Shown in pieces: positions 1-64,000 of a stretch of 64,000 bases of DNA (positions are counted from its first letter, which is position 1; each line of letters begins with the position of its first letter). The notes under the pieces were generated by a model. The model was not told where the DNA came from. It worked only from the letters and a program-made list of their open reading frames with translations, and did no database searches. Made by a program: the position numbers and the translations under genes. Source of the DNA: an uncultured Nitrososphaerales archaeon (lineage in GTDB: Archaea; Thermoproteota; Nitrososphaeria; Nitrososphaerales; Nitrososphaeraceae); the NCBI GenBank assembly GCA_963713605.1, contig CAVQMO010000010.1, forward strand, positions 800,001 through 864,000. Direction: 5' to 3'.

Positions 1-427
1 ACTCAATGATTCGCTAGGCAATGACCTATCCCCTAGTTTTACGCAAGGAAGTGAAGTACTGCTAACACACATTTTTAAAACACCTTGAACAACCTATTTT
101 TTGTCGATATCATATTCCAATCTGATACTGCTTCCAGCGAGTTTGATAAGCTCTCTTAAGCAAAAAATTTGTGGAATGGTTAGCAAGGATAAAGCAATTA
201 GTGGATACGCTAAAGCCCCTCTAAGTCACCTGCTGTGAGGTGTATGAATACATTCGTCTAGTCGTTGAGACCTGCATATAATAATGCCATTATGAATAAT
301 TCTATCCAGTAAGATCTATTGCAGTTGTGAGCGTTTAATGTGCCCTGCTCTACGAGGCGACCTATGTTCCTTTGATCAATGCACCTGAAATTCTGAGAAT
401 GATAGATATTAATTACATCTTTCGCAT

Positions 428-1895
428 ATGGGGAGTCACAAGATGGATCGTACAAGTTCAGTAGTCAATATTCATGAAAATGCTCAGTCGGTTCACACGG
501 TCAAATACCTTGAGGAGCTAGTCACAAGAGTAAGAAATGGTAATTTGAAAATAGCAATATATGGACTTGGACATGTGGGTGCACCGTTGGCTGCTACCTG
601 GTTAAGAGCCGGTGCTTCCGTTATTGGGATTGATAAATCTGAGAAGGTCAGAGAATACGCAAGAGAAGGAAAAACTCAGATCCCTGAGCCTTACGTCAAT
701 GAGGCATTTACGAAAGGACTTAAAGAGAATAGATTTTCGGTCTATGATGACCCTGTGGCTGCCTCAAAGGATTCATTTTTCAAGATGATTTGTGTACCTG
801 TGATGGCAGAAAATGCGAATGCCAATCTACAAGCTGTCGAGAACGTCGTCTCTTCTATAGGTATTGCCCTTAAGCATGGCGATGTGGTTGCATTAACACC
901 AAGCGTTCCTCCTGGAACAACTGAGGAGTTTATCGTACCAATTCTAGAAGAGAAATCGAGACTAGAATGCGAGAGAGACTTTTTTGTGGTCTACAACCCA
1001 GAGAGGATATACGAGGGTAGGGCCATACAGGATATCGAGGATGGATACCCGGCAATTGTAGCGGGAACTGGACCCCAGAGCTCCAACATTGCATCAGTGC
1101 TCTATCAGTTAATCTTCAAAAAGGGGGTAATCAAGACTGTCATCACCAAAAACAGCGGAATTTGAAAAACTAATTGAAGGTGTCTACAGAGACGTGAATA
1201 TCGCCCTTGCCAACGAGCTGGCTATGATTTCGGAGAGCATAGGAGTAGATTTTTGGGAAGCCAGAAATGCTGCTAATTCTCAGTCATATTGTCATCTCCA
1301 CAGACCTGGCATAGGCGTAGGAGGGGCATGTATACCAGTTTATCCCCAATTTATCCTTGATATTGCTCGTAAAAATAGCATTGAATCCCCAATCACTAAG
1401 TACGGTCGTCTGGTTAACGACCGAATGCCTTCATATGCAGTAAACGAAGCATTGAGTGCCTGTCAAAGAGTACAGCCTAAGACAAAAAATTTAAAAGATT
1501 ATAGAGTCACTCTTCTTGGACTCGCTTTTAGAGGGGGCGTTTCTGATACTAGGCTGTCCCCAACATACAGAGTAATTGAAGAACTTTTTAGGAAAGGCGT
1601 AAAGAATATTCAGGTGCACGATCCTTTGGTGATGCGTGACCCCGCCCTGTCTAAGTACCCTGGTGTTAGCTTGAACATTAATTTGGGATCGTCATTGAAA
1701 GGGGCCGATCTGATTATCATAGTCGCTGATCATACCGAGTATTCTAATCTTGATGTCGAGCATCTTGGAAATGCAGTTGTATACGACGGTAGAGGCATAA
1801 TTGACACCTCAAGACCCTTTGGACCAAATCTCGTCTCGCTGGGAGTTGGCAAGAATATGGCTACCCCGATGAAAATTCAGAAGCCGAGCATATAG
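428..1895 (+). CDS. wecC: Nucleotide-sugar (UDP-N-acetyl-D-mannosamine/UDP-glucose family) dehydrogenase, one frameshift near 1140-1150
   Basis: GLGHVG Rossmann motif, NPERI, AEFEKLIEGVYRDVNIALANE read across the shift, GVGGACIP catalytic Cys, GLAFRG. Confidence 0.8.
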
Positions 1896-1904
1896 AGATA
1901 TTCA

Positions 1905-2966
1905 ATGAATTCTCTCCATAGGAAGGAATTATTAACAGTCCAGTGGCGGCGAAACGCAGTTCGGATTATTGATCAAACTAAACTGCCTAACAAGTTAGTT
2001 TACCTAACATTCACAGATCATCACGAGATCGCTAAAGCTATCAAGTCCCTGGTAGTAAGAGGAGCTCCTGCGATAGGCATATGCGCTGCTTTGGCATTGT
2101 TGTTGGTAACCATTAATAGCAAAGCGAAATCTGAAAAGGGCTTAAAGTCAGAATTGGAAAGGGCCGGTAGTCTATTATTATCTACCCGACCAACCGCTGT
2201 TAACATCAACTGGGCAGTTAAGAGAATTCTCCAGACTTCCTCAAAAGGTAAGAATGTTAAAGAAATAAGGGATTTAGTTAAGCGAGAAGCGCTGGCGATG
2301 CTCGATGACGACATTCTAACAAATAGGAAAATGGGGAGAGCAGGTTCCTATTTGTTTCGTGATGGAGACGTAGTTATGACACATTGTAACGCGGGGTCGC
2401 TTGCAACTTCAACGTACGGAACTGCGCTGGGTGTACTCAGGACTGCACGAGAAGATGGGAAAAATTTGAAGATCATTGCCACGGAAACTAGGCCGGTAAT
2501 GCAGGGCTCAAGGTTAACTGCATTTGAACTAATGCATGACGATTTTGATGTACGTTTGATTTCTGATACTGCAGTTGGATATGTGATGGCAAATAAGATG
2601 GTTGACAAGGTTATCGTAGGGGCCGACAGAATTTTAAGTACCGGACACGTCTATAATAAGATCGGAACTTACCAGATTGCCATATTGGCCAATATTCACA
2701 AGATACCTTTCTATGTTGCTGCTCCAATCTCGACATTCGATCTAAAAAGCTCCATTTCTGAAATAAAGATCGAGGACAGATCGCCGGATGAGATCACAAA
2801 AATCAAGAACATCCTTATTGCTCCTAAGGGTATTAATACAATTAATCCAGCTTTCGACATCACACCTCCAAATCTTATCACTGGTATAATAACTGAATTA
2901 GGCCTACTCGAGCCACCATTTCAAAGAAGTATCGATACGATTATCAAGCGAAGTAGACGGTATTGA
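1905..2966 (+). CDS. mtnA: Methylthioribose-1-phosphate isomerase
   Basis: IDQTKLP, VRGAPAIG, TRPTAVN, THCNAGSLAT, ETRP, NPAFDITP motifs. Confidence 0.92.
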   Translation: MNSLHRKELLTVQWRRNAVRIIDQTKLPNKLVYLTFTDHHEIAKAIKSLVVRGAPAIGICAALALLLVTINSKAKSEKGLKSELERAGSLLLSTRPTAVNINWAVKRILQTSSKGKNVKEIRDLVKREALAMLDDDILTNRKMGRAGSYLFRDGDVVMTHCNAGSLATSTYGTALGVLRTAREDGKNLKIIATETRPVMQGSRLTAFELMHDDFDVRLISDTAVGYVMANKMVDKVIVGADRILSTGHVYNKIGTYQIAILANIHKIPFYVAAPISTFDLKSSISEIKIEDRSPDEITKIKNILIAPKGINTINPAFDITPPNLITGIITELGLLEPPFQRSIDTIIKRSRRY

Positions 2967-3034
2967 GACGAAGGTGCCAAAAAAATACAACAGAACAAAG
3001 TATTTATCGAGTGTAGTGTGGTATGAAATCCTAG

Positions 3035-3640
3035 ATGTCTTCGCAGAAAGTTACCGAGGAGCAGGTGTTCCACGCGTTGCGAAAGTGTATGGATCCTGAG
3101 ATCCCGGTAAACGTGGTGGACCTTGGCCTTATATATAATGTAAGAGTTGACCCGACAAATGATGTCGGGATAGAAATGACTATGACTACTAGGGGCTGTC
3201 CCCTTCATGATACCCTTGTTAGTGACGTCAAGCGTTCGGTAGGCAAAATTACTGGGATAGGAAACATAAATGTCAATATTGTTTGGGATCCTCCTTGGAC
3301 AAGCGACAAGATTAATCCTGTTGTTAGACAAAGATTGGGAATTGGAAAACCAAAATTGCGATTTCAGATAGACTATGAAAAATATAAACCTGCGAAGGCT
3401 GGTAAACTGACCCCTCAAGAAGATGGTTCTTTGGTCCTGTTAAACGATAGTAATCAAGCGTTCATGGTCAATCAGGCCATTGTTGATTTCTGGAATTCTT
3501 GTGAGGGTAGTAAGACGGTAACCGAGTTGACTGATGATTTTTCCAAGAAACTAGGCATGACCCGAGAGCAGGTTGAGAAGGAAGCGCTGCAACTAGTGGA
3601 ACAGCTCTTCGATTCTGGGCTTCTTCAACCTCCTCAGTAA
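3035..3640 (+). CDS. DUF59/SufT-like Fe-S assembly domain fused to a C-terminal PqqD-like domain
   Basis: DPEIPVNVVDLGLIY...TTRGCP...VWDPPW N-terminus; C-terminus N..IVDFWNSCEGSKTVTEL...LVEQLFDSGLL resembles PqqD. Confidence 0.8.
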   Translation: MSSQKVTEEQVFHALRKCMDPEIPVNVVDLGLIYNVRVDPTNDVGIEMTMTTRGCPLHDTLVSDVKRSVGKITGIGNINVNIVWDPPWTSDKINPVVRQRLGIGKPKLRFQIDYEKYKPAKAGKLTPQEDGSLVLLNDSNQAFMVNQAIVDFWNSCEGSKTVTELTDDFSKKLGMTREQVEKEALQLVEQLFDSGLLQPPQ

Positions 3641-3681
3641 CATTTTCTAGTTGTTAACAGAAACACACGACTAGTAACGCA

Positions 3682-4263
3682 TTGATATTAGTCGTAGAGC
3701 TGGGAATGGGCGATGGAAGGCATTTGTGTGAATTGTCGAAACATGAACAAAACACCAATACACTCTTCATAGGCATAGAGAATAATAGCGCTCTTTACAG
3801 TGAAGCCACAAGGCGTATCACTACTGATAACGTAGTGCTCATCAACGATAGTTTCGAAAATAGGATTGGGGATTTCGAAAATGGAACAATAGATAAAGTG
3901 ATTATGATACTTCCGGATCCTAAGTATGTTGATCGTCATTACCATGATGATTGGATCCCTTTATATGCAAACATCTTTCTCAAACTAAAGAAATTGGGTA
4001 CACTTGAAATAGTTACCGAAATTATTGACGACTTGCTTCAACCAGTTTCAGACGCTGCATTTTATGATTGGGAAAAATGGCTTCTAGAGGCTTTCGTTAA
4101 GATGGGTTTTGGAATAGATGAGATTTTGAACGAAGCCCCTTCTAACTATACCTCAACATGCCTAGATAGATTCAGACAGGACCCGGAACGAATTAGACTA
4201 ATGACGCTCAGACTGTTCAAACCTTTAACTGAACTTGTAAGCAAATCTCCGAAGGGTACCTGA
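3682..4263 (+). CDS. Class I SAM methyltransferase, TrmB-like
   Basis: VELGMGDG, FIGIE, ILPDP motifs. Confidence 0.6.
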   Translation: MILVVELGMGDGRHLCELSKHEQNTNTLFIGIENNSALYSEATRRITTDNVVLINDSFENRIGDFENGTIDKVIMILPDPKYVDRHYHDDWIPLYANIFLKLKKLGTLEIVTEIIDDLLQPVSDAAFYDWEKWLLEAFVKMGFGIDEILNEAPSNYTSTCLDRFRQDPERIRLMTLRLFKPLTELVSKSPKGT

Positions 4264-4782
4264 ATTCATGTGTTTCAATTCCACATGATGTTCGTAACAC
4301 TTCCTGGAACACAAAATGGAATTGCAATGCAGCTCTTGGCAGGGTATCGAGTCTTCAGTGTTGTGCTCAATATTGCAGTAAGTGCAAAAGCATCCAAGTG
4401 GTAGTTGAATGGAATAACTGAGCGGTTCACCGCATGATCTTTTCTCCTCGAACCATAATACCTCTGCATCAGTTTTCTCTGCATAGCCTTGAACTCTCTC
4501 AAATGCGTCGTAGTAGCCACCACATTGAAATTCCCTTATTGAAATACTCCCAGTGGATCCGCTTGACTCTCTAATTCTAAATGCAACCAGCCATTTTACC
4601 AAAGGAATTAAATTATGTTCGTCGTTCATCACACCATCAATCACAAGCTTGTTGCCCTTTATTTTTGAATCTAAAATAGGTTTATTATATCGTTCACTTT
4701 TCTTTTTCTTAAGAGTTTCAGGTTTTTTCACTTCAATCAATTCAAGAAGCTGAAATTGGAACAGAAAAATCGACATGTTCAA
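4225..4782 (-). CDS. Hypothetical protein with Cys/His-rich (zinc-finger-like) C-terminus
   Basis: 185 aa ORF co-oriented with and abutting priS; CFCTYC...C...C...CSRKC..HH. Confidence 0.5.
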   Translation of the reverse strand: MNMSIFLFQFQLLELIEVKKPETLKKKKSERYNKPILDSKIKGNKLVIDGVMNDEHNLIPLVKWLVAFRIRESSGSTGSISIREFQCGGYYDAFERVQGYAEKTDAEVLWFEEKRSCGEPLSYSIQLPLGCFCTYCNIEHNTEDSIPCQELHCNSILCSRKCYEHHVELKHMNSGTLRRFAYKFS

Positions 4783-5942
4783 GGATCAAAGTGCACTGCA
4801 TGTGCGAGACCTTTAGATATTAGGTAAACTCCCATGAACATAGGTACATGAACAAAATCCTCGGTAAGATTGAATCTCTCACCTTTCAACTGCAGTTTCA
4901 ACTTCGGGAGCGTAATTTTGACTGTTACTTCGCGACTTGAAAGTTGGCATGGCTCGTCGAAAGGATCAAATGTATTCAGATCTGCACATAGAATCTTTGT
5001 AAGCCCACTCTTACCATTTAACGTTCCTGGCAACCTGAACACTCGGTGAACGTCAGTGGTGACCTGAGAATCAATACGCACGCCCATCTCCTTTGTAATT
5101 TCTGCTACTCGCCTCCTGAATTGTTCTAAGCCCCCTAGTTCCTTGATCAAATTAGATAGCTTCTTCTGCGATGTTATAGACAATCCTAATCTATCGGAGA
5201 TTCTTTTTCGCCAACCATAATCCAATCCGCCCATTGGGAATCTAACGCGAAAATCACTCCGCATATCCTTAGCGGCTCCTATAACATCGGGCAAGATTCC
5301 TACTCCCATTATGTATGCAGCCAAATCCGCTCGTGCTCGCGTATTCAAATCATTGAATGATTCATCTAGTACGTGGACATGAAAACCATTGTTGCCTGAA
5401 AAATATGTAGTGATTTTTTCTGGGCTTATCCCTATATCAGACGTAAGGAACCGATGCAATTTCATAACTTCATTCTTTAGCCCGTTAACACATTTGTCAC
5501 AGGGAAGCATTGAATCTGCAAAGCTATTCGAACCACACTTTGGACAACTTTCCTGAGAGCCGGAGGCGTAACTGCTACTACAAGAAAGGCAGGTTCTATA
5601 AGAATGAGACTGCCTGCATTTCAAGTTGAGGTCCTTAAGATCGATATCAAAAATTAAATCCGCTCCACGCCACCCTTTTTCACTTATCGGGAGCATTGGG
5701 AAGTCGTATTGCGCGTTCGACGCGAATACATCTGAAGGAGTTTCCAATATCAATGCCGCAACCAGCCCTCCCAAATTGGAAAATTCAAGATGTCTCTTCA
5801 TAATACCATCGAATCCCATTAGTCCAAACTCGCGATTCTGCATTCTTGGTGGCTCCTCAACCTTGTTCCCGTGATTGAAGTAGAATTCTCTGAACGCTGT
5901 TTTCACTAAGTGTAAATCCTCGCCTGTTTTGGTCCGAATCAT
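4779..5942 (-). CDS. priS: DNA primase small (catalytic) subunit
   Basis: REFG, LIFDID, FSGNNGFHV, IDSQVTTDVHRVFRLPGTLN. Confidence 0.93.
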   Translation of the reverse strand: MIRTKTGEDLHLVKTAFREFYFNHGNKVEEPPRMQNREFGLMGFDGIMKRHLEFSNLGGLVAALILETPSDVFASNAQYDFPMLPISEKGWRGADLIFDIDLKDLNLKCRQSHSYRTCLSCSSSYASGSQESCPKCGSNSFADSMLPCDKCVNGLKNEVMKLHRFLTSDIGISPEKITTYFSGNNGFHVHVLDESFNDLNTRARADLAAYIMGVGILPDVIGAAKDMRSDFRVRFPMGGLDYGWRKRISDRLGLSITSQKKLSNLIKELGGLEQFRRRVAEITKEMGVRIDSQVTTDVHRVFRLPGTLNGKSGLTKILCADLNTFDPFDEPCQLSSREVTVKITLPKLKLQLKGERFNLTEDFVHVPMFMGVYLISKGLAHAVHFDP

Positions 5943-5967
5943 GATTGTTTCCGGATATTCACCTTTG

Positions 5968-7008
5968 TCACACGTTTGCTTCCTTTGAATGGAATTTGAC
6001 TGCTCTTCCGAACTGTACTGGATTTATCAATCCTTCGCACTGGCTTGTAGCAAAGCAGAGTCCGTCATTTCGTAATTTAGCACATGAAGGGACCAAGTAG
6101 CGAACACGACTTCCTCTTTCTCCTGCCAAGTGTTCAACCTGATACCTGGATACCCTTTCGTCATAATCTGGGGCATTTTTGAAAATAGATACTATCTCTT
6201 CAGTATTTTTTCCTATGGCAAGCATATATGTGGCGAGCATCACCCTCGCAGAATGAGGTAGATTCTCTCCAGTTGCCATTTGGTCCAAAGCGTGGCATAT
6301 ACAGGGAGGGTAAGCTGATGGGGTAATGTCAAGTTTGCGAGATGCTACAGGGATGATCGCTTTTAGAATATTTGCCTGTTCCCTTATCGTTGCTGGTATG
6401 TGAGATGGGTTCATTTGTCTTATTCTTTCTAGCAACAGATTTGCTACCTCAGCTCGAATTAGCCGCACAGTCTCATCAGGATCAAGAAATACTCGACCGT
6501 CGTGAACGAGTCTGTTGATAAGCTTCCAATCTTGCTCGTGAAATAGATGAGACCTTTTTAGATAATCTGTTACCTTCACCTCAAACATCAACTGGTATTT
6601 CAAACTAGGGAGTACGTCCATTTTTAACAGCTCTTTAAAAACCTTGAAAATCAAAAGTCTTTTATTTGAAAGTTCTCGCCGCTCTTTCAAATCACGCACA
6701 AGAAATCTTTCGGCTCTTAGTGCTTCGCAAAGGCAATGTTTTTTGGTTAGGATGTCGGAATTTATCGCTTTAATGATTAGAATTCCGACAAGAAATGTCA
6801 ATATCTCGACTTCGTGTCTTTCTAGAGCGTAATCTGGTTTGCCGTGAACTATTTCACTTCTTATCCTATTTGATGCTCTTTCTACTATATGCCCAAGCTC
6901 GGGTAGATTAAGATCATCGAGATTGAAGTAAGTTTGACGCATATACTCGGCCGCCTCATTCAGGAAAGGGTATTTTGCCAAATCGGCAGTTCCGAGTCGA
7001 ATATTCAT
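5968..7008 (-). CDS. priL: DNA primase large subunit
   Basis: LAKYPFL, YPPCI, GENLPHSAR, PSCAKL...C...C Fe-S ligands; adjacent to priS. Confidence 0.92.
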   Translation of the reverse strand: MNIRLGTADLAKYPFLNEAAEYMRQTYFNLDDLNLPELGHIVERASNRIRSEIVHGKPDYALERHEVEILTFLVGILIIKAINSDILTKKHCLCEALRAERFLVRDLKERRELSNKRLLIFKVFKELLKMDVLPSLKYQLMFEVKVTDYLKRSHLFHEQDWKLINRLVHDGRVFLDPDETVRLIRAEVANLLLERIRQMNPSHIPATIREQANILKAIIPVASRKLDITPSAYPPCICHALDQMATGENLPHSARVMLATYMLAIGKNTEEIVSIFKNAPDYDERVSRYQVEHLAGERGSRVRYLVPSCAKLRNDGLCFATSQCEGLINPVQFGRAVKFHSKEANV

Positions 7009-7343
7009 AGTTACTCTCTATTATTGCGTTTGCGCTTATAAAATAACAGCGGTCCAATATTATTCAATTTTTAGAAAATCCCCGGTTAGATCTCCTCTTC
7101 TACGCTACTAGAGGCAACAAACGGCGTCAGCGCGCATCCAAGCGATCAGTTCAACACTCATTCACAAGGCCTCTTAAAAATCAAGATCTATTATATGGCA
7201 TACACCTAGGAGTATCCTCGACTCAAAAATAAGGAGGATAGAATCATCAATGAAGGCAGGTTACTAATTGCTGGGATCCTCCGTTCCCCACTATCATCCA
7301 CCAACAAATTTAAAACCTAAATGTGCTTGTCTCCAGCAATACT

Positions 7344-8817
7344 ATGACCAGTTACGACCAAATTATGAAACTTGCACTTGAACGCGGATTTTACTTTCCT
7401 AGCCTGCGAGATCTACCCAGACGCACCTGCGGGATTCTGGGAATACGGTCCCGTAGGAGTCAATATGAAGAACAAATTCATAGCGCTATGGCGCAGGGAG
7501 CTAATACGGCGAGACGGCATGCTAGAAATCGATGGGTCGCAGATAATGAGCCGGAGTGTTTTCGAAGCGTCTGGGCATTTACGTAATTTCAGTGATCCAC
7601 TAGTGGAATGCAAGACCTGTGGTTCAATATTCCGGGCAGACCGATACCTCTCTGAAAAATTGGGGAACCCTGTTCCAGAAGGTACTTCTGAGACTGGTAC
7701 TGAACTCAATAATAAATGAAAATCATATTCAATGCCAAAATTGCAAAGGAGAATTTAAACCAGTAATTGGATTCAATATGATGTTTAAGGTAGGGATCGG
7801 TTCTTCGCATGATGAGGCGTATTTGAGACCTGAAACGTGCCAAACAATTTTTGTTGACTTTGCACGAGTATTCAAGACAATGAGAGGTAGGCTTCCATTA
7901 GGGATTGCTCAGATTGGCAAGAGCTTTAGGAATGAAATTGCACCCAGACAGAGCCTGTTGAGACTTAGAGAATTTTATCAGGCTGAGATCGAAGTTTTTT
8001 GCAACCCTGACCGGTTAAATGAGGTGTCCAAGTTTGACGAAGTCAGAGATACTCCGTTCAATTTGTCTGATGACGAATTTCATCGAGACATAACTGCCAA
8101 CGATTGCTTGAAGGAAGGCTTGTTACCTAATAAGCTAGTTGCCTACTACCTAGCACTATTAACAGAGTTCTATAGCAAAACAGGAATTGACATGAAGAGG
8201 ACTAGATTTAGAAGATTATCCGACGATGAGAAGGCTTTCTATTCTCATCTTGCCTTTGATTTTGAGGTAGAAACAAGCGTAGGTTGGTTAGAGCTCGGTA
8301 GCTTGTAATTACCGGGCTGATTATGACCTGAAAGGTCATTCGTCGACCAGTAACCATAACCTGGAAGTTATGGAGGCCACCAACCAAACCAAAGTTTTAC
8401 CACACGTTTTTGAGTCTGTCGATGGGAATTGATAGAAGTCTATACAGTATCTTAGAACACGCCTATTACGAAGATTTTAGACATGATGATCGAGTCGTTT
8501 TAAGACTCAACCCTTACCTTGCTCCAATTTTGTTTGGAGTTCTTCCTCTTATGTCGAAAACCAACATGGTCGAGAAGTCTAGGACAATTCATTCACTTCT
8601 AAAGAAAGATTTCGATTCGATCTACGATGAGTCAGGTTCGATTGGTAGGAGGTACAGACGGCTAGAGGAAATTGGAGTTCCGTTTGCAATCACTGTAGAT
8701 CAGCAGTCGCTGGTAGATGATACTGTAACTGTCAGATATAGAGATTCTATGGAGCAGGAAAGAATTGGCATAGGGGACCTGAAAAAATTCCTCGATGGAA
8801 AATCTGCGGTAAATTAA
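7344..8817 (+). CDS. glyS: Glycine--tRNA ligase (archaeal/eukaryotic type), about four single-base insertions
   Basis: EYGPVG, ASGH...DP, YLRPETCQ, GKSFRNEIAPR, GSIGRRYRR..EIG; frame joins at ~7404, ~7698, ~8297, ~8415. Confidence 0.9.
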
Positions 8818-8854
8818 GAATAAAGAACTCTAAAGATGACAATGTAATCTTTAG

Positions 8855-9151
8855 CTATTTCTTTTGCTTAGATTCCTTGTTGATTCTTGTTATCTCGTTT
8901 TCCAAGAGTCTTGAATATTGCTGATAAGATTCTTGGAGGCGTCGGCGAGTGTTTGTAAGTTGCATACAAACATTCAAAGCTTCAATGCAAGAATCCAATG
9001 ATCTTTCTGAGGCGAATCTGCTCAATGCAGATTTAAATTGGATGATAAGTTTCTTCTCTTCAGAACTTTGGTCATTGATAAGGTTTGCAAGCTCCTCAAC
9101 TTCCGCAGAAATATCTGGCACCCCATCCCTGCCAAACTTAATCAACGGCAC
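8855..9151 (-). CDS. Hypothetical helical protein
   Basis: 98 aa ORF filling the gap between glyS and FNR. Confidence 0.6.
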   Translation of the reverse strand: MPLIKFGRDGVPDISAEVEELANLINDQSSEEKKLIIQFKSALSRFASERSLDSCIEALNVCMQLTNTRRRLQESYQQYSRLLENEITRINKESKQKK

Positions 9152-9330
9152 CTACCTCAGGAAATTGAAAATTATTACAACTTGAAAACAATAACAGTAA
9201 GTGATTACACATGTAAACTATATTAACGAATGTCAAATGCAGATTTGCTGCCAAGTTCTGTAAACTATCCCAAGCTCCCTTGGTTATCTTAGGACAATGT
9301 TTATTTACAATACTCAAACTTCAGGATTAC

Positions 9331-10176
9331 ATGGTAGTTGATAACAAAGGAACAATTTCGTACCTTAGGGTCTTGAAGGAAGATCTATTGATTTTACGAA
9401 TTACTCCAAATGATGGTCAAGTACCTGACTTTAAGGCAGGTCAGTTTCTTACTGTTGGGACACACATACCTCGAGAAGGAAAAGTGATCCGCAGGGCGTA
9501 TTCAATAGCGTCACCACCGGAGCAGAAAAAACATTTTGAGCTACTCATACGTTGGGTAAGAAAACCAGTACCGGGAAGGCTTACGACCGAACTTTTCAAT
9601 ATGAAGGAAGGAGATGACGTTAGTTGGGTGAAGCCTACTGGCATCTTCATAATCAATCAATCGAAGCCAGATGGGGCACCTGATGAGAGGCGGATGGTAC
9701 TTATTGGTGGAGGGACGGGGCTGGCCCCATTCATAGCCTACTCACTCCATTTAAAGTCTGTCCGTAGTAAGAGGGAGATAGTGGTCCTTCATGGTGCTAG
9801 TTATGTAGACGAACTGAGCTATAGAGAACTCTTGACCCAACTCGAAGATGAAAGTTACGATAACGGTAGGGGGGATAAGTGGAATTTCAAATATAGAGCT
9901 AGTATCAGCCGGCCACAGGAGTGGTTCAATAGAACATGGAGCGGGCAGAAAGGTAGGGTAGAATCATTCTTAAGACCAAAAGCGGGAACGGACAAGTCTC
10001 CTTTAGAGGAATTAGTGGGTGAGAAAATAACTCCAGACAATACATGTTTCTATGTGTGTGGGTGGCAGGGTACAGTTGATGGTGCACTCGATTACCTTGT
10101 ACCGAAGGGTTTTGTTACGGAACGTCAGAAGAGAAAAGACGGTAGTTATGACGTCAAATTCGAATCATATGGCTAG
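9331..10176 (+). CDS. fpr: Ferredoxin--NADP(+) reductase
   Basis: AGQF, RAYSIAS, GGGTGLAPF, YVCG, C-terminal FESYG; start placed at the ATG at 9331. Confidence 0.88.
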   Translation: MVVDNKGTISYLRVLKEDLLILRITPNDGQVPDFKAGQFLTVGTHIPREGKVIRRAYSIASPPEQKKHFELLIRWVRKPVPGRLTTELFNMKEGDDVSWVKPTGIFIINQSKPDGAPDERRMVLIGGGTGLAPFIAYSLHLKSVRSKREIVVLHGASYVDELSYRELLTQLEDESYDNGRGDKWNFKYRASISRPQEWFNRTWSGQKGRVESFLRPKAGTDKSPLEELVGEKITPDNTCFYVCGWQGTVDGALDYLVPKGFVTERQKRKDGSYDVKFESYG

Positions 10177-10227
10177 GCAAATACTTTTACTAAAGCCTTT
10201 ATATCTGAATATGTTTAGAACAACGAC

Positions 10228-10566
10228 ATGAAATTTGAATTCGAGGAATTTACTTCTGTAGAAGAAGTTTTCATGTACTTGGTGTCAGTAGCCCCATACA
10301 TGAAACAGATCTTGCCAGTAAGTTCGTACAAAGGATATATTTTCTCCATAGTTCCTTTAAGTCCTATTTCAGGCGAAGTTTTAATGATGGTTTATACTAA
10401 AGGGAAATTAGATCCTGGAATGCTCGAATTTGATGTTTCAACAAAGAAATACAAGCAAGTTAGTTCTGTTGAACGAGCTGATAAAAATTATTTTATTATA
10501 TTGACTCCTATCAGGGCTACTATAGCAGATGAAGCAATAACGGCACTCGAGTCAAAAAAACCCTAA
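10228..10566 (+). CDS. Conserved hypothetical protein
   Basis: Clean 112 aa ATG ORF. Confidence 0.65.
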   Translation: MKFEFEEFTSVEEVFMYLVSVAPYMKQILPVSSYKGYIFSIVPLSPISGEVLMMVYTKGKLDPGMLEFDVSTKKYKQVSSVERADKNYFIILTPIRATIADEAITALESKKP

Positions 10567-10603
10567 AATTTTTTGTTCGTCTACATAGGCAAGATGCAGA
10601 TTG

Positions 10604-12178
10604 TTAGAGCTTTGGAGGAAGTGAAGCAGTAACAGATCTTCTTCTCGAATACTTGGAGACAATTTCTTCTGGTGGTCTTCCATCAAAAAGGTTCTTAGAT
10701 AATCCTCTCAGATACCGCATTATCGCCCATGTTCCAGCTTTTATTAGGGTCGCCATGAAAACTTTCATGAGAGGGCCGTATGTCTTGTTCCTTATTATAA
10801 TTGGAATAATGTCGTTTATGACCCATAGGTTGTGTTGCCAGCATCTCCAAAAAAGAGCAAATTGTGCTTCATTGAGATTCCCAAAATGCATAGAATTCCT
10901 CTCTGAAAAATCTTGGTAAAGTAACGGCGCGACAAGTCCACGCATATTAGTCTCTCGAAAGTCATCAATTAGATCGATGGTGTACTGGGTTTCGTCGGGG
11001 GTTTCATCTGGCCACCCTATAATAAGGGTTAATGCCGGAAACCAGTGGTTCTGGTTCAAGATCTTGACGCCTTGCCTCACTACTGCACCCCACTCCTCAG
11101 CCTGATATGGTCTTGTCTTGACGCCAAGATGCTTCTTTACCATCCTGGGGGCAACTGTTTCGACGCCTAGATTGGTAGCAAGCCATCGTCCGCTACTCTC
11201 CATTCCGTTGATGTGAGATAATTTTGTGATGAGATTGGGCGAGCTCGCTACTGCTGAAAGAGTCATGTGAGTAGTACCTATGAAGTTTGCACCGACAGAT
11301 TTGAGCCCAGACCATACGTCGATTATTGCATCAGAATTAGGAACAAAATCCTTGTTATCACAGCCATAGAGGAGCATCTCATCTGATTGGAGCCATATTG
11401 AGTCAAAACCATATTTAAGATTAATTTTAGCCTCTTTCTGCAGTCTTTCAAGCGGTATGTCTTTTTTTGAGCGCTTGTTTACATCGCAAAAATCGCACCC
11501 CCTGCCACATCCTCTCATCGCCTCGATCAGGGAGTTTATTGTTGGTCCACGGATGCTTGGAATATTCTCAATTCTTCTAACAAATGTGTGGAGTAATTCG
11601 GGTGCATCGCCAGATTCTAAATCATGAAATAGATCAAGTGCTAATTCGTCCGCCTCGCCTATAACTACAGTATCAATACCATGAATTTTCATTCGATCTG
11701 GTTTGGCTAACTCCCATGCACCGTTCCCTCCAACAACAACTTTGAACCCATATTTTTTCTTGAGCTGGATTATGGAGGCACACAATTTCTTAAATTTCAT
11801 GGCAACATAAGAAAGTTTTTCGGGAGACATTGTCGTAGTTACAGGGGCCATTCCTAGAGGATCCATTACGTTTATTCCAATTACCTTGGTTTCAGGCCCA
11901 ACACATTTTTCGAGCATTTCGGGGTGAGCTATAAAGATGTCGTCAGATTTGTACTCTTTGAGCAAAGCAGCCTCAACTCTCCTCAATCCACACTGAGCTA
12001 CCTTGACTCCCCCTGTTTCCCTATCAGTTTCAACGCTGGGACAGAACAGTTTATCAAATACAAATTCAGGAACTAGCTCATAAGGGCCGCAGGCGATAAA
12101 GCCATAAAGAAAATTGCCTCTGTAATTTGTCATAAGACTCCTGTCTGCAGTCAGTACAACTCGCTTGCCGTTAACCAT
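10604..12178 (-). CDS. B12-binding radical SAM protein, GDGT ring synthase (GrsA/GrsB)-like
   Basis: VVLTADRSLM N-terminus, GLRRVEAAL, DPLG, VVGGNGAW, RGCGRGCDFC CxxxCxxC. Confidence 0.75.
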   Translation of the reverse strand: MVNGKRVVLTADRSLMTNYRGNFLYGFIACGPYELVPEFVFDKLFCPSVETDRETGGVKVAQCGLRRVEAALLKEYKSDDIFIAHPEMLEKCVGPETKVIGINVMDPLGMAPVTTTMSPEKLSYVAMKFKKLCASIIQLKKKYGFKVVVGGNGAWELAKPDRMKIHGIDTVVIGEADELALDLFHDLESGDAPELLHTFVRRIENIPSIRGPTINSLIEAMRGCGRGCDFCDVNKRSKKDIPLERLQKEAKINLKYGFDSIWLQSDEMLLYGCDNKDFVPNSDAIIDVWSGLKSVGANFIGTTHMTLSAVASSPNLITKLSHINGMESSGRWLATNLGVETVAPRMVKKHLGVKTRPYQAEEWGAVVRQGVKILNQNHWFPALTLIIGWPDETPDETQYTIDLIDDFRETNMRGLVAPLLYQDFSERNSMHFGNLNEAQFALFWRCWQHNLWVINDIIPIIIRNKTYGPLMKVFMATLIKAGTWAIMRYLRGLSKNLFDGRPPEEIVSKYSRRRSVTASLPPKL

Positions 12179-12285
12179 GATCTAAACGTTCCTCCTTATT
12201 CCATCCGAACATTGATATAAATCTATTCCGATATACTAAAATTCATACTAAAATTCCTATGAGATAGGGGATCATTGCCAAAAAT

Positions 12286-12753
<468 letters not shown>

Positions 12754-12802
12754 TTAACTGCTGTCAAACGTATTAATATCGAGGATATTGTGACTCTAGA
12801 TA

Positions 12803-12876
12803 GGGCCGGTCGTCTAGTCTGGTAGGATACGGCATTGGCATTGCCGAGGTCGTGGGTTCGAATCCCACCCGGTCCA
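12803..12876 (+). tRNA. tRNA-Ala(GGC)
   Basis: Acceptor GGGCCGG/CCGGTCC-A with G3:U70; anticodon arm CGGCA-TTGGCAT-TGCCG; T-loop TTCGAAT. Confidence 0.95.
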
Positions 12877-13131
12877 TCTAGCACAAGAACTATTGGTCGC
12901 TTGTGGGAGACGATAAAATATGCGATCAGTTTTTCAACCATCACATAATCCAGAAATCCGGATTTCTGATTAGACAGAGCGGTGGCGTGTCTGCTGCGCG
13001 TCTCAAGAGGTCTAAGTTCAGCTGAAAACTGAACGTCACTAGATGCTAATACTGATTAATCAATAAACCAATAAATATGCGTAAGGAGAAAGTTAGCTGA
13101 GCTGCTAGTTCGATGAGGGTATTCCAGCACA

Positions 13132-13890
13132 TTGTTCGATTTTCTTGATGATGCGTTTTATAGCGATAGAAAGATAGCTCTTACAGCTCATCCTAATGCT
13201 ATGGTTGAGGAACTACTGGTCTCTGACTATGGGGAACACAATATGTTGGTTTACCCGAATCGCAGGTCATTTAGGCAATTATATTCAAAATATTGCAGAA
13301 ATGTACTTCTCGAAAATAACTCAAATAGTTCGGAAAATGAAATGATTTTGATAATATCCTACTACGACACTGTAAGTAACATAAAAAATGTGCTTAAGCG
13401 GATGGGGATGCACTTCGATGGGGAATTGAAAAAAAGGCCAATTATATTAATGGATTCCGTTACTGCGTATTCATGTTCTAATCTAGACCAAATGTCCGCG
13501 GGAGCAGGCAATAGCCATGGGAATGTCAACACCGTTGACAAGAAGATTTATGCATTTGGTAAACGACTCGAGGACTCGTATGCCTCGTTTCCAATTCACT
13601 ACAAACCGTACAGAATCGTGACTATCATAAGTTCTTTGTTACAGAGTATACACGACTCTGGGATGAAAGGGTTGTGTGTAATTGCTGATATGGGATCATT
13701 TTACCTCCTTAACAGGATCGAAGAACTTGTAGAGTATGAATGTTCTTACGCTCCTAAATTCGATAAGCGAATAAATGTTAAAGCATTCTGTTGTCATCAC
13801 CGACAGGAATTTAAAAAGGCCTTAGCGGTAGAACAACAAAGTAGGATCTTTGGTCACCATAACCGAAATCTCCTCTTGACAAGTATCTGA
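13132..13890 (+). CDS. MEDS/DcmR-like sensory domain protein
   Basis: YGEHNMLVY, VIADMGSF...LVEYE...AFCCHH pattern typical of Nitrososphaerales MEDS-like proteins. Confidence 0.55.
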   Translation: MFDFLDDAFYSDRKIALTAHPNAMVEELLVSDYGEHNMLVYPNRRSFRQLYSKYCRNVLLENNSNSSENEMILIISYYDTVSNIKNVLKRMGMHFDGELKKRPIILMDSVTAYSCSNLDQMSAGAGNSHGNVNTVDKKIYAFGKRLEDSYASFPIHYKPYRIVTIISSLLQSIHDSGMKGLCVIADMGSFYLLNRIEELVEYECSYAPKFDKRINVKAFCCHHRQEFKKALAVEQQSRIFGHHNRNLLLTSI

Positions 13891-14092
13891 ACAATCCGTC
13901 CATCCCTCCGAAGAACTAGATTCTGTGATTTTCTCTCGCTTATATAATCTAAAGATTGGCAGGTTAAATTAGGATACTAACTCAGAAATGGAGTTTTATC
14001 TGCACTTCAGAATACAAATGAAGGAGAAGGACTATTCCATTCCTAATAGGAATGACGATAGGGGCACCCCCGTACTTGAATTCAAGACCTTA

Positions 14093-14603
14093 TCATAAAT
14101 TCCATAGGGGGAGGTCTATTGGAAAATACTCTTTTATGGTAATGGCCACTTGTTTTCTAATGTAAATATCATAAACCCTGAATATTGTCCTCTGCCTTCG
14201 GTCGAATCCTATATCCTTGATATGCCTAAAGGTTTCGATTCTTAGATTTTCGAATCAAGCTGCCAACGCCTTTCTCTCCTTCAATTATTCTATCACGAAA
14301 CACAGTTGGAAGGTTTTTAGTCTTGATTCTCGATTCAGCATGCATAATGACCTCCCCATCAAGCTCCCTTCTAACACAAATCCTTCGATACAACACAGAC
14401 CCAGACGCTCTCTGACTCAGTACAATAACCTCAATCTTACCCCGGACCAGTAATTGCAGTATATTTTCCAAAACACCATTTTGTAAGATGACAACCAATA
14501 AGATCGGAGGAATCTTGCACTTAAGCTCAGCCTCTGTTTTGACTAGCACCGTTTGCAATGTTGACAAATCGTATATATCAGTAGCAAGCCTTTTTCTCTT
14601 CAA
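14093..14603 (-). CDS. Chorismate pyruvate-lyase (UbiC/DUF98)-like protein, one frameshift near 14245
   Basis: G.LE.IL...V.VLSQ...R......AES.I...G..GVG.LI, continuing in another frame as LRIETFR...RVYDI...ITIKEYFP to a stop at 14093. Confidence 0.6.
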
Positions 14604-14655
14604 TTCTGTTGAATAGACTATGCGGAGCTAAAAAAAGTGTGCTTTGAAACATTCT

Positions 14656-15378
14656 TTAGCCTAGAACAATTCGTAAGGTTAGGGCTATCATGGCAGTAAT
14701 TAGAGTGCCAAAACTAATTATTTTTAGATACCTTTCTAATGTGTTAGTAGCCCCATTTTGCACATTACTACTTCTGATGACCTTGTAAGGCCTCGAAAGA
14801 CGAATTTCAACGTAACTGATGAAACCAGCAACGGTCGCCACGAGTATCGATTCAAGAGTAATTGCATTGGTCTGCATAATAAACCCAGCCAGGACTGGAA
14901 GAGAGCCCCATGCTATCACAAACCAAAAATTCGTATGAAAACGCCCCCCAAATTTCTCGAAATTATATGCAAAGAGAAAAAAGCCTTCTGCAACTGCTAC
15001 GACCGAAAGCAATGGCACAAAATAAATGATATAATAAATGCCTATTGAGTAAGCGATTGAAAGAGACACTACCAGAATGATCCACGAAATGCGTTTGCTA
15101 ATCTCTACTCCCCAAGGCCTCTTAGGTGAACCAATGCTATCAGCAAAGTGGGCGCCGATTCCCAAAGCAAAAAAGTAGATAAGAATAACAGCTACTATCC
15201 GATCCCAATGGATTGAAGGAGAAATTAGTGAACCTAGCAAAGCAAACGATATGCACATTGCAGTATATGGCAAAAATAAGATTCCTATTGCTATCCTAAA
15301 TTGTATGGGACCAAATTTTGGCACGAACCATTCGTTCAGGCGATTAGTGTCCTTCTTACTCATTCTTCTTGGCAACAA
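14656..15378 (-). CDS. Multi-pass membrane protein, distantly UbiA-like
   Basis: About seven hydrophobic segments, AHFADS after TM2, YN.EKFGGRFH, WG.LP. Confidence 0.55.
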   Translation of the reverse strand: MLPRRMSKKDTNRLNEWFVPKFGPIQFRIAIGILFLPYTAMCISFALLGSLISPSIHWDRIVAVILIYFFALGIGAHFADSIGSPKRPWGVEISKRISWIILVVSLSIAYSIGIYYIIYFVPLLSVVAVAEGFFLFAYNFEKFGGRFHTNFWFVIAWGSLPVLAGFIMQTNAITLESILVATVAGFISYVEIRLSRPYKVIRSSNVQNGATNTLERYLKIISFGTLITAMIALTLRIVLG

Positions 15379-16030
15379 TCATTTTCGAGGTACCAAATGT
15401 GAAATACATGGAACTGATTTCGACAAAACCATGATTTCCTAGTGATGCAATTAGTTCCTGTGACCATTTTGAATCCTCAATCATTTGATCAAGATCTGAA
15501 AAGACGTGTCTCCACGAAGTTATAACCAAGCCTGCAATGCATAACAACTTGAAATGTAATTTCCACACAATTCTAATGACTCTATTTCTAGGATATGAAA
15601 AATCATGAAATACAACAATCCCATTTGGAGTTATTACTCTACTAACTTCAGTTACCAATTTGTCGATATCTACATATTTTGCTAAGTATGAAGATACTAT
15701 ACAGTCACAACTTCTATTTCTAAAAGGCAACATTTCTGCGTTTGCGTTGATAACGGTTGGAACCTTTCTCCTGTTCTTGGAAAACTTGGCATAATCAAAC
15801 GAAAGATCCAAGCTCAATACTTCTAATGCATCGTTACTATTTCTGATCATCTCGCTCAAAATACCAGTACCGGAGGCGAGATCTAGAACGATATTTCCTT
15901 GAATCTTGGTCAGTATATTTTTTTTCCAATATTTATCTCTGCCAATTGTGGCGTATCGCACGACCTGGTCGTACGAATTGGCGTTTCGCTCAGTAAAGAA
16001 GTCCCTCGCATTTTGTAATCCTGAATGCAC
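15356..16030 (-). CDS. UbiE/MenG-family SAM methyltransferase
   Basis: F...A.SYD....ATIGRDKYWK, VLDLASGTG, NAEMLPF. Confidence 0.8.
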   Translation of the reverse strand: MHSGLQNARDFFTERNANSYDQVVRYATIGRDKYWKKNILTKIQGNIVLDLASGTGILSEMIRNSNDALEVLSLDLSFDYAKFSKNRRKVPTVINANAEMLPFRNRSCDCIVSSYLAKYVDIDKLVTEVSRVITPNGIVVFHDFSYPRNRVIRIVWKLHFKLLCIAGLVITSWRHVFSDLDQMIEDSKWSQELIASLGNHGFVEISSMYFTFGTSKMIVAKKNE

Positions 16031-16101
16031 TAGCTTGGTTCATAATGCATATTTCTAGCGTATAAAGCTTATAGTTACCATCTCAATCATATTGCTTGTA
16101 G

Positions 16102-16794
16102 TTGTATTTTGTGAATTGGCAAAGGCATGTTCGGCAAGGCGAATACGAAGGCCATAAAGTAGTCATAAAAACCAACAAGAGGATAAAGGGCTTTAAAGAT
16201 TTCATCCTTGTATTCGCCTACGTGCTGACGTCTGTACTAATGCTACATCCCAGCTCCCCACATCCACTTGGGCCAATGCTTTTGCATAACGAGAGCACCA
16301 AAATGAGAGAAATGTTGAGAAAGGTGGAAATCCTTAGCCCAACGCTCTTGTATATTAACAAGAAAATCTTAATAGAGGAATTTATTGAAGGAGGTAGTCT
16401 ATATTCTCTTTTTGAAAGAAAAGGTGATCTTTCGTTGGCAGGCGAAGCAGGTATTCTCACTGCGAGACTTCATAATGCCAAATTAGTTTTTTTAGATAAT
16501 AAAGCTGAAAACTATCTGATAAATGACCAAAGACAGCTAGTCAGAACTGATTTGAGTTTCATCATGCAGGATGATTCTGTTTTTTCGAGGAGTATGGATA
16601 TAGCAAGCTTCTTAGCCAGCATCATGGATTTAGAGGGTTCTGAATATCGCGTGATTCACGAAACTTTCATCAATGCTTATGAAAACGAAACGGACAGGTC
16701 CTGTCCCTATCTTTACATTATCTTGAGAAACATTTTGGCTTTAGTGTTTAGCGCAAACAGAGCTAATACGTTTATGAACTTGTTGAAATCCTGA
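16102..16794 (+). CDS. Atypical protein-kinase-fold (Bud32/RIO/Kdo-like) protein
   Basis: VVIK, EEFIEG, RLHNAKLVFLDNKAENY, TDL. Confidence 0.55.
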   Translation: MYFVNWQRHVRQGEYEGHKVVIKTNKRIKGFKDFILVFAYVLTSVLMLHPSSPHPLGPMLLHNESTKMREMLRKVEILSPTLLYINKKILIEEFIEGGSLYSLFERKGDLSLAGEAGILTARLHNAKLVFLDNKAENYLINDQRQLVRTDLSFIMQDDSVFSRSMDIASFLASIMDLEGSEYRVIHETFINAYENETDRSCPYLYIILRNILALVFSANRANTFMNLLKS

Positions 16795-16852
16795 TTGGAG
16801 GTGAAAAATCCAGCACAACCAATGATTGCTGCAAAAAGTAAAGCAGAGTCAG

Positions 16853-17249
16853 TCAGATAGGTGGTAATTCAGTCTTCTTGTCAAATCCTCCTGAGCCAAA
16901 TCGACAATAGAAACACTGGTCAGACATCATGTATGGAATCTTTTGAATGACAACAGACTCCTATCTTTAATGCAATTTTAGTCATAATTTTGTATTTCAT
17001 TGGCATGGAAGGAATAACCTCTTTAAAGTAAACATTGTAATGATCCGGACAAAACTTTAATGTAACCTGAGCTTTCTGCCTAGACTGATTCCCTCTATCT
17101 CTTGACGGGGTGTTTAAATTTTTCGCCACATTAATTTGTTCTCTGATATACTCATGCTTAGGACATGGACAATCTTTACCTAAAGGATGCTTGTACGCAG
17201 GAAGGTTTTTCCAATCAAAATCAGGATAGTTCTTCTCAAAATCTTCCAT
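16853..17249 (-). CDS. Conserved hypothetical Cys-containing protein, one frameshift near 16955
   Basis: CPCPKH, FCPDH; continues in another frame as QKIPYMMSDQCFYCRFGSGG to a stop at 16853. Confidence 0.55.
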
Positions 17250-17357
17250 TCATTATTTCAAAATTAATTGAATGTTATCTGATATAAACATGTAGGGATC
17301 AAAATGCCCCCGGTTGGCAAGAATTAAATAGTCAAAGGGATCAGAAAAAATATATTT

Positions 17358-18402
17358 TTGGTGATATTACAATCGTCAAGCGACGTGATGCGAGACCAGC
17401 ATACTAATAAGAGCAGTGGATCTGCAAAATCGGCAGCTACTGCCACTGCTCAGACAAGGAGTAGAGAAGAGGGTCAGTCGTCTAGGCAACCCGCATCGGA
17501 TTCCAACCTCAGAACCTTGCAAGATTTCAAGAAAACCCTTCTTGAGGAGAAGAAGAATGGTGAAGAAACCATTGAAAGTCTCAACAAGAAGATAGATGAT
17601 ACAAAGAAACTCATAGACGATGAACGCATCAATCTGGATGAATTGAGGGCAAAATTAAAAGTGGTAAACGAACAAAAAGACGCGGAATTTGGCAAGTTTA
17701 CTGAATTAAAGAATGCACTCGTGGCTGCAAGAGCACAGATGAAATCACTTGATGAAAAAGCGTCTACATCACGTTCGAGAAAAGATAGATATGATCTGGT
17801 AAATCTGAATAATCAACTGGATCAAATTGAGCGCGATATTCAGACAAAGAAGCTTTCTAAGGATGAGGAACGTAGACTGGTTTTAAAGTCAAAGGAAGTT
17901 GCGACCAAACTATACTCCTTAAAAGCGATTCACAAGAAAGAGGATAGGTATAGAACTATTTCGATTCAGTACAATGTACCTAAAGAATAAGATGAATAAG
18001 TTGTTTGAGCAGAAAACTGGGCTAGGTGAAGGCATCGGAAAAATAAAGTCAGAGCTGGACGAGTTGCTAAATCTTAGGGAAAGCTTGTATGAAGACCGTC
18101 GCAAAAACATCAGGAATGTAAGAGAAGCTGATGCGAAATTAGAGATGGTTGATACTCAACTTAACGCGATCCAATACAAGAGAACTAGAACATCTTCCGA
18201 GCAGAGAGCAAGAAGATATCCACGAGGCGAAGGGAAGGAGAATAGGTACATTGCCTCTCAGGAAAAAGGTAAACGAAGTAAGGAAAATCAAGATAGGTGG
18301 AATATTCTTAAAGAAGCTGCTCTGAAGAAAATGTCTGGTGGAGAAAAATTGACGTTTGAAGAGATGAAACTCATTTATGGAGAGAACGGTTCATTCGATT
18401 GA
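17358..18402 (+). CDS. Archaeal coiled-coil protein, one frameshift near 17980
   Basis: Long heptad-rich sequence with IQTKKLS.DEERRLV and C-terminal GEKLTFEEMK. Confidence 0.7.
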
Positions 18403-18466
18403 AACGAGCCTTTTGATGACCTCCATCAGAATTGAATTCGTGTCTAGACACTAATCGTTGCTATAG

Positions 18467-19085
18467 ATGATACCTTTCACTCAAGAAGAAGGTCAGCAAT
18501 TAGTTAGACTCGCCCGTGACTCTGTTGAAAGACTCTTTAATGATAAGGGCTCCAGGTCACGACATTCTGTTCGGTCTAAGGTGCAAGCCGGTGTTTTTGT
18601 ATCTATTCATAACTTCTCGGCCGGTGGAAATATCCTGAGGGGTTGCGTTGGTTTTCCTCTACCAAGAGGTGAATTCTATTCATCATTAGAGGAAACCGCT
18701 ATTGCGGTCTGCTACGCAGGATCCGAGGTTCAGACCTATTTCAGAGGACGAGCTTGATAAGGTGATCTTTGAGGTAACTGTCTTGAACCGTCCAGAACTG
18801 ATAAATGTTGTCAAGCCCGTCGATTATCTAGATATGGTAAAGATCGGAGTGGATGGTTTAATGTTAAGTTGGGGTGAATACTCATCGCTGCTACTGCCTC
18901 AGGTTGCTATAGAATATAACTGGACTGTTGATGAATATCTAAGAAATTTGTGTTATAAGGCAGGATTGACTCCGGACATGTGGATGAACCATGATGTTAA
19001 GATATACAAATTTAGTTGCGCCGTTTACAGAGAATCCAAGCCCAGAGGGGGAATTCATCGGGTAGATGCTCGGACTTCTGAATAG
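18467..19085 (+). CDS. AMMECR1 / AmmeMemoRadiSam protein A, one frameshift near 18708
   Basis: GVFVS, LRGCVGF, A..DPRF, EVTVL, LLLPQVA, C.KAGL. Confidence 0.85.
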
Positions 19086-19173
19086 TCTATTGGTACTTGC
19101 TCAATTACTTTGAGATCGATTTTGCAACGATTGAAAGCTAAATATTTGCTGCCTTGGAACTGATTCAGAATTC

Positions 19174-20350
19174 TTGTCAAGGATTTACATCTCGCCTTAT
19201 GGTGTAGGGCTAGGTCATGCAAGTAGGATGTTGATGCTCGCAGAGCAGGTTAGAGAATTAGGATACGAAGTATTTTTTTCTTCGTTTGGGGAAGCAACCG
19301 ATTTCTTAAGGCACAATGGATTTAGATGTGAAAGAGTTCCGCCGCTTGAGCTCTCTTGGACTTCCGAAGGCGCCTTTTCGATAAAAAAAAGCATTGCAAG
19401 TCTGCCTTTTCAATTCTGGAATTTCTCAAGACAGTTGAACGCAGAAATCAGAAATATCGCTGCATGCCGACCAGATCTTGTTATCTCAGATAGCCGACTC
19501 TCTCCCTTGATAATTTCAAAGGCACTTAAGATACCATCGATAGTCATACTAAATCAAATCAGACTATTATTGTCTCCTTCGCTGAGAAAGATACGAATTG
19601 CTCGTTTTTACGAGGAATTTAATGGGCAATTACTAGGCGCAGCCTGGTCTTTCGCAGACAAGATACTGATACCTGACCTTCCTCCTCCAATGACAATAAG
19701 TGAGAAAAATATCTGGAGTGTCAGCACTACTGGTACCGGTAAAGTAAAATACGTAGGATTCACGGCTCCTAATCCCACCATGGTCTCGGAACGATTAGAA
19801 GAAGCAAGCCAGATGCTCAATCTAAGCAGCGAAAAACCATTCATTTATCTTCATATTAGCGGCCCTGAGCCTACTCGAAGACCTCTCACGAATCTGGTTA
19901 TGAGGGCCTTCAAGGAGCTCGAACCAGAGATACAATATGCTATTTCGGAAGGCAAACCTGGAGGCAATCCTTTTCCACAAAAGATTCTCAAAATCAGGTT
20001 GGTATTTTGAATGGTGTCCTATCAGGGATGAGCTATTTTCCCTATGCGATGCCCTAGTCATAAGGGCAGGGCATGCATCAATTTCTCAGTCCATTCAATT
20101 TGGAAAACCCTTTTTGTGTATTCCAATACAAAATCATGGAGAACAGCTGGCTAATTCTGATAAGGTTTCAGAGTTAAGAATTGGCATTTCCTTGAGGCAA
20201 GACAGACTATCTCTGAACTCCATAAAACAGGCTATCCTGACTTTGATAGGTGATGAACAATATCGTACGAATATATTACATCTCATGAGGATCGCAAGGG
20301 GGCTGAATGGGGTTCAGAACATCCTAAAAGAAGTAAAATCCTACTTATAA
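19174..20350 (+). CDS. Glycosyltransferase (GT28/MJ1255-like), one frameshift near 19990
   Basis: GVGLGHASR, PDLVISD, RAGH.SI, P.QNH.EQ..N. Confidence 0.8.
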
Positions 20351-20513
20351 CACTCTCAATCCCCGATTCTATGCATCGAATCTTCTGTGCAAGTGTAGTG
20401 TGACAATGGCACATTGGACCCTCATCATCAAGTCAAAATTTAACTTTACATTAACGAAGGCCTGTGAGGCAATTCTCCCTCCGAGAAATCCTGGGCCCTA
20501 GTGCTAAAATCCA

Positions 20514-21470
20514 TCAAAGTTCCTTGATTGTCTCCTGGATAGAAATACGGTCAGTCGCTCCTGGCATATAGTGCAAGTATTTTTCCAAGTCCTCCTTGAC
20601 CGAACCCTTACCCGATTTTAACCTTGCAAGTGCTCGATTCTTGTATATTGGACCAAACCTTACAGGATTTATATCAATTGCCATAGAATACCACTCATCG
20701 GCAACATCAAACTCCTCATTTTTTAAGTAGTAGTTTCCCAACCCGCGGTATGCTAGATAGTATCGTTTGTTCAGTTGTATAGCTTTCTTATAGCACTTGA
20801 TAGCTGATTCAGATTTTTGATCGCTATATACTGATCCGAGGGCATACCAGGCTAGAGGATTATCTTTGTCTACGTCTACGGCTCTGGTCAGCTCCTCCAC
20901 GGCTTTGGCAATATCCCCTTTCAATCTTAACCTTTCTGCAACAAGGCAGCTACGGTTAGAGTTTTGAAACTTGAAATCCCTATCTGATACTATTTCCGAC
21001 ATATCTGATGGTATCAAAATAATCGAAGTCGTATCATCTTCCTCCCACTCTTGTCCAAATCTTTTTTCAGGAACAGCACCCTGTTTGTCCTGCTCCGGTA
21101 CATACGTCAAAATTCTCCTCTCCTGCGGCTCGTACCCACACACTATCGTGGCATGCTGAACCAAGTCGTGGATCCCAGGGAGAATGGTTATTACTGGTAT
21201 ACCTTCATCGATTGTCTTTTTGATGTCCTTCATGTTGCTTTTGTACATCACTGATCGAAAGCCATTCCTTTCTGCGATTTCTATTCCTTCAATTAATACC
21301 GATCCCCTGACACCCTTGTATAGTTCTTTGACCGCATCAGTAATGAGAGAAGAGAGATCTTCTCCCCAGTATAATGCCAGGACGTTTATCACTAAAGGCA
21401 ATTGTGGTGTGTCTAAGCTTGGGTCTACAATTGGCAAAGTTAGGCTATGTTCTTCAGATCTAGGATACAC
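20514..21470 (-). CDS. C39-peptidase-like domain plus TPR repeats
   Basis: IDEGIPVI...HATIVCGY; TPR motifs AWYALG..Y, AYRGLG.YY. Confidence 0.7.
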   Translation of the reverse strand: MYPRSEEHSLTLPIVDPSLDTPQLPLVINVLALYWGEDLSSLITDAVKELYKGVRGSVLIEGIEIAERNGFRSVMYKSNMKDIKKTIDEGIPVITILPGIHDLVQHATIVCGYEPQERRILTYVPEQDKQGAVPEKRFGQEWEEDDTTSIILIPSDMSEIVSDRDFKFQNSNRSCLVAERLRLKGDIAKAVEELTRAVDVDKDNPLAWYALGSVYSDQKSESAIKCYKKAIQLNKRYYLAYRGLGNYYLKNEEFDVADEWYSMAIDINPVRFGPIYKNRALARLKSGKGSVKEDLEKYLHYMPGATDRISIQETIKEL

Positions 21471-21514
21471 ATTGATGCATAACTTTCTTAGGAAATAAAA
21501 ATCATATAGTTGCC

Positions 21515-22144
21515 TTACCTCACGGCCATGAAATTGGCCAAGATACTTCTTCCATCCGCGCCACTAACTTCTGGATGAAATTGGGTTCCAAAAATCGGTT
21601 TTTCTCTATGTAGGAGGATCTCATTTGTGCATGTCTGGGATTCTCCAACAGAGTCAAAACAGGAAGGGAGCTTTGAAACACAAAATTTATGGCTTTTGAA
21701 CACCATTAACCTTTGCTTGCCAGAAACGAGAACATTATCGCTCTTGACGGTCACGTGATCAAAATCTTTTATTGGCTTTTCGAGTCTTCTTAGCGATCCG
21801 CCCAAGGTTAATGCAATTATCTGACATCCGTAACATATTCCCAAAATTGGTATATTCCTAGTATAACAATACTTGACTATTGTAGAATTAGTCGCGTTAA
21901 TGTTTGAGCTGCCAGTCCTTCGTCCTGACAAAATGACCTTATTGAACCAAGGCAAGCTCTCAAATCCAAACTCCTCCAGCTTTATTTCTGAATAGCGCTT
22001 ATAGTCGAAAGAGTATCCTATGTCACTGACAATATCCATCAGGTGAGACGTAAACGGAGAGTTATTGTCAACTATAAGCACTTCAAATGATCTTTGAGAC
22101 ACACCCATCTGGTGTGTATCTGTAAAGGTAATATGTTCAGACAT
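21515..22144 (-). CDS. Class I glutamine amidotransferase (GMP-synthase GATase-like)
   Basis: LIVDN, ILSG, PILGICYGCQ, GTQFHPE; start uncertain. Confidence 0.8.
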   Translation of the reverse strand: MSEHITFTDTHQMGVSQRSFEVLIVDNNSPFTSHLMDIVSDIGYSFDYKRYSEIKLEEFGFESLPWFNKVILSGRRTGSSNINATNSTIVKYCYTRNIPILGICYGCQIIALTLGGSLRRLEKPIKDFDHVTVKSDNVLVSGKQRLMVFKSHKFCVSKLPSCFDSVGESQTCTNEILLHREKPIFGTQFHPEVSGADGRSILANFMAVR

Positions 22145-22157
22145 CCAAGGTAATCCT

Positions 22158-23027
22158 CTAAGCGAAAGTAACTCGATTTCTAATTGTTCCCAGCCTTTCG
22201 ATAGTAATCTCGACAACATCGCCGTCCTTCAGATATCGAGGTTCCTTCATTGACATTGCCACGCCAGCCGGCGTACCAGTGGAAATAATGTCCCCTGCTT
22301 CGATAGTCATGACACTACTCAAGCTAGCAATAATCTTCTGAATGGAAAGGACCATATTAATGCTTGAAGAGTTCTGTCTCGTTTCTCCATTGACCTTTGT
22401 AACTATTGAAAGGTTCTGTGGATCCTGTACTTCGTCCTTCGTGGTAATCCAAGGGCCACAAGGTGCAAAGGTGTCCATACTCTTGCCTCGAGTGAATTGC
22501 TTGTCTTTGAACTGGATGTCTCTAGCCGAGACATCATGAAGAATCATGTATCCAAAGACAATATCCAATGATTTTTCTTCAGAAATCTTTCTTGCCTTCT
22601 TTCCTATTATCGCAGCTATTTCAGCTTCATAGTCAAGCCTAGTTACAAATGGCGGACAAATTATGTCCTTAAAGGGTGAGTTAAGAGTTGTTCGTGGCTT
22701 CATGAATATGACCGGTTCGTCAGAGGGGGTAAGGCCGGCGTCTCTTGCATGGTCATAGTAGTTAAAGGCCAAGCACAATATCTTTGGAGGATTTGGAATA
22801 GGTGCTAGCAAATCGAGATCTTTTACATAATGTGAATAGGTAAGTTTATTACAATTTCCCCTGACTTCGTCCAACCAACCGTTGAACATGAATTCTTTAA
22901 TCGATATGGGTATAGGAATTCCAGTCTGTTCTTGAATCTCATTCCTGGTCACAAGTTTCTTTTCATCACTTGAGATTAACGCATATGTCTCGGTATTATT
23001 GGAATCTTTTACTCTGGCTATCTTCAT
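22158..23027 (-). CDS. Fumarylacetoacetate hydrolase family protein
   Basis: NYYDH, DYEAE, DVSARD, GKSMDTF, GDIISTGTPAGV. Confidence 0.9.
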   Translation of the reverse strand: MKIARVKDSNNTETYALISSDEKKLVTRNEIQEQTGIPIPISIKEFMFNGWLDEVRGNCNKLTYSHYVKDLDLLAPIPNPPKILCLAFNYYDHARDAGLTPSDEPVIFMKPRTTLNSPFKDIICPPFVTRLDYEAEIAAIIGKKARKISEEKSLDIVFGYMILHDVSARDIQFKDKQFTRGKSMDTFAPCGPWITTKDEVQDPQNLSIVTKVNGETRQNSSSINMVLSIQKIIASLSSVMTIEAGDIISTGTPAGVAMSMKEPRYLKDGDVVEITIERLGTIRNRVTFA

Positions 23028-23044
23028 TTCATTTCAAATTATTG

Positions 23045-24781
23045 TTAATCGTGCGTATATATTGCTACTCCATTAGTTTGCAATCTACAAAAGCCAAACC
23101 GGACAAACTGGATATTGCTACCCGCTCGTACCTTTGACACATATGATTCTGCAATTCCAGTATACGTGTGAAGACTATCTTTGTTAAATTCACCGTTAAT
23201 AAAGAGCTTATCCGGGACTATAACAGTGAAGGGTACCATATCATCATTGGAAACCCATTGAACTTTCGGTATATTTGCCTTTATCCCTTGCCCAGTATTG
23301 AACACACGCAAATATTCAGCAGTTTCTCCTTGTACTACCTCATCGAGCAGAATATTGTGCATTTCCATTAGTCTGATTTCCTGCCCCCCCTTCAATCGGT
23401 CAGCATCCGCTTTATCTATGTAAATACGATCCGAGGTCTGGACATTCCTAGTCCCCAATTGAGCTGTAGGGTGATTCTTTAATTCAACCTTACTCACAAT
23501 TGGGTTGACAATTCTAATTTCAACTGGATGTTTAACAAAGAAGAGCCGTAGCGCTATCAGGTCAAGTAACTTTCTGTTATATGATTCAAGTGACTCAAAT
23601 GGAGGTTTGGTATCGGCGAGTGAGATACCTAGAGAGAGGACAAATTTGTGGATTGCCTCTGGTAGTACTCCTCTTCTTCTGAGTGCCACTAAGGTCGGGA
23701 GCCTAGGATCATCCCAGCCAGAGACTAGGCCTCCTTCGATAAGAGGCTTCAGTTTTCTTTTAGAAACTGGCATCCCTTCAAATTCCAGACGTGAAAACTC
23801 GAGCATCAAAGGCATGCGAAGTCCCAATGAGCTAAGTACCGAGAAATATAGCGCGTTTCTTAGCTGGTACTCCTTAGTTCGCATTGCATGTGTGACACCG
23901 TCAAGACTATCCTCAATTGGCGCAGCAAAGTCATATGTCGGAAATGCCCTTATCCTTCTGCCGAGCTTCGGGTGATCAGCATCAATTATCCGGAATAATG
24001 TAGGGTCCCGCATCGCGGTATTCAGATCGGACATCTCTCCTCTAAACCTTATTATAGCTTCATTCTGCTCATACGAGCCATCGAAAAATTTCTCCAAGCG
24101 AGTCATGCGATCGTTGCTGTCCAAACTCTTACAGAGACAGTTTACACCTTTTGCCCTCATAGAATGAATTTCGTCTGGTCTACAAGTGCAGACGTAAGCA
24201 TCGCCTTTCGTAACTATTTTTCTTCCGTACGACTGGAGAAGTTCAATATCGTCAGATGTATTCTTCACGAGGTCAGGATTTATACCCAGCCATTCCAGTC
24301 CCTCCTTGATAGCGTCGTAGAATTCCAGTTGTTCATTAAGTGGATTGGTGTCATCAAATCTGAGAATTAGCTTACCTTCGTACATCCTTGCGTATTCTTG
24401 GTCAATAATTGCAGCTTTAGCGTGTCCTATATGAGGATAGCCATTGGGTTCCGGAGGGAACCTTGTCACGACTCTTCCCATGCTGGCCCCTTGAAGTGAG
24501 GGTAGGTTTGGCTCCTCCTTGCGTTTAGGACCCTTATTGACATTCTCGAATACCATAAGCTTCGATGCGATTCTCTCCTGATCGGCCTGATCAAGAGAAT
24601 TAACTTCATCTACTATTTTTTTAATAAGAGGAATTTGTTCCTTTATTGTAGGGCGCAAATCGGGTCTCAAACCAATAACCTTTGAGATCACAACGTCATA
24701 TCTTGCACTTCCACCAAATTCTATCGCATTTCTTAATACTATTTTTTTGATTACTTGTTGAATTGTATCATCTATAGTCAT
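23045..24781 (-). CDS. gltX: Glutamate--tRNA ligase
   Basis: TRFPPEPNGYPHIGHAK, RFDDTNP, VSKRK, WDDPRL. Confidence 0.95.
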   Translation of the reverse strand: MTIDDTIQQVIKKIVLRNAIEFGGSARYDVVISKVIGLRPDLRPTIKEQIPLIKKIVDEVNSLDQADQERIASKLMVFENVNKGPKRKEEPNLPSLQGASMGRVVTRFPPEPNGYPHIGHAKAAIIDQEYARMYEGKLILRFDDTNPLNEQLEFYDAIKEGLEWLGINPDLVKNTSDDIELLQSYGRKIVTKGDAYVCTCRPDEIHSMRAKGVNCLCKSLDSNDRMTRLEKFFDGSYEQNEAIIRFRGEMSDLNTAMRDPTLFRIIDADHPKLGRRIRAFPTYDFAAPIEDSLDGVTHAMRTKEYQLRNALYFSVLSSLGLRMPLMLEFSRLEFEGMPVSKRKLKPLIEGGLVSGWDDPRLPTLVALRRRGVLPEAIHKFVLSLGISLADTKPPFESLESYNRKLLDLIALRLFFVKHPVEIRIVNPIVSKVELKNHPTAQLGTRNVQTSDRIYIDKADADRLKGGQEIRLMEMHNILLDEVVQGETAEYLRVFNTGQGIKANIPKVQWVSNDDMVPFTVIVPDKLFINGEFNKDSLHTYTGIAESYVSKVRAGSNIQFVRFGFCRLQTNGVAIYTHD

Positions 24782-24790
24782 CTTGAGAGT

Positions 24791-25798
24791 CTAGACCGTC
24801 CTCTCAACAATGAAATGAGCAGAAGCAATCATCTTTCTCTTTGCTATGCTATCATCATAACGAGAGATCAATTCCAAAGCTTTTTGGATATGTTGTCTAG
24901 CATTATCCCTCACCGTTTCCTCAATACCTAATGAAGAAATTGTTTTCACTGCCTCCTCTATCTCTATTTTAGAGGCATTCCTGGAACCAAAGACCCTCAA
25001 GATCTTTTCCCTGTTGTCGCTGTTACTAATTTGTAGCGCCAGGAGAATTGGTAAAGTTTTTTTGCCTTCCCGTAGATCGTTTCCAACAGATTTGCCGGTC
25101 AATTTTGCATCGCCTATAACTCCTATAAGATCGTCAATGAGTTGAAATGCGATTCCCACATTTTCTCCAAACTGGGCTAGGGCAAATGTATCTTTTTCTG
25201 TAGATGCTGGAGCAGAAAGTACACCCAGAGCACAAGACAACCCAAATAAAGCAGCAGTTTTCTTGGTTATCATCAAGATGTATTCTTGTTCATTTACAAG
25301 CTTATCTTCGAACGCCATTCCAAGGTCAAGAGCCTGTCCTTCGCATACGTAGACGCACGCATTCGAGAGCATGGAAACCATCTCACAAATTCTGCTATTA
25401 GAAATACCTAACTTGCCGCAATTTTCAACGATCATCTGATATGCCTTTGAAAATAGTACGTCGCCTGCGAGAATTGCTAGTGGTAATCCATATGACTTGT
25501 GAACGGTTGGAACGCTGTGTCTCACATCGTCATTATCCATTATGTCATCATGTACCAGGGAAAAATTGTGGATCATCTCAACTGAAGCTGCTGCTGGTAG
25601 AGCCATCATCTTTGATCCTCCAAACATCTCGCATGCCTTTACAACCATAAATGGCCTGAGTCTTTTGCCGCCACTGCTGATATAATGAGCCGACGCAGAG
25701 TAAAGTTCCGAAGGCGTGCCCTTTAATCTCCTCAGTATATATTCATTTATATCCGATGCAGTAGATTCCATTTCTTCATCGATTTCCGGGATATTCAA
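24791..25798 (-). CDS. Geranylgeranyl diphosphate synthase
   Basis: GGKRLRP, HDDIMD, GDVL, KKTA, FQLIDD, DLREGKKT; lies in the isoprenoid operon. Confidence 0.9.
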   Translation of the reverse strand: MNIPEIDEEMESTASDINEYILRRLKGTPSELYSASAHYISSGGKRLRPFMVVKACEMFGGSKMMALPAAASVEMIHNFSLVHDDIMDNDDVRHSVPTVHKSYGLPLAILAGDVLFSKAYQMIVENCGKLGISNSRICEMVSMLSNACVYVCEGQALDLGMAFEDKLVNEQEYILMITKKTAALFGLSCALGVLSAPASTEKDTFALAQFGENVGIAFQLIDDLIGVIGDAKLTGKSVGNDLREGKKTLPILLALQISNSDNREKILRVFGSRNASKIEIEEAVKTISSLGIEETVRDNARQHIQKALELISRYDDSIAKRKMIASAHFIVERTV

Positions 25799-26890
25799 TA
25801 GTCATTCACCTCTGATCGCAATTCGCCCGTCAAGATACACTTGGCACTTTTGAGAGTGTTCATATCTCCAGCTCCTACCAGAAACATTGTGCTCTTTAGC
25901 TCAGCTATTACAGTGTCTGCGAATTGATACAAGGCCTCTTTTGATTGAACTGCATTTACGAGAAATGGATATGCCATAGCACACATGTCAGCTCCTATTG
26001 CTATGCACTTTGCAATCTCCAACCCATTGCGAATACCGCCCGAGGCTATTAAAGGCAATTTTGTCAGCGACCTCCTCACAACTATAATGCTCAATGCAGT
26101 AGGTATTCCCCAATCCCAGAATAGTTCGCCAAGCCGTGTTTTCAGGCTTTCGCTTGCGCTTTCAGCACGCACTTTCTCAACTCCAGCCCAACTGGTACCC
26201 CCTGCCCCGGCAACGTTTATCGCAGAAACACCCACTTCACTCAACTTTAGCGCTCGCCTCTCTAGATATTCCGGCTCCAACCTCTTTTGCCATTACCGGA
26301 ACACCTACAACTTTCACTAGGTCAGATATGCATCCAAGTACTCCAGAATATCTTGGTTCCCCTTCAGGTTGTACTAACTCTTGCAATGGATTAAGGTGAA
26401 CTACTAGTGCATCAGCACTAATCATTTCTATCAACTTTTTTACCTTGGCAACTGAAAGACCACTTGACAGTTGCGCGCCCCCTATGTTAGCTATGAGAAA
26501 AGCGTTTGGTGCGTTTTTTCTCGCTATAATGTAACTATCTGCAAGTTTCTCGCTTACCAAACCAGCTCTTTGAGATCCCACACCCATCGGAAGTGAGTAG
26601 GACTCGGCCAGCTCCGCAAGTCTGCCGTTTATCAGTAAGGCCTTTGCTGTTCCCCCTGTCATAGAATCGATGATAAGAGGAGCAGAAAACCGGCGTCCTA
26701 GGAATTTCGCAGACGTATCAATGTCGCTCAAATTTAGTTCAGGAATCGCATTATGTACTAATTTTACATACTCCAGATAAGTAGATGTTGATTTTGCCTG
26801 GACGTCACGGTTTAGGGGGATATCAATACCTTCCTGCTTCCTTTTCATTATATCAAGTGCTTCGTCCTTTAGCCTAACGGGATCTACCAT
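25795..26890 (-). CDS. fni: Type 2 isopentenyl-diphosphate isomerase, one frameshift near 26250
   Basis: SMTGG, VGSQRA, NIGG, HLNPLQE..QPEGE, KEVGAG, GAGGTSW, WDWGIPT. Confidence 0.92.
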
Positions 26891-26893
26891 TTC

Positions 26894-27670
26894 TTATCTC
26901 CTACCCTTACGCGGAATCGCTGGAATTATGGTCCCCTTTGCCTCAACACCCCTCAGAATATCAAAAACACGTTCTGCGTTCAGTCCGTTCACTATATTCA
27001 CATCGATGCCCAGTCTGGCAATTTCAAATGCCTCTGAAATTTTTCTGCCCATACCCCCAGTAACATCAATAGCGGAATCCATGATATTGATTTCATTAGT
27101 AGGAAAATTCAGTACCTTTACCAGCTTCTTATTTTTCATGTCTTCGTAAATACCATCTACATTCACGGTGAATATTACTCTTGATGGCATGAGGTGAGCA
27201 GCAATTTGTGTCATCAGAGTATCACCTGATACAATAGAGAATCTGCCCTCATTGATATGTATCACGTCGCCAAAAATGACTGGCACAATACCGCGCCGAG
27301 TAAATTCGACTAGCTCATTGAACTTGGCAACATTTACCTTTCCATCTGTAAATAGGGAGATTGGTGATATTCCATAAGGTGTAAGCCCTGCATCCAACAT
27401 CGATTTAACAACGATCTGATTCAGAGCCACCATTGATTCATGTATCACCGATATCCCACGAGAATCATACAATTCAGGCTTTGTATGGACGTTATATTTC
27501 ACTGACCAATAATGACCAAATGAACCTCCTCCGTGGACTATGATAAGTGAAACACCAAGTTTTGCAAGAACGCGGGAGAGCCCCTCAATCGCGTTGATAT
27601 TTGGGGTAAGCGCTCGATCTTTTACCGTGATCACTGAACCTCCGAGCTTTATAAGCAACACCTGAGTCAT
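26894..27670 (-). CDS. ipk: Isopentenyl phosphate kinase
   Basis: KLGGSVIT.K, HGGGSFGH, SGD, DVTGGM..K; context. Confidence 0.88.
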   Translation of the reverse strand: MTQVLLIKLGGSVITVKDRALTPNINAIEGLSRVLAKLGVSLIIVHGGGSFGHYWSVKYNVHTKPELYDSRGISVIHESMVALNQIVVKSMLDAGLTPYGISPISLFTDGKVNVAKFNELVEFTRRGIVPVIFGDVIHINEGRFSIVSGDTLMTQIAAHLMPSRVIFTVNVDGIYEDMKNKKLVKVLNFPTNEINIMDSAIDVTGGMGRKISEAFEIARLGIDVNIVNGLNAERVFDILRGVEAKGTIIPAIPRKGRR

Positions 27671-27709
27671 AATCTAGAGTGGCATAATTTCCATTACTGA
27701 TTTAAAGCT

Positions 27710-28726
27710 TTAATCGATTATTAATCCCTTATTTTCTATATCGATTGCCTCCGAGGACAAATTCAAACCTTCTAATGCTGCGCCTATTGCCGGGATTGTC
27801 TCTGGTCTGGCTAGTACAAGGATGCAACCTCCTCCCCCGGCACCTGTAATTTTTGCTCCTAGTGACCCACACCTAGAACAAATACCGATAATCTTTTCAA
27901 TCTCCTTATTGGAAACACCAATCTCTCTTAGCAGCTTGTGATTCTCGGTCATTAGTCGACCAATTTCTTCCAAAGACCCTTTGGCGATTGCCCTTACCCC
28001 ACTCGAACAAATTGCAGATGCATCGTTTGTTAATTCGTTGAAGTACTTTGACCTGTTTCTACTAAATCTTCTCACGTGGGATACTAACTCCGAAGTTTCA
28101 TGACTTTTACGAGTGTTTATCAAAAAAAGTGGTATGGACCGATTCTCTATTGAGGTTGTTCCAGGAGTACCAGTTAAACCAGCAAAATGAACTAGACCGC
28201 CATAGGTTGAGACGTAGCAATCGACGCCCGATGATTTGTTATGGATCATTTGTTCACCATTGAGTGCGTTTTCAAATACCCATTTTCTGTCAATGGAAGA
28301 TATTTCTTTGCTGGAGGCGCCCGTAACAATCGATTTCAATATACCAGCCAACATTACGCAAGAAGCCGCTGAACTGCCAAGGCCCATGCCTACGGCTATT
28401 TCTGACTTGAGATGAATTTGCAGCCCAATTTCTGGCGCATACTCTTTGAGAATGTTTTGGCAGAAGGTGTTGAGTGGTTCAAGCACCTTTTTGTTGGCCT
28501 GTCTATTTATCTTAGTGGTATGCTGTCTGTTATATGGATAATGTTCTATTTGAAGATCCGAATCAATCCGTACCCCCAATTTCTCGGTGGATTCTGCTCT
28601 TCCGAAACAACGTCTATTAATGGCCGCCACGATAGCTTCGTTGTTGTAAACTACAAAATGCTCTCCAAAAATAATGACTTTGCCAGGAGCTGAGGCACCT
28701 ACTTGAGTTCGATAGCTGATATCCAT
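27710..28726 (-). CDS. mvk: Mevalonate kinase
   Basis: APGKVIIFGEH, GLGSSAA, SGVD, KITGAGGGG. Confidence 0.92.
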   Translation of the reverse strand: MDISYRTQVGASAPGKVIIFGEHFVVYNNEAIVAAINRRCFGRAESTEKLGVRIDSDLQIEHYPYNRQHTTKINRQANKKVLEPLNTFCQNILKEYAPEIGLQIHLKSEIAVGMGLGSSAASCVMLAGILKSIVTGASSKEISSIDRKWVFENALNGEQMIHNKSSGVDCYVSTYGGLVHFAGLTGTPGTTSIENRSIPLFLINTRKSHETSELVSHVRRFSRNRSKYFNELTNDASAICSSGVRAIAKGSLEEIGRLMTENHKLLREIGVSNKEIEKIIGICSRCGSLGAKITGAGGGGCILVLARPETIPAIGAALEGLNLSSEAIDIENKGLIID

Positions 28727-28736
28727 ACAAGAGAGT

Positions 28737-29594
28737 TCATACAAATAATATTGATGAGTATCCCACGACAGATGATTTGTCTCCCGTTACGTCTCCGCTT
28801 GTGGCATATCTAAGCAGCTCTCCTTGGGATGCTCCGAGATTTTTTGCTGCAATCATAATCGTCGCAATAGCGCCATATCCGCAAGCAGATACATTGTATT
28901 GTCTTAGAGTAGAATAGAACGCTCTGACATCAAGTGAAAGAATTGACTCGATAAGTTGCGAATCTTTTCGATGTGCTTCGGAATTTGATTCGTAATGTGT
29001 AAAATCAGATGATGCGATTAACATAAACTCTTCTCCCTTAGGGGCCCACTCTTTTATAGTCTCTGAGATGGCAGATCCAACTTCAAGGGCCACATATTCA
29101 TCTTGATTTGTCAAAATTATCGGAACAATTCTAAATTTCTCGGAAGTGTATAGCAAGAATGGAATCTGAACCTCCAGGCAGTGGTCTCTACTATGTGCAA
29201 ACTCATCAATATCCATCAACGTTGCTCTAGAAGCGATGTCTTTTGCCACCTGCGGATTTACCAGTACTTCGCCCATAGGAGATTCCCATATTCCATCCAT
29301 TGTGGTCGCCACGAAAGAGCCCAGCCCATAATGATTGGGACCGACCAGTATAACATTGTTAAATTTAGAGGATGAAATGCTGTAATAACCATTGGCAGCC
29401 ACGCTCCCAGAGTACAGATACCCAGCGTGAGGAGAAACTATTCCATAAATTTTTCTGACCAGGTCTGAAGGTGGCAGATGCCCCGGACCGAATGTATTAT
29501 TCGTAAAACACCCTTTCAATTCCGCGACTAGTTGCTCTTTCTCAGAAGAATAGAAGATACCCGAAACGGAGGGTTTTCTTCTATAAATGCTCAA
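28737..29594 (-). CDS. MEMO1 family / AmmeMemoRadiSam protein B
   Basis: PHAGYLYSG, GPNH, H.LEVQ.PF, ASSDFTHY, CGYG. Confidence 0.9.
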   Translation of the reverse strand: MSIYRRKPSVSGIFYSSEKEQLVAELKGCFTNNTFGPGHLPPSDLVRKIYGIVSPHAGYLYSGSVAANGYYSISSSKFNNVILVGPNHYGLGSFVATTMDGIWESPMGEVLVNPQVAKDIASRATLMDIDEFAHSRDHCLEVQIPFLLYTSEKFRIVPIILTNQDEYVALEVGSAISETIKEWAPKGEEFMLIASSDFTHYESNSEAHRKDSQLIESILSLDVRAFYSTLRQYNVSACGYGAIATIMIAAKNLGASQGELLRYATSGDVTGDKSSVVGYSSILFV

Positions 29595-30343
29595 CTATAT
29601 TCCTCGACCAATTTGGTTTCAAAGTCCTCAATGGGAATTTTCATTTCACTGTCGGTCTTGATGACTCCTTGTTTCTTCAGTACCTCTCTCGCAAGTAACC
29701 AGTACACTGTCGCTAGTGCCTTACGGCCCCTATTATTGGCAGGGATCACTAGATCAACCTTCGATGTCACATTGTCACTATTGCAAATGGCAATTACGGG
29801 GACTCCAGCTCTAGTTGCTTCCAGTACCGCCTGCTGATCTGCCTGAGGGTCGGTTACAATGACTACTTGTGGCTCCATGTACTTGGGCAGTGATGGATTA
29901 GTAAACGTTCCCGGCATAAATCTCCCTAGGATGTATTTTGCATGAGTCAGTTCGCAGAATTTTTCAACCGGGGTTTTCCCGTACTCTCTTGCAGAAGTAA
30001 CAGCAACCTTGGAAATATCTGCCCGGCTTATGAACTTGGCAGCGATATCAATGCGTGAGAGTGTCTTGCTAATATCGAGAATATAAAGGCCCTCAGGGTT
30101 CGCTCTAATTATAAAGGGCATCATATACTTTGTTTTCACAGGCGTCCCAACCCTAATACCTGTTGAAAGTATCATTTTTTCAAGGTTATCTTGTTCGGGA
30201 ACGTAACTTGCCTCTGAGGTTGAAGTGTCATCAGAAGCTGATGACTCAATATTCATGTCGGAATCCTTCAAAGATCCCGTACTTTCAGCAGAATTGGAAT
30301 CATCAGATAAGGTAAGGTTATTACTCTCATTATCGCTGGACAT
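29591..30343 (-). CDS. rps2: 30S ribosomal protein S2 with acidic Ser-rich N-terminal extension
   Basis: GRFMPGTFTNP, TDP.ADQQA..EA, IPANNRG. Confidence 0.93.
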   Translation of the reverse strand: MSSDNESNNLTLSDDSNSAESTGSLKDSDMNIESSASDDTSTSEASYVPEQDNLEKMILSTGIRVGTPVKTKYMMPFIIRANPEGLYILDISKTLSRIDIAAKFISRADISKVAVTSAREYGKTPVEKFCELTHAKYILGRFMPGTFTNPSLPKYMEPQVVIVTDPQADQQAVLEATRAGVPVIAICNSDNVTSKVDLVIPANNRGRKALATVYWLLAREVLKKQGVIKTDSEMKIPIEDFETKLVEEYS

Positions 30344-31593
30344 TTTGGGTTGAGCAGATTTCAGCCATGCCTTCTATTAAACCATACTCTCTTATCCTTA
30401 CCAATTCATTTAACTTAGCTACTCTTTCACCGCCCAAAATTCCAGTTTTTATCATCTTGGAGCCAGTAGCTATCGATATGTGTGCAATATGTGAATCAGT
30501 AGATTCCCCTGATCTGTGAGAGGTAATAATTCCCATCCCCTCGTTTCGACAACCATTCGCAAACTGGAGCGCATCGTACAGTGATCCAGCCTGATTCACT
30601 TTAAGTATGGCCCCGGAACAGGCTCTATGCTTGGAAGCAATCGTCAACCTTGAAACATTAGTGACAAGCATGTCGTCACCGGTGACGAAACATCCAGGAT
30701 TAGCACTGGTAAGTATCGACATCCCAGAAAAATCCTCCTCATTTACCGGATCTTCGACGTATAAAAGTTTGTAACTTTTTATTAGATTATTAACATAGTC
30801 AATCTGTTCTTCAGAATTAAGGGCCTTCCCTTTTCTGCTATAATTATATTTTTTAGCCTTGTCATCCCAAATGGATGAACTAGCAAAGTCGATGCCCATT
30901 GCTACATGTTGACCCAGATTGAATCCGGCATTGCCAATGGCTTTTTCCGTTATTTGTAATGCCTGATCATTGGTTACGTTGGGTGCCCATGCTCCTTCAT
31001 CGCCTCTGCCATATGTAAATTTGGTATCGTATCTTTCGATAATATTTCTTAACTCTTTATGGATCTTGAAATTCATTTTCAGCGCCTCAACGATGTTACC
31101 AGCACCAATCGGGAGAACCAATACTTCTTGTATGTCGGGTGTCCCTGGTCCAGCATGCGCTCCCCCCCCTAGCACATTTCCTAGCGGAAAAGGAAACCTG
31201 TACGGGCCGTTTTTATTCAGCAATTTGAATAACGGTACTTGAGAGGCGTTAGCTGCTGAATCAACCGAGGCAATGCTTAGAGCATAAGCGACAGATCCCC
31301 CTAATTTTGAGTAATTGGGCGTTGGGTCAACTTCCTTCATAATGTTGTGTAATGCTTCTGGCTCATCTGCTATAACTCCCACAAATTTTGATTTGTTTTC
31401 CTCGAAAAACTTTATGGCGCGTTCAGGAGAATTCATAGGAAATGATCGACATTCAAACGTTCCTACACTCGCACCTGATGGAGCAGGCTGCTCTGCCTAA
31501 GTGCTTCCCATCAGTGACAACATCAATTTCAATGGTTTCGCTTCCGCGACTGTTAAAGATTATACGTGAATAAAGATCCGTTATTGTAGCCAT
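30330..31593 (-). CDS. eno: Enolase, one frameshift near 31490
   Basis: N-terminus MATITDLYSRIIFNSRG...APSGAS; GDEG, EDP, GDD, LKVNQ, SHRSGE. Confidence 0.92.
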
Positions 31594-31613
31594 TGAATTA
31601 TGAAGTTGTTTCG

Positions 31614-31850
31614 CTAATCTATTTCCGACTGAATTTCGGACATTCTTCGTCTCAAGGCTTCATAGTATGGGATCACTTGATCAATAGTTTCAACGGTAGA
31701 AACAAAAATCCTGCGACAGCAGTATCGATATATTCCTAATGAGTCCATTATTTTTGCAGGATCTTCTCCAGATTTGACCCTTGATACATATTCTGAATAC
31801 TTATCCGCAACTAGGGTACCGCAAGTAAAACAACGAACGGGAACAAGCAT
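31614..31850 (-). CDS. rpoN: RNA polymerase subunit N (Rpo10)
   Basis: PVRCFTCG, RYCCRR. Confidence 0.95.
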   Translation of the reverse strand: MLVPVRCFTCGTLVADKYSEYVSRVKSGEDPAKIMDSLGIYRYCCRRIFVSTVETIDQVIPYYEALRRRMSEIQSEID

Positions 31851-32001
31851 CTTACCTAGTATCGTTGGCTCGATAATAAAAACCATCTGCAAATTAAGGC
31901 TGAATTATAATATGGCCGGGTCAAGCTCGAGCTATGACAAATTAATTTCAATGATTCGAACAGTTATATTCAAATTACTCTGAACTGTCGAAATTTATTG
32001 A

Positions 32002-32086
32002 GCGGGAGTCGCCCAGCTTGGCCAAAGGCGTAAGACTGAGGCTCTTATCCCTCAGGGGTTCGTGGGTTCAAATCCCATCTCCCGCA
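32002..32086 (+). tRNA. tRNA-Leu(GAG)
   Basis: GCGGGAG/CTCCCGC-A acceptor, TAAGA-CTGAGGC-TCTTA anticodon arm, long variable arm, TTCAAAT loop. Confidence 0.93.
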
Positions 32087-32521
32087 CTTTTTTTGATGGT
32101 CACAGTAAGCGTTGGTACCTAATTCATCAAGTACGAAAAGAGCAGCACTTCAGCAAACCCAAATTTGGAAGGGAGGAGATATCTGCTTCTTGGACTCGCG
32201 TGAGCCAAGGCCCCACCTTATTTGAAAAAAGAATAACTGAATCAAAAACTTTAACCGAACTGATAACTGACAACTCATCTTTTTTTTATTATTGTCCATA
32301 AAATCCTTATCGTGTTGGACCAATAGAGGGGGATGAAATTAGCCTATAGAATTTAGGTCCAATCATCAAATATTCTCTTGTTGACAAAGACTCGACCACC
32401 GGCAATATCTATTAAATTCATATCATAAGGTAGTAACCTGGATTAAAGGTCCCTTTAAGGAAGTACGGAACTCTGGATTCCCTATCTAGGTACTAAGATA
32501 ATCAATCTCGACAAGAATGAC

Positions 32522-33010
32522 TTAGCAAGAATTCTTGAACTCTTTCATAACCTGCTCGCTATGACCTAGCGGCTTAACACGGTGGAAAATCTTGATTATC
32601 CTTCCGTCCTTTCCAATCAAGAATGTGGACCTCTGAACACCTAGGTATTCTTTTCCCATGAAATTTTTTGGTCCATAGCTTCCGTACAGCGATGCAATCC
32701 TGTGGTCAGGATCTGAAATGAGTTTGTACGGTATGTTCATTCGTTCTTTGAACTTGACGTGTGATTCCGTTTCATCTGGACTTACACCAAGAATAGTAAT
32801 ACCTTTGCTTTCGAATTTTTCATAATCTGTGGAGAATTCTTTTGCTTCTGTTGTGCACCCAGGTGTAAAATCCTTTGGATAGAAATAAAGTACGATGCAT
32901 CTCACTCCCTGATAACCAGACAGTTTCATTGATTTACCATTCGCCGTTCTGAAGCTAAAATCAGGTGCAAATTCTCCCTCCTCAGGATAATGTGATACAG
33001 TGGAATCCAT
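32522..33010 (-). CDS. bcp: BCP-type peroxiredoxin
   Basis: YFYPKDFTPGCTTEA, GVSPD, RSTFLI. Confidence 0.92.
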   Translation of the reverse strand: MDSTVSHYPEEGEFAPDFSFRTANGKSMKLSGYQGVRCIVLYFYPKDFTPGCTTEAKEFSTDYEKFESKGITILGVSPDETESHVKFKERMNIPYKLISDPDHRIASLYGSYGPKNFMGKEYLGVQRSTFLIGKDGRIIKIFHRVKPLGHSEQVMKEFKNSC

Positions 33011-33402
33011 GTCTTATGTAACCCCGTAAGTTATGGGGTTATTATTGTAGAATTTAAAGTCTGTGCTTTATTGGTTATTGGTTTCTACTGTATGGAGCTG
33101 ACTTGCAAATAGGCCTGCTGGACCAGCTACTACCTTTTCTCTTCCAGAGCCAGGTTGTGTTATGCAGACCACCGACCATTGAGTTACAATCAGCGCTAGG
33201 TGCGATTGGTAGAAAAAAAGATAAGCCTTATCGTTCAAGATTCACTTGTAGGATTGAAATCTTCAAGTCTTAAACTGACACGCTTACATTGTTGAAAATT
33301 ACCACGCTTCTTCGGGTGCCATTAAACAAATACACAATACCGATCTAGTGCAATCATTGCGATATTTGTTCTACTCTTATTTCACTTCGCGCAACAGGTA
33401 GA

Positions 33403-34410
33403 TTAGCCGAACACAAAAGTATAAAATGATATGTTGTCACTAAGAGGACGTATCTCTACAAAGTGCGATTCAGCTTTTTCCGTTTTGATCAAATTATGAA
33501 TAAAGGGCCAATTGACGTCGACCACACTAGATAGTTCATGAAGGCGGGCATCTCTTCCTAGAGTGTCATCTTCAAGCGACTTACCATCTAACAGTACCTC
33601 TAACCTACCAGGTTTATCGTCCGTTGTTCCAATTATTGCATGGACTCTCTTTGCCAAATTGTATTTCATTATGATTGCCGAATTTTTCTCTACCGTGCCT
33701 TCTAGAGCCTTTACACATTCTCTAGCCCAAATCCATTTCCCACGCAAATAAACGACGTTATCAAAGTGAGGACCGCTATCTTGGACAAAATTGACCTCAT
33801 CGATCTTTATCGTCTGTTTGTTACCAAATCTCTGTAACCTAGAATAACCGACGCAGATTTCAGGTGCCACTTGTGGAAAATGCATGCCATAGGTCTCATA
33901 GATTTCGTCCGTAAAATTACCTTCAAATTTCTTGGTGTCGGTATCTGCGCTACTATCGGTCTCTTGGATCAGATCTAAAATTGGCTCAACAAATTCTTCT
34001 ATATTTCCATACCCCGCATGTTCGTAACGAAGAAATCCATTTGAATCAATTAAGATGTGCTTTGGCCAATACATATTCCCATAAGCTTGCCAGGTCTTAT
34101 TTTTAGAGTCGATTCCGACAGGGATCTCTGTAATGTCGTATCTTTCCAATGCCCTAGATATATTCTCTAGCCGAGTGGCAAATTCATATTCTGCAGAGTG
34201 CGCTTGGATAACTTGAAATTCATATTCAGAAAATACCCTTTGTAGTTGCTTCATTATTGGAATCATTCTTAAACAGAAGATGCAGGTATATGTCCAACAG
34301 TCAAGTAGAATTACCTTCCCTTTTAATCCCGCAATGGAAATGGGTTTTGAATTATACCATTTTTCTATACCTACAAACTCGGGAGAAGGTGATGCTGGTA
34401 TAACTATCAA
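33403..34410 (-). CDS. Thioredoxin-like protein with DipZ-type C-terminal domain
   Basis: DCWTYTCIFC, HSAEYEF, YWP, HAGYG, C-terminal YTFVFG. Confidence 0.75.
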   Translation of the reverse strand: MIVIPASPSPEFVGIEKWYNSKPISIAGLKGKVILLDCWTYTCIFCLRMIPIMKQLQRVFSEYEFQVIQAHSAEYEFATRLENISRALERYDITEIPVGIDSKNKTWQAYGNMYWPKHILIDSNGFLRYEHAGYGNIEEFVEPILDLIQETDSSADTDTKKFEGNFTDEIYETYGMHFPQVAPEICVGYSRLQRFGNKQTIKIDEVNFVQDSGPHFDNVVYLRGKWIWARECVKALEGTVEKNSAIIMKYNLAKRVHAIIGTTDDKPGRLEVLLDGKSLEDDTLGRDARLHELSSVVDVNWPFIHNLIKTEKAESHFVEIRPLSDNISFYTFVFG

Positions 34411-34605
34411 ATCTCAGTAAGTTGATATGATTATTGTATTTATTATTATGTAATCGTCTATCAGCTTTTAAACGAACACACCGAGCATAAATCCTTTGTT
34501 TTTAGTTTGCCTTTTCAATGCCTCTAACATATGACGGGCTCATTCTTGAGAGGAAAACCATCAAATATTACATGAAATAATTGATCAATGTTAGCATTAT
34601 GAATC

Positions 34606-35797
34606 ATGAAATATGATGTGGCAGTCGTGGGTGGTGGGCCCGCTGGTCTTTCAGCTGCCCACGCGGCTGCAAAAGCCGGTTGCAAGGTTGCACTCTTTGA
34701 AAGAGAAGACTCTATAGCTCAATATATCCGAACAAGTGGAGTCACTTGGATCTCTGAAATGAGAGATCTTGGAATTCCTGCAGAATTTTACAATCCAGTT
34801 AGGAATTATTGTTTTATTTCTCCACACAATGAGGTAACGTTAACTTCAGAACGTCCCGATTGTTGTGTTTTAGATGTGAGGAGAGCTTACCAATATTTGG
34901 GAACTATTGGCAGCTGCTGCAGGAGCTGAGATCAGAGTGAGGAGCAATGTTGTCAACATTAAGCTGAATCATCAAGTAGGTGAAAGGTATCTTCGAATAA
35001 AATCATTGTCCGGAGAAGAAGATGTCCAATCTACAATAGTCATAGATGCTAGTGGGTTTAGAGCGGAAATAGGCCGAAAGCTTGGATTCTTAAGTGCATG
35101 GAGTAGATACGGAGCTGGAGCAGAGTATGAATGCTATTGTGATGATTTGGATACAGAAACGTGGTACCTCATGGTCGGAAGTATGTATTCGGCTGCTGGA
35201 TATGCATGGATTTTCCCAGTTAACAAGAATAGGATCAGAATAGGGGTGGGTGTAGGTAGGCCGGATACCATTGAGGATCCAATAAAAAAGCTAAACCAGA
35301 TAATTGAGAATCGGCTAAAGCCATTGGATAGAATTAAGAATATCCAGACTCTCGAATTTCATTACGGACTGATTCCAAATCAAGGTTTAGTCAAGAACTT
35401 TGTTGATGACGGCATAATGCTGGTAGGGGACTCTGCCGGTTTTTCCAATCCTTTGCTTCTTGAAGGAATACGCTATGCAATTAGATTTGGTAGGTTGGCT
35501 GGAGAAGTAGCCGCATCTTCAATACCATTTAATGGGTCAAGGGAACACCTCATGAAGTATGAGACCACTTGTAAGCGCATTCTCTCTTCTAAGATCTCTT
35601 CCGCACTCAAAGTCCAATCCAGATGGCTAAAGCTGTCAGACAATGAATGGGACCAAGAGCTCGATATTATTTCGGACTTAAAGATGGACGAATTTCTTGA
35701 CTTTATTAGAGCCGATTTCAGTCGCTCGAAGATGCTAAAGCTTGGTCTAAGTCATCCTAAATTTATGGCAAGATCCTTGTTCAGACTGGTTACATAA
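34606..35797 (+). CDS. Geranylgeranyl reductase family FAD oxidoreductase, one frameshift near 34900
   Basis: VGGGPAG, DASG, GYAWIFP, VGDSAG..NP...EGI. Confidence 0.85.
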
Positions 35798-35842
35798 GTT
35801 AAGGCAAGATTTTTATATGAAATATCACCAGCCACACTTGAA

Positions 35843-36216
35843 TTGGCAGGTGAGACCGCAGCACAGTTTTATCCAATTATATATATGCTGGGTTTTGGTC
35901 TTCTCGTATCCATTCCTGCTATTGTAATTTCTCGTCTTATCTCTCCTAGACGTCGGTACAATCCTGTCAAATTTCTGCCTATGGAATGCGGCAAGTACCA
36001 TCTGGTGCGGGTCGCACTCATTTTATGATGCAATATTATGCTTACATTTTGATGTTCGTGGTTTTTGATGTTATGGCTATTTTCCTTTATATCTGGGGGG
36101 TTGCTTTGTTTTCGTTGCCTAAAACTGCTACTTTACCGATTATTGGGTTTTTGGCGATAATGTTTGCCGCTATGGGGTATTCATTATATCTGGCGGGGAG
36201 AAAGGGAATTTGGTAG
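35843..36216 (+). CDS. nuoA: NADH-quinone oxidoreductase subunit A, one deletion near 35990
   Basis: PMECG(Q)VP...QYY...FVVFDV. Confidence 0.88.
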
Positions 36217-36277
36217 GACTGATGATTTTGACAATGAATAAATACTTAGCAGGTAGAGGAGGAGTTATGTTCCCACG

Positions 36278-36793
36278 ATGATAAAGGACCTGGTAAATCC
36301 TACAAACTTCAACTTGATGGTTAGTAAAATTGGAGATGTCTTAGTAAAGGCACTTGATAAACCGCTGGGGTATGCCATAAATTGGGGAAGGGTTTGGTCC
36401 CTTTGGCCAGTGCATCTGGAGACAGCATGCTGCAGTGTGGAATTTGGAGCTGCCTCGGGCCCAAGATATGATGTCGAAAGATTTGGCATAATCGAGGCGT
36501 TTGGATCGCTTAGACAATGTGACTTGATTGTAGTTCAAGGTACTGTCACTAGAAAGATGGCCCCAAGATTGAGGATGGTTTATGATCAAATGCCTGAACC
36601 AAAATATGTAATTGCTATGGGTGCGTGTGCAATTACAGGGGGGCTCTATATAGATTCTTACAATGTACTTCCTGGCGTAGACGGAATCATTCCTGTTGAT
36701 GTCTACGTTCCTGGTTGTCCTCCTCGCCCTGAGACACTTATCCAAGGTACTATGCTACTTCAGGAAAAGATCAAAAGGTCAAAGATCAAATAG
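36278..36793 (+). CDS. nuoB: Complex I subunit B
   Basis: TACCSVE, MGACAITGG, PGCPPRPE. Confidence 0.95.
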   Translation: MIKDLVNPTNFNLMVSKIGDVLVKALDKPLGYAINWGRVWSLWPVHLETACCSVEFGAASGPRYDVERFGIIEAFGSLRQCDLIVVQGTVTRKMAPRLRMVYDQMPEPKYVIAMGACAITGGLYIDSYNVLPGVDGIIPVDVYVPGCPPRPETLIQGTMLLQEKIKRSKIK

Positions 36794-36794
36794 T

Positions 36795-37436
36795 ATGAGC
36801 AAATCAGATGGTTCATCCTCAGGTAACGATAAACGCGATCCTGCATCCACTGTCTCTTCTAATAAGGAGCTTCACACAAATTCCTCGAAGCAAGGAGAAA
36901 TTGGCAACGCAGCGCAAAAACCATCAAACAGCACTTCTGTACAGGTAAAGTCAGAGAAGGCTGACCTTCCGCAGTTTGAGAAGGGAATTATCGACAGCCT
37001 CATATCAAAATTCGGAGATTCAATAAAGGTTATTTATGTCAAACCGCTTCGCATCAAGATTGAAGTCCCATCAAAGGATATTGTCGAGATTGCAAGACAT
37101 CTGAGGGACGAATCAGGCTTTGATCATGCAGAGTCAGTAAGCGCCACAGATTACCCCAAGACTGGCGACATCGAAGTCATTTACCATTTAGGTTCATACA
37201 CAAGGGATGATCTTTCATCACATGTCCTTTCTCTGTCTACGCGCACCGATCGAAACAATGCTCGAGTCCCATCATTAATAGGAGTTTTCAAGAGTGTCGA
37301 ATACCACGAACGAGAATCCTTTGAAATGGTTGGAGTATATTTTGACAATCATCCAAGAAACGATCGCTTCCTCTTACCAGAGGATTGGGCCGATATTCCA
37401 CCTTTGCGAAAGGAGTTTAGGATAAAAGGAAGGTAA
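36795..37436 (+). CDS. nuoC: Complex I subunit C with low-complexity N-terminal extension
   Basis: ERE.FEM.G..F..HP...LLPEDW...PLRK. Confidence 0.92.
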   Translation: MSKSDGSSSGNDKRDPASTVSSNKELHTNSSKQGEIGNAAQKPSNSTSVQVKSEKADLPQFEKGIIDSLISKFGDSIKVIYVKPLRIKIEVPSKDIVEIARHLRDESGFDHAESVSATDYPKTGDIEVIYHLGSYTRDDLSSHVLSLSTRTDRNNARVPSLIGVFKSVEYHERESFEMVGVYFDNHPRNDRFLLPEDWADIPPLRKEFRIKGR

Positions 37437-37440
37437 TTGT

Positions 37441-38601
37441 ATGTCTGATCAAGAGGAAAGGATCTCAGAAACTACAAGACTCGGGTTAGAAATAGTCAAG
37501 GAGGCGGAAGAGGACCGGCTAATGACTTTGAGTGTTGGACCACAGCACCCGGGTTCTGGACATTTCAGATTTACCGTTAAGGTCGACGGTGATTATATCG
37601 TAGACTGCGATCCAGATCCTGGATATGTTCATCGGGGTGAAGAAAAGATGTGTGAGTACAGGAACTTTATTCAGAACATTCCACATTTGGAAAGACCGGT
37701 GATCCATGATTCTAGTAACATTACATATTCCTACAGCCTTGCAGTGGAAGAACTGGTCAAGATCGATGTTCCAAGAAGAGCTCAATTTATTAGAGCTATT
37801 GCCTCTGAACTTAATAGGCAAATTTATACACTCTACTGGCTTGCTATTTACGGAATCTTTCTTGGCCATTCTACAATGTTCATGTGGCCTACAGGGGACA
37901 GGGAACTAATCATAGATCTTATGGAAGCTCTAACAGGTGCACGCGTTACTCACGCATATAACATTCCTGGGGGAGTTAGGAACGATATTCCTTATGGTTT
38001 CAAAGATAGATGTTTAAGACAGGTCTCGTATTTTGAAAAACGGCTCAAAGAGTATGAAGACATTTTCTACAATAATCCATTACTTAGACAGCGAACTGAG
38101 GGCGTAGCAATCCTGACAAAAGAGGATGCGATCAAATTGGGGGTTACCGGTTCTGTTCTTAGAGCATCGGGCATACCTTATGATATCAGAAAGGCTGAGC
38201 CTTACGACATTTATGATGAAATAGATTTCAATGTCCAGTATTTGAAAACATGCGATTCATTTGCACGTGCGTACGTTCCATTACTGGATATGAGAGAATC
38301 GTGTCATATTATCAGACAACTCTTGGACAAGATGCCTGAATCAGGAGAGGTAAGAGCCAAGCTTCAGCCTAACCCCAAAGGGCCCCCGGGGGAAGCATAC
38401 AGACGGGTAGAATCTGGGAGAGGTGCGTTGGGCTACTATATTGTTAGCGACGGGACTCCAAGACCGTATCGAGTAAAAATATCTGTCGGGTCATTTAGAA
38501 ATTTGCTGGCACTTCCTCATTTACTGGTTGGCTCAAAATTGGGTGATATGCCCTCGGTATACTGGTCTTTGAATTATTGGCCTGTGGAGGCTGATCGGTG
38601 A
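37441..38601 (+). CDS. nuoD: Complex I subunit D
   Basis: GPQHP, GYVHRGEEK, ESGRG, C-terminal EADR. Confidence 0.95.
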   Translation: MSDQEERISETTRLGLEIVKEAEEDRLMTLSVGPQHPGSGHFRFTVKVDGDYIVDCDPDPGYVHRGEEKMCEYRNFIQNIPHLERPVIHDSSNITYSYSLAVEELVKIDVPRRAQFIRAIASELNRQIYTLYWLAIYGIFLGHSTMFMWPTGDRELIIDLMEALTGARVTHAYNIPGGVRNDIPYGFKDRCLRQVSYFEKRLKEYEDIFYNNPLLRQRTEGVAILTKEDAIKLGVTGSVLRASGIPYDIRKAEPYDIYDEIDFNVQYLKTCDSFARAYVPLLDMRESCHIIRQLLDKMPESGEVRAKLQPNPKGPPGEAYRRVESGRGALGYYIVSDGTPRPYRVKISVGSFRNLLALPHLLVGSKLGDMPSVYWSLNYWPVEADR

Positions 38602-38607
38602 AGAGGA

Positions 38608-39923
38608 ATGGCTACACCAGTCGAAGACTTTAGATTCGGCCCATTTGTTGCTAGCGTGGTTTGGTTACTATTTTGGGTACTTATCATCGTCACCGTTATT
38701 GTACTTCCTCTTATTTTCGTCATATTATTCTACGTGCCATTGCCGTTGGTGAACGGGGAGGTACTTACTCCATACCTATTTCTGTCTATGATGGTTGACC
38801 CAACTAGAACCCTTCCAATTCTCAACTTTTTAATCTATACTGAATTCTTCAAAGTCGCTGTTTTCCCGGGGTTCATGTACGCTTGCACTCATTGCAGCTG
38901 CCACAATATTCATAGAAAGGAAGTTTCTTGCCAGAATGCAGCTAAGAGTAGGTCCATCTCATGCAGGACGCGAGGCTTTAGGGACTGGCTTTGAAGGCAT
39001 CTTCCAGTTGGTCGCTGACGGTTTGAAGCTGGTTTCAAAAGAAATTTTGGTTCCTGCAGGAGCTGACAAGCCGATATTTTGGGCCGCGCCAATTGCGTTT
39101 GTAGCTGCCGCTGCTCGCAGTTGTCTGCCTCATTCCTGTGGCGCCCGGTTGGGTGGTCTCCAATATTGATGTAGGTCTTCTCGTGGCGTTCGCAATTTTC
39201 GGGTTTTTCCCGCTAATAGAAGTCCTTTTTTCGTGGGCCAGCAATAGTAAGTATCCCTTCATCGGTGGTCTGCGAGCGTTACACCAGCTTATCGCATTTG
39301 AAATTCCATTTATTCTGTCAGCGCTATCTGTGGTCATTTTATCTGGATCCTTGAACCTTACCGAGATTACCTATGCACAATCCTCCTATTGGTTCATTCT
39401 CTTTTTACCGATCAGCGCTTTTGTCTTCTTCATGTCATCGTTAGCTGAGCTGGAGAGAATTCCGTTCGACCTTCCAGAAGCGGAAAGTGAGATAGTGGCG
39501 GGCTGGCTTACAGAGACTTCAGGGATGATTTATGGCTTGATCCAGTTGGGAACCTATGTTAAGTTGTATGCTCTGGCGGCGCTCTTTGTGGTTTTGTTCT
39601 TAGGTGGTTGGATTGGTCCACAAATCTTTCCCGATCAGCTGTGTCCCCCTGGTGAGAAACCTCCACTTCTGCAGCTGCTTTGCCTGGAAGGATTCTACAA
39701 TGGCCCAACTGCAAATGCAATATTCTGGTTCACCGCAAAGACCTTTCTTATGATCCATTTAATGCTATTGATTCGTGGCATTAATCCTAGAATTAGAATA
39801 GATATCTTATTACACACTGGATGGTACAAGCTAATAGTCCTGTCATTCATAAACATGTTTATAGCTCTAGCTTTGATTTACGGAGGAGTACTGGGGCCGG
39901 GGGGTTTGTTGACACCAAATTGA
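38608..39923 (+). CDS. nuoH: Complex I subunit H, two frameshifts
   Basis: Q.RVGP, ADGLKL..KE, ASNSKYP, ER.PFDLPEAESE. Confidence 0.9.
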
Positions 39924-40427
39924 GTAGTACAGCTTAGTGGATTTATCAAAACTATTGAATCTGGATCAAAACATCTTTTGATCAAGAGGTTTACCTTTAG
40001 ATATCCAGAGGAGAAATTGAAATTTGTAGGCGATGGATATCAGTTTGATCCAAAGCGTGGTGTAGGTATAGCAGGATATAGAGGAAGACATATTCTTTTT
40101 CATGATAAATGTACCGGATGTCAGTTATGTGCCATTGCATGCGAAGGTATAGCAGAAGCTATTGGAATGGTCAAAGTTGATGAACAGTGGAAGCATAATA
40201 AGAAAGCCATCATGCCACAAATCGATTATGGAAAATGCGTCTTTTGTGGATTATGTGTTGACGCCTGCCCATTTTATGCCTTGTACATGACAGATGACTA
40301 CGAGTTATCAGCCTTCACAAAGGAGCACCTGATATATACACCGGCCCAATTAGCAGTAAAACCAAAGTACGATGGAGAGGTGCAAATCAAGATAGATAGG
40401 ATGGGTGCTAACCATGGTAATGGATGA
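39920..40427 (+). CDS. nuoI: Complex I subunit I (2x[4Fe-4S]), probable indel near the start
   Basis: CTGCQLCAIAC and CVFCGLCVDACP. Confidence 0.92.
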
Positions 40428-40935
40428 CCCTGTGTTTTTGGCAGTCTCTGCCTTAACTGTCGGCTCAGCTATTGTGGCGCTTGAAACAAGAGAGCTCATC
40501 TATGGGGGAATAGCGCTTGCGATCTCTATGTTAGGTATCGCCGGGTTCTTCCTTCTTCTTGATTCTCCTTTTGTTGCTATGTTTCAGATACTTGTTTACG
40601 TTGGTGCTGTTGCCGTGCTGGTTATCTTTACTGTGATGCTTGTTAGAACTCAGGCATTATTTTCAATCAAGGAAGATAAGGGAAGAAAGGCTTCTGGAGT
40701 TGTCCTTGTACCTATATTTATGATTGGCCTTGGGGCGTTGTTACTAGTGTCAGGACTAAGTAACCCGCAGCTAATGAATCTGCAGATGCCCCCGGTCGAT
40801 TTTAAGGCCATAGGGGAGGAGATGTTAACTTACTACTCACCAGTGTTGATTGCTTTGGGATTGGTTCTTGGTGGGTCCATTATCGGAGCACTTGCGCTGG
40901 CTAGAAGGGAGGAGATAGAGACAAAAGATGGTTGA
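40414..40935 (+). CDS. nuoJ: Complex I subunit J
   Basis: QILVYVGAVAVL..F.VML. Confidence 0.9.
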   Translation: MVMDDPVFLAVSALTVGSAIVALETRELIYGGIALAISMLGIAGFFLLLDSPFVAMFQILVYVGAVAVLVIFTVMLVRTQALFSIKEDKGRKASGVVLVPIFMIGLGALLLVSGLSNPQLMNLQMPPVDFKAIGEEMLTYYSPVLIALGLVLGGSIIGALALARREEIETKDG

Positions 40936-41231
40936 GATAATTGATTATGTAATAATTTCGACAATTCTATTTGGTATTGGAATTTATGGACTTGTAGCCA
41001 AACGCAACGCAATACGGATGATCTTTGCGATCGAAATAGTCGCAAATGCAGCTAATCTAAACTTGGTAGCTTTTTCACGTGGTCTATCTAATGTACAGGG
41101 ACAAACATTCGCGCTATTTTCAATCGCGATAGCTGGCAGCTGAAGTCGCTGTGGGGCTGGGAATAATTATCATAGCATACAGACTTTACAAAGAAATCGA
41201 TGTTGAAGAATTCAAGTCTTTGAAAGGGTAG
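40928..41231 (+). CDS. nuoK: Complex I subunit K, one frameshift near 41135
   Basis: RN.I....IE...NA, then AAEVAVGL...LKG in the next frame. Confidence 0.88.
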
Positions 41232-41239
41232 TAAGATAA

Positions 41240-43207
41240 ATGGCAGAATCTTATTATCTGATGGCGGCAATATTTCTTCCGCTTCTTCTTTCTCCTGTAG
41301 CATATATACTGGGTAGAAAGAAAGGAATTCAGCTGGTTACTTGGTTCTCATTTGGAGTGTTAGCAATTTCTACGTGTTTTCTCCTTGCTCCTATTCTATC
41401 AACTGATAAAGATAATCCTGTCCACGAAGAGTCTTTCTCATGGAGCCAGTTCGGTAATTTCGGCCTTAGATTAGACGGACTTAGTGTACCATTTGCTGTA
41501 ATAATATACATTCTATGTACTGTGCTTGCGTTATATTCCAAACCATACATGTTGCACAAGATCCAGGAAGACGCCGACGCACAATTTGGCGGAGGGCACT
41601 CCGACCATGATAAGCGACCGTCCAATTCGGGCAGCGGATCGGAGAACGTGACATCTTCCTCCCCTTCCTCTTCTTCCGCACAAACGAATATCGAAAGCAC
41701 GACTCAGATGACAACCCTTGTTGAAAAGGAGAGCTATGTAAGGACACAGACGGGGTTGTACTTTGCACTCTACCTCACATTCTCAATGGCTATGCTGGGC
41801 ACGGTTCTCGCTACTAACCTCATCGAGTTTTACGTCTTTTTTGAGCTGATGCTTATTCCAGCCTTTTTGATGGTTGCATTTTACGGTTACGGGGCAAAAC
41901 GAAGAATAGCTCTAATGTTTTTGTTCTGGACACACGTCGGTGCCGTGATTCTACTCTTAGGGCTTCTGGCGATGGGCTTTTTTGCGGGCGGATTTGATTA
42001 CGTTACTGTAAAAGAGAATGCGAGCAAGATCCCTGTAGAATGGCTGTCATTAATAATCTTCTCATTAGTAATTGGTTTAGGAGTGAAGCTCGCTGCATTT
42101 GGCCTTCATATCTGGCTTCCGTACGCGCACTCTGAGGCTCCCACCCCAATTTCTGCTCTGTTATCGCCGGCGATGATCGGTATAGGTGCATATGGCCTTC
42201 TCAGGCTATGGATGGATCTTTTGACCGGAGACTATACACAATACAGCATATACATCAACATTTGGGGATTGATTACCATGATTTATGGAGGTGCGATGGC
42301 TTTGATGCAAGATGACATCAAAAGAGTTCTTGCATACTCTAGCATTAGTCAGATGGGGTACATCCTGTTTGGTCTAGGATCTGAAAGTGTTTTGGGTATC
42401 AGCGGAGCGACACTGATCTATGTTTCTCACGGCCTGGGAAAGGCATTGCTCTTCATGATGGCCGGCTCAATTATCCTCCAAACAGGAACGAGAAGCATGA
42501 GTCAATTGGGCGGGTTGGCTGGAAAGATGCCATATACGGCGGTCTTGGCAATGATCGGTGGTCTTACCATCATAGGGATACCTCCTACTAGTGGATTTAT
42601 GTCTGAATGGATAACCTTTAACGGTGCTCTTCAATCGGGCATAGAGCATGCTGAAACTATTCGAGTGGTCGTATTCGCATTAGGATTGGTTGCAACCTTA
42701 CTTACTGCCGGCTACATTCTATGGATGTACAAAAGAGTTTTCTTTGGCAAGATCCCAGAGAGACTCGTACATGTCAAGGATTCAAACAGATATATCACGG
42801 CAACAATGGCATTTTTAGCAGCAATGACCTTAATCGTAGGAGTCTATCCTGACGTGTTTCTCGTTCCGATAACCGGTTATATATCCAACATGTTTTCAAG
42901 CACTCCTGAGGTTCTCCCCTTACCAACTGTTGATGGCGGCAGTACTGACAACGGGAACGACGTTGGTGGGGGAGTAACAAATGTAACTTCTTTTTCCTCT
43001 TCCATACAACCTAGTGAAGTTATAAATGCTAATAGTGCCGCTGCACAGCACAATGTGCTCTTAAATGAGAACCCAAGTCGACTAAACGTTTACCAGCAAT
43101 TACTACTGTACTATTATGATCCAAATCTAGCGGAAAACGGAGGAATAGGCAACTCAGTAGGTGAAGACGTAGGAGCGGGAGCAGAAGCAAAGGATGGTTC
43201 AGCCTAA
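41240..43207 (+). CDS. nuoM: Complex I subunit M with Ser-rich insertion and long C-terminal tail
   Basis: FYVFFE, KL....H.WLP.AH.EAP, K...AYSSISQMG, SHG. Confidence 0.92.
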   Translation: MAESYYLMAAIFLPLLLSPVAYILGRKKGIQLVTWFSFGVLAISTCFLLAPILSTDKDNPVHEESFSWSQFGNFGLRLDGLSVPFAVIIYILCTVLALYSKPYMLHKIQEDADAQFGGGHSDHDKRPSNSGSGSENVTSSSPSSSSAQTNIESTTQMTTLVEKESYVRTQTGLYFALYLTFSMAMLGTVLATNLIEFYVFFELMLIPAFLMVAFYGYGAKRRIALMFLFWTHVGAVILLLGLLAMGFFAGGFDYVTVKENASKIPVEWLSLIIFSLVIGLGVKLAAFGLHIWLPYAHSEAPTPISALLSPAMIGIGAYGLLRLWMDLLTGDYTQYSIYINIWGLITMIYGGAMALMQDDIKRVLAYSSISQMGYILFGLGSESVLGISGATLIYVSHGLGKALLFMMAGSIILQTGTRSMSQLGGLAGKMPYTAVLAMIGGLTIIGIPPTSGFMSEWITFNGALQSGIEHAETIRVVVFALGLVATLLTAGYILWMYKRVFFGKIPERLVHVKDSNRYITATMAFLAAMTLIVGVYPDVFLVPITGYISNMFSSTPEVLPLPTVDGGSTDNGNDVGGGVTNVTSFSSSIQPSEVINANSAAAQHNVLLNENPSRLNVYQQLLLYYYDPNLAENGGIGNSVGEDVGAGAEAKDGSA

Positions 43208-43209
43208 CT

Positions 43210-45323
43210 ATGACGACAACTGAGGGAGTCATGGGGTTTCAAGGAATAGCGATAAACGTCTGGCTAATCTGGATGCTGCCTTTTATAGGTGCGGCGTTGA
43301 TACCAGCATTGCGAAGAAACAAATCAAATCTTTTAAACTATACTGCGGTAGGCTTCTCGCTGGCAAGTGCGATACTTGCTGCCACATTAATACCACTTGC
43401 ACTAACGGATTCAGAAGTTCACAGTCAAATAAATTGGATTAGCGCATTAAATCTGGACGCAGGAATTCTGGCAGATCCTCTTGCAATTATTATGACCAAT
43501 GTTGTAGCCTGGATATCATTTTTGATTTTTGTTTATTCGGTAGGTTATCTGCATGGCGAACGAGATCTCACAAGATATTGGTTCTTTATGTTATTCTTTA
43601 TCGGATCGATGCAGCTAATCGTTCTCTCAGATAACTTGCTAATGCTTTTCTTTGGTTGGGAGGGCGTCGGATTGGCCTCTTACGCGCTGATAGGCTTTTG
43701 GTACTACGATAAAAAGAAGGATTATGTCGGCAGAGAGCGTCATATGGCATTAGGGATTCCAATGTGGGCTTCTCCAACCCATGCGGGAATGAAAGCGTTT
43801 CTTATGACCAAAGCTGGGGACATAATGATGCTTGCAGGAATGTTTTTGATCTTTATTTATGCAGGAACATTTGGATTCAAGGAACTTGTTGCAGATCAGA
43901 GCTGGGCTGTAGAGATGAGTAGTCAGAATTTGCTCGTCCCGGCTGCAATCTTGCTATTTGGAGGGGCAGTAGGAAAGTCAGCACAATTGCCATTAAATGA
44001 ATGGCTTTTAGAAGCTATGACAGGCCCAACTTCCGTATCTGCTTTGATCCATGCCGCTACCATGGTCAAGGCCGGTGTCTTTTTGGTGGGAAGGATTGGC
44101 CCACTTTTCTTTGCTCTTGCTGCATTTGATATGGCACAATTCTTTGAAGTTGTTGCTTGGGTTGGAGCCATTACAGCATTCTTGTTGGCGACTCAGGCTT
44201 TGGTAAACCCAGAAATCAAGAAGGTGTTGGCTTATTCTACAGGTTCTCAGATTGGCTACATGATGATGGCCCTTGGAATTGCTGGCCTCTCCACTCAATT
44301 TGTCGACGGATATACAGCTGGCTTTTTCCAGTTAATCAGTCATGCATTATTTAAGGCATCCCTTTTCATGGGGGCAGGAGCATTGCTTCATGCTGTCGGT
44401 TCAAGGTTCCTCACTGATATGGGAGGGGTAAGGAAACACATGAAGAAAACATACATCTTTATGCTGCTTGCAGGTCTATCGTTGGCCGGTGCTCCACTTG
44501 TTACATCTGGGTTCTGGAGCAAAGACTCGATTTTTGCTGCCTACGCTGGAATCTGGATACACATATGCTATTCCTCTATTCACAATAGCCGTAATTGTCG
44601 CGATCATGACTGCGTTCTATACTTTTAGAATGCTGGGGATGGCGTTCTTTGGAGAGCCTAGCAAACATCTAAAGGAGATGGACGCAAAGGGCCACCATGT
44701 GCATGAGGTAAGTAAACTAATGTGGGTACCATTCGGAATATTGGCCGGCGCTACAATTGCAATTGGCCTTATCGGGATCCCATTTGAGGAGGAATTGCAC
44801 CATGTCTTCGCTATGTATTTGGATACATCATTTGGGATTCCAGAAGAAGGGTCCACTCGGGGCGAAGTAATGACAGGTCAACAAGGCCCAGGAGGAGATG
44901 AAAGTGAAGAAGAACGAGAAGTAGAAGGTAGATTTGAGATAAACTACGCGGCAGTTGCTGCCTCAGTGATAGCGTTTGGGGTTGGTGGAGGCCTTGGGTA
45001 TCTTTTCTACATAGCCAGGAAGCTTAAACCCAGAGATTATCTCGAAAAACATCGTAACTCGTGCGATTTGGAAATTCCTATATAACAGGTGGTATCTTAA
45101 CTCAATACTATATTGGGGAACGGTTGTTATTCCTATGCTAGTATACAGAATAATATGGCGATACTTTGAAAGTACAATTATCGATGGTATTAATCCTGCT
45201 TTTCAATTCTCCATGGCATCGTTTTCCAAAATAGTAAAGGCTGGCCAGACAGGGATTACGCAAACATACCTCTTTGTATTTGGAGTAGGCATCATGATCT
45301 TGGTGATGTTACTGCTAATATAG
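43210..45323 (+). CDS. nuoL: Complex I subunit L, two frameshifts
   Basis: GWEGVG..SY.LIGFW, GKSAQ.P...WL..AM.GPT.VSALIHAATMV, HA.FKA.LF, GFWSKD. Confidence 0.92.
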
Positions 45324-45366
45324 AGGAAGACAGGGAGAGAAAGAGGAGGAGGTAAGCAAAAAGAAA

Positions 45367-46965
45367 ATGGTAGACATTTTATCTACACCAATTCTCGTTA
45401 CAACTATACTTGCTGCCGTTGGACTTGGCATTCCAGTTTTAGATGCCCTAAGAAAGGAGCGAGGTGCGAGCAATAACAAGATTTACAGCATGATTGCTTT
45501 TGGCGCGCTCATCCTCTCAATTGGTATCGTTATTTTTAGAGTCCTAAGTGGTGAAGTACTTCCAGCCGTTGCATTTGGTAACGAAGTCCTCGCAGACGAT
45601 ATGTTCGGATCGTTTTTCGCAGTTGCATTCCTCATTGTCTCCATTGTAGTAGCTGCTTCCTCCTGGACTTATATGAAGGGAAAGGCGAATCCGGCGGCTT
45701 ACTACTCCCTATTATTATTATCAACTATCGGAATGGTCCTAATTGGATATTCCACTGATTTGGTCATGCTTTTGGTCGCATGGGAGCTGATGTCCATACC
45801 TACCTATGCTTTGGCTGCTTTTGCGAAGAGGGATCCGATCTCAAATGAGGCAGCTATCAAGTATTTCATGTTTGGGGCCCTATCTTCGGCGATTCTTGTG
45901 TTCGCCATTGGGTTGGTGTACGGAATAACAGGATCAACGAATATAGGAGTTGCAGTCACAACATTTGCTACACTTGGTCCTGAACTAATTCCAGTCGGAT
46001 TGTTAGCTATCGGGCTGTTCCTAGCGGGTTTTGGCTTTAAGATGGGTCTGGTGCCATTTCATATGTGGCTGCCAGATACCTATGAAGGATCACCAACCAC
46101 TATCAGTGCCCTGCTAGCTGCCGGAACAAAGAAGGCAGGATTTGCTGCAGCTATTCGTGTCGTCATCCTTGGAATGTTTGCCTTGAATACGGACTGGACA
46201 TTAACTTTGGCGATATTGGCAGTATTCACAATGACATTGGGCAACCTAGCTGCGATTATGCAAAAGAGTGTTACTAGGATGCTTGCGTATTCAAGTATTG
46301 CCCAGGCAGGCTATATGCTCATAGGTATGGCCTTGGCACCTTACTCTCAAGAGGCCCTCACTGGTTCTCTCTTTCAAATTTTTAATCATGCAGTTATGAA
46401 ATCTACCGCTTTCATTGCTGCCGCATGTGTGGCAGTGGTTCTTGCTAGCTATAGCTTGGAAAAGTATCGAGGCCTTGGCAGGCGAATGCCTATCACTGCC
46501 ATCTGCCTGTCGATCTCGCTGTTGGCATTAGCTGGTATTCCTCCTCTAAATGGGTTCTGGAGCAAGCTGGTGCTATTTGGCGCCGCAATAGATAGTGGTC
46601 CTTTGGTTGAATGGGGGCCCTACCTTGCTATTGCTGGCGTTCTCAATAGTGCACTGTCTCTTGCCTATTATGCTTGGATCATGCGCAAGATGTACATGGA
46701 AGAATCACCTGATATGAGTCGCGTTAAAGAGCCGAGGGCAATGGTAGCAGTATTGATTTTCGGGGCCGTCTTCATGGTAGGATTCGGAATTTGGCACGCC
46801 CCAATCCTTGAATTCGCTTCAGAAGCCCTTCCCAACCTCGCCGAAACAATGACAATCATATCTACAAATTCGACAGGCACTGGTGTTAATGGGGTTCCAG
46901 GAGTTCTTCCACCAATTGCCTCGTCATTTCTGCTTGACTACGCAGAAGGGATCAATCCCAATTAA
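45367..46965 (+). CDS. nuoN: Complex I subunit N
   Basis: EAAIKYF, FK...PFHMW.PD.YEG.P, RMLAYSSI, LAGIPP..GF..K. Confidence 0.92.
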   Translation: MVDILSTPILVTTILAAVGLGIPVLDALRKERGASNNKIYSMIAFGALILSIGIVIFRVLSGEVLPAVAFGNEVLADDMFGSFFAVAFLIVSIVVAASSWTYMKGKANPAAYYSLLLLSTIGMVLIGYSTDLVMLLVAWELMSIPTYALAAFAKRDPISNEAAIKYFMFGALSSAILVFAIGLVYGITGSTNIGVAVTTFATLGPELIPVGLLAIGLFLAGFGFKMGLVPFHMWLPDTYEGSPTTISALLAAGTKKAGFAAAIRVVILGMFALNTDWTLTLAILAVFTMTLGNLAAIMQKSVTRMLAYSSIAQAGYMLIGMALAPYSQEALTGSLFQIFNHAVMKSTAFIAAACVAVVLASYSLEKYRGLGRRMPITAICLSISLLALAGIPPLNGFWSKLVLFGAAIDSGPLVEWGPYLAIAGVLNSALSLAYYAWIMRKMYMEESPDMSRVKEPRAMVAVLIFGAVFMVGFGIWHAPILEFASEALPNLAETMTIISTNSTGTGVNGVPGVLPPIASSFLLDYAEGINPN

Positions 46966-47107
46966 ATGAATGCCCTTTGTGAAAACGTTCTTTAAATAAA
47001 TCTGTGACTTCTACTTTCGATTATATTTAATCAAATTGACCTTAAATGTATAGGCTATCAATATTTAGAAGATGGCAAAACATAACAAGAAAAGAAAAAA
47101 ATTATGA

Positions 47108-47977
47108 TCAGAATACGACACTCATATTAGACAGCCTTTCCAAGTAGCTTTTAGGAAGACTATTTTGTAACTTTCCAAGCTCGTCTTTTGACCTATTAGA
47201 ATAGTCTAGATAAAGATCTTCCATCTCAGTAACGATCTCCGAAGAGGTATTGTTCTTTCTTATCAGAGCATTAAAAAGCCTGTCTTCGTTGTTCCAATCA
47301 ACTAAATCATCATGGATTTGATATGCAATTCCAAGCAAATGTCCGAATGCTGCCATCGAATGGATCTCATCTTCTGTTCCTCCTCCAAGTATGGCCCCTA
47401 TCTTGGAAGATGCTTCAAATAATGAGGCGGTCTTATTCTCCAATACCTGTATATAGTCACGTATGCTAATATCTGGATTCTTTCCCATTTGGATCTCCAT
47501 CATCTCACCCTCTGACATCTTTATCGCGGCTTTAGACAATTCGCCTGAAACTGTTGGATCATTGACTTTTGATCCAATATTAAGTATTATACCCAATACG
47601 AAATCTGCGGTCAAAATGCTGCTGTTATACCCATACTTTACATGGAAAGAGGGTTTGCCTCTGCGCAAATTCTCCTGATCTATTATATCATCATGGATGA
47701 CTGACTCTGTGTGTAAGAGCTCTATTGCTGATGCTGCCAAAAAAATATCATCGGTTAGATTTGAATTATCACGGTTTGAAATCTTGATGCTTTCAGCAGC
47801 TAATAAAAGAATTAAAGGCCTGATTCTCTTACCTCCCTCACAAGCGTAAATTAATGGCCCATAGAACTCTGACCATGAGTATCTGCCCAGCTCGCTCATT
47901 AGCGAGTTGTCGATTTTTGACAGGTAATCTCCGACCAAAGCTAGGACCGGATCTGCTCCTTGATTTCTCTTACTCAA
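47108..47977 (-). CDS. Polyprenyl diphosphate synthase (second trans-prenyltransferase)
   Basis: GGKRIRP, HDDIID...RRG, KTA, YQIHDD. Confidence 0.88.
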   Translation of the reverse strand: MSKRNQGADPVLALVGDYLSKIDNSLMSELGRYSWSEFYGPLIYACEGGKRIRPLILLLAAESIKISNRDNSNLTDDIFLAASAIELLHTESVIHDDIIDQENLRRGKPSFHVKYGYNSSILTADFVLGIILNIGSKVNDPTVSGELSKAAIKMSEGEMMEIQMGKNPDISIRDYIQVLENKTASLFEASSKIGAILGGGTEDEIHSMAAFGHLLGIAYQIHDDLVDWNNEDRLFNALIRKNNTSSEIVTEMEDLYLDYSNRSKDELGKLQNSLPKSYLERLSNMSVVF

Positions 47978-48051
47978 GCCTAAATCAGTGCCTTAGGTAT
48001 CCAATGCATAGGTTCGGTTATTAATGCTTTTTACATATTTCTTTGGAGGTG

Positions 48052-48159
48052 TGCTCCGGCCGGGATTTGAACCCGGGATCTGCGACTCGAAAGGCCGCAA
48101 TGCTTGACCGGACTGTGCACTGGCTTTTGATATTAGCCTAAACTCTACACCACCGGAGC
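48052..48159 (-). tRNA. tRNA-Glu(UUC) with 32-nt non-canonical D-loop intron (48113-48144)
   Basis: Spliced product GCTCCGGTGGTGTAG|TCCGGTCAAGCATTGCGGC-CTTTCGA-GTCGCAGATCCCGGGTTCAAATCCCGGCCGGAGCA folds as a cloverleaf. Confidence 0.9.
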
Positions 48160-48309
48160 ACGTATGACCTGTTTGTGGCTTCCAATAAAATCCTTTCCTG
48201 AGGGAGAAATATTCAACGAGAAAGAACTGGATCTATTTTGGAAATGGTAGCGAAATGATGTAATGACTAAGGATAGGTTTTTCTATAGGTTCCTAAGTAT
48301 TCATTTAAT

Positions 48310-48993
48310 GTGGCGCTAATAATACACTCCTTGGATGATAATATTCAACAGAAGAGTTTGTTGAAACACAAATTCTACCAGCTGTGGTCGGCGGGATCAC
48401 TTTCTATGGAGGACTTGAGAGGGTATTCTAAGGAATATTTTCAATTGGTTAAAGCTGTCCCAGATTTTGTCCGCAATGTACTCGAGCAAGTACCGCTAGA
48501 AGATGAGCAAAATTTTGAACATGTTAATACGATTAAACGTAACTTGGAGGAAGAGATGCAACATGTAGCTCCATGGGTTTCTTTTGCAGAATCAATAGGC
48601 GTAACTCGAAACGACCTATATGATTATGAATGCTCTAAAAAGACCAAAGATGCAGTTCTGAATATGAGCTGGCTGACGCGTAGATCTTTAGCCTCAGGAA
48701 TATCGACTCTGTACACTTTTGAGAAACAGTTACCTGAAATAAGTGCAAAGAAGATCGAAGGACTGGTGAATTTCTATGGTATTCAAAATGATAGGGCATT
48801 AGACTACTTTATGATTCATCAGAAGGTCGATATTGAGCACGCGGAGATTTGGCGTTACTTATTGGAATCGATGCCTGTATCATCTCACAAAACGATTTTA
48901 GACGCTGCCTCAAAGTCACTAATTTACCAGAATATGATATTAGACGGTGTCTGTGAGACTTACCTCCCGGAAAAGCAGCAGTTACCAAATTAA
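48310..48993 (+). CDS. CADD/PqqC-like heme-oxygenase-fold dimetal protein
   Basis: H.FY..W..G.L..E.L..Y...Y, NLEEE..H, YTFE, H..VD..H. Confidence 0.82.
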   Translation: MALIIHSLDDNIQQKSLLKHKFYQLWSAGSLSMEDLRGYSKEYFQLVKAVPDFVRNVLEQVPLEDEQNFEHVNTIKRNLEEEMQHVAPWVSFAESIGVTRNDLYDYECSKKTKDAVLNMSWLTRRSLASGISTLYTFEKQLPEISAKKIEGLVNFYGIQNDRALDYFMIHQKVDIEHAEIWRYLLESMPVSSHKTILDAASKSLIYQNMILDGVCETYLPEKQQLPN

Positions 48994-49473
48994 GTCTAAT
49001 TTCCAATCGCTCAAGTAAAATTTCGTAGCTGGCCTCGCTAACGAAAACGTACAGCAAACAAGGTTTTATGAGCACAAAAAATCTGGTATACGGGACCTAT
49101 TTACTTTCAAGTCAAACTGTGGATGTACTGAAATATTAAATCGGCTACACAAAAAGTAGTCGACAAAATATTTTGTTAGACCGCCATAATTACTGACTGG
49201 ATATTATTAGAATTTGCCACTTTCATGGAAGTAGTAAACTAAAATGTTCTAATAAGATGACAAACCAGGTGTCGGTACGATTCTTAGTAGGACTCTGTAA
49301 AAGCCTAGTCTCATTTCGGTCAGATAAGGGTGAAAGTAACGTCGACTTCTCGTCATATATCAGTCATTTAACCGTCATATTACCGTCGTTTGGCAATTTA
49401 CGCTCATTCAACCCTATGTAATTCAGCATGGGGTGGGCTAATTTTTTTATTTCTCATTCTTTAATAGAGCTCA

Positions 49474-50334
49474 ATGGGCGGAAAGATACCTCAGCCTATA
49501 AAATTGGAGGTCATTAGAAGGTGGTTACGTGGATACTTTAGAGATGACATTGGAACTGTAAGTGGAGTAATACAAGAATGCGGGCATGATGATGAGGATT
49601 TTGGGCTATTGCGAGGAGTAGCTGTAGAACTCAGGGTCCGGGGCATGCAAGTAAAGGACTTTGCGCCCCTATTCAGATTGAAGAGCCTGTTAGAAGAAAA
49701 GGAAGTACAACTCGAAATACATCAGAGCTACAATTTATTCTTTGCATACAAAAAATTTGAATCAATTATCGTGTCCTTAGAAGTACTCTGTTTCAAACAT
49801 GGTATGCCGATGGATCAATTTTTTGAACGCGTTAGAGAACTCTACTTACAACTTGATAGTCTTGGTATTTCCGTAGAAAGATTACCAGAATATTTTGAGG
49901 ATCAGAAAAAAGAGATCCTACGTTTCCAATCTGAAATCAAAAATGAAGTAGAACAGTAAGGAGCGACAATGTATCTCTAACGCGAGTATCAAACTAATAT
50001 GTCGGCATATAGATCTGCAATTAACGAGCCGGAAATAATGACTAAAGAGAAAGATTCATGTCGAAGTGAACTTGATTATATAAGAGAAAAATATCACCAA
50101 AAAGTTTGGGAGACGAAAGAAGGAGGATACGAATTGTATGCCAATCCTGAAGAAGTAAACAAGGCCAAAACGGAACTCAGGTCTGAGATAGGCGGCGATC
50201 ATTATGCTTCCAGATTAAACAATCCGGGTTTAAAGCAGATTGTTCTAGATCTTTATCGCCGTCCTGGTAAATATGTCGAATCGATTAAAAAAATTATTGA
50301 AAATTATGATCTAGTGCACAAACAATCTATCTAG
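49474..50334 (+). pseudogene. Decayed Nitrososphaerales HTH/coiled-coil family gene
   Basis: MGGKIP..IK..VIRRWL.G..RD.I..GTVS HTH-like start with an apparent deletion; split into two ORFs. Confidence 0.5.
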
Positions 50335-50574
50335 CAGTGAAACTATCGTGCTATTAATAAATCAATGTAGAATTCTACCAAGACGTTGAGTATTTTTCTC
50401 AGTCGGTGTAATCTTTCATTTCATTAGCTGTGGTTAGCAATATTCGCTGGTCAAGGATAAACCGTTCTAAACATGCCAGTTTGAAGTTCAAGCTCGACCG
50501 ATATTCTTTTGTAAGAAATGGCACAATGAGGAAGTCAAACATTTTAATATCGAACTACTTTAGGACATTTTTGT

Positions 50575-50648
50575 GGGCCCATAGCTCAGCCTGGTAGAGC
50601 GACCGGCTCATAACCGGTCGGCCAGGGGTTCAAACCCCCTTGGGCCCA
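50575..50648 (+). tRNA. tRNA-Ile2(CAU) (agmatidine-modified type)
   Basis: GGGCCCA/TGGGCCC-A acceptor and ACCGG-CTCATAA-CCGGT arm resemble archaeal tRNA-Ile2 rather than Met. Confidence 0.85.
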
Positions 50649-50661
50649 CTTTAAAGTGGGT
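50640..50661 (+). repeat. attL, 22-bp direct repeat TTGGGCCCACTTTAAAGTGGGT
   Basis: Exact copy at 63769-63790; overlaps the last 9 nt of the tRNA. Confidence 0.9.
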
Positions 50662-50689
50662 TCAAAACGTTTAAAGCTAGGGCGATGCA

Positions 50690-51901
50690 ATGTACATAAC
50701 GTATATGTTCCGGGGTAAGACATTTCAACTCTCGTTACCTGGCCAATCTTATCGTATATTCATTGAGGGTCTCAAGTCCCCAGTCACGAAAGCCGCATAT
50801 AGTTATGCTCTTCGAAAATATATGAACTATCTAAATATTACAAATCCCGATGATTTACTAATCCATCAAGAAAATCCAAAGATTATACAGAATGAAATAA
50901 TCGAGTATTTGATACAGTTGAAAAATCCTCCACACTCATTGCGATATGCCACACGAAGTCAGTACCTGGCGGCAATCATGACTTACTACGAACTACACGA
51001 TGTACCACTAAGCAAGAAAAAAATTTATAGATATCTCGGGGAAGAAGAGAGACCAATTGAGAACAGGGGCTACACCACCGAAGAAATAGCAAAAATGCTG
51101 GAAGTATGTGATGAAAGAGCAAGAGCAATCATTTTGCTCCTCGCTTCAACCGGTATTAGAATTAGAGCTATCATCGATCTAAAACTAGAAGACCTCGTAA
51201 TTATACCCGACTACCGTATGTATCATTTAAGAGTATATTCAGACTCGAACCAGCGATATCTAACTTTTACTACTCCAGAAGCAGCTAAAGCGATAGATGT
51301 TTACCTGAAATATAGAGAAAGATATGGTGAAAAATTAACATCCAAATCTCTGCTTTTTAGAGACCAATTTGATCGAGAAGATGTTGTTTCTATACATGAT
51401 GTTAAACCACTTAAACTCCGAACTGCCGAGCGTCTAGTATCACGTACAGTAGAAAAGTCAGGAATCCGTACAGTAGAAAGAATCACAGAGCTGCATAGCG
51501 AGAAAGGGAAAATTAGAAAGAACGTTAAACTTACAGCAGGATTCAGAAAATTCTTTGATACTCAGCTGATATATGCTAAAGTAGAAAAGCAAACAAAAGA
51601 GCTATTTATGGGTCATAGCATTGGTTTAGACGACCACTATTTTACTCCTGACAATACACATGTACTACATGAATATCTTAAAGCTGTCGACTATCTGACA
51701 ATAAATGAAGAACACCGTTTACGCTTAAAATTAGACGAAATAACCAAAAAGAAAGATGAAATTGAAGTTATGGAACTCAAGCATCGAGAAGAGATTGGAG
51801 ATATCAAACAACAGATGAATCAACTCATGTTTATGGTTCAAAGAAATCCAAGATTGGCAAACATAAAGCCTGAAGTGTTGATAGACAGGAGCTCTATCTA
51901 A
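50690..51901 (+). CDS. Tyrosine recombinase/integrase
   Basis: LLASTGIR (R), TAGFRKFF (xxxR), MGH, HY (catalytic Tyr), C-terminal coiled tail. Confidence 0.9.
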   Translation: MYITYMFRGKTFQLSLPGQSYRIFIEGLKSPVTKAAYSYALRKYMNYLNITNPDDLLIHQENPKIIQNEIIEYLIQLKNPPHSLRYATRSQYLAAIMTYYELHDVPLSKKKIYRYLGEEERPIENRGYTTEEIAKMLEVCDERARAIILLLASTGIRIRAIIDLKLEDLVIIPDYRMYHLRVYSDSNQRYLTFTTPEAAKAIDVYLKYRERYGEKLTSKSLLFRDQFDREDVVSIHDVKPLKLRTAERLVSRTVEKSGIRTVERITELHSEKGKIRKNVKLTAGFRKFFDTQLIYAKVEKQTKELFMGHSIGLDDHYFTPDNTHVLHEYLKAVDYLTINEEHRLRLKLDEITKKKDEIEVMELKHREEIGDIKQQMNQLMFMVQRNPRLANIKPEVLIDRSSI

Positions 51902-52728
51902 CCACTTAATCTTTTTGCTAATTTAGCCCTATATCTCCATTTCTTAATAGTATTTTCGAACTGTTCCATATGTTCTGAAGATCGCTGCCGGTAATCTCTA
52001 ATATCGGCCATCCATTTTAGAAATGTATCTTTCAATTCTTTATCGGATTTGAGAATTATCGTTAAAAAGTCAATTGGTCTTTGGACATAGATTTCATTAT
52101 TCTCATCGTCAACAGTATCTCTGTAGTCTATATCTCTCTCCTCCCCGAGAAAATGCCTACCTCCCTCCGTATAATCCAAAAATTTATTTCTTGCCAGATT
52201 AATATAGAATAAGAAAGTTACTTCGCTGGCTAACGCTTTTTCAATTATTAATAATTCGGAATCATAGACTAATTCGAGATGCTGATCGACCAGGATCGAC
52301 TTCTTGTTATCTTTTAACTTTTCTACAAACTTACCAAGATCTGCATATTTTAGTAGAGCTGCTAGTTCATTCTGTTTTTGTTCCAGGAATAAACTTGTTT
52401 GCTCTCGCTGTTGTCCATCACCACGATTCGGAGATATGTCTGAATCGTTTTTTTTGTCGCCATGATCCAGAACCACCGATAGACCCCGATACAACTCGAA
52501 CAGTCTTGCGGTTGTGTGAAATGCTATTTCTCCCATAGTCTCTTGATATTCTTTAACACCTCCAAGTGTTACACTAACTGATCCAAGTCTTACAGCGCGA
52601 GTAAACTCGTCTACTGTATTTTGATACAATACCGCCAAAAACCATCGGTACGCATAATGCATTGTCTTTGTGAGAAGCGCCCATTTTCCAAAAATTAATG
52701 GTAGTTTGTCGGCATAGTTTCGGGACAT
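51898..52728 (-). CDS. Hypothetical protein, probably 5'-truncated
   Basis: 276 aa ORF convergent with the integrase. Confidence 0.55.
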   Translation of the reverse strand: MSRNYADKLPLIFGKWALLTKTMHYAYRWFLAVLYQNTVDEFTRAVRLGSVSVTLGGVKEYQETMGEIAFHTTARLFELYRGLSVVLDHGDKKNDSDISPNRGDGQQREQTSLFLEQKQNELAALLKYADLGKFVEKLKDNKKSILVDQHLELVYDSELLIIEKALASEVTFLFYINLARNKFLDYTEGGRHFLGEERDIDYRDTVDDENNEIYVQRPIDFLTIILKSDKELKDTFLKWMADIRDYRQRSSEHMEQFENTIKKWRYRAKLAKRLSG

Positions 52729-53329
52729 CTGATCATAAAATTCTGCTAAATCTTCGTATTTTCGTAGTAGTCAATTAAAGTTGGTTCGAATTGCTTTAGG
52801 ATTTTCCTATCGCTAATGAACTTTTCATTGATTAAGAAGCAAAGCCATTCAATATCATTGAAGATACGATAAACCCATTGCTTTCGAGAGATGTCATATT
52901 CAGAACCAGGGGGGTATTTTATCTAACTCAACCTCTGCATCTCTCCAAGAAGACGTGATTATGTTCGTCTGTGTGATTTGATTGTAGTTTCTTCGAACGC
53001 CTAAACGTTATGACAGTGTAGAATAATGCTGCCTGCATATATCCCGGCTGCAATAATTTGAATGTAATCTGACGTTGTTATGACAACCATGCCCTACCTA
53101 CCGAAAGAGTCTGAGTCATTGAAAGGAATGGCAGATTGGGAATTCGTAATAAATTGTTCTGTATAGTAATGTACTAGATGTTAAGTGCAACCACCTATGT
53201 ATGTAGAACCTGTCGATCAAGATTTCAATTGATAAAGGTGTTCCCGACGCAAGATGATGCAAAGTTCTGTCCATATTGTGGACATACAACTGTCGAACCT
53301 CATCAATTCATCTTTTGTTAGAAAATTTG

Positions 53330-53553
53330 TTAACTTTCAGAAGAGACATAGACGGATGTTGCAATGGACTTATACATTGATGTCTAAGAGGTTAATTAAG
53401 ATCCATCCAACATTGCAGAAGCTAGTAGTGTCTCTACGTACTGCAGTGGTATCAGACGAATGGAAGCTGGACAAACAACAAACATCGCATGATGATATAC
53501 TTGATGCATTTAGGCTTGCTCTATGCAACTATGAGCCTCCAAAGAATCTCTGA
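53330..53553 (+). pseudogene. C-terminal fragment of a terminase-large-subunit-like gene
   Basis: IHP...KL..SLRTA...LDK..TSHDDILDAFRLAL. Confidence 0.55.
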
Positions 53554-54536
53554 TTATACTATATCACTACGTGACGGCCACTATATAGTTGATACATTCA
53601 ACCACGATAACGGCAATAGAAGGAGTGTGGAGATTAAATCAGAGTCGTGGGTTCAATTACAAGAAAGAATTCGTGACGCAGCTAGCCTTTGCCTATCTTC
53701 TGCATCTTTTATCTATACCCACAAATCTCTAAATTGTATATTACAACCTATTCAATTTTCTTTAAACCTGTGACAATCGCACTCACATGTGCTTTTACTA
53801 TTATCGCATGCTCTATGATCTTTTGCTATGCATGTAAGGGATAAATTAGGTATTGGAATTGGCCACCTATCTCTTTAATCTCAATGCTACCTAATCTATT
53901 TTCCTTTACAGTTTAGCTCTAGCGTTTCGTCGAGCCACATACACAATTTTTGTAGGAATGTATAGCTATATGCTCCATCCTTATCTTCTGATTTTCATAC
54001 CCCTTCTAGGCATGATTCATCATAACATACCTTTGGCTCTTCTATTTGTTCTTTTATTGCCTGTTGTAATTCCGGTTGTAACATACTCGGGGTTTTAACA
54101 TGGTTACATGTAACGCTGTTACAACCACATTACTGTTCGTTTGCCAATGCACAAGCAGCAAACGTAAGCAGAGCCACTGGAATACCGCTCAATACAATTC
54201 AGACCCTCATCCAACTAGATATTGAGAGAAACAGAATTGAAAATCTTGGAAGTTAATACTGGAAGTTAATACTGAACTAATAAGACAATATCCAGAAGTT
54301 TATTCTGAGTATACCTTTGATACTATAAATGTGCAAAGAGGTGAAAGTTAACTTGGAAGTGATAGTGTCGTTATTTGTGTCATTCTTAATAGTAAGTGTA
54401 GGAATATTGGGTTATTCTCTGTTAAGAACTGAGAAATGAAATTTTGCTTAAATGTCACTCCCCTCGTCCTACTAGATGCATTCATTCAGTGATCAGTAAT
54501 ACTAAAGAATAAAGATTAATAGACAGTTAAGGTAAC

Positions 54537-54914
54537 ATGACTGACGCTGAAAGGTAAAGAAGATACTATATTCACTATTTTTCTTTTTCATTGCTGGTCT
54601 ATGTGAAATTGGCGGAGGTTACCTTGTATGGCTATGGCTTCGTGAAGACATGAGTTGGGTACTTGGTGCCATCGGTGGGTTTGTCTTGTTTTTATATGGT
54701 ATAGTGACCTACTCTCCAACCTTCTTATTTTCACAGAATATACACAGCTTATGGAGGCGTCTTTATTGTAATGGCTCTGTTATGGGGCATGCTCTTTGAG
54801 AATATCATTCCTGACTTTTATGATATATTGGGAGCCATAATAGCAATCGTTGGGATAGTCATAATATTTTACGTTCCTAGGAGAGGAGAAGAATCACTAT
54901 GGCAGAAAGCATAA
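54537..54914 (+). CDS. YnfA-family small membrane protein, copy 1 (two indels)
   Basis: [17 protein letters not shown] ... R.Y.AYGG.FI read across frames. Confidence 0.75.
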
Positions 54915-55258
54915 TCACGAATAGCCTAGCATTAAACATAGTTACAAGTATCATATTGTTCTTTGTTGCAGCAATTGCTGAAATTGGAGGTGGTTACCTT
55001 GTATGGAAATGGTTACGTGAAAGAAAAGGAGTTGTGTTTGGTCTGTTTGGTGGAGTCATTCTATTCATTTATGGTATCATTCCCACACTGCAACCAGCTA
55101 ACTTTGGAAGAGTCTATGCTGCTTATGGTGGAATCTTTATTGTATCTGCAATTATATGGGGATTTTTTGTAGACAAGAAGAAGCCAGACAGATATGAAGT
55201 CATAGGTTCATTGACTGCTATTCTAGGTGCAATCATTATATTCTACGCTCCAAGATAA
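54899..55258 (+). CDS. ynfA: YnfA-family small membrane protein, copy 2
   Basis: [30 protein letters not shown]. Confidence 0.9.
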   Translation: MAESIITNSLALNIVTSIILFFVAAIAEIGGGYLVWKWLRERKGVVFGLFGGVILFIYGIIPTLQPANFGRVYAAYGGIFIVSAIIWGFFVDKKKPDRYEVIGSLTAILGAIIIFYAPR

Positions 55259-55389
55259 GATAGTAATGAGCGGTTACCCCCCCCATATAACAAACCACCA
55301 TATGTGCCACTAATTATAAAGTAGTATGACTGTAATAGTATACTAGTAATCCCCTTGACAGACGTTTCCTTGCAAGAAAAGATAAACGT

Positions 55390-55921
55390 TTAGTTTATAG
55401 AGACTGCAACTGCAAGAATAACAAATTCTTCTTCATGTGCAAATCCCAGTATGAATGCAAAACTTGTTATCGACTTCAGGCTTTGTGTTTGTCGTTTCAT
55501 ATGAATATGTATATGTGAATGATGTCCTCCATCCTTATGCCAGTGAGTGTGTTCATGACTTACTTGGAGTGCAGTATCAAAGTTTTTTTCATTATGAAGG
55601 TGTCCATGCTGAGTTTGCTGCAAGTCTTCTCCTTTCTCGCGCCAAAACATATAGGCCAGTATCCCTAGTCCCATTGAGAGCATAACGCAAGTAGAGTTGT
55701 GGTATCTCTATCAAAGTGGTTAAAAACAGATATGCCGCAACAACTACAATCGAAGATACAAAATGAGCACCAGCTATTATAGACGAACTTGTAATGCCAG
55801 CAAGAAATGGCTTTCTGCTACGCATAGAATAAAGCGTCGCTACAGGCCAACCGTGTGAGGGATTTATCCCATGCAGAAGACCAAAGGCCATGATACCCGG
55901 TAGTACGGTGCTAAATGGCAA
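55390..55921 (-). pseudogene. His-rich nickel/cobalt transporter (NiCoT/RcnA-like), frameshifted and 3'-decayed
   Basis: GLLHGINPSHGW, HEHTHWH...HSHIHIH, LGFAHEEE. Confidence 0.7.
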
Positions 55922-55980
55922 CAGGTTACTTTGCCAGTCATTACATGTAAAAATCTTCCTATCCCTATCAAAAAGAAGCC

Positions 55981-56055
55981 TCGTTAGACAAGGAAGCAGC
56001 TAGTCATGATGGTGTCTTTGATGCATTTAGAATGTCACTTCAGTATTGGCATTAG
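55981..56055 (+). pseudogene. Second terminase-like C-terminal remnant
   Basis: SLDKEAASHDGVFDAFRMSLQYWH* aligns with the 53.5 kb remnant. Confidence 0.5.
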
Positions 56056-56085
56056 CGCATCATCATCACCAGCTGAAGAGGTGCC

Positions 56086-56370
56086 CTATTCGGGATGGTA
56101 GGTTCTGCGACCTTCGTCTGTCAGACCAAACTTGTTATCCTCATCCCTATAGATTTGCCCCTCGCCTAGGAACTGCTCTAAGACAATTCTTAGATACAGA
56201 TCCTGCCCCGATGCCTCTTCATTCTTCCAGATAGATTTTAACGGAAACGTAATAGGTTGCGCATTTTGACGCGCGACTTTATCAAGTTCGCACAGACTCG
56301 CCATAAAATATGCTCTATTGATACGATTGTCTCTTACTGGATCATCAACACTAAACCTATCATATGACAT
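56086..56370 (-). CDS. Hypothetical small protein, possibly winged-helix
   Basis: 94 aa ATG ORF ending G.I......LT.EG. Confidence 0.5.
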   Translation of the reverse strand: MSYDRFSVDDPVRDNRINRAYFMASLCELDKVARQNAQPITFPLKSIWKNEEASGQDLYLRIVLEQFLGEGQIYRDEDNKFGLTDEGRRTYHPE

Positions 56371-56819
56371 GTGTATTGATGATGAGCAACTTATTCCTCC
56401 GCTATATTACTTTCTTGTCCTCGAGCAGCTAAGATTTTAATTGTCATCGTAGTTTTCACGCATAACATTACAAATCTAGTCTGCAACTAGACGCCAAGCA
56501 TGGTATTCTACTTTCGCCTCTTGGTTGCTATTCCTGTCATTATCACTTTGCTGTATGAACCCTGTAAAGTTTGTACAATCCATTATGCTGTTACAGTAAA
56601 TGCAAATCCATCTCATAGGTAAAGTATGTACTACGCAGACATTCTTTATATAACGTTCATCTATAGTTCTGAAACAATAGTTTCAGTCAGGGATATTTGT
56701 TATGTTGGTTATGCATGAAACCAGGATGCCTGGCAGGCCCAATTAGATTGACTCTGCAGTTCTCGCATTAATCTGGTTATCAATTCATTCCTGCTACAGA
56801 TGAGGAATCTGTTAATAAT

Positions 56820-57100
56820 CTAAGGCATTTGTGAAGATAAAATGGTTAACTTCTTAAAGTCTCTGACTGGATCTGAAAGCCAGCCAAAAAGATCTTCCAG
56901 AACCTTTTGTTCCATTGGACCTCCAAGAATAGTCTTCCATTGAGATGAAGGATAGAACACATGGCCGAGGTCCGGATATGTTATCAATGTATGATCAGGA
57001 TGTCTTACTTCTGTCAGTTCCTGCTGTAGAAGAAATGCTTGCAGTACGGGGGTGTCTGAATCATTCTTTCCATTTTGTATTAAAATAGATGTATCGTATC
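56820..57100 (-). pseudogene. Alpha/beta hydrolase C-terminal fragment
   Basis: ILIQNGKNDSDTP...TLITYPDLGH.F. Confidence 0.65.
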
Positions 57101-57133
57101 ACTTTTCTTTTTTGATTCTATAAAATAGTAAGA

Positions 57134-57439
57134 CTACTTTTTCTTATCGTTATAATACGACCATAGGTCCTTCATGACTACGTTAAAGTTATCCTGTAGA
57201 CCATCTAGTCTTGGACCCAATCTTTTATCTTCAAGGTGAGTATCGATAACATGTCTGTATGAACTGTCAATCGCTTTTAGGTAAGCGTATACATATGACT
57301 CTAATGGTATATCCCTTGCTGAACTTTCACGTCTTTCACGCTCTTCTAACTCTTTGTACACTGTTTCACCTTTGTTGATTATGATTTCTTCTAGCGTTTC
57401 TTTTCCATTCGACATATTATGTCTAGATAAATTGGACAT
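57134..57439 (-). CDS. Hypothetical protein
   Basis: About 100 aa ATG ORF. Confidence 0.45.
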   Translation of the reverse strand: MSNLSRHNMSNGKETLEEIIINKGETVYKELEERERRESSARDIPLESYVYAYLKAIDSSYRHVIDTHLEDKRLGPRLDGLQDNFNVVMKDLWSYYNDKKK

Positions 57440-57685
57440 AGATATAAAATATCATGTACCCAGTAACCATTCTTGAGATCGAACAGTTAAAATTTAACTA
57501 TGCTCTCATGGAATACCAGCCTGGTCTATGCTCCTGTATCTCCCAATGACATAAAATGAATCATTGAGCTCTTCTTCCCCATCAGCATCCCCCTAATCAG
57601 CGTGCTAGTGCAGTAGGAGTAATAGTAGCTAAGCTAAGCTATAATCGCGGTCCAGTTTATATAGAATAACTAATCAACATTACGA

Positions 57686-57933
57686 ATGTCTTACAGTACG
57701 CGCAGGAGTCATGGCGGCTTTAATAAGGGCTCCCCTATTCAGAAGCCAATCGAAGTAGACATCAAGGTAAACAATACGAAGTAGACATCACAGAAATAAG
57801 TAGAAAGGGAGATGGCATAGCCAAGGTCCAAGGGTTCGTGGTATTTGTAGAAAATGGAAAAGTTGGAAATAAGATAAAGGTAGAGATAAAGGAAGTAGCC
57901 GATAGGTTCGCTAAAGCAACAATTGTGGTCTAA
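57686..57933 (+). pseudogene. Single-TRAM domain RNA-binding protein with an 8-nt insertion
   Basis: KPIEV[gacatcaa]GKQYEVDITEISRKGDGIAKVQGFVVFV...ADRFAKA. Confidence 0.8.
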
Positions 57934-58043
57934 GCTGTATACCGGAGTTACCTCCAACTCTTATGACAGTATTTAAATGTAGTTTGTGCGGAAAGCATTT
58001 TCAAAATCAAGATGACCCTACGTCATCAGCGTTTTGAGAGTGG

Positions 58044-58922
58044 TCAATAGAACAAAGAAGTATGAAGTTGATGTAAAATCTGGGAGGTACTGGTCGAAGA
58101 AATGAGATAATTAACTTTATCACTCTCCAAATCTATACTCTTAGACGGAGGAAAGACATTATCAAGACAGTTTCTAAGTTGCTGCGTGCACGCTTCTAGG
58201 CATTCACTAATCCCATCGCATTTAGGAGCTGCATTACTCCATTGTTCAATACATCCAATGATATTTGCTGAAAATTCGGTCATTTCATTCATGTACACGC
58301 TGGAAGAAATAATATAGTTGCTAATACTTGGAAAAGTTCTTCGACAGTATAATATAAAATAAAAAGTTGTCTTTAAAGAAGCATTAATGCTAATGCTAAA
58401 TACGATGTTTGAAAATAGGGGAGTCTTTTGGTCTTCTAGATTTAGTGCGTCGTTCGTAAGACAATGAACACTGTCAGTTAGTTGAGGTAAATCATTGCCG
58501 ACATATCTGAGAACGTTTGAGATGTGTTTCTCACCTAGAATTTTGTTATTTTTCAAACAATGAAATAGCTTCAAAAAAGACGGCAGAAAGGTTTTGATTT
58601 CGTCGTAAACAATAGCCAGTTCGTGAAGATCGTTCAAAGCCCAGAACTCCTCTAACAAGTTTTGGACTTCTGATGCTGACATATCTAATTCTATGACTAC
58701 GTCAACTGGTTTTTTGCCCGTTGAAAATAGGAACAAAGCTTGTGTATCTTTGGACTTATTTTTGACGTCTTTCGTTTTATCATTTTGACCATCTATTTTC
58801 CGTATGATTTTCCCAATATCTGTAAATGAAACATGTGCTGCATGAGCAATCTCACGAATGGCCTTACCTTCCCGATGAAGCTTAAGCTGCTCTTTATCTC
58901 GTCAGTTTAATACCACTTGCAA
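58044..58922 (-). pseudogene. Decayed HTH-containing Nitrososphaerales family gene
   Basis: LHREGKAIREIAHAAHVSFTDIGKII...SKDTQALFLF..GKKPVDV.IEL; in-frame stop near the start. Confidence 0.6.
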
Positions 58923-59261
58923 TAGGTATTATTGGTTATCATTACAGATAGCTTTTTCTGCCTGCTATCACTTGCTACTGTTTTGAGTCTGATACTACAG
59001 ATTAATATCAACTGTTATTTTGTACTGTCTTATATCCACGACGACTATTCATGTACACCATTCATGTACGCTATTAATGTACAATATGACTAACGGCTTA
59101 AAGAGATCTTCATTTATGTGGATTCATACTTATAACACTACTAGTTTAATCTCGTATCTCTTCTAGCGAATAGTACATAATGATAGTCTGATTCATAGTA
59201 TGTAGTCTCCTAGTAGAATATTTCAGTCAGTTAATATAGGCAAATTTACTATATATAATAG

Positions 59262-59489
59262 ATGTCCCAAATATTTGAAGATTGTATAAGATTATTCTAT
59301 ATTCGCTGCGAGGATGTAGGATTGGACTGTAATTGCATTATTTATGGAAACACGGAAGAGAAAGTCGCGAATCAGACATTCTTGCACATGTTCGAATATC
59401 ATGCAATAAATCAGGAGGAAATGACCACATGTATGAGATTGAAGATAAAAGAGAATATGCAGATACATTCTCATAATGATCAGCAGTAA
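59262..59489 (+). CDS. DUF1059-like small metal-binding protein
   Basis: C.DVG.DC....G.TEE.V.....H...H. Confidence 0.65.
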   Translation: MSQIFEDCIRLFYIRCEDVGLDCNCIIYGNTEEKVANQTFLHMFEYHAINQEEMTTCMRLKIKENMQIHSHNDQQ

Positions 59490-59902
59490 CGGCATTCAAT
59501 GTGGTCTGCAGGCCTATGGACAAGAGGCTCTAGAATTAAATAGAGCAGCTCTAGAAAATGTCTCATAAAAAATAACTCCGATAATTATTTTATCATAACT
59601 TTATAACCATCTTGTATGACGTTTGGCTTAGACAGGCTTTTAATAGGCCAGAGGTCCAGTCAAACATGACTTGCGTTCTGCCCAATACCGTGAAGTCGCC
59701 TCATTTAATCAAAAAGGTTGCAATCCCGGGGATATGGGTAGATTAAATATTTAGCATCCAGACATCATTGCTGTATTACATGAATGAATGATGAGCAGTT
59801 CTCATCTCTTATCCACCTATTGTGCAGGTTGTATTGCCTGCCTTGGTTGTGTTACAGCGTCTGCGTCTGTGTCGGATTCTAGCCAGATTCTAAATCTATC
59901 GA

Positions 59903-60340
59903 TTAAACCATTTGAGAATAAGTCAATCCATTGAAGGACTCGAACAATAGCTGATGTGAGATCGTAAATGTTCCACAATTTTCTTGGGGGCAAGTTTCAA
60001 TCCGAAAATCGCTATTAATGGAAATTGGACTTTGTAACCCTGTAATTAGAACAGTATAAGCATTATAGCGTCTTTTCGCCATCTCTAAAGCTCTTACGCT
60101 GAAGGTTTTGGTTCCTCGGTGTGAAAACACAACGACAATATCATTTGGAGAAACAAAGTATCTTGAGTTGACAAAGTCGTTGCTTTGTATTGCAGTGGCA
60201 TCCATTTGTACATGCTCTCTCCATAAGAATTCAGCGATTTTAGCAGCCCAGAAGCTGCTGCCAATCCCGATAAAGTAGATTCTTTTAAAGTCAAGGTCTG
60301 ATAATCCAGAAGGAAGTGGAATATCTATACCCTTCTCCAT
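59903..60340 (-). pseudogene. SIS (sugar isomerase, GlmS-like) domain, truncated
   Basis: GIGSSF.AA, SHRG.K, one SIS domain only. Confidence 0.65.
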
Positions 60341-60496
60341 TCAGAAGGTTGATTGAGGATATTAGTCTCATAAAGAAAAGCCATGGAGATTGATATGATT
60401 TATTGTCTTGGACGGTAATAAAATAAGCTTATGATATGGTACCAGTATTGATATGATAATGCTTAAAGGCTAGGAAATTTGTTTACTTTACAATCC

Positions 60497-60826
60497 ATGT
60501 CTATAGATGAAAGGTTAAATCAATTTCTGAAAAATGCTAGAGATTGGGAAAAGAAGGCTACTAACATACCCGGTTTATTTTTGCTTAAACTTCCTGGCTG
60601 GAGAGGCAACCCACCATCTATCGTTTTCGAGATAAATCCTGTTGATGCTTCTGGTTCACCCACAAAGAAAAGAGGAGTTGTTGTACGATCTGCTGCAGAA
60701 CTGGAATGGATCAAAGATATATTATCAAATCCCAAGACTGCTGAATTAGCAGAAAAGATGGACAAGGTAAATCCTCCGAAAAAAGAATCTCTATCCAGGA
60801 CCGGCACAGACATATTTGAAGTCTAA
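60497..60826 (+). CDS. Conserved hypothetical protein
   Basis: EINPVD..G.PTKKRG; start placed at MSIDE. Confidence 0.6.
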   Translation: MSIDERLNQFLKNARDWEKKATNIPGLFLLKLPGWRGNPPSIVFEINPVDASGSPTKKRGVVVRSAAELEWIKDILSNPKTAELAEKMDKVNPPKKESLSRTGTDIFEV

Positions 60827-61024
60827 GTGAGGATATTAGAACGAAGTATTAAAGAATACTCTTCTTGGATGTATATGTTATTATTAGTCATGAGTCATAC
60901 TCTCAACATATGCTTTCAAAACTTCTTTGTTGTATGACTTATTGTTTACGAAAGGTAAGTTCCTATAAACTAACTCATAAATACTTACTGATTATAATCG
61001 AAACTAACTAGGAAATAACTGATT

Positions 61025-61576
61025 ATGATATATAATTCCAAATTATTAATAGAATGCCTGAAGCTAGAGTGCTTACCATCACACAAACTCAATTTGTATT
61101 ATTCAACTTCTTCTAGCCTTGGACATAATAATCCATCTTTCACAGACAGGATAATTAGTAATACTGCAACCGCTGCTAAATCTTCTACGTCTGTCGATAC
61201 TAGTAACAAAAGGATTCTAATAGTTGATGATGAAGTGGATATCACATTATTCTTCAAGATAACTCTAGAACAAGCGGGTTTTATTGTAGATACATACAAT
61301 GATCCATTGAGATCCTTATCTAACTACAGGGCAGGAAAATATGATTTGCTATTGCTCGATATTAGAATGCCACATATGAATGGATTTGAATTATATGGAA
61401 AGATCAGACAAATTGATGATAAAACCAAGATATGTTTTATGACTGCATATGAAGAATACTACAACGAGTTCAAAAGAATATTTCCAGATTTACAGGAAGG
61501 AGAATGCTTTATTAGAAAACCAATAGGTATGGATGACCTGATTAAAACTGTGAAATCACATTTGAATTACGACTGA
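61025..61576 (+). CDS. Stand-alone response regulator receiver
   Basis: ILIVDDE, LLDIRMP.MNG, TA, RKP; true start probably downstream. Confidence 0.88.
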   Translation: MIYNSKLLIECLKLECLPSHKLNLYYSTSSSLGHNNPSFTDRIISNTATAAKSSTSVDTSNKRILIVDDEVDITLFFKITLEQAGFIVDTYNDPLRSLSNYRAGKYDLLLLDIRMPHMNGFELYGKIRQIDDKTKICFMTAYEEYYNEFKRIFPDLQEGECFIRKPIGMDDLIKTVKSHLNYD

Positions 61577-61863
61577 ATTACCACAGGAATAGATGACACA
61601 TACTCAAATAGCGAATCAACAGTTTTATCATATGCTTCCATATTTGAGAATCTCTGGATTCAATCAAAAATGATTAATGATAATATACTATCATAATACC
61701 TACTGACAAAACATTACCGAGGTATTAACGATCAAGTTTGGAAAGGAGTTTACCTTTCGTAATTGTTATGATAATAAATTTAATTCTTAGTATGGTATTG
61801 AATGTATACAAATAGTAACAGTAGTGTCCCTCGCATCCTACTAATTATTTACTAATTAAGCGT

Positions 61864-62232
61864 TCAATCTCCCTTATCAGCTCCTTTATTCCCAATAGGT
61901 TTACGAATGAATAACTCTTTGTCCAAGGCACAATAATCTCTAGTTCTAAACTCTTTATGGTAGAGTTCAGTTGCGGTAAGAAAACAAGTTTTAGCATTTG
62001 GATCTATTTCTTTTATTTTCCCATGTAATTCAAAGCCATTCATATCTGGCATTTTGATATCAAGCATAATCAAGTCATAATAATCTGGTTTGAAACTTGA
62101 CAATGCTCTTCTGGATTCATTATAAGTTTCAACTTCATATCCATAATATTCCAAAGACATTCTATAATACAAGGTAAGATCAGATTCATCATCTACTACC
62201 ATGATTCGTTTTCTTTTTACTTTATCATTCAT
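61864..62232 (-). CDS. Stand-alone response regulator receiver, last helix lost or frameshifted
   Basis: VVDDE, MLDIKMPDMNG, TA, RKP. Confidence 0.85.
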   Translation of the reverse strand: MNDKVKRKRIMVVDDESDLTLYYRMSLEYYGYEVETYNESRRALSSFKPDYYDLIMLDIKMPDMNGFELHGKIKEIDPNAKTCFLTATELYHKEFRTRDYCALDKELFIRKPIGNKGADKGD

Positions 62233-62539
62233 TAATTAAATAGGCAGCCGCCTTTTTTCTTCGATCCGATAGTCGTAGTTGTGATGTTTTTGACTGATTA
62301 TTTACTATAGTAAAATCTGAAATAACGATTAGGAAAGGGGAAGATAATAATAAGCATAGTGTCTGCTGTGGTTATAATAGTTTCCATATAGATTCCGATA
62401 ATTTAGAATTCTACATTTACCCTTCTAAATTATCGTTATGATTTATCATCTTGTGACCCTATTTTCTGCATAATGTTAGAGATATTCTTTAATTCTTCAA
62501 TTATCTATGGCTGTGTACTCATACTGATTGAATACGCAA

Positions 62540-62880
62540 GATAGAGAGATTGCAGATAGGATCTCCCACCATGTAACAATCACTTCATCTCCATCAGTGG
62601 CTGCAATTTCTGCATTAAACGAATCTGAATCATTAGTGTAATTTTATTCCCGAATATTGAACTACTATCCGCCGAAGCTCTGAAAAATACTTCTAAGTTA
62701 TTATTTGGCATGTTCTTATCTGTAGTCCATACGTTTTTTCCAGAGGTAGCAATTGGTGGAGCTTGCAGGAGGACACTATATGCATCGCCTACCTTTAATT
62801 ATTGAAATTGTAGGACTGTGATATGCCGATCAATTAAACTTAATAATACGAGCGTAGCTGTTGAAGTTCGGGGTAACTTC
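62540..62880 (-). pseudogene. Decayed sialidase/BNR-like secreted-protein fragment
   Basis: APPIATSGKNV...EVFFRAS.D....FGNKI read on the minus strand, with stops. Confidence 0.4.
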
Positions 62881-63768
62881 ACAATCTAATTTGAAACGAT
62901 CTTATAATAGCTCAACTCATATTGAAATTAGCGCCATACTGCGGAAACGAAAATACTGATAAACATGGTTAGTTCCCCATTGTAATAGTAAAGACTTTGG
63001 TTATTCGGTCGTCATAGATTTATTTATTTCTGTGTTTCAATCCATTCAAGCCAGTTATTATTGGAACTAACTCCATAATAAAAAGTTCCATTCCAACACA
63101 AGCCCCAATGAGGAGTACCAAACTACGTTTTCATTCTTCTCTCATTAGTAGCCCTCACCGCAAAACGCCGGACAAGCTGAAGCTGATGAGCTAGAGCTTA
63201 AAGTCGTAGACGTAAAGCTTGAGTCATCGCGCTGGCAAGTATATCTTTCTTTGCTCCGGTTTACCGTCTTTGCTGTTCGTTACCCATTCACATTCATTTA
63301 GGAATTCATTGATGTATACACTCTCCCTCTCCTACTGCGACTTCACCTGGAGAGAACTGCATTTTTACAAAGAAGCTCTCTGACATATCGCTTTCAGATG
63401 TAACGGTGGATCATTTGGAGCTGTTTCCCAATTTCTCATCCACTCAAAAGCACGAGACGTCATTTCTTCTTTCTTATTCTGGCAATAGGAGCGTGGGTAA
63501 CAGTAAGAAAACAAAATAACCGAAAATAAGAACACTTAATGCTGTACCGGCATAGCCTACCCTTTTCAAAGCTTTTTCATGTTCCATACCCTATATATAG
63601 ACACATAGTTACATATAGATCCCTGTTTATGGTCGTATATAGTCCAAATATTATGGTTGTTATCGCAACTGAGTCTCACATGCATAGAACATAGTGGGTT
63701 CAAGTTGTATTGAACAGATCTCCTCGTGGATCATTGAAAACACTTTAAAGTCTTGCCAGTTAAACGTT

Positions 63769-63790
63769 TTGGGCCCACTTTAAAGTGGGT
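63769..63790 (+). repeat. attR, 22-bp direct repeat
   Basis: Identical to 50640-50661. Confidence 0.9.
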
Positions 63791-63792
63791 CC

Positions 63793-63903
63793 GAAGAGAT
63801 TGGAACAATTAAGCAACAAATGAATGAGCTGATGATAATGATCCAACAGAATCCAAGATTGACAAATATAAAACCAGAGATATTGATTGATAAAAGTCAA
63901 TAG
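63793..63903 (+). pseudogene. C-terminal remnant of a paralogous integrase
   Basis: EEIGTIKQQMNELMIMIQQNPRLTNIKPEILIDKSQ* versus integrase tail EEIGDIKQQMNQLMFMVQRNPRLANIKPEVLIDRSSI*. Confidence 0.8.
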
Positions 63904-64000
63904 TTTCGGTTACTATCGAAATATGTTATATGACAAATCGATCTTCCTTTTCAATGAATTGCTTGACATGTGTGACTTTAACTATAATTCGTTTTATGGT

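Follow-up and report, generated by a model that had tools for sequence, protein, structure and literature searches.

A soil archaeal genome carries an integrated DNA element at a tRNA gene, the first in a long row of inserts

Integrated elements of Thaumarchaeota have a median att of 17 bp (Krupovic et al. 2019, PMC6563490), and a short att confined to the acceptor strand is normal among those in Table S2 of that paper. The archaeal SNJ2 has a 14-bp core at the tRNA-Met 3' end (PMC5861418), and pNOB8-type integrases are defined by the motif R..YxxR..Y (PMC8371274). The T/acceptor-stem junction is a recognised crossover subsite, 'J' of Islander (Hudson et al. 2015, PMC4383910).

The element described here lies behind a tRNA gene in the window, that is, the whole analysed stretch of 64,000 nucleotides. 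Its target, ends and integrase genes are as follows.

~50575..50649, + strand: tRNA gene with CAT anticodon, probably tRNA-Ile2, the integration target (ARAGORN, acceptor-stem comparison)
50626..50647, + strand: putative core site inside the tRNA, with left arm 50626-50633, asymmetric 6-bp spacer ACCCCC 50634-50639 and right arm 50640-50647, the acceptor 3' strand (arm symmetry, junction boundaries; exact cut positions predicted)
50648..50665, + strand: element-borne right arm of attL, with palindrome ACTTTAAAGT and outer GGGTTCAA motif (loci comparison)
50690..51901, + strand: tyrosine integrase, 403 aa as called (Pfam PF00589, XerA/Cre fold, motif columns, dN/dS)
63734..63759, + strand: 'D arm', where the element truly ends on the right; it carries another ACTTTAAAGT at 63742-63751 (mirror match, conservation)
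63760..63768, + strand: 9 nt in place of the 6-bp spacer (comparison with attL and other arms)
63769..63790, + strand: second 22-mer, made up of a displaced copy of the acceptor stem and a truncated right arm from an older same-family element
63793..63903, + strand: C-terminal remnant, 36 codons, from an older integrase, the second one here, that belongs to the same subfamily (tblastn)

The acceptor stem of this CAT tRNA begins GGGC, as in tRNA-Ile(GAT); the genome's other CAT tRNA begins GCCG. This makes tRNA-Ile2, the target named in the original prediction, likely under the usual identity rules. The uninterrupted integrase ORF inside attL bears out the prediction of an integrative element with a whole integrase gene at this tRNA. 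An integrase adjoining the tRNA, a displaced 3' tRNA fragment and strain-specific cargo mark it as a tRNA-targeting element.

Like thaumarchaeal elements at tRNA 3' ends (PMC6563490), this one has an intact tyrosine integrase, a short att and no viral or conjugation hallmark. The 15-bp att of NitAQ6f-E1 at tRNA-Met(CAT) comes from the same acceptor strand (PMC6563490, Table S2). The table of that paper has no entry for an element like ours, from Nitrososphaeraceae and at a CAT tRNA, and neither the mirrored attP arms predicted here nor many integrase families at one tRNA are described in its available text. The T/acceptor crossover, displaced 3' tRNA fragment, tandem islands and damaged fragments resemble Islander 'J' islands, but the array is far longer than most Islander tandems, of which only four are listed with three or more (PMC4383910). 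PMC8371274 gives the 3'-end location without symmetry, whereas here the core arms flanking the spacer (50626-50633 and 50640-50647) form an inverted repeat at 6/8 positions. Dehalococcoides ssrA arrays with cis-mobilizable elements (PMC3146451) share the many tandem islands behind one RNA gene, the element-specific motif adjoining the repeat and islands without their own integration genes. They differ in having serine recombinases and a tmRNA target in a bacterium; the array here is archaeal, and its tyrosine integrases come from several unrelated subfamilies. The integrase gene is unsplit by integration, as with pNOB8-type and SNJ2-type archaeal integrases; however, the pNOB8 att is 40-50 bp and its motif is lacking here, and SNJ2-like accessory genes were not recognised adjoining the integrase. 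Our literature search for tRNA-integrated genomic islands with an integrase in Nitrososphaeraceae found no paper.

As the original prediction stated, an exact 22-mer occurs at 50640-50661 and 63769-63790 (0/100 shuffles reached as many matches). It has six exact copies in the source genome, and the right site has no spacer and abuts an integrase remnant, which argues against a complete element with both att ends, as had been proposed. The palindrome (TTTAAA) was present at 8/61 family tRNA loci, all eight with a 69–84% identical integrase 49–101 nt downstream, and none of the remaining 53 had an integrase match >40%. Because so few tRNA loci carry it, always with a close integrase behind, the palindrome belongs to the element and not to the chromosomal target. 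The D arm plus tRNA end had 23 distinct flanks across 46 loci, with one flank palindromic. When we searched with the arm only, a palindromic arm came next in 0/10 cases, and the tRNA match ended at or just past the spacer in 5/10. An element-borne palindrome and a D arm joined to so many different flanks place strand exchange inside the tRNA 3' end, within its last ~18 nt. The most likely position is the 6-bp ACCCCC, which separates T-loop from acceptor stem and is a known subsite. This subsite, the 'J' of Islander, is reportedly Williams sublocation III. The core-site limits were drawn from flank-type boundaries in 165 junctions plus the arm-only search, and the cut positions were deduced from symmetry and boundaries, not from cleavage mapping. 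The first base of the element-borne arm is the tRNA discriminator.

The palindrome moves with the integrase and is missing from 45/46 D-arm junctions, so integration cuts the tRNA end and restores it, as is usual. The original prediction had placed the recombination centre at the symmetry centre downstream of the gene, and had the acceptor-stem 3' strand serve as a recombinase-binding arm without being cut and restored. The binding arm probably stands; the rest does not, and the forecast junctions (50649/50650 and 63778/63779) are probably wrong. The 22-bp length of the repeat is due solely to the successive insertion of two same-family elements. The sites had only modest folding z-scores (-1.4, -2.4, 0.0).

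Mirror matches numbered 19/26 for the D arm and 50640-50665, versus 11/26 for the left side of the tRNA. The element ends are 50640-50665 and 63734-63759, mirror images of one another. The D arm was conserved in 20/201 family genomes and 46 metagenome loci, in searches where the spacer was a required part of the pattern. Across 165 junctions, D paired with the right arm of attL (z 4.1, 200 shuffles) and three further arm types paired one-to-one. The rule also held for a 5.0-kb integrase-bearing element (G154) and a 12.9-kb unit (G105). Counter-cases to clean pairing were L161, with a different right arm and then D, and two 1.6-kb modules in which the same right arm has a C-type arm as its partner. 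Intact double-palindrome junctions were found in 3/151 genomes.

The integrase scored 35.4 bits against PF00589 (cut-off 27.1), with XerA, IntI4 and Cre as fold matches of its model, and has a dN/dS of 0.05-0.08. It had been described as an uninterrupted tyrosine integrase starting 29 bp after attL and set beside pNOB8-type integrases, which stay intact. The gene is intact and lies wholly inside attL, likewise in eight relatives as far as their contigs reach. Its true start is probably at 50705, 44 bp past the repeat, since close homologues and the alignment consensus begin at the sixth residue of the called ORF. The pNOB8-type motif R..YxxR..Y was not found: the window's integrase has AxxR, and Tyr occurs at that position in 0/120 homologues. 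Catalytic R157, R286 and Y317 were present in 120/120 homologues and H309 in 119/120. The box-II His (HxxR) occurred in 0/120; position 283 is A/T/S/V/G/I, with Ala283 in the window's integrase. A conserved catalytic Lys in the beta-hairpin was not found among the 120 homologues, where position 187 is N/K/R/M. As the structure model has pLDDT <50 at 262-292 and does not place the catalytic loop, it does not allow a substitute residue to be named. Basic residues are conserved at 276, 277 and 287, and the N-terminus has a beta-hairpin at residues 4-13. PF16795 was below cut-off. An SSV-type suicidal integrase (split int(N)/int(C)) was rejected, the gene being whole with its own C-terminus and the downstream piece duplicating it (77%), as was an integron IntI (TIGR02249, 30.1 bits vs cut-off 265).

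At the right junction, the 9 nt replacing the spacer are the exact reverse complement of 50666-50674, the 9 nt after the attL arm. The other 22/23 distinct non-metagenome arms kept a spacer-like 6-mer, partly owing to search design. Alternatively, the replacement could come from misassembly at a hairpin; homopolymer-like extra bases occur in another copy (C13:21959). The outer motif of the right 22-mer is unlike that of the other five exact copies, which run on into TCAA. The remnant behind it has 77% identity over 35 aa to the C-terminus of the intact integrase (tblastn), with P0005/P0006 as nearest homologues, and appears to have been fused to the right site by deletion.

Taken as a whole, the locus is very probably explained by a same-family tandem insertion at the tRNA-Ile2 3' end, with exchange inside the tRNA and later damage to the right junction. 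An element with a Nitrososphaeraceae-subfamily tyrosine integrase would have entered ahead of an older, decayed same-family element and so be the most recent unit in a ~200-kb tandem island. The integrase would cut around the 6-bp ACCCCC (T-stem 3' strand), with the T-loop side and acceptor strand as core arms, and integration would restore the tRNA end. The circular form would have four similar 8-bp motifs and, to either side of the spacer, a ACTTTAAAGT palindrome (8-10-8, spacer 6, 8-10-8). Later, the spacer of the right junction would have disappeared, probably through template switching at the hairpin, and a deletion would have taken out most of the older integrase. With the spacer replaced and the site fused to an integrase tail, normal excision of the unit is probably blocked, and its integrase should still be able to act on other intact sites.

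The model of the original prediction, a complete excisable 13.1-kb element recombining at TTTAAA just outside a tRNA that is never cut, draws on the 10-6-10 dyad of the 26-bp unit 50640-50665, which resembles a dif or lox site, and on the exact direct repeat. However, it needs the palindrome in the chromosomal target, where it is absent at 53/61 tRNA loci and 45/46 D-arm junctions. Its symmetric spacer should yield head-to-head products, yet 0/6 exact genome copies had two identical outer arms, and the outer motif of the right site was removed by deletion. The flank mosaics already largely refute this model, and we regard it as very unlikely. Very unlikely, too, is an off-target or inverted event, in which cleavage at the edge of the D arm was followed by non-homologous joining to an inverted right-arm piece, so that no normal attR ever existed. 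D arms joined at the edge to unrelated sequence do recur (L333 and L336; C10:542737, C10:1029896 and C15:18777 in the source genome), and 63760-63789 aligns in reverse to attL at 28/30. But the inner arm is an acceptor-type copy in direct orientation, the integrase remnant behind the right site has the orientation of the intact gene, and an inversion would take more steps than a single template switch and a single deletion.

A chromosomal dif-like site with a Xer-type resolvase is hardly credible, even with XerA as top structure and sequence match and a dyad with a 6-bp centre. The XerA score (NF040815) was 45.7 against a cut-off of 220. The site occurs six times in the source genome and in just 21/151 family genomes, whereas dif is single-copy (PMC8371274). 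Copy number and patchy distribution refute this reading, barring action of a host XerA on the site. Since recombination outside the tRNA fails to hold, the element is an ordinary one that can probably no longer move. Its unusual details are the predicted attP, a mirror-image four-motif site, and the altered enzyme motif. The useful outcome is that one archaeal attP and attB are mapped at sequence level, whereas a review regards such sites as poorly defined for archaeal integrases. The map offers testable cut sites for a thaumarchaeal integrase and might yield an integration tool for work on ammonia-oxidising archaea. It also cautions that in tandem arrays att cores can be misplaced when the longest exact repeat is taken as the guide.

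The cargo was fragmented, as predicted: ORFs ≥100 aa cover 38% of the element vs 79% of window positions 1-48000, and its G + C content is 36.9% vs 42.0%. The recognisable genes were few.

51898..52728, - strand: 276-aa ORF, convergent with the integrase
54899..55258, + strand: YnfA/UPF0060 small membrane protein (PF02694, E 4e-43)
55390..55921, - strand: two neighbouring short His-rich ORFs that weakly resemble pieces of a nickel/cobalt efflux transporter
59262..59489, + strand: DUF1059 protein (PF06348)
59903..60340, - strand: SIS (sugar isomerase) domain fragment (PF01380; partial glmS-like matches)
61025-61576, + strand, and 61864-62232, - strand: two convergent response-regulator receiver ORFs (PF00072)

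The 276-aa ORF had no match in Pfam, NCBIfam or PHROGs; a stretch similar to its region comes after the integrase in G076. A broken YnfA/UPF0060 paralogue lies immediately upstream of the intact gene, as judged from reading frames. The match of the His-rich ORFs (NF007454, E 0.0014) was far under cut-off. No capsid, packaging, replication or transfer genes were found among the cargo ORFs searched (14 in Pfam, 11 in NCBIfam, 8 in PHROGs), and the site had 0 matches in viral contigs.

Relatives hold other elements at the same tRNA point, and the 13.1-kb cargo was not syntenic in them. A truly empty site was not identified among 63 tRNA loci, nor a shared conserved gene downstream in the 43 of them with ≥800 nt of downstream sequence. 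No CAT tRNA lay within reach of S3Ae at 80 S3Ae loci (59 with >3 kb upstream); the shortest tRNA-to-S3Ae interval found was 11.3 kb. None of 22 public runs, all kept as contigs, contained half the words of 47000-56900.

A ~200-kb accretion island begins with the 13.1-kb unit as its first module; this hotspot accounts for ~5% of the genome (204 kb of 4.09 Mb). Several integrase families and integrase-free one-gene modules use the same tRNA target. We tentatively suggest, as a still doubtful reading, that the tRNA-Ile2 of soil Nitrososphaeraceae might serve as a platform that captures DNA in an integron-like way. The same tRNA end would be used by at least three or four distinct integrase subfamilies, each with a mirrored attP of its own, and single-gene cassettes of 1.3-1.6 kb that lack an integrase would be inserted and moved in trans. 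The window's integrase subfamily would act without the box-II His and may sometimes join an arm without spacer homology. The integrase-free modules of this size encode a hydrolase, a metallo-beta-lactamase-fold protein and a zf-UBP/cyclase.

We found the 22-mer direct repeat of the original prediction at 50640–50661 and 63769–63790 (matches in 0 of 100 shuffles), enclosing a 13.1-kb unit behind a tRNA with a CAT anticodon, whose 3′ end lies at 50648–50649. The acceptor stem was like that of tRNA-Ile(GAT) and unlike that of the genome’s other CAT tRNA, which by the usual identity rules makes tRNA-Ile2 the likely target. The cargo was poorly coding and AT-rich, in keeping with the fragmentation proposed for it, and 54% of it had paralogous DNA elsewhere in the genome. 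Among the matches listed with 13 genomes of the genus, only pieces of up to ~1.25 kb were recognized (105 weaker matches besides). One 735-bp stretch (54524–55258), with two YnfA-type genes, one broken and one intact, had 95–97% identity in three relatives (G091, G116 and G098), exceeding the rest of the cargo, which suggests a recent exchange. Two short ORFs at 49474–50334, lying between the tRNA and a conserved TENA-like gene, had no family matches and were matched in some genus relatives only; they may stem from an older insertion on the upstream side of the tRNA.

The repeat is not a single two-ended pair: the genome had six exact copies of the 22-mer, five, including an inverted one, on the same contig, C10, and a sixth on C13. 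In a looser site search, the 206 kb following the tRNA contained 14 junction-like matches (two being one palindromic site scored on both strands, and one resembling chance), the other 924 kb of C10 one and the 1164-kb contig C1 five. Low coding density persisted to about C10:1,050,000 and conserved genes restarted near S3Ae (C10:1,054,342), the gap between tRNA and S3Ae being 204 kb here vs. 11.3 kb in one relative. This stretch is a tandem accretion island, in which the 13.1-kb unit lies closest to the tRNA. Just past the window, the second module had a TFIIB-like gene in pieces, recognized by eye from the sequence (C10:~864350–865260). Three 236-bp copies (C12:387986–388221, C2:88666–88901 and C13:10091–10326) shared 94% identity with the left flank of the junction at C10:932275, with alignments stopping at the acceptor-strand position; arms of the tRNA-Ile2 system are scattered outside the island as well.

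The crossover had been placed at a TTTAAA palindrome outside the tRNA, within the attL right arm (50640–50665), and the flank sequences largely refute this position. From 63 family tRNA loci, 61 had 17 nt of sequence downstream. Eight of these had the palindromic flank (at least 13/17 matches; all others at most 10/17), each with an integrase of 69–84% identity 49–101 nt downstream. The other 53, on contigs that in some cases end early, had no integrase match >40%. Other flank types accompanied other integrases, a 25–30% identical type and a 450–460 aa type without useful BLAST match to the window integrase. By this association the palindrome is part of the element. The element’s other arm, D (63734–63759; unlike the tRNA until about its last three bases), is conserved and lies upstream of the right site. 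At 46 metagenome loci with D joined to the tRNA end, 23 different 17-nt flanks came next; one agreed with the palindromic flank at 16/17 positions and the remainder at no more than 9/17. D-type elements insert before any flank after the acceptor strand, and exchange therefore occurs at or before the discriminator.

An arm-only search, in which tRNA sequence was not demanded, gave 10 loci: four with a near-perfect tRNA end after the arm, one with a small deletion, three keeping part or all of ACCCCC before diverging, and two diverging at the arm edge. These divergence points centre the common stretch on ACCCCC (50634–50639). In the tRNA its two sides are GGGTTCAA and TTGGGCCC, which form an inverted repeat (6/8). 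Such a layout, with an arm on either side of an asymmetric 6-bp spacer, is established core geometry. We infer that the exact cuts border the ACCCCC region; the target is inside the tRNA, with conventional cut-and-restore. The position agrees with the T/acceptor junction, a named subsite in PMC4383910.

At the right end of the unit, 9 nt replace the spacer after D, and their exact reverse complement lies behind the attL arm. A hairpin template switch, copying the arm of an older element, would give this replacement in one step; an assembly error at the hairpin is also possible. Beyond the right 22-mer, the outer motif was cut and followed, in the same direction, by a tail of 36 codons left from an older integrase. 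Tyrosine recombinases need spacer homology for normal excision, and since it is absent at the right site, normal excision of the unit should fail. What stands of the complete element first proposed is a real integrative element that belongs to a known class; its right end looks altered, and it is probably immobilised.

The ORF at 50690–51901 is an uninterrupted tyrosine integrase, as predicted, under purifying selection (dN/dS 0.05–0.08 against three homologues, where dS was close to saturation, which a fourth comparison had reached). R157, R286 and Y317 were invariant in 120 homologues, and H309 was found in 119. The hairpin Lys position was variable. At the compared position, the SSV motif has K and the pNOB8 motif Y (PMC8371274); neither class fits, the box-II His being a small residue in 120/120 homologues. 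The altered catalytic motif is a modest novelty. The structure model, with low active-site confidence, had a beta-hairpin at the N terminus and a long helix at the C terminus, besides a helical core-binding domain; our guess is that the hairpin reads the palindrome. The 450–460 aa integrases, a second family with a C-terminal Cys motif at the same tRNA (L039:3053–4510), had no Pfam match at 0.001 and a PHROG 1 match (E 7e-12), and a broken copy lay inside the island (C10:883495–884460). A frameshifted integrase (C1:551214–552234) was directly behind tRNA-Lys(CTT) (C1:551042–551135).

Our module search was sensitive to short modules only. Twelve of the 14 modules <6 kb between adjacent sites had no match to three query integrase types; one of the twelve, M11, has a fourth type of integrase in broken form. 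A single gene was present in about six. tRNA-Ile2 may be a cassette platform; possibly the integrase-free modules are instead deletion relics, for which a similar appearance is expected. Flanked by att junctions on both sides, a ~1.6-kb module without an integrase encoded one alpha/beta-hydrolase, whole in L119 and split on C13, and its neighbours differed between genomes. Modules of 1.3–1.4 kb at tRNA-Ile2, mostly with one gene and without integrase match, were found at L024, L067, L040 and L165.

Table. Short modules (C, contigs of the genome under study; L, outside loci).
C13:21959–23532; C10:~889000–890642 (inverted); L119, L113, L121, L123: ~1.6-kb hydrolase module
L024:3035–4380: metallo-beta-lactamase fold module
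L067:1583–3012: zf-UBP plus cyclase module
L040:1707–3012; L165: modules of unknown function

The multi-family integrase hotspot at tRNA-Ile2 is a modest novelty; we found no account of it, or of a mirrored attP, in the literature searched, and supplements or subscription papers may contain one. In PMC6563490, short att sites in the acceptor strand are common, and a CAT tRNA is already the target of NitAQ6f-E1, as it is of the 13.1-kb unit.

As a mirror, D matched the attL right unit at 19/26 positions vs. 11/26 for the tRNA’s own left side, and ACTTTAAAGT was common to both arms. By mirror score over 165 distinct junctions, each consensus left arm paired with a single consensus right arm and vice versa (z of 4.1, 4.5, 2.9 and 4.0; 200 shuffles each), and the tRNA side paired with no arm. 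Predicted arms closed a 5.0-kb integrase-bearing element in G154, a 12.9-kb unit in G105 with a 5′ remnant of the window-type integrase, and the first two units of the island. By hand count, D was present in 12 of 20 relatives with the right arm vs. 7 of 130 without, tallies in which kin are non-independent and the unpublished G035 is included, with no claim resting on it alone. Against the pairing count L161 and two 1.6-kb modules, which break the rule. A double-palindrome junction was found in 3 of 151 genomes (spacer intact in two, mutated in the third) and at L169; two additional matches were D with a different flank. The mirrored four-motif attP read from the arms is a modest novelty. Away from tRNA copies, the arm ran into unrelated sequence, at the predicted cut or close to it, at L333, L336 and L340, and in the genome under study at C10:542737, C10:1029896 and C15:18777; joining that was off-target or relaxed in homology may account for this, as may a later deletion.
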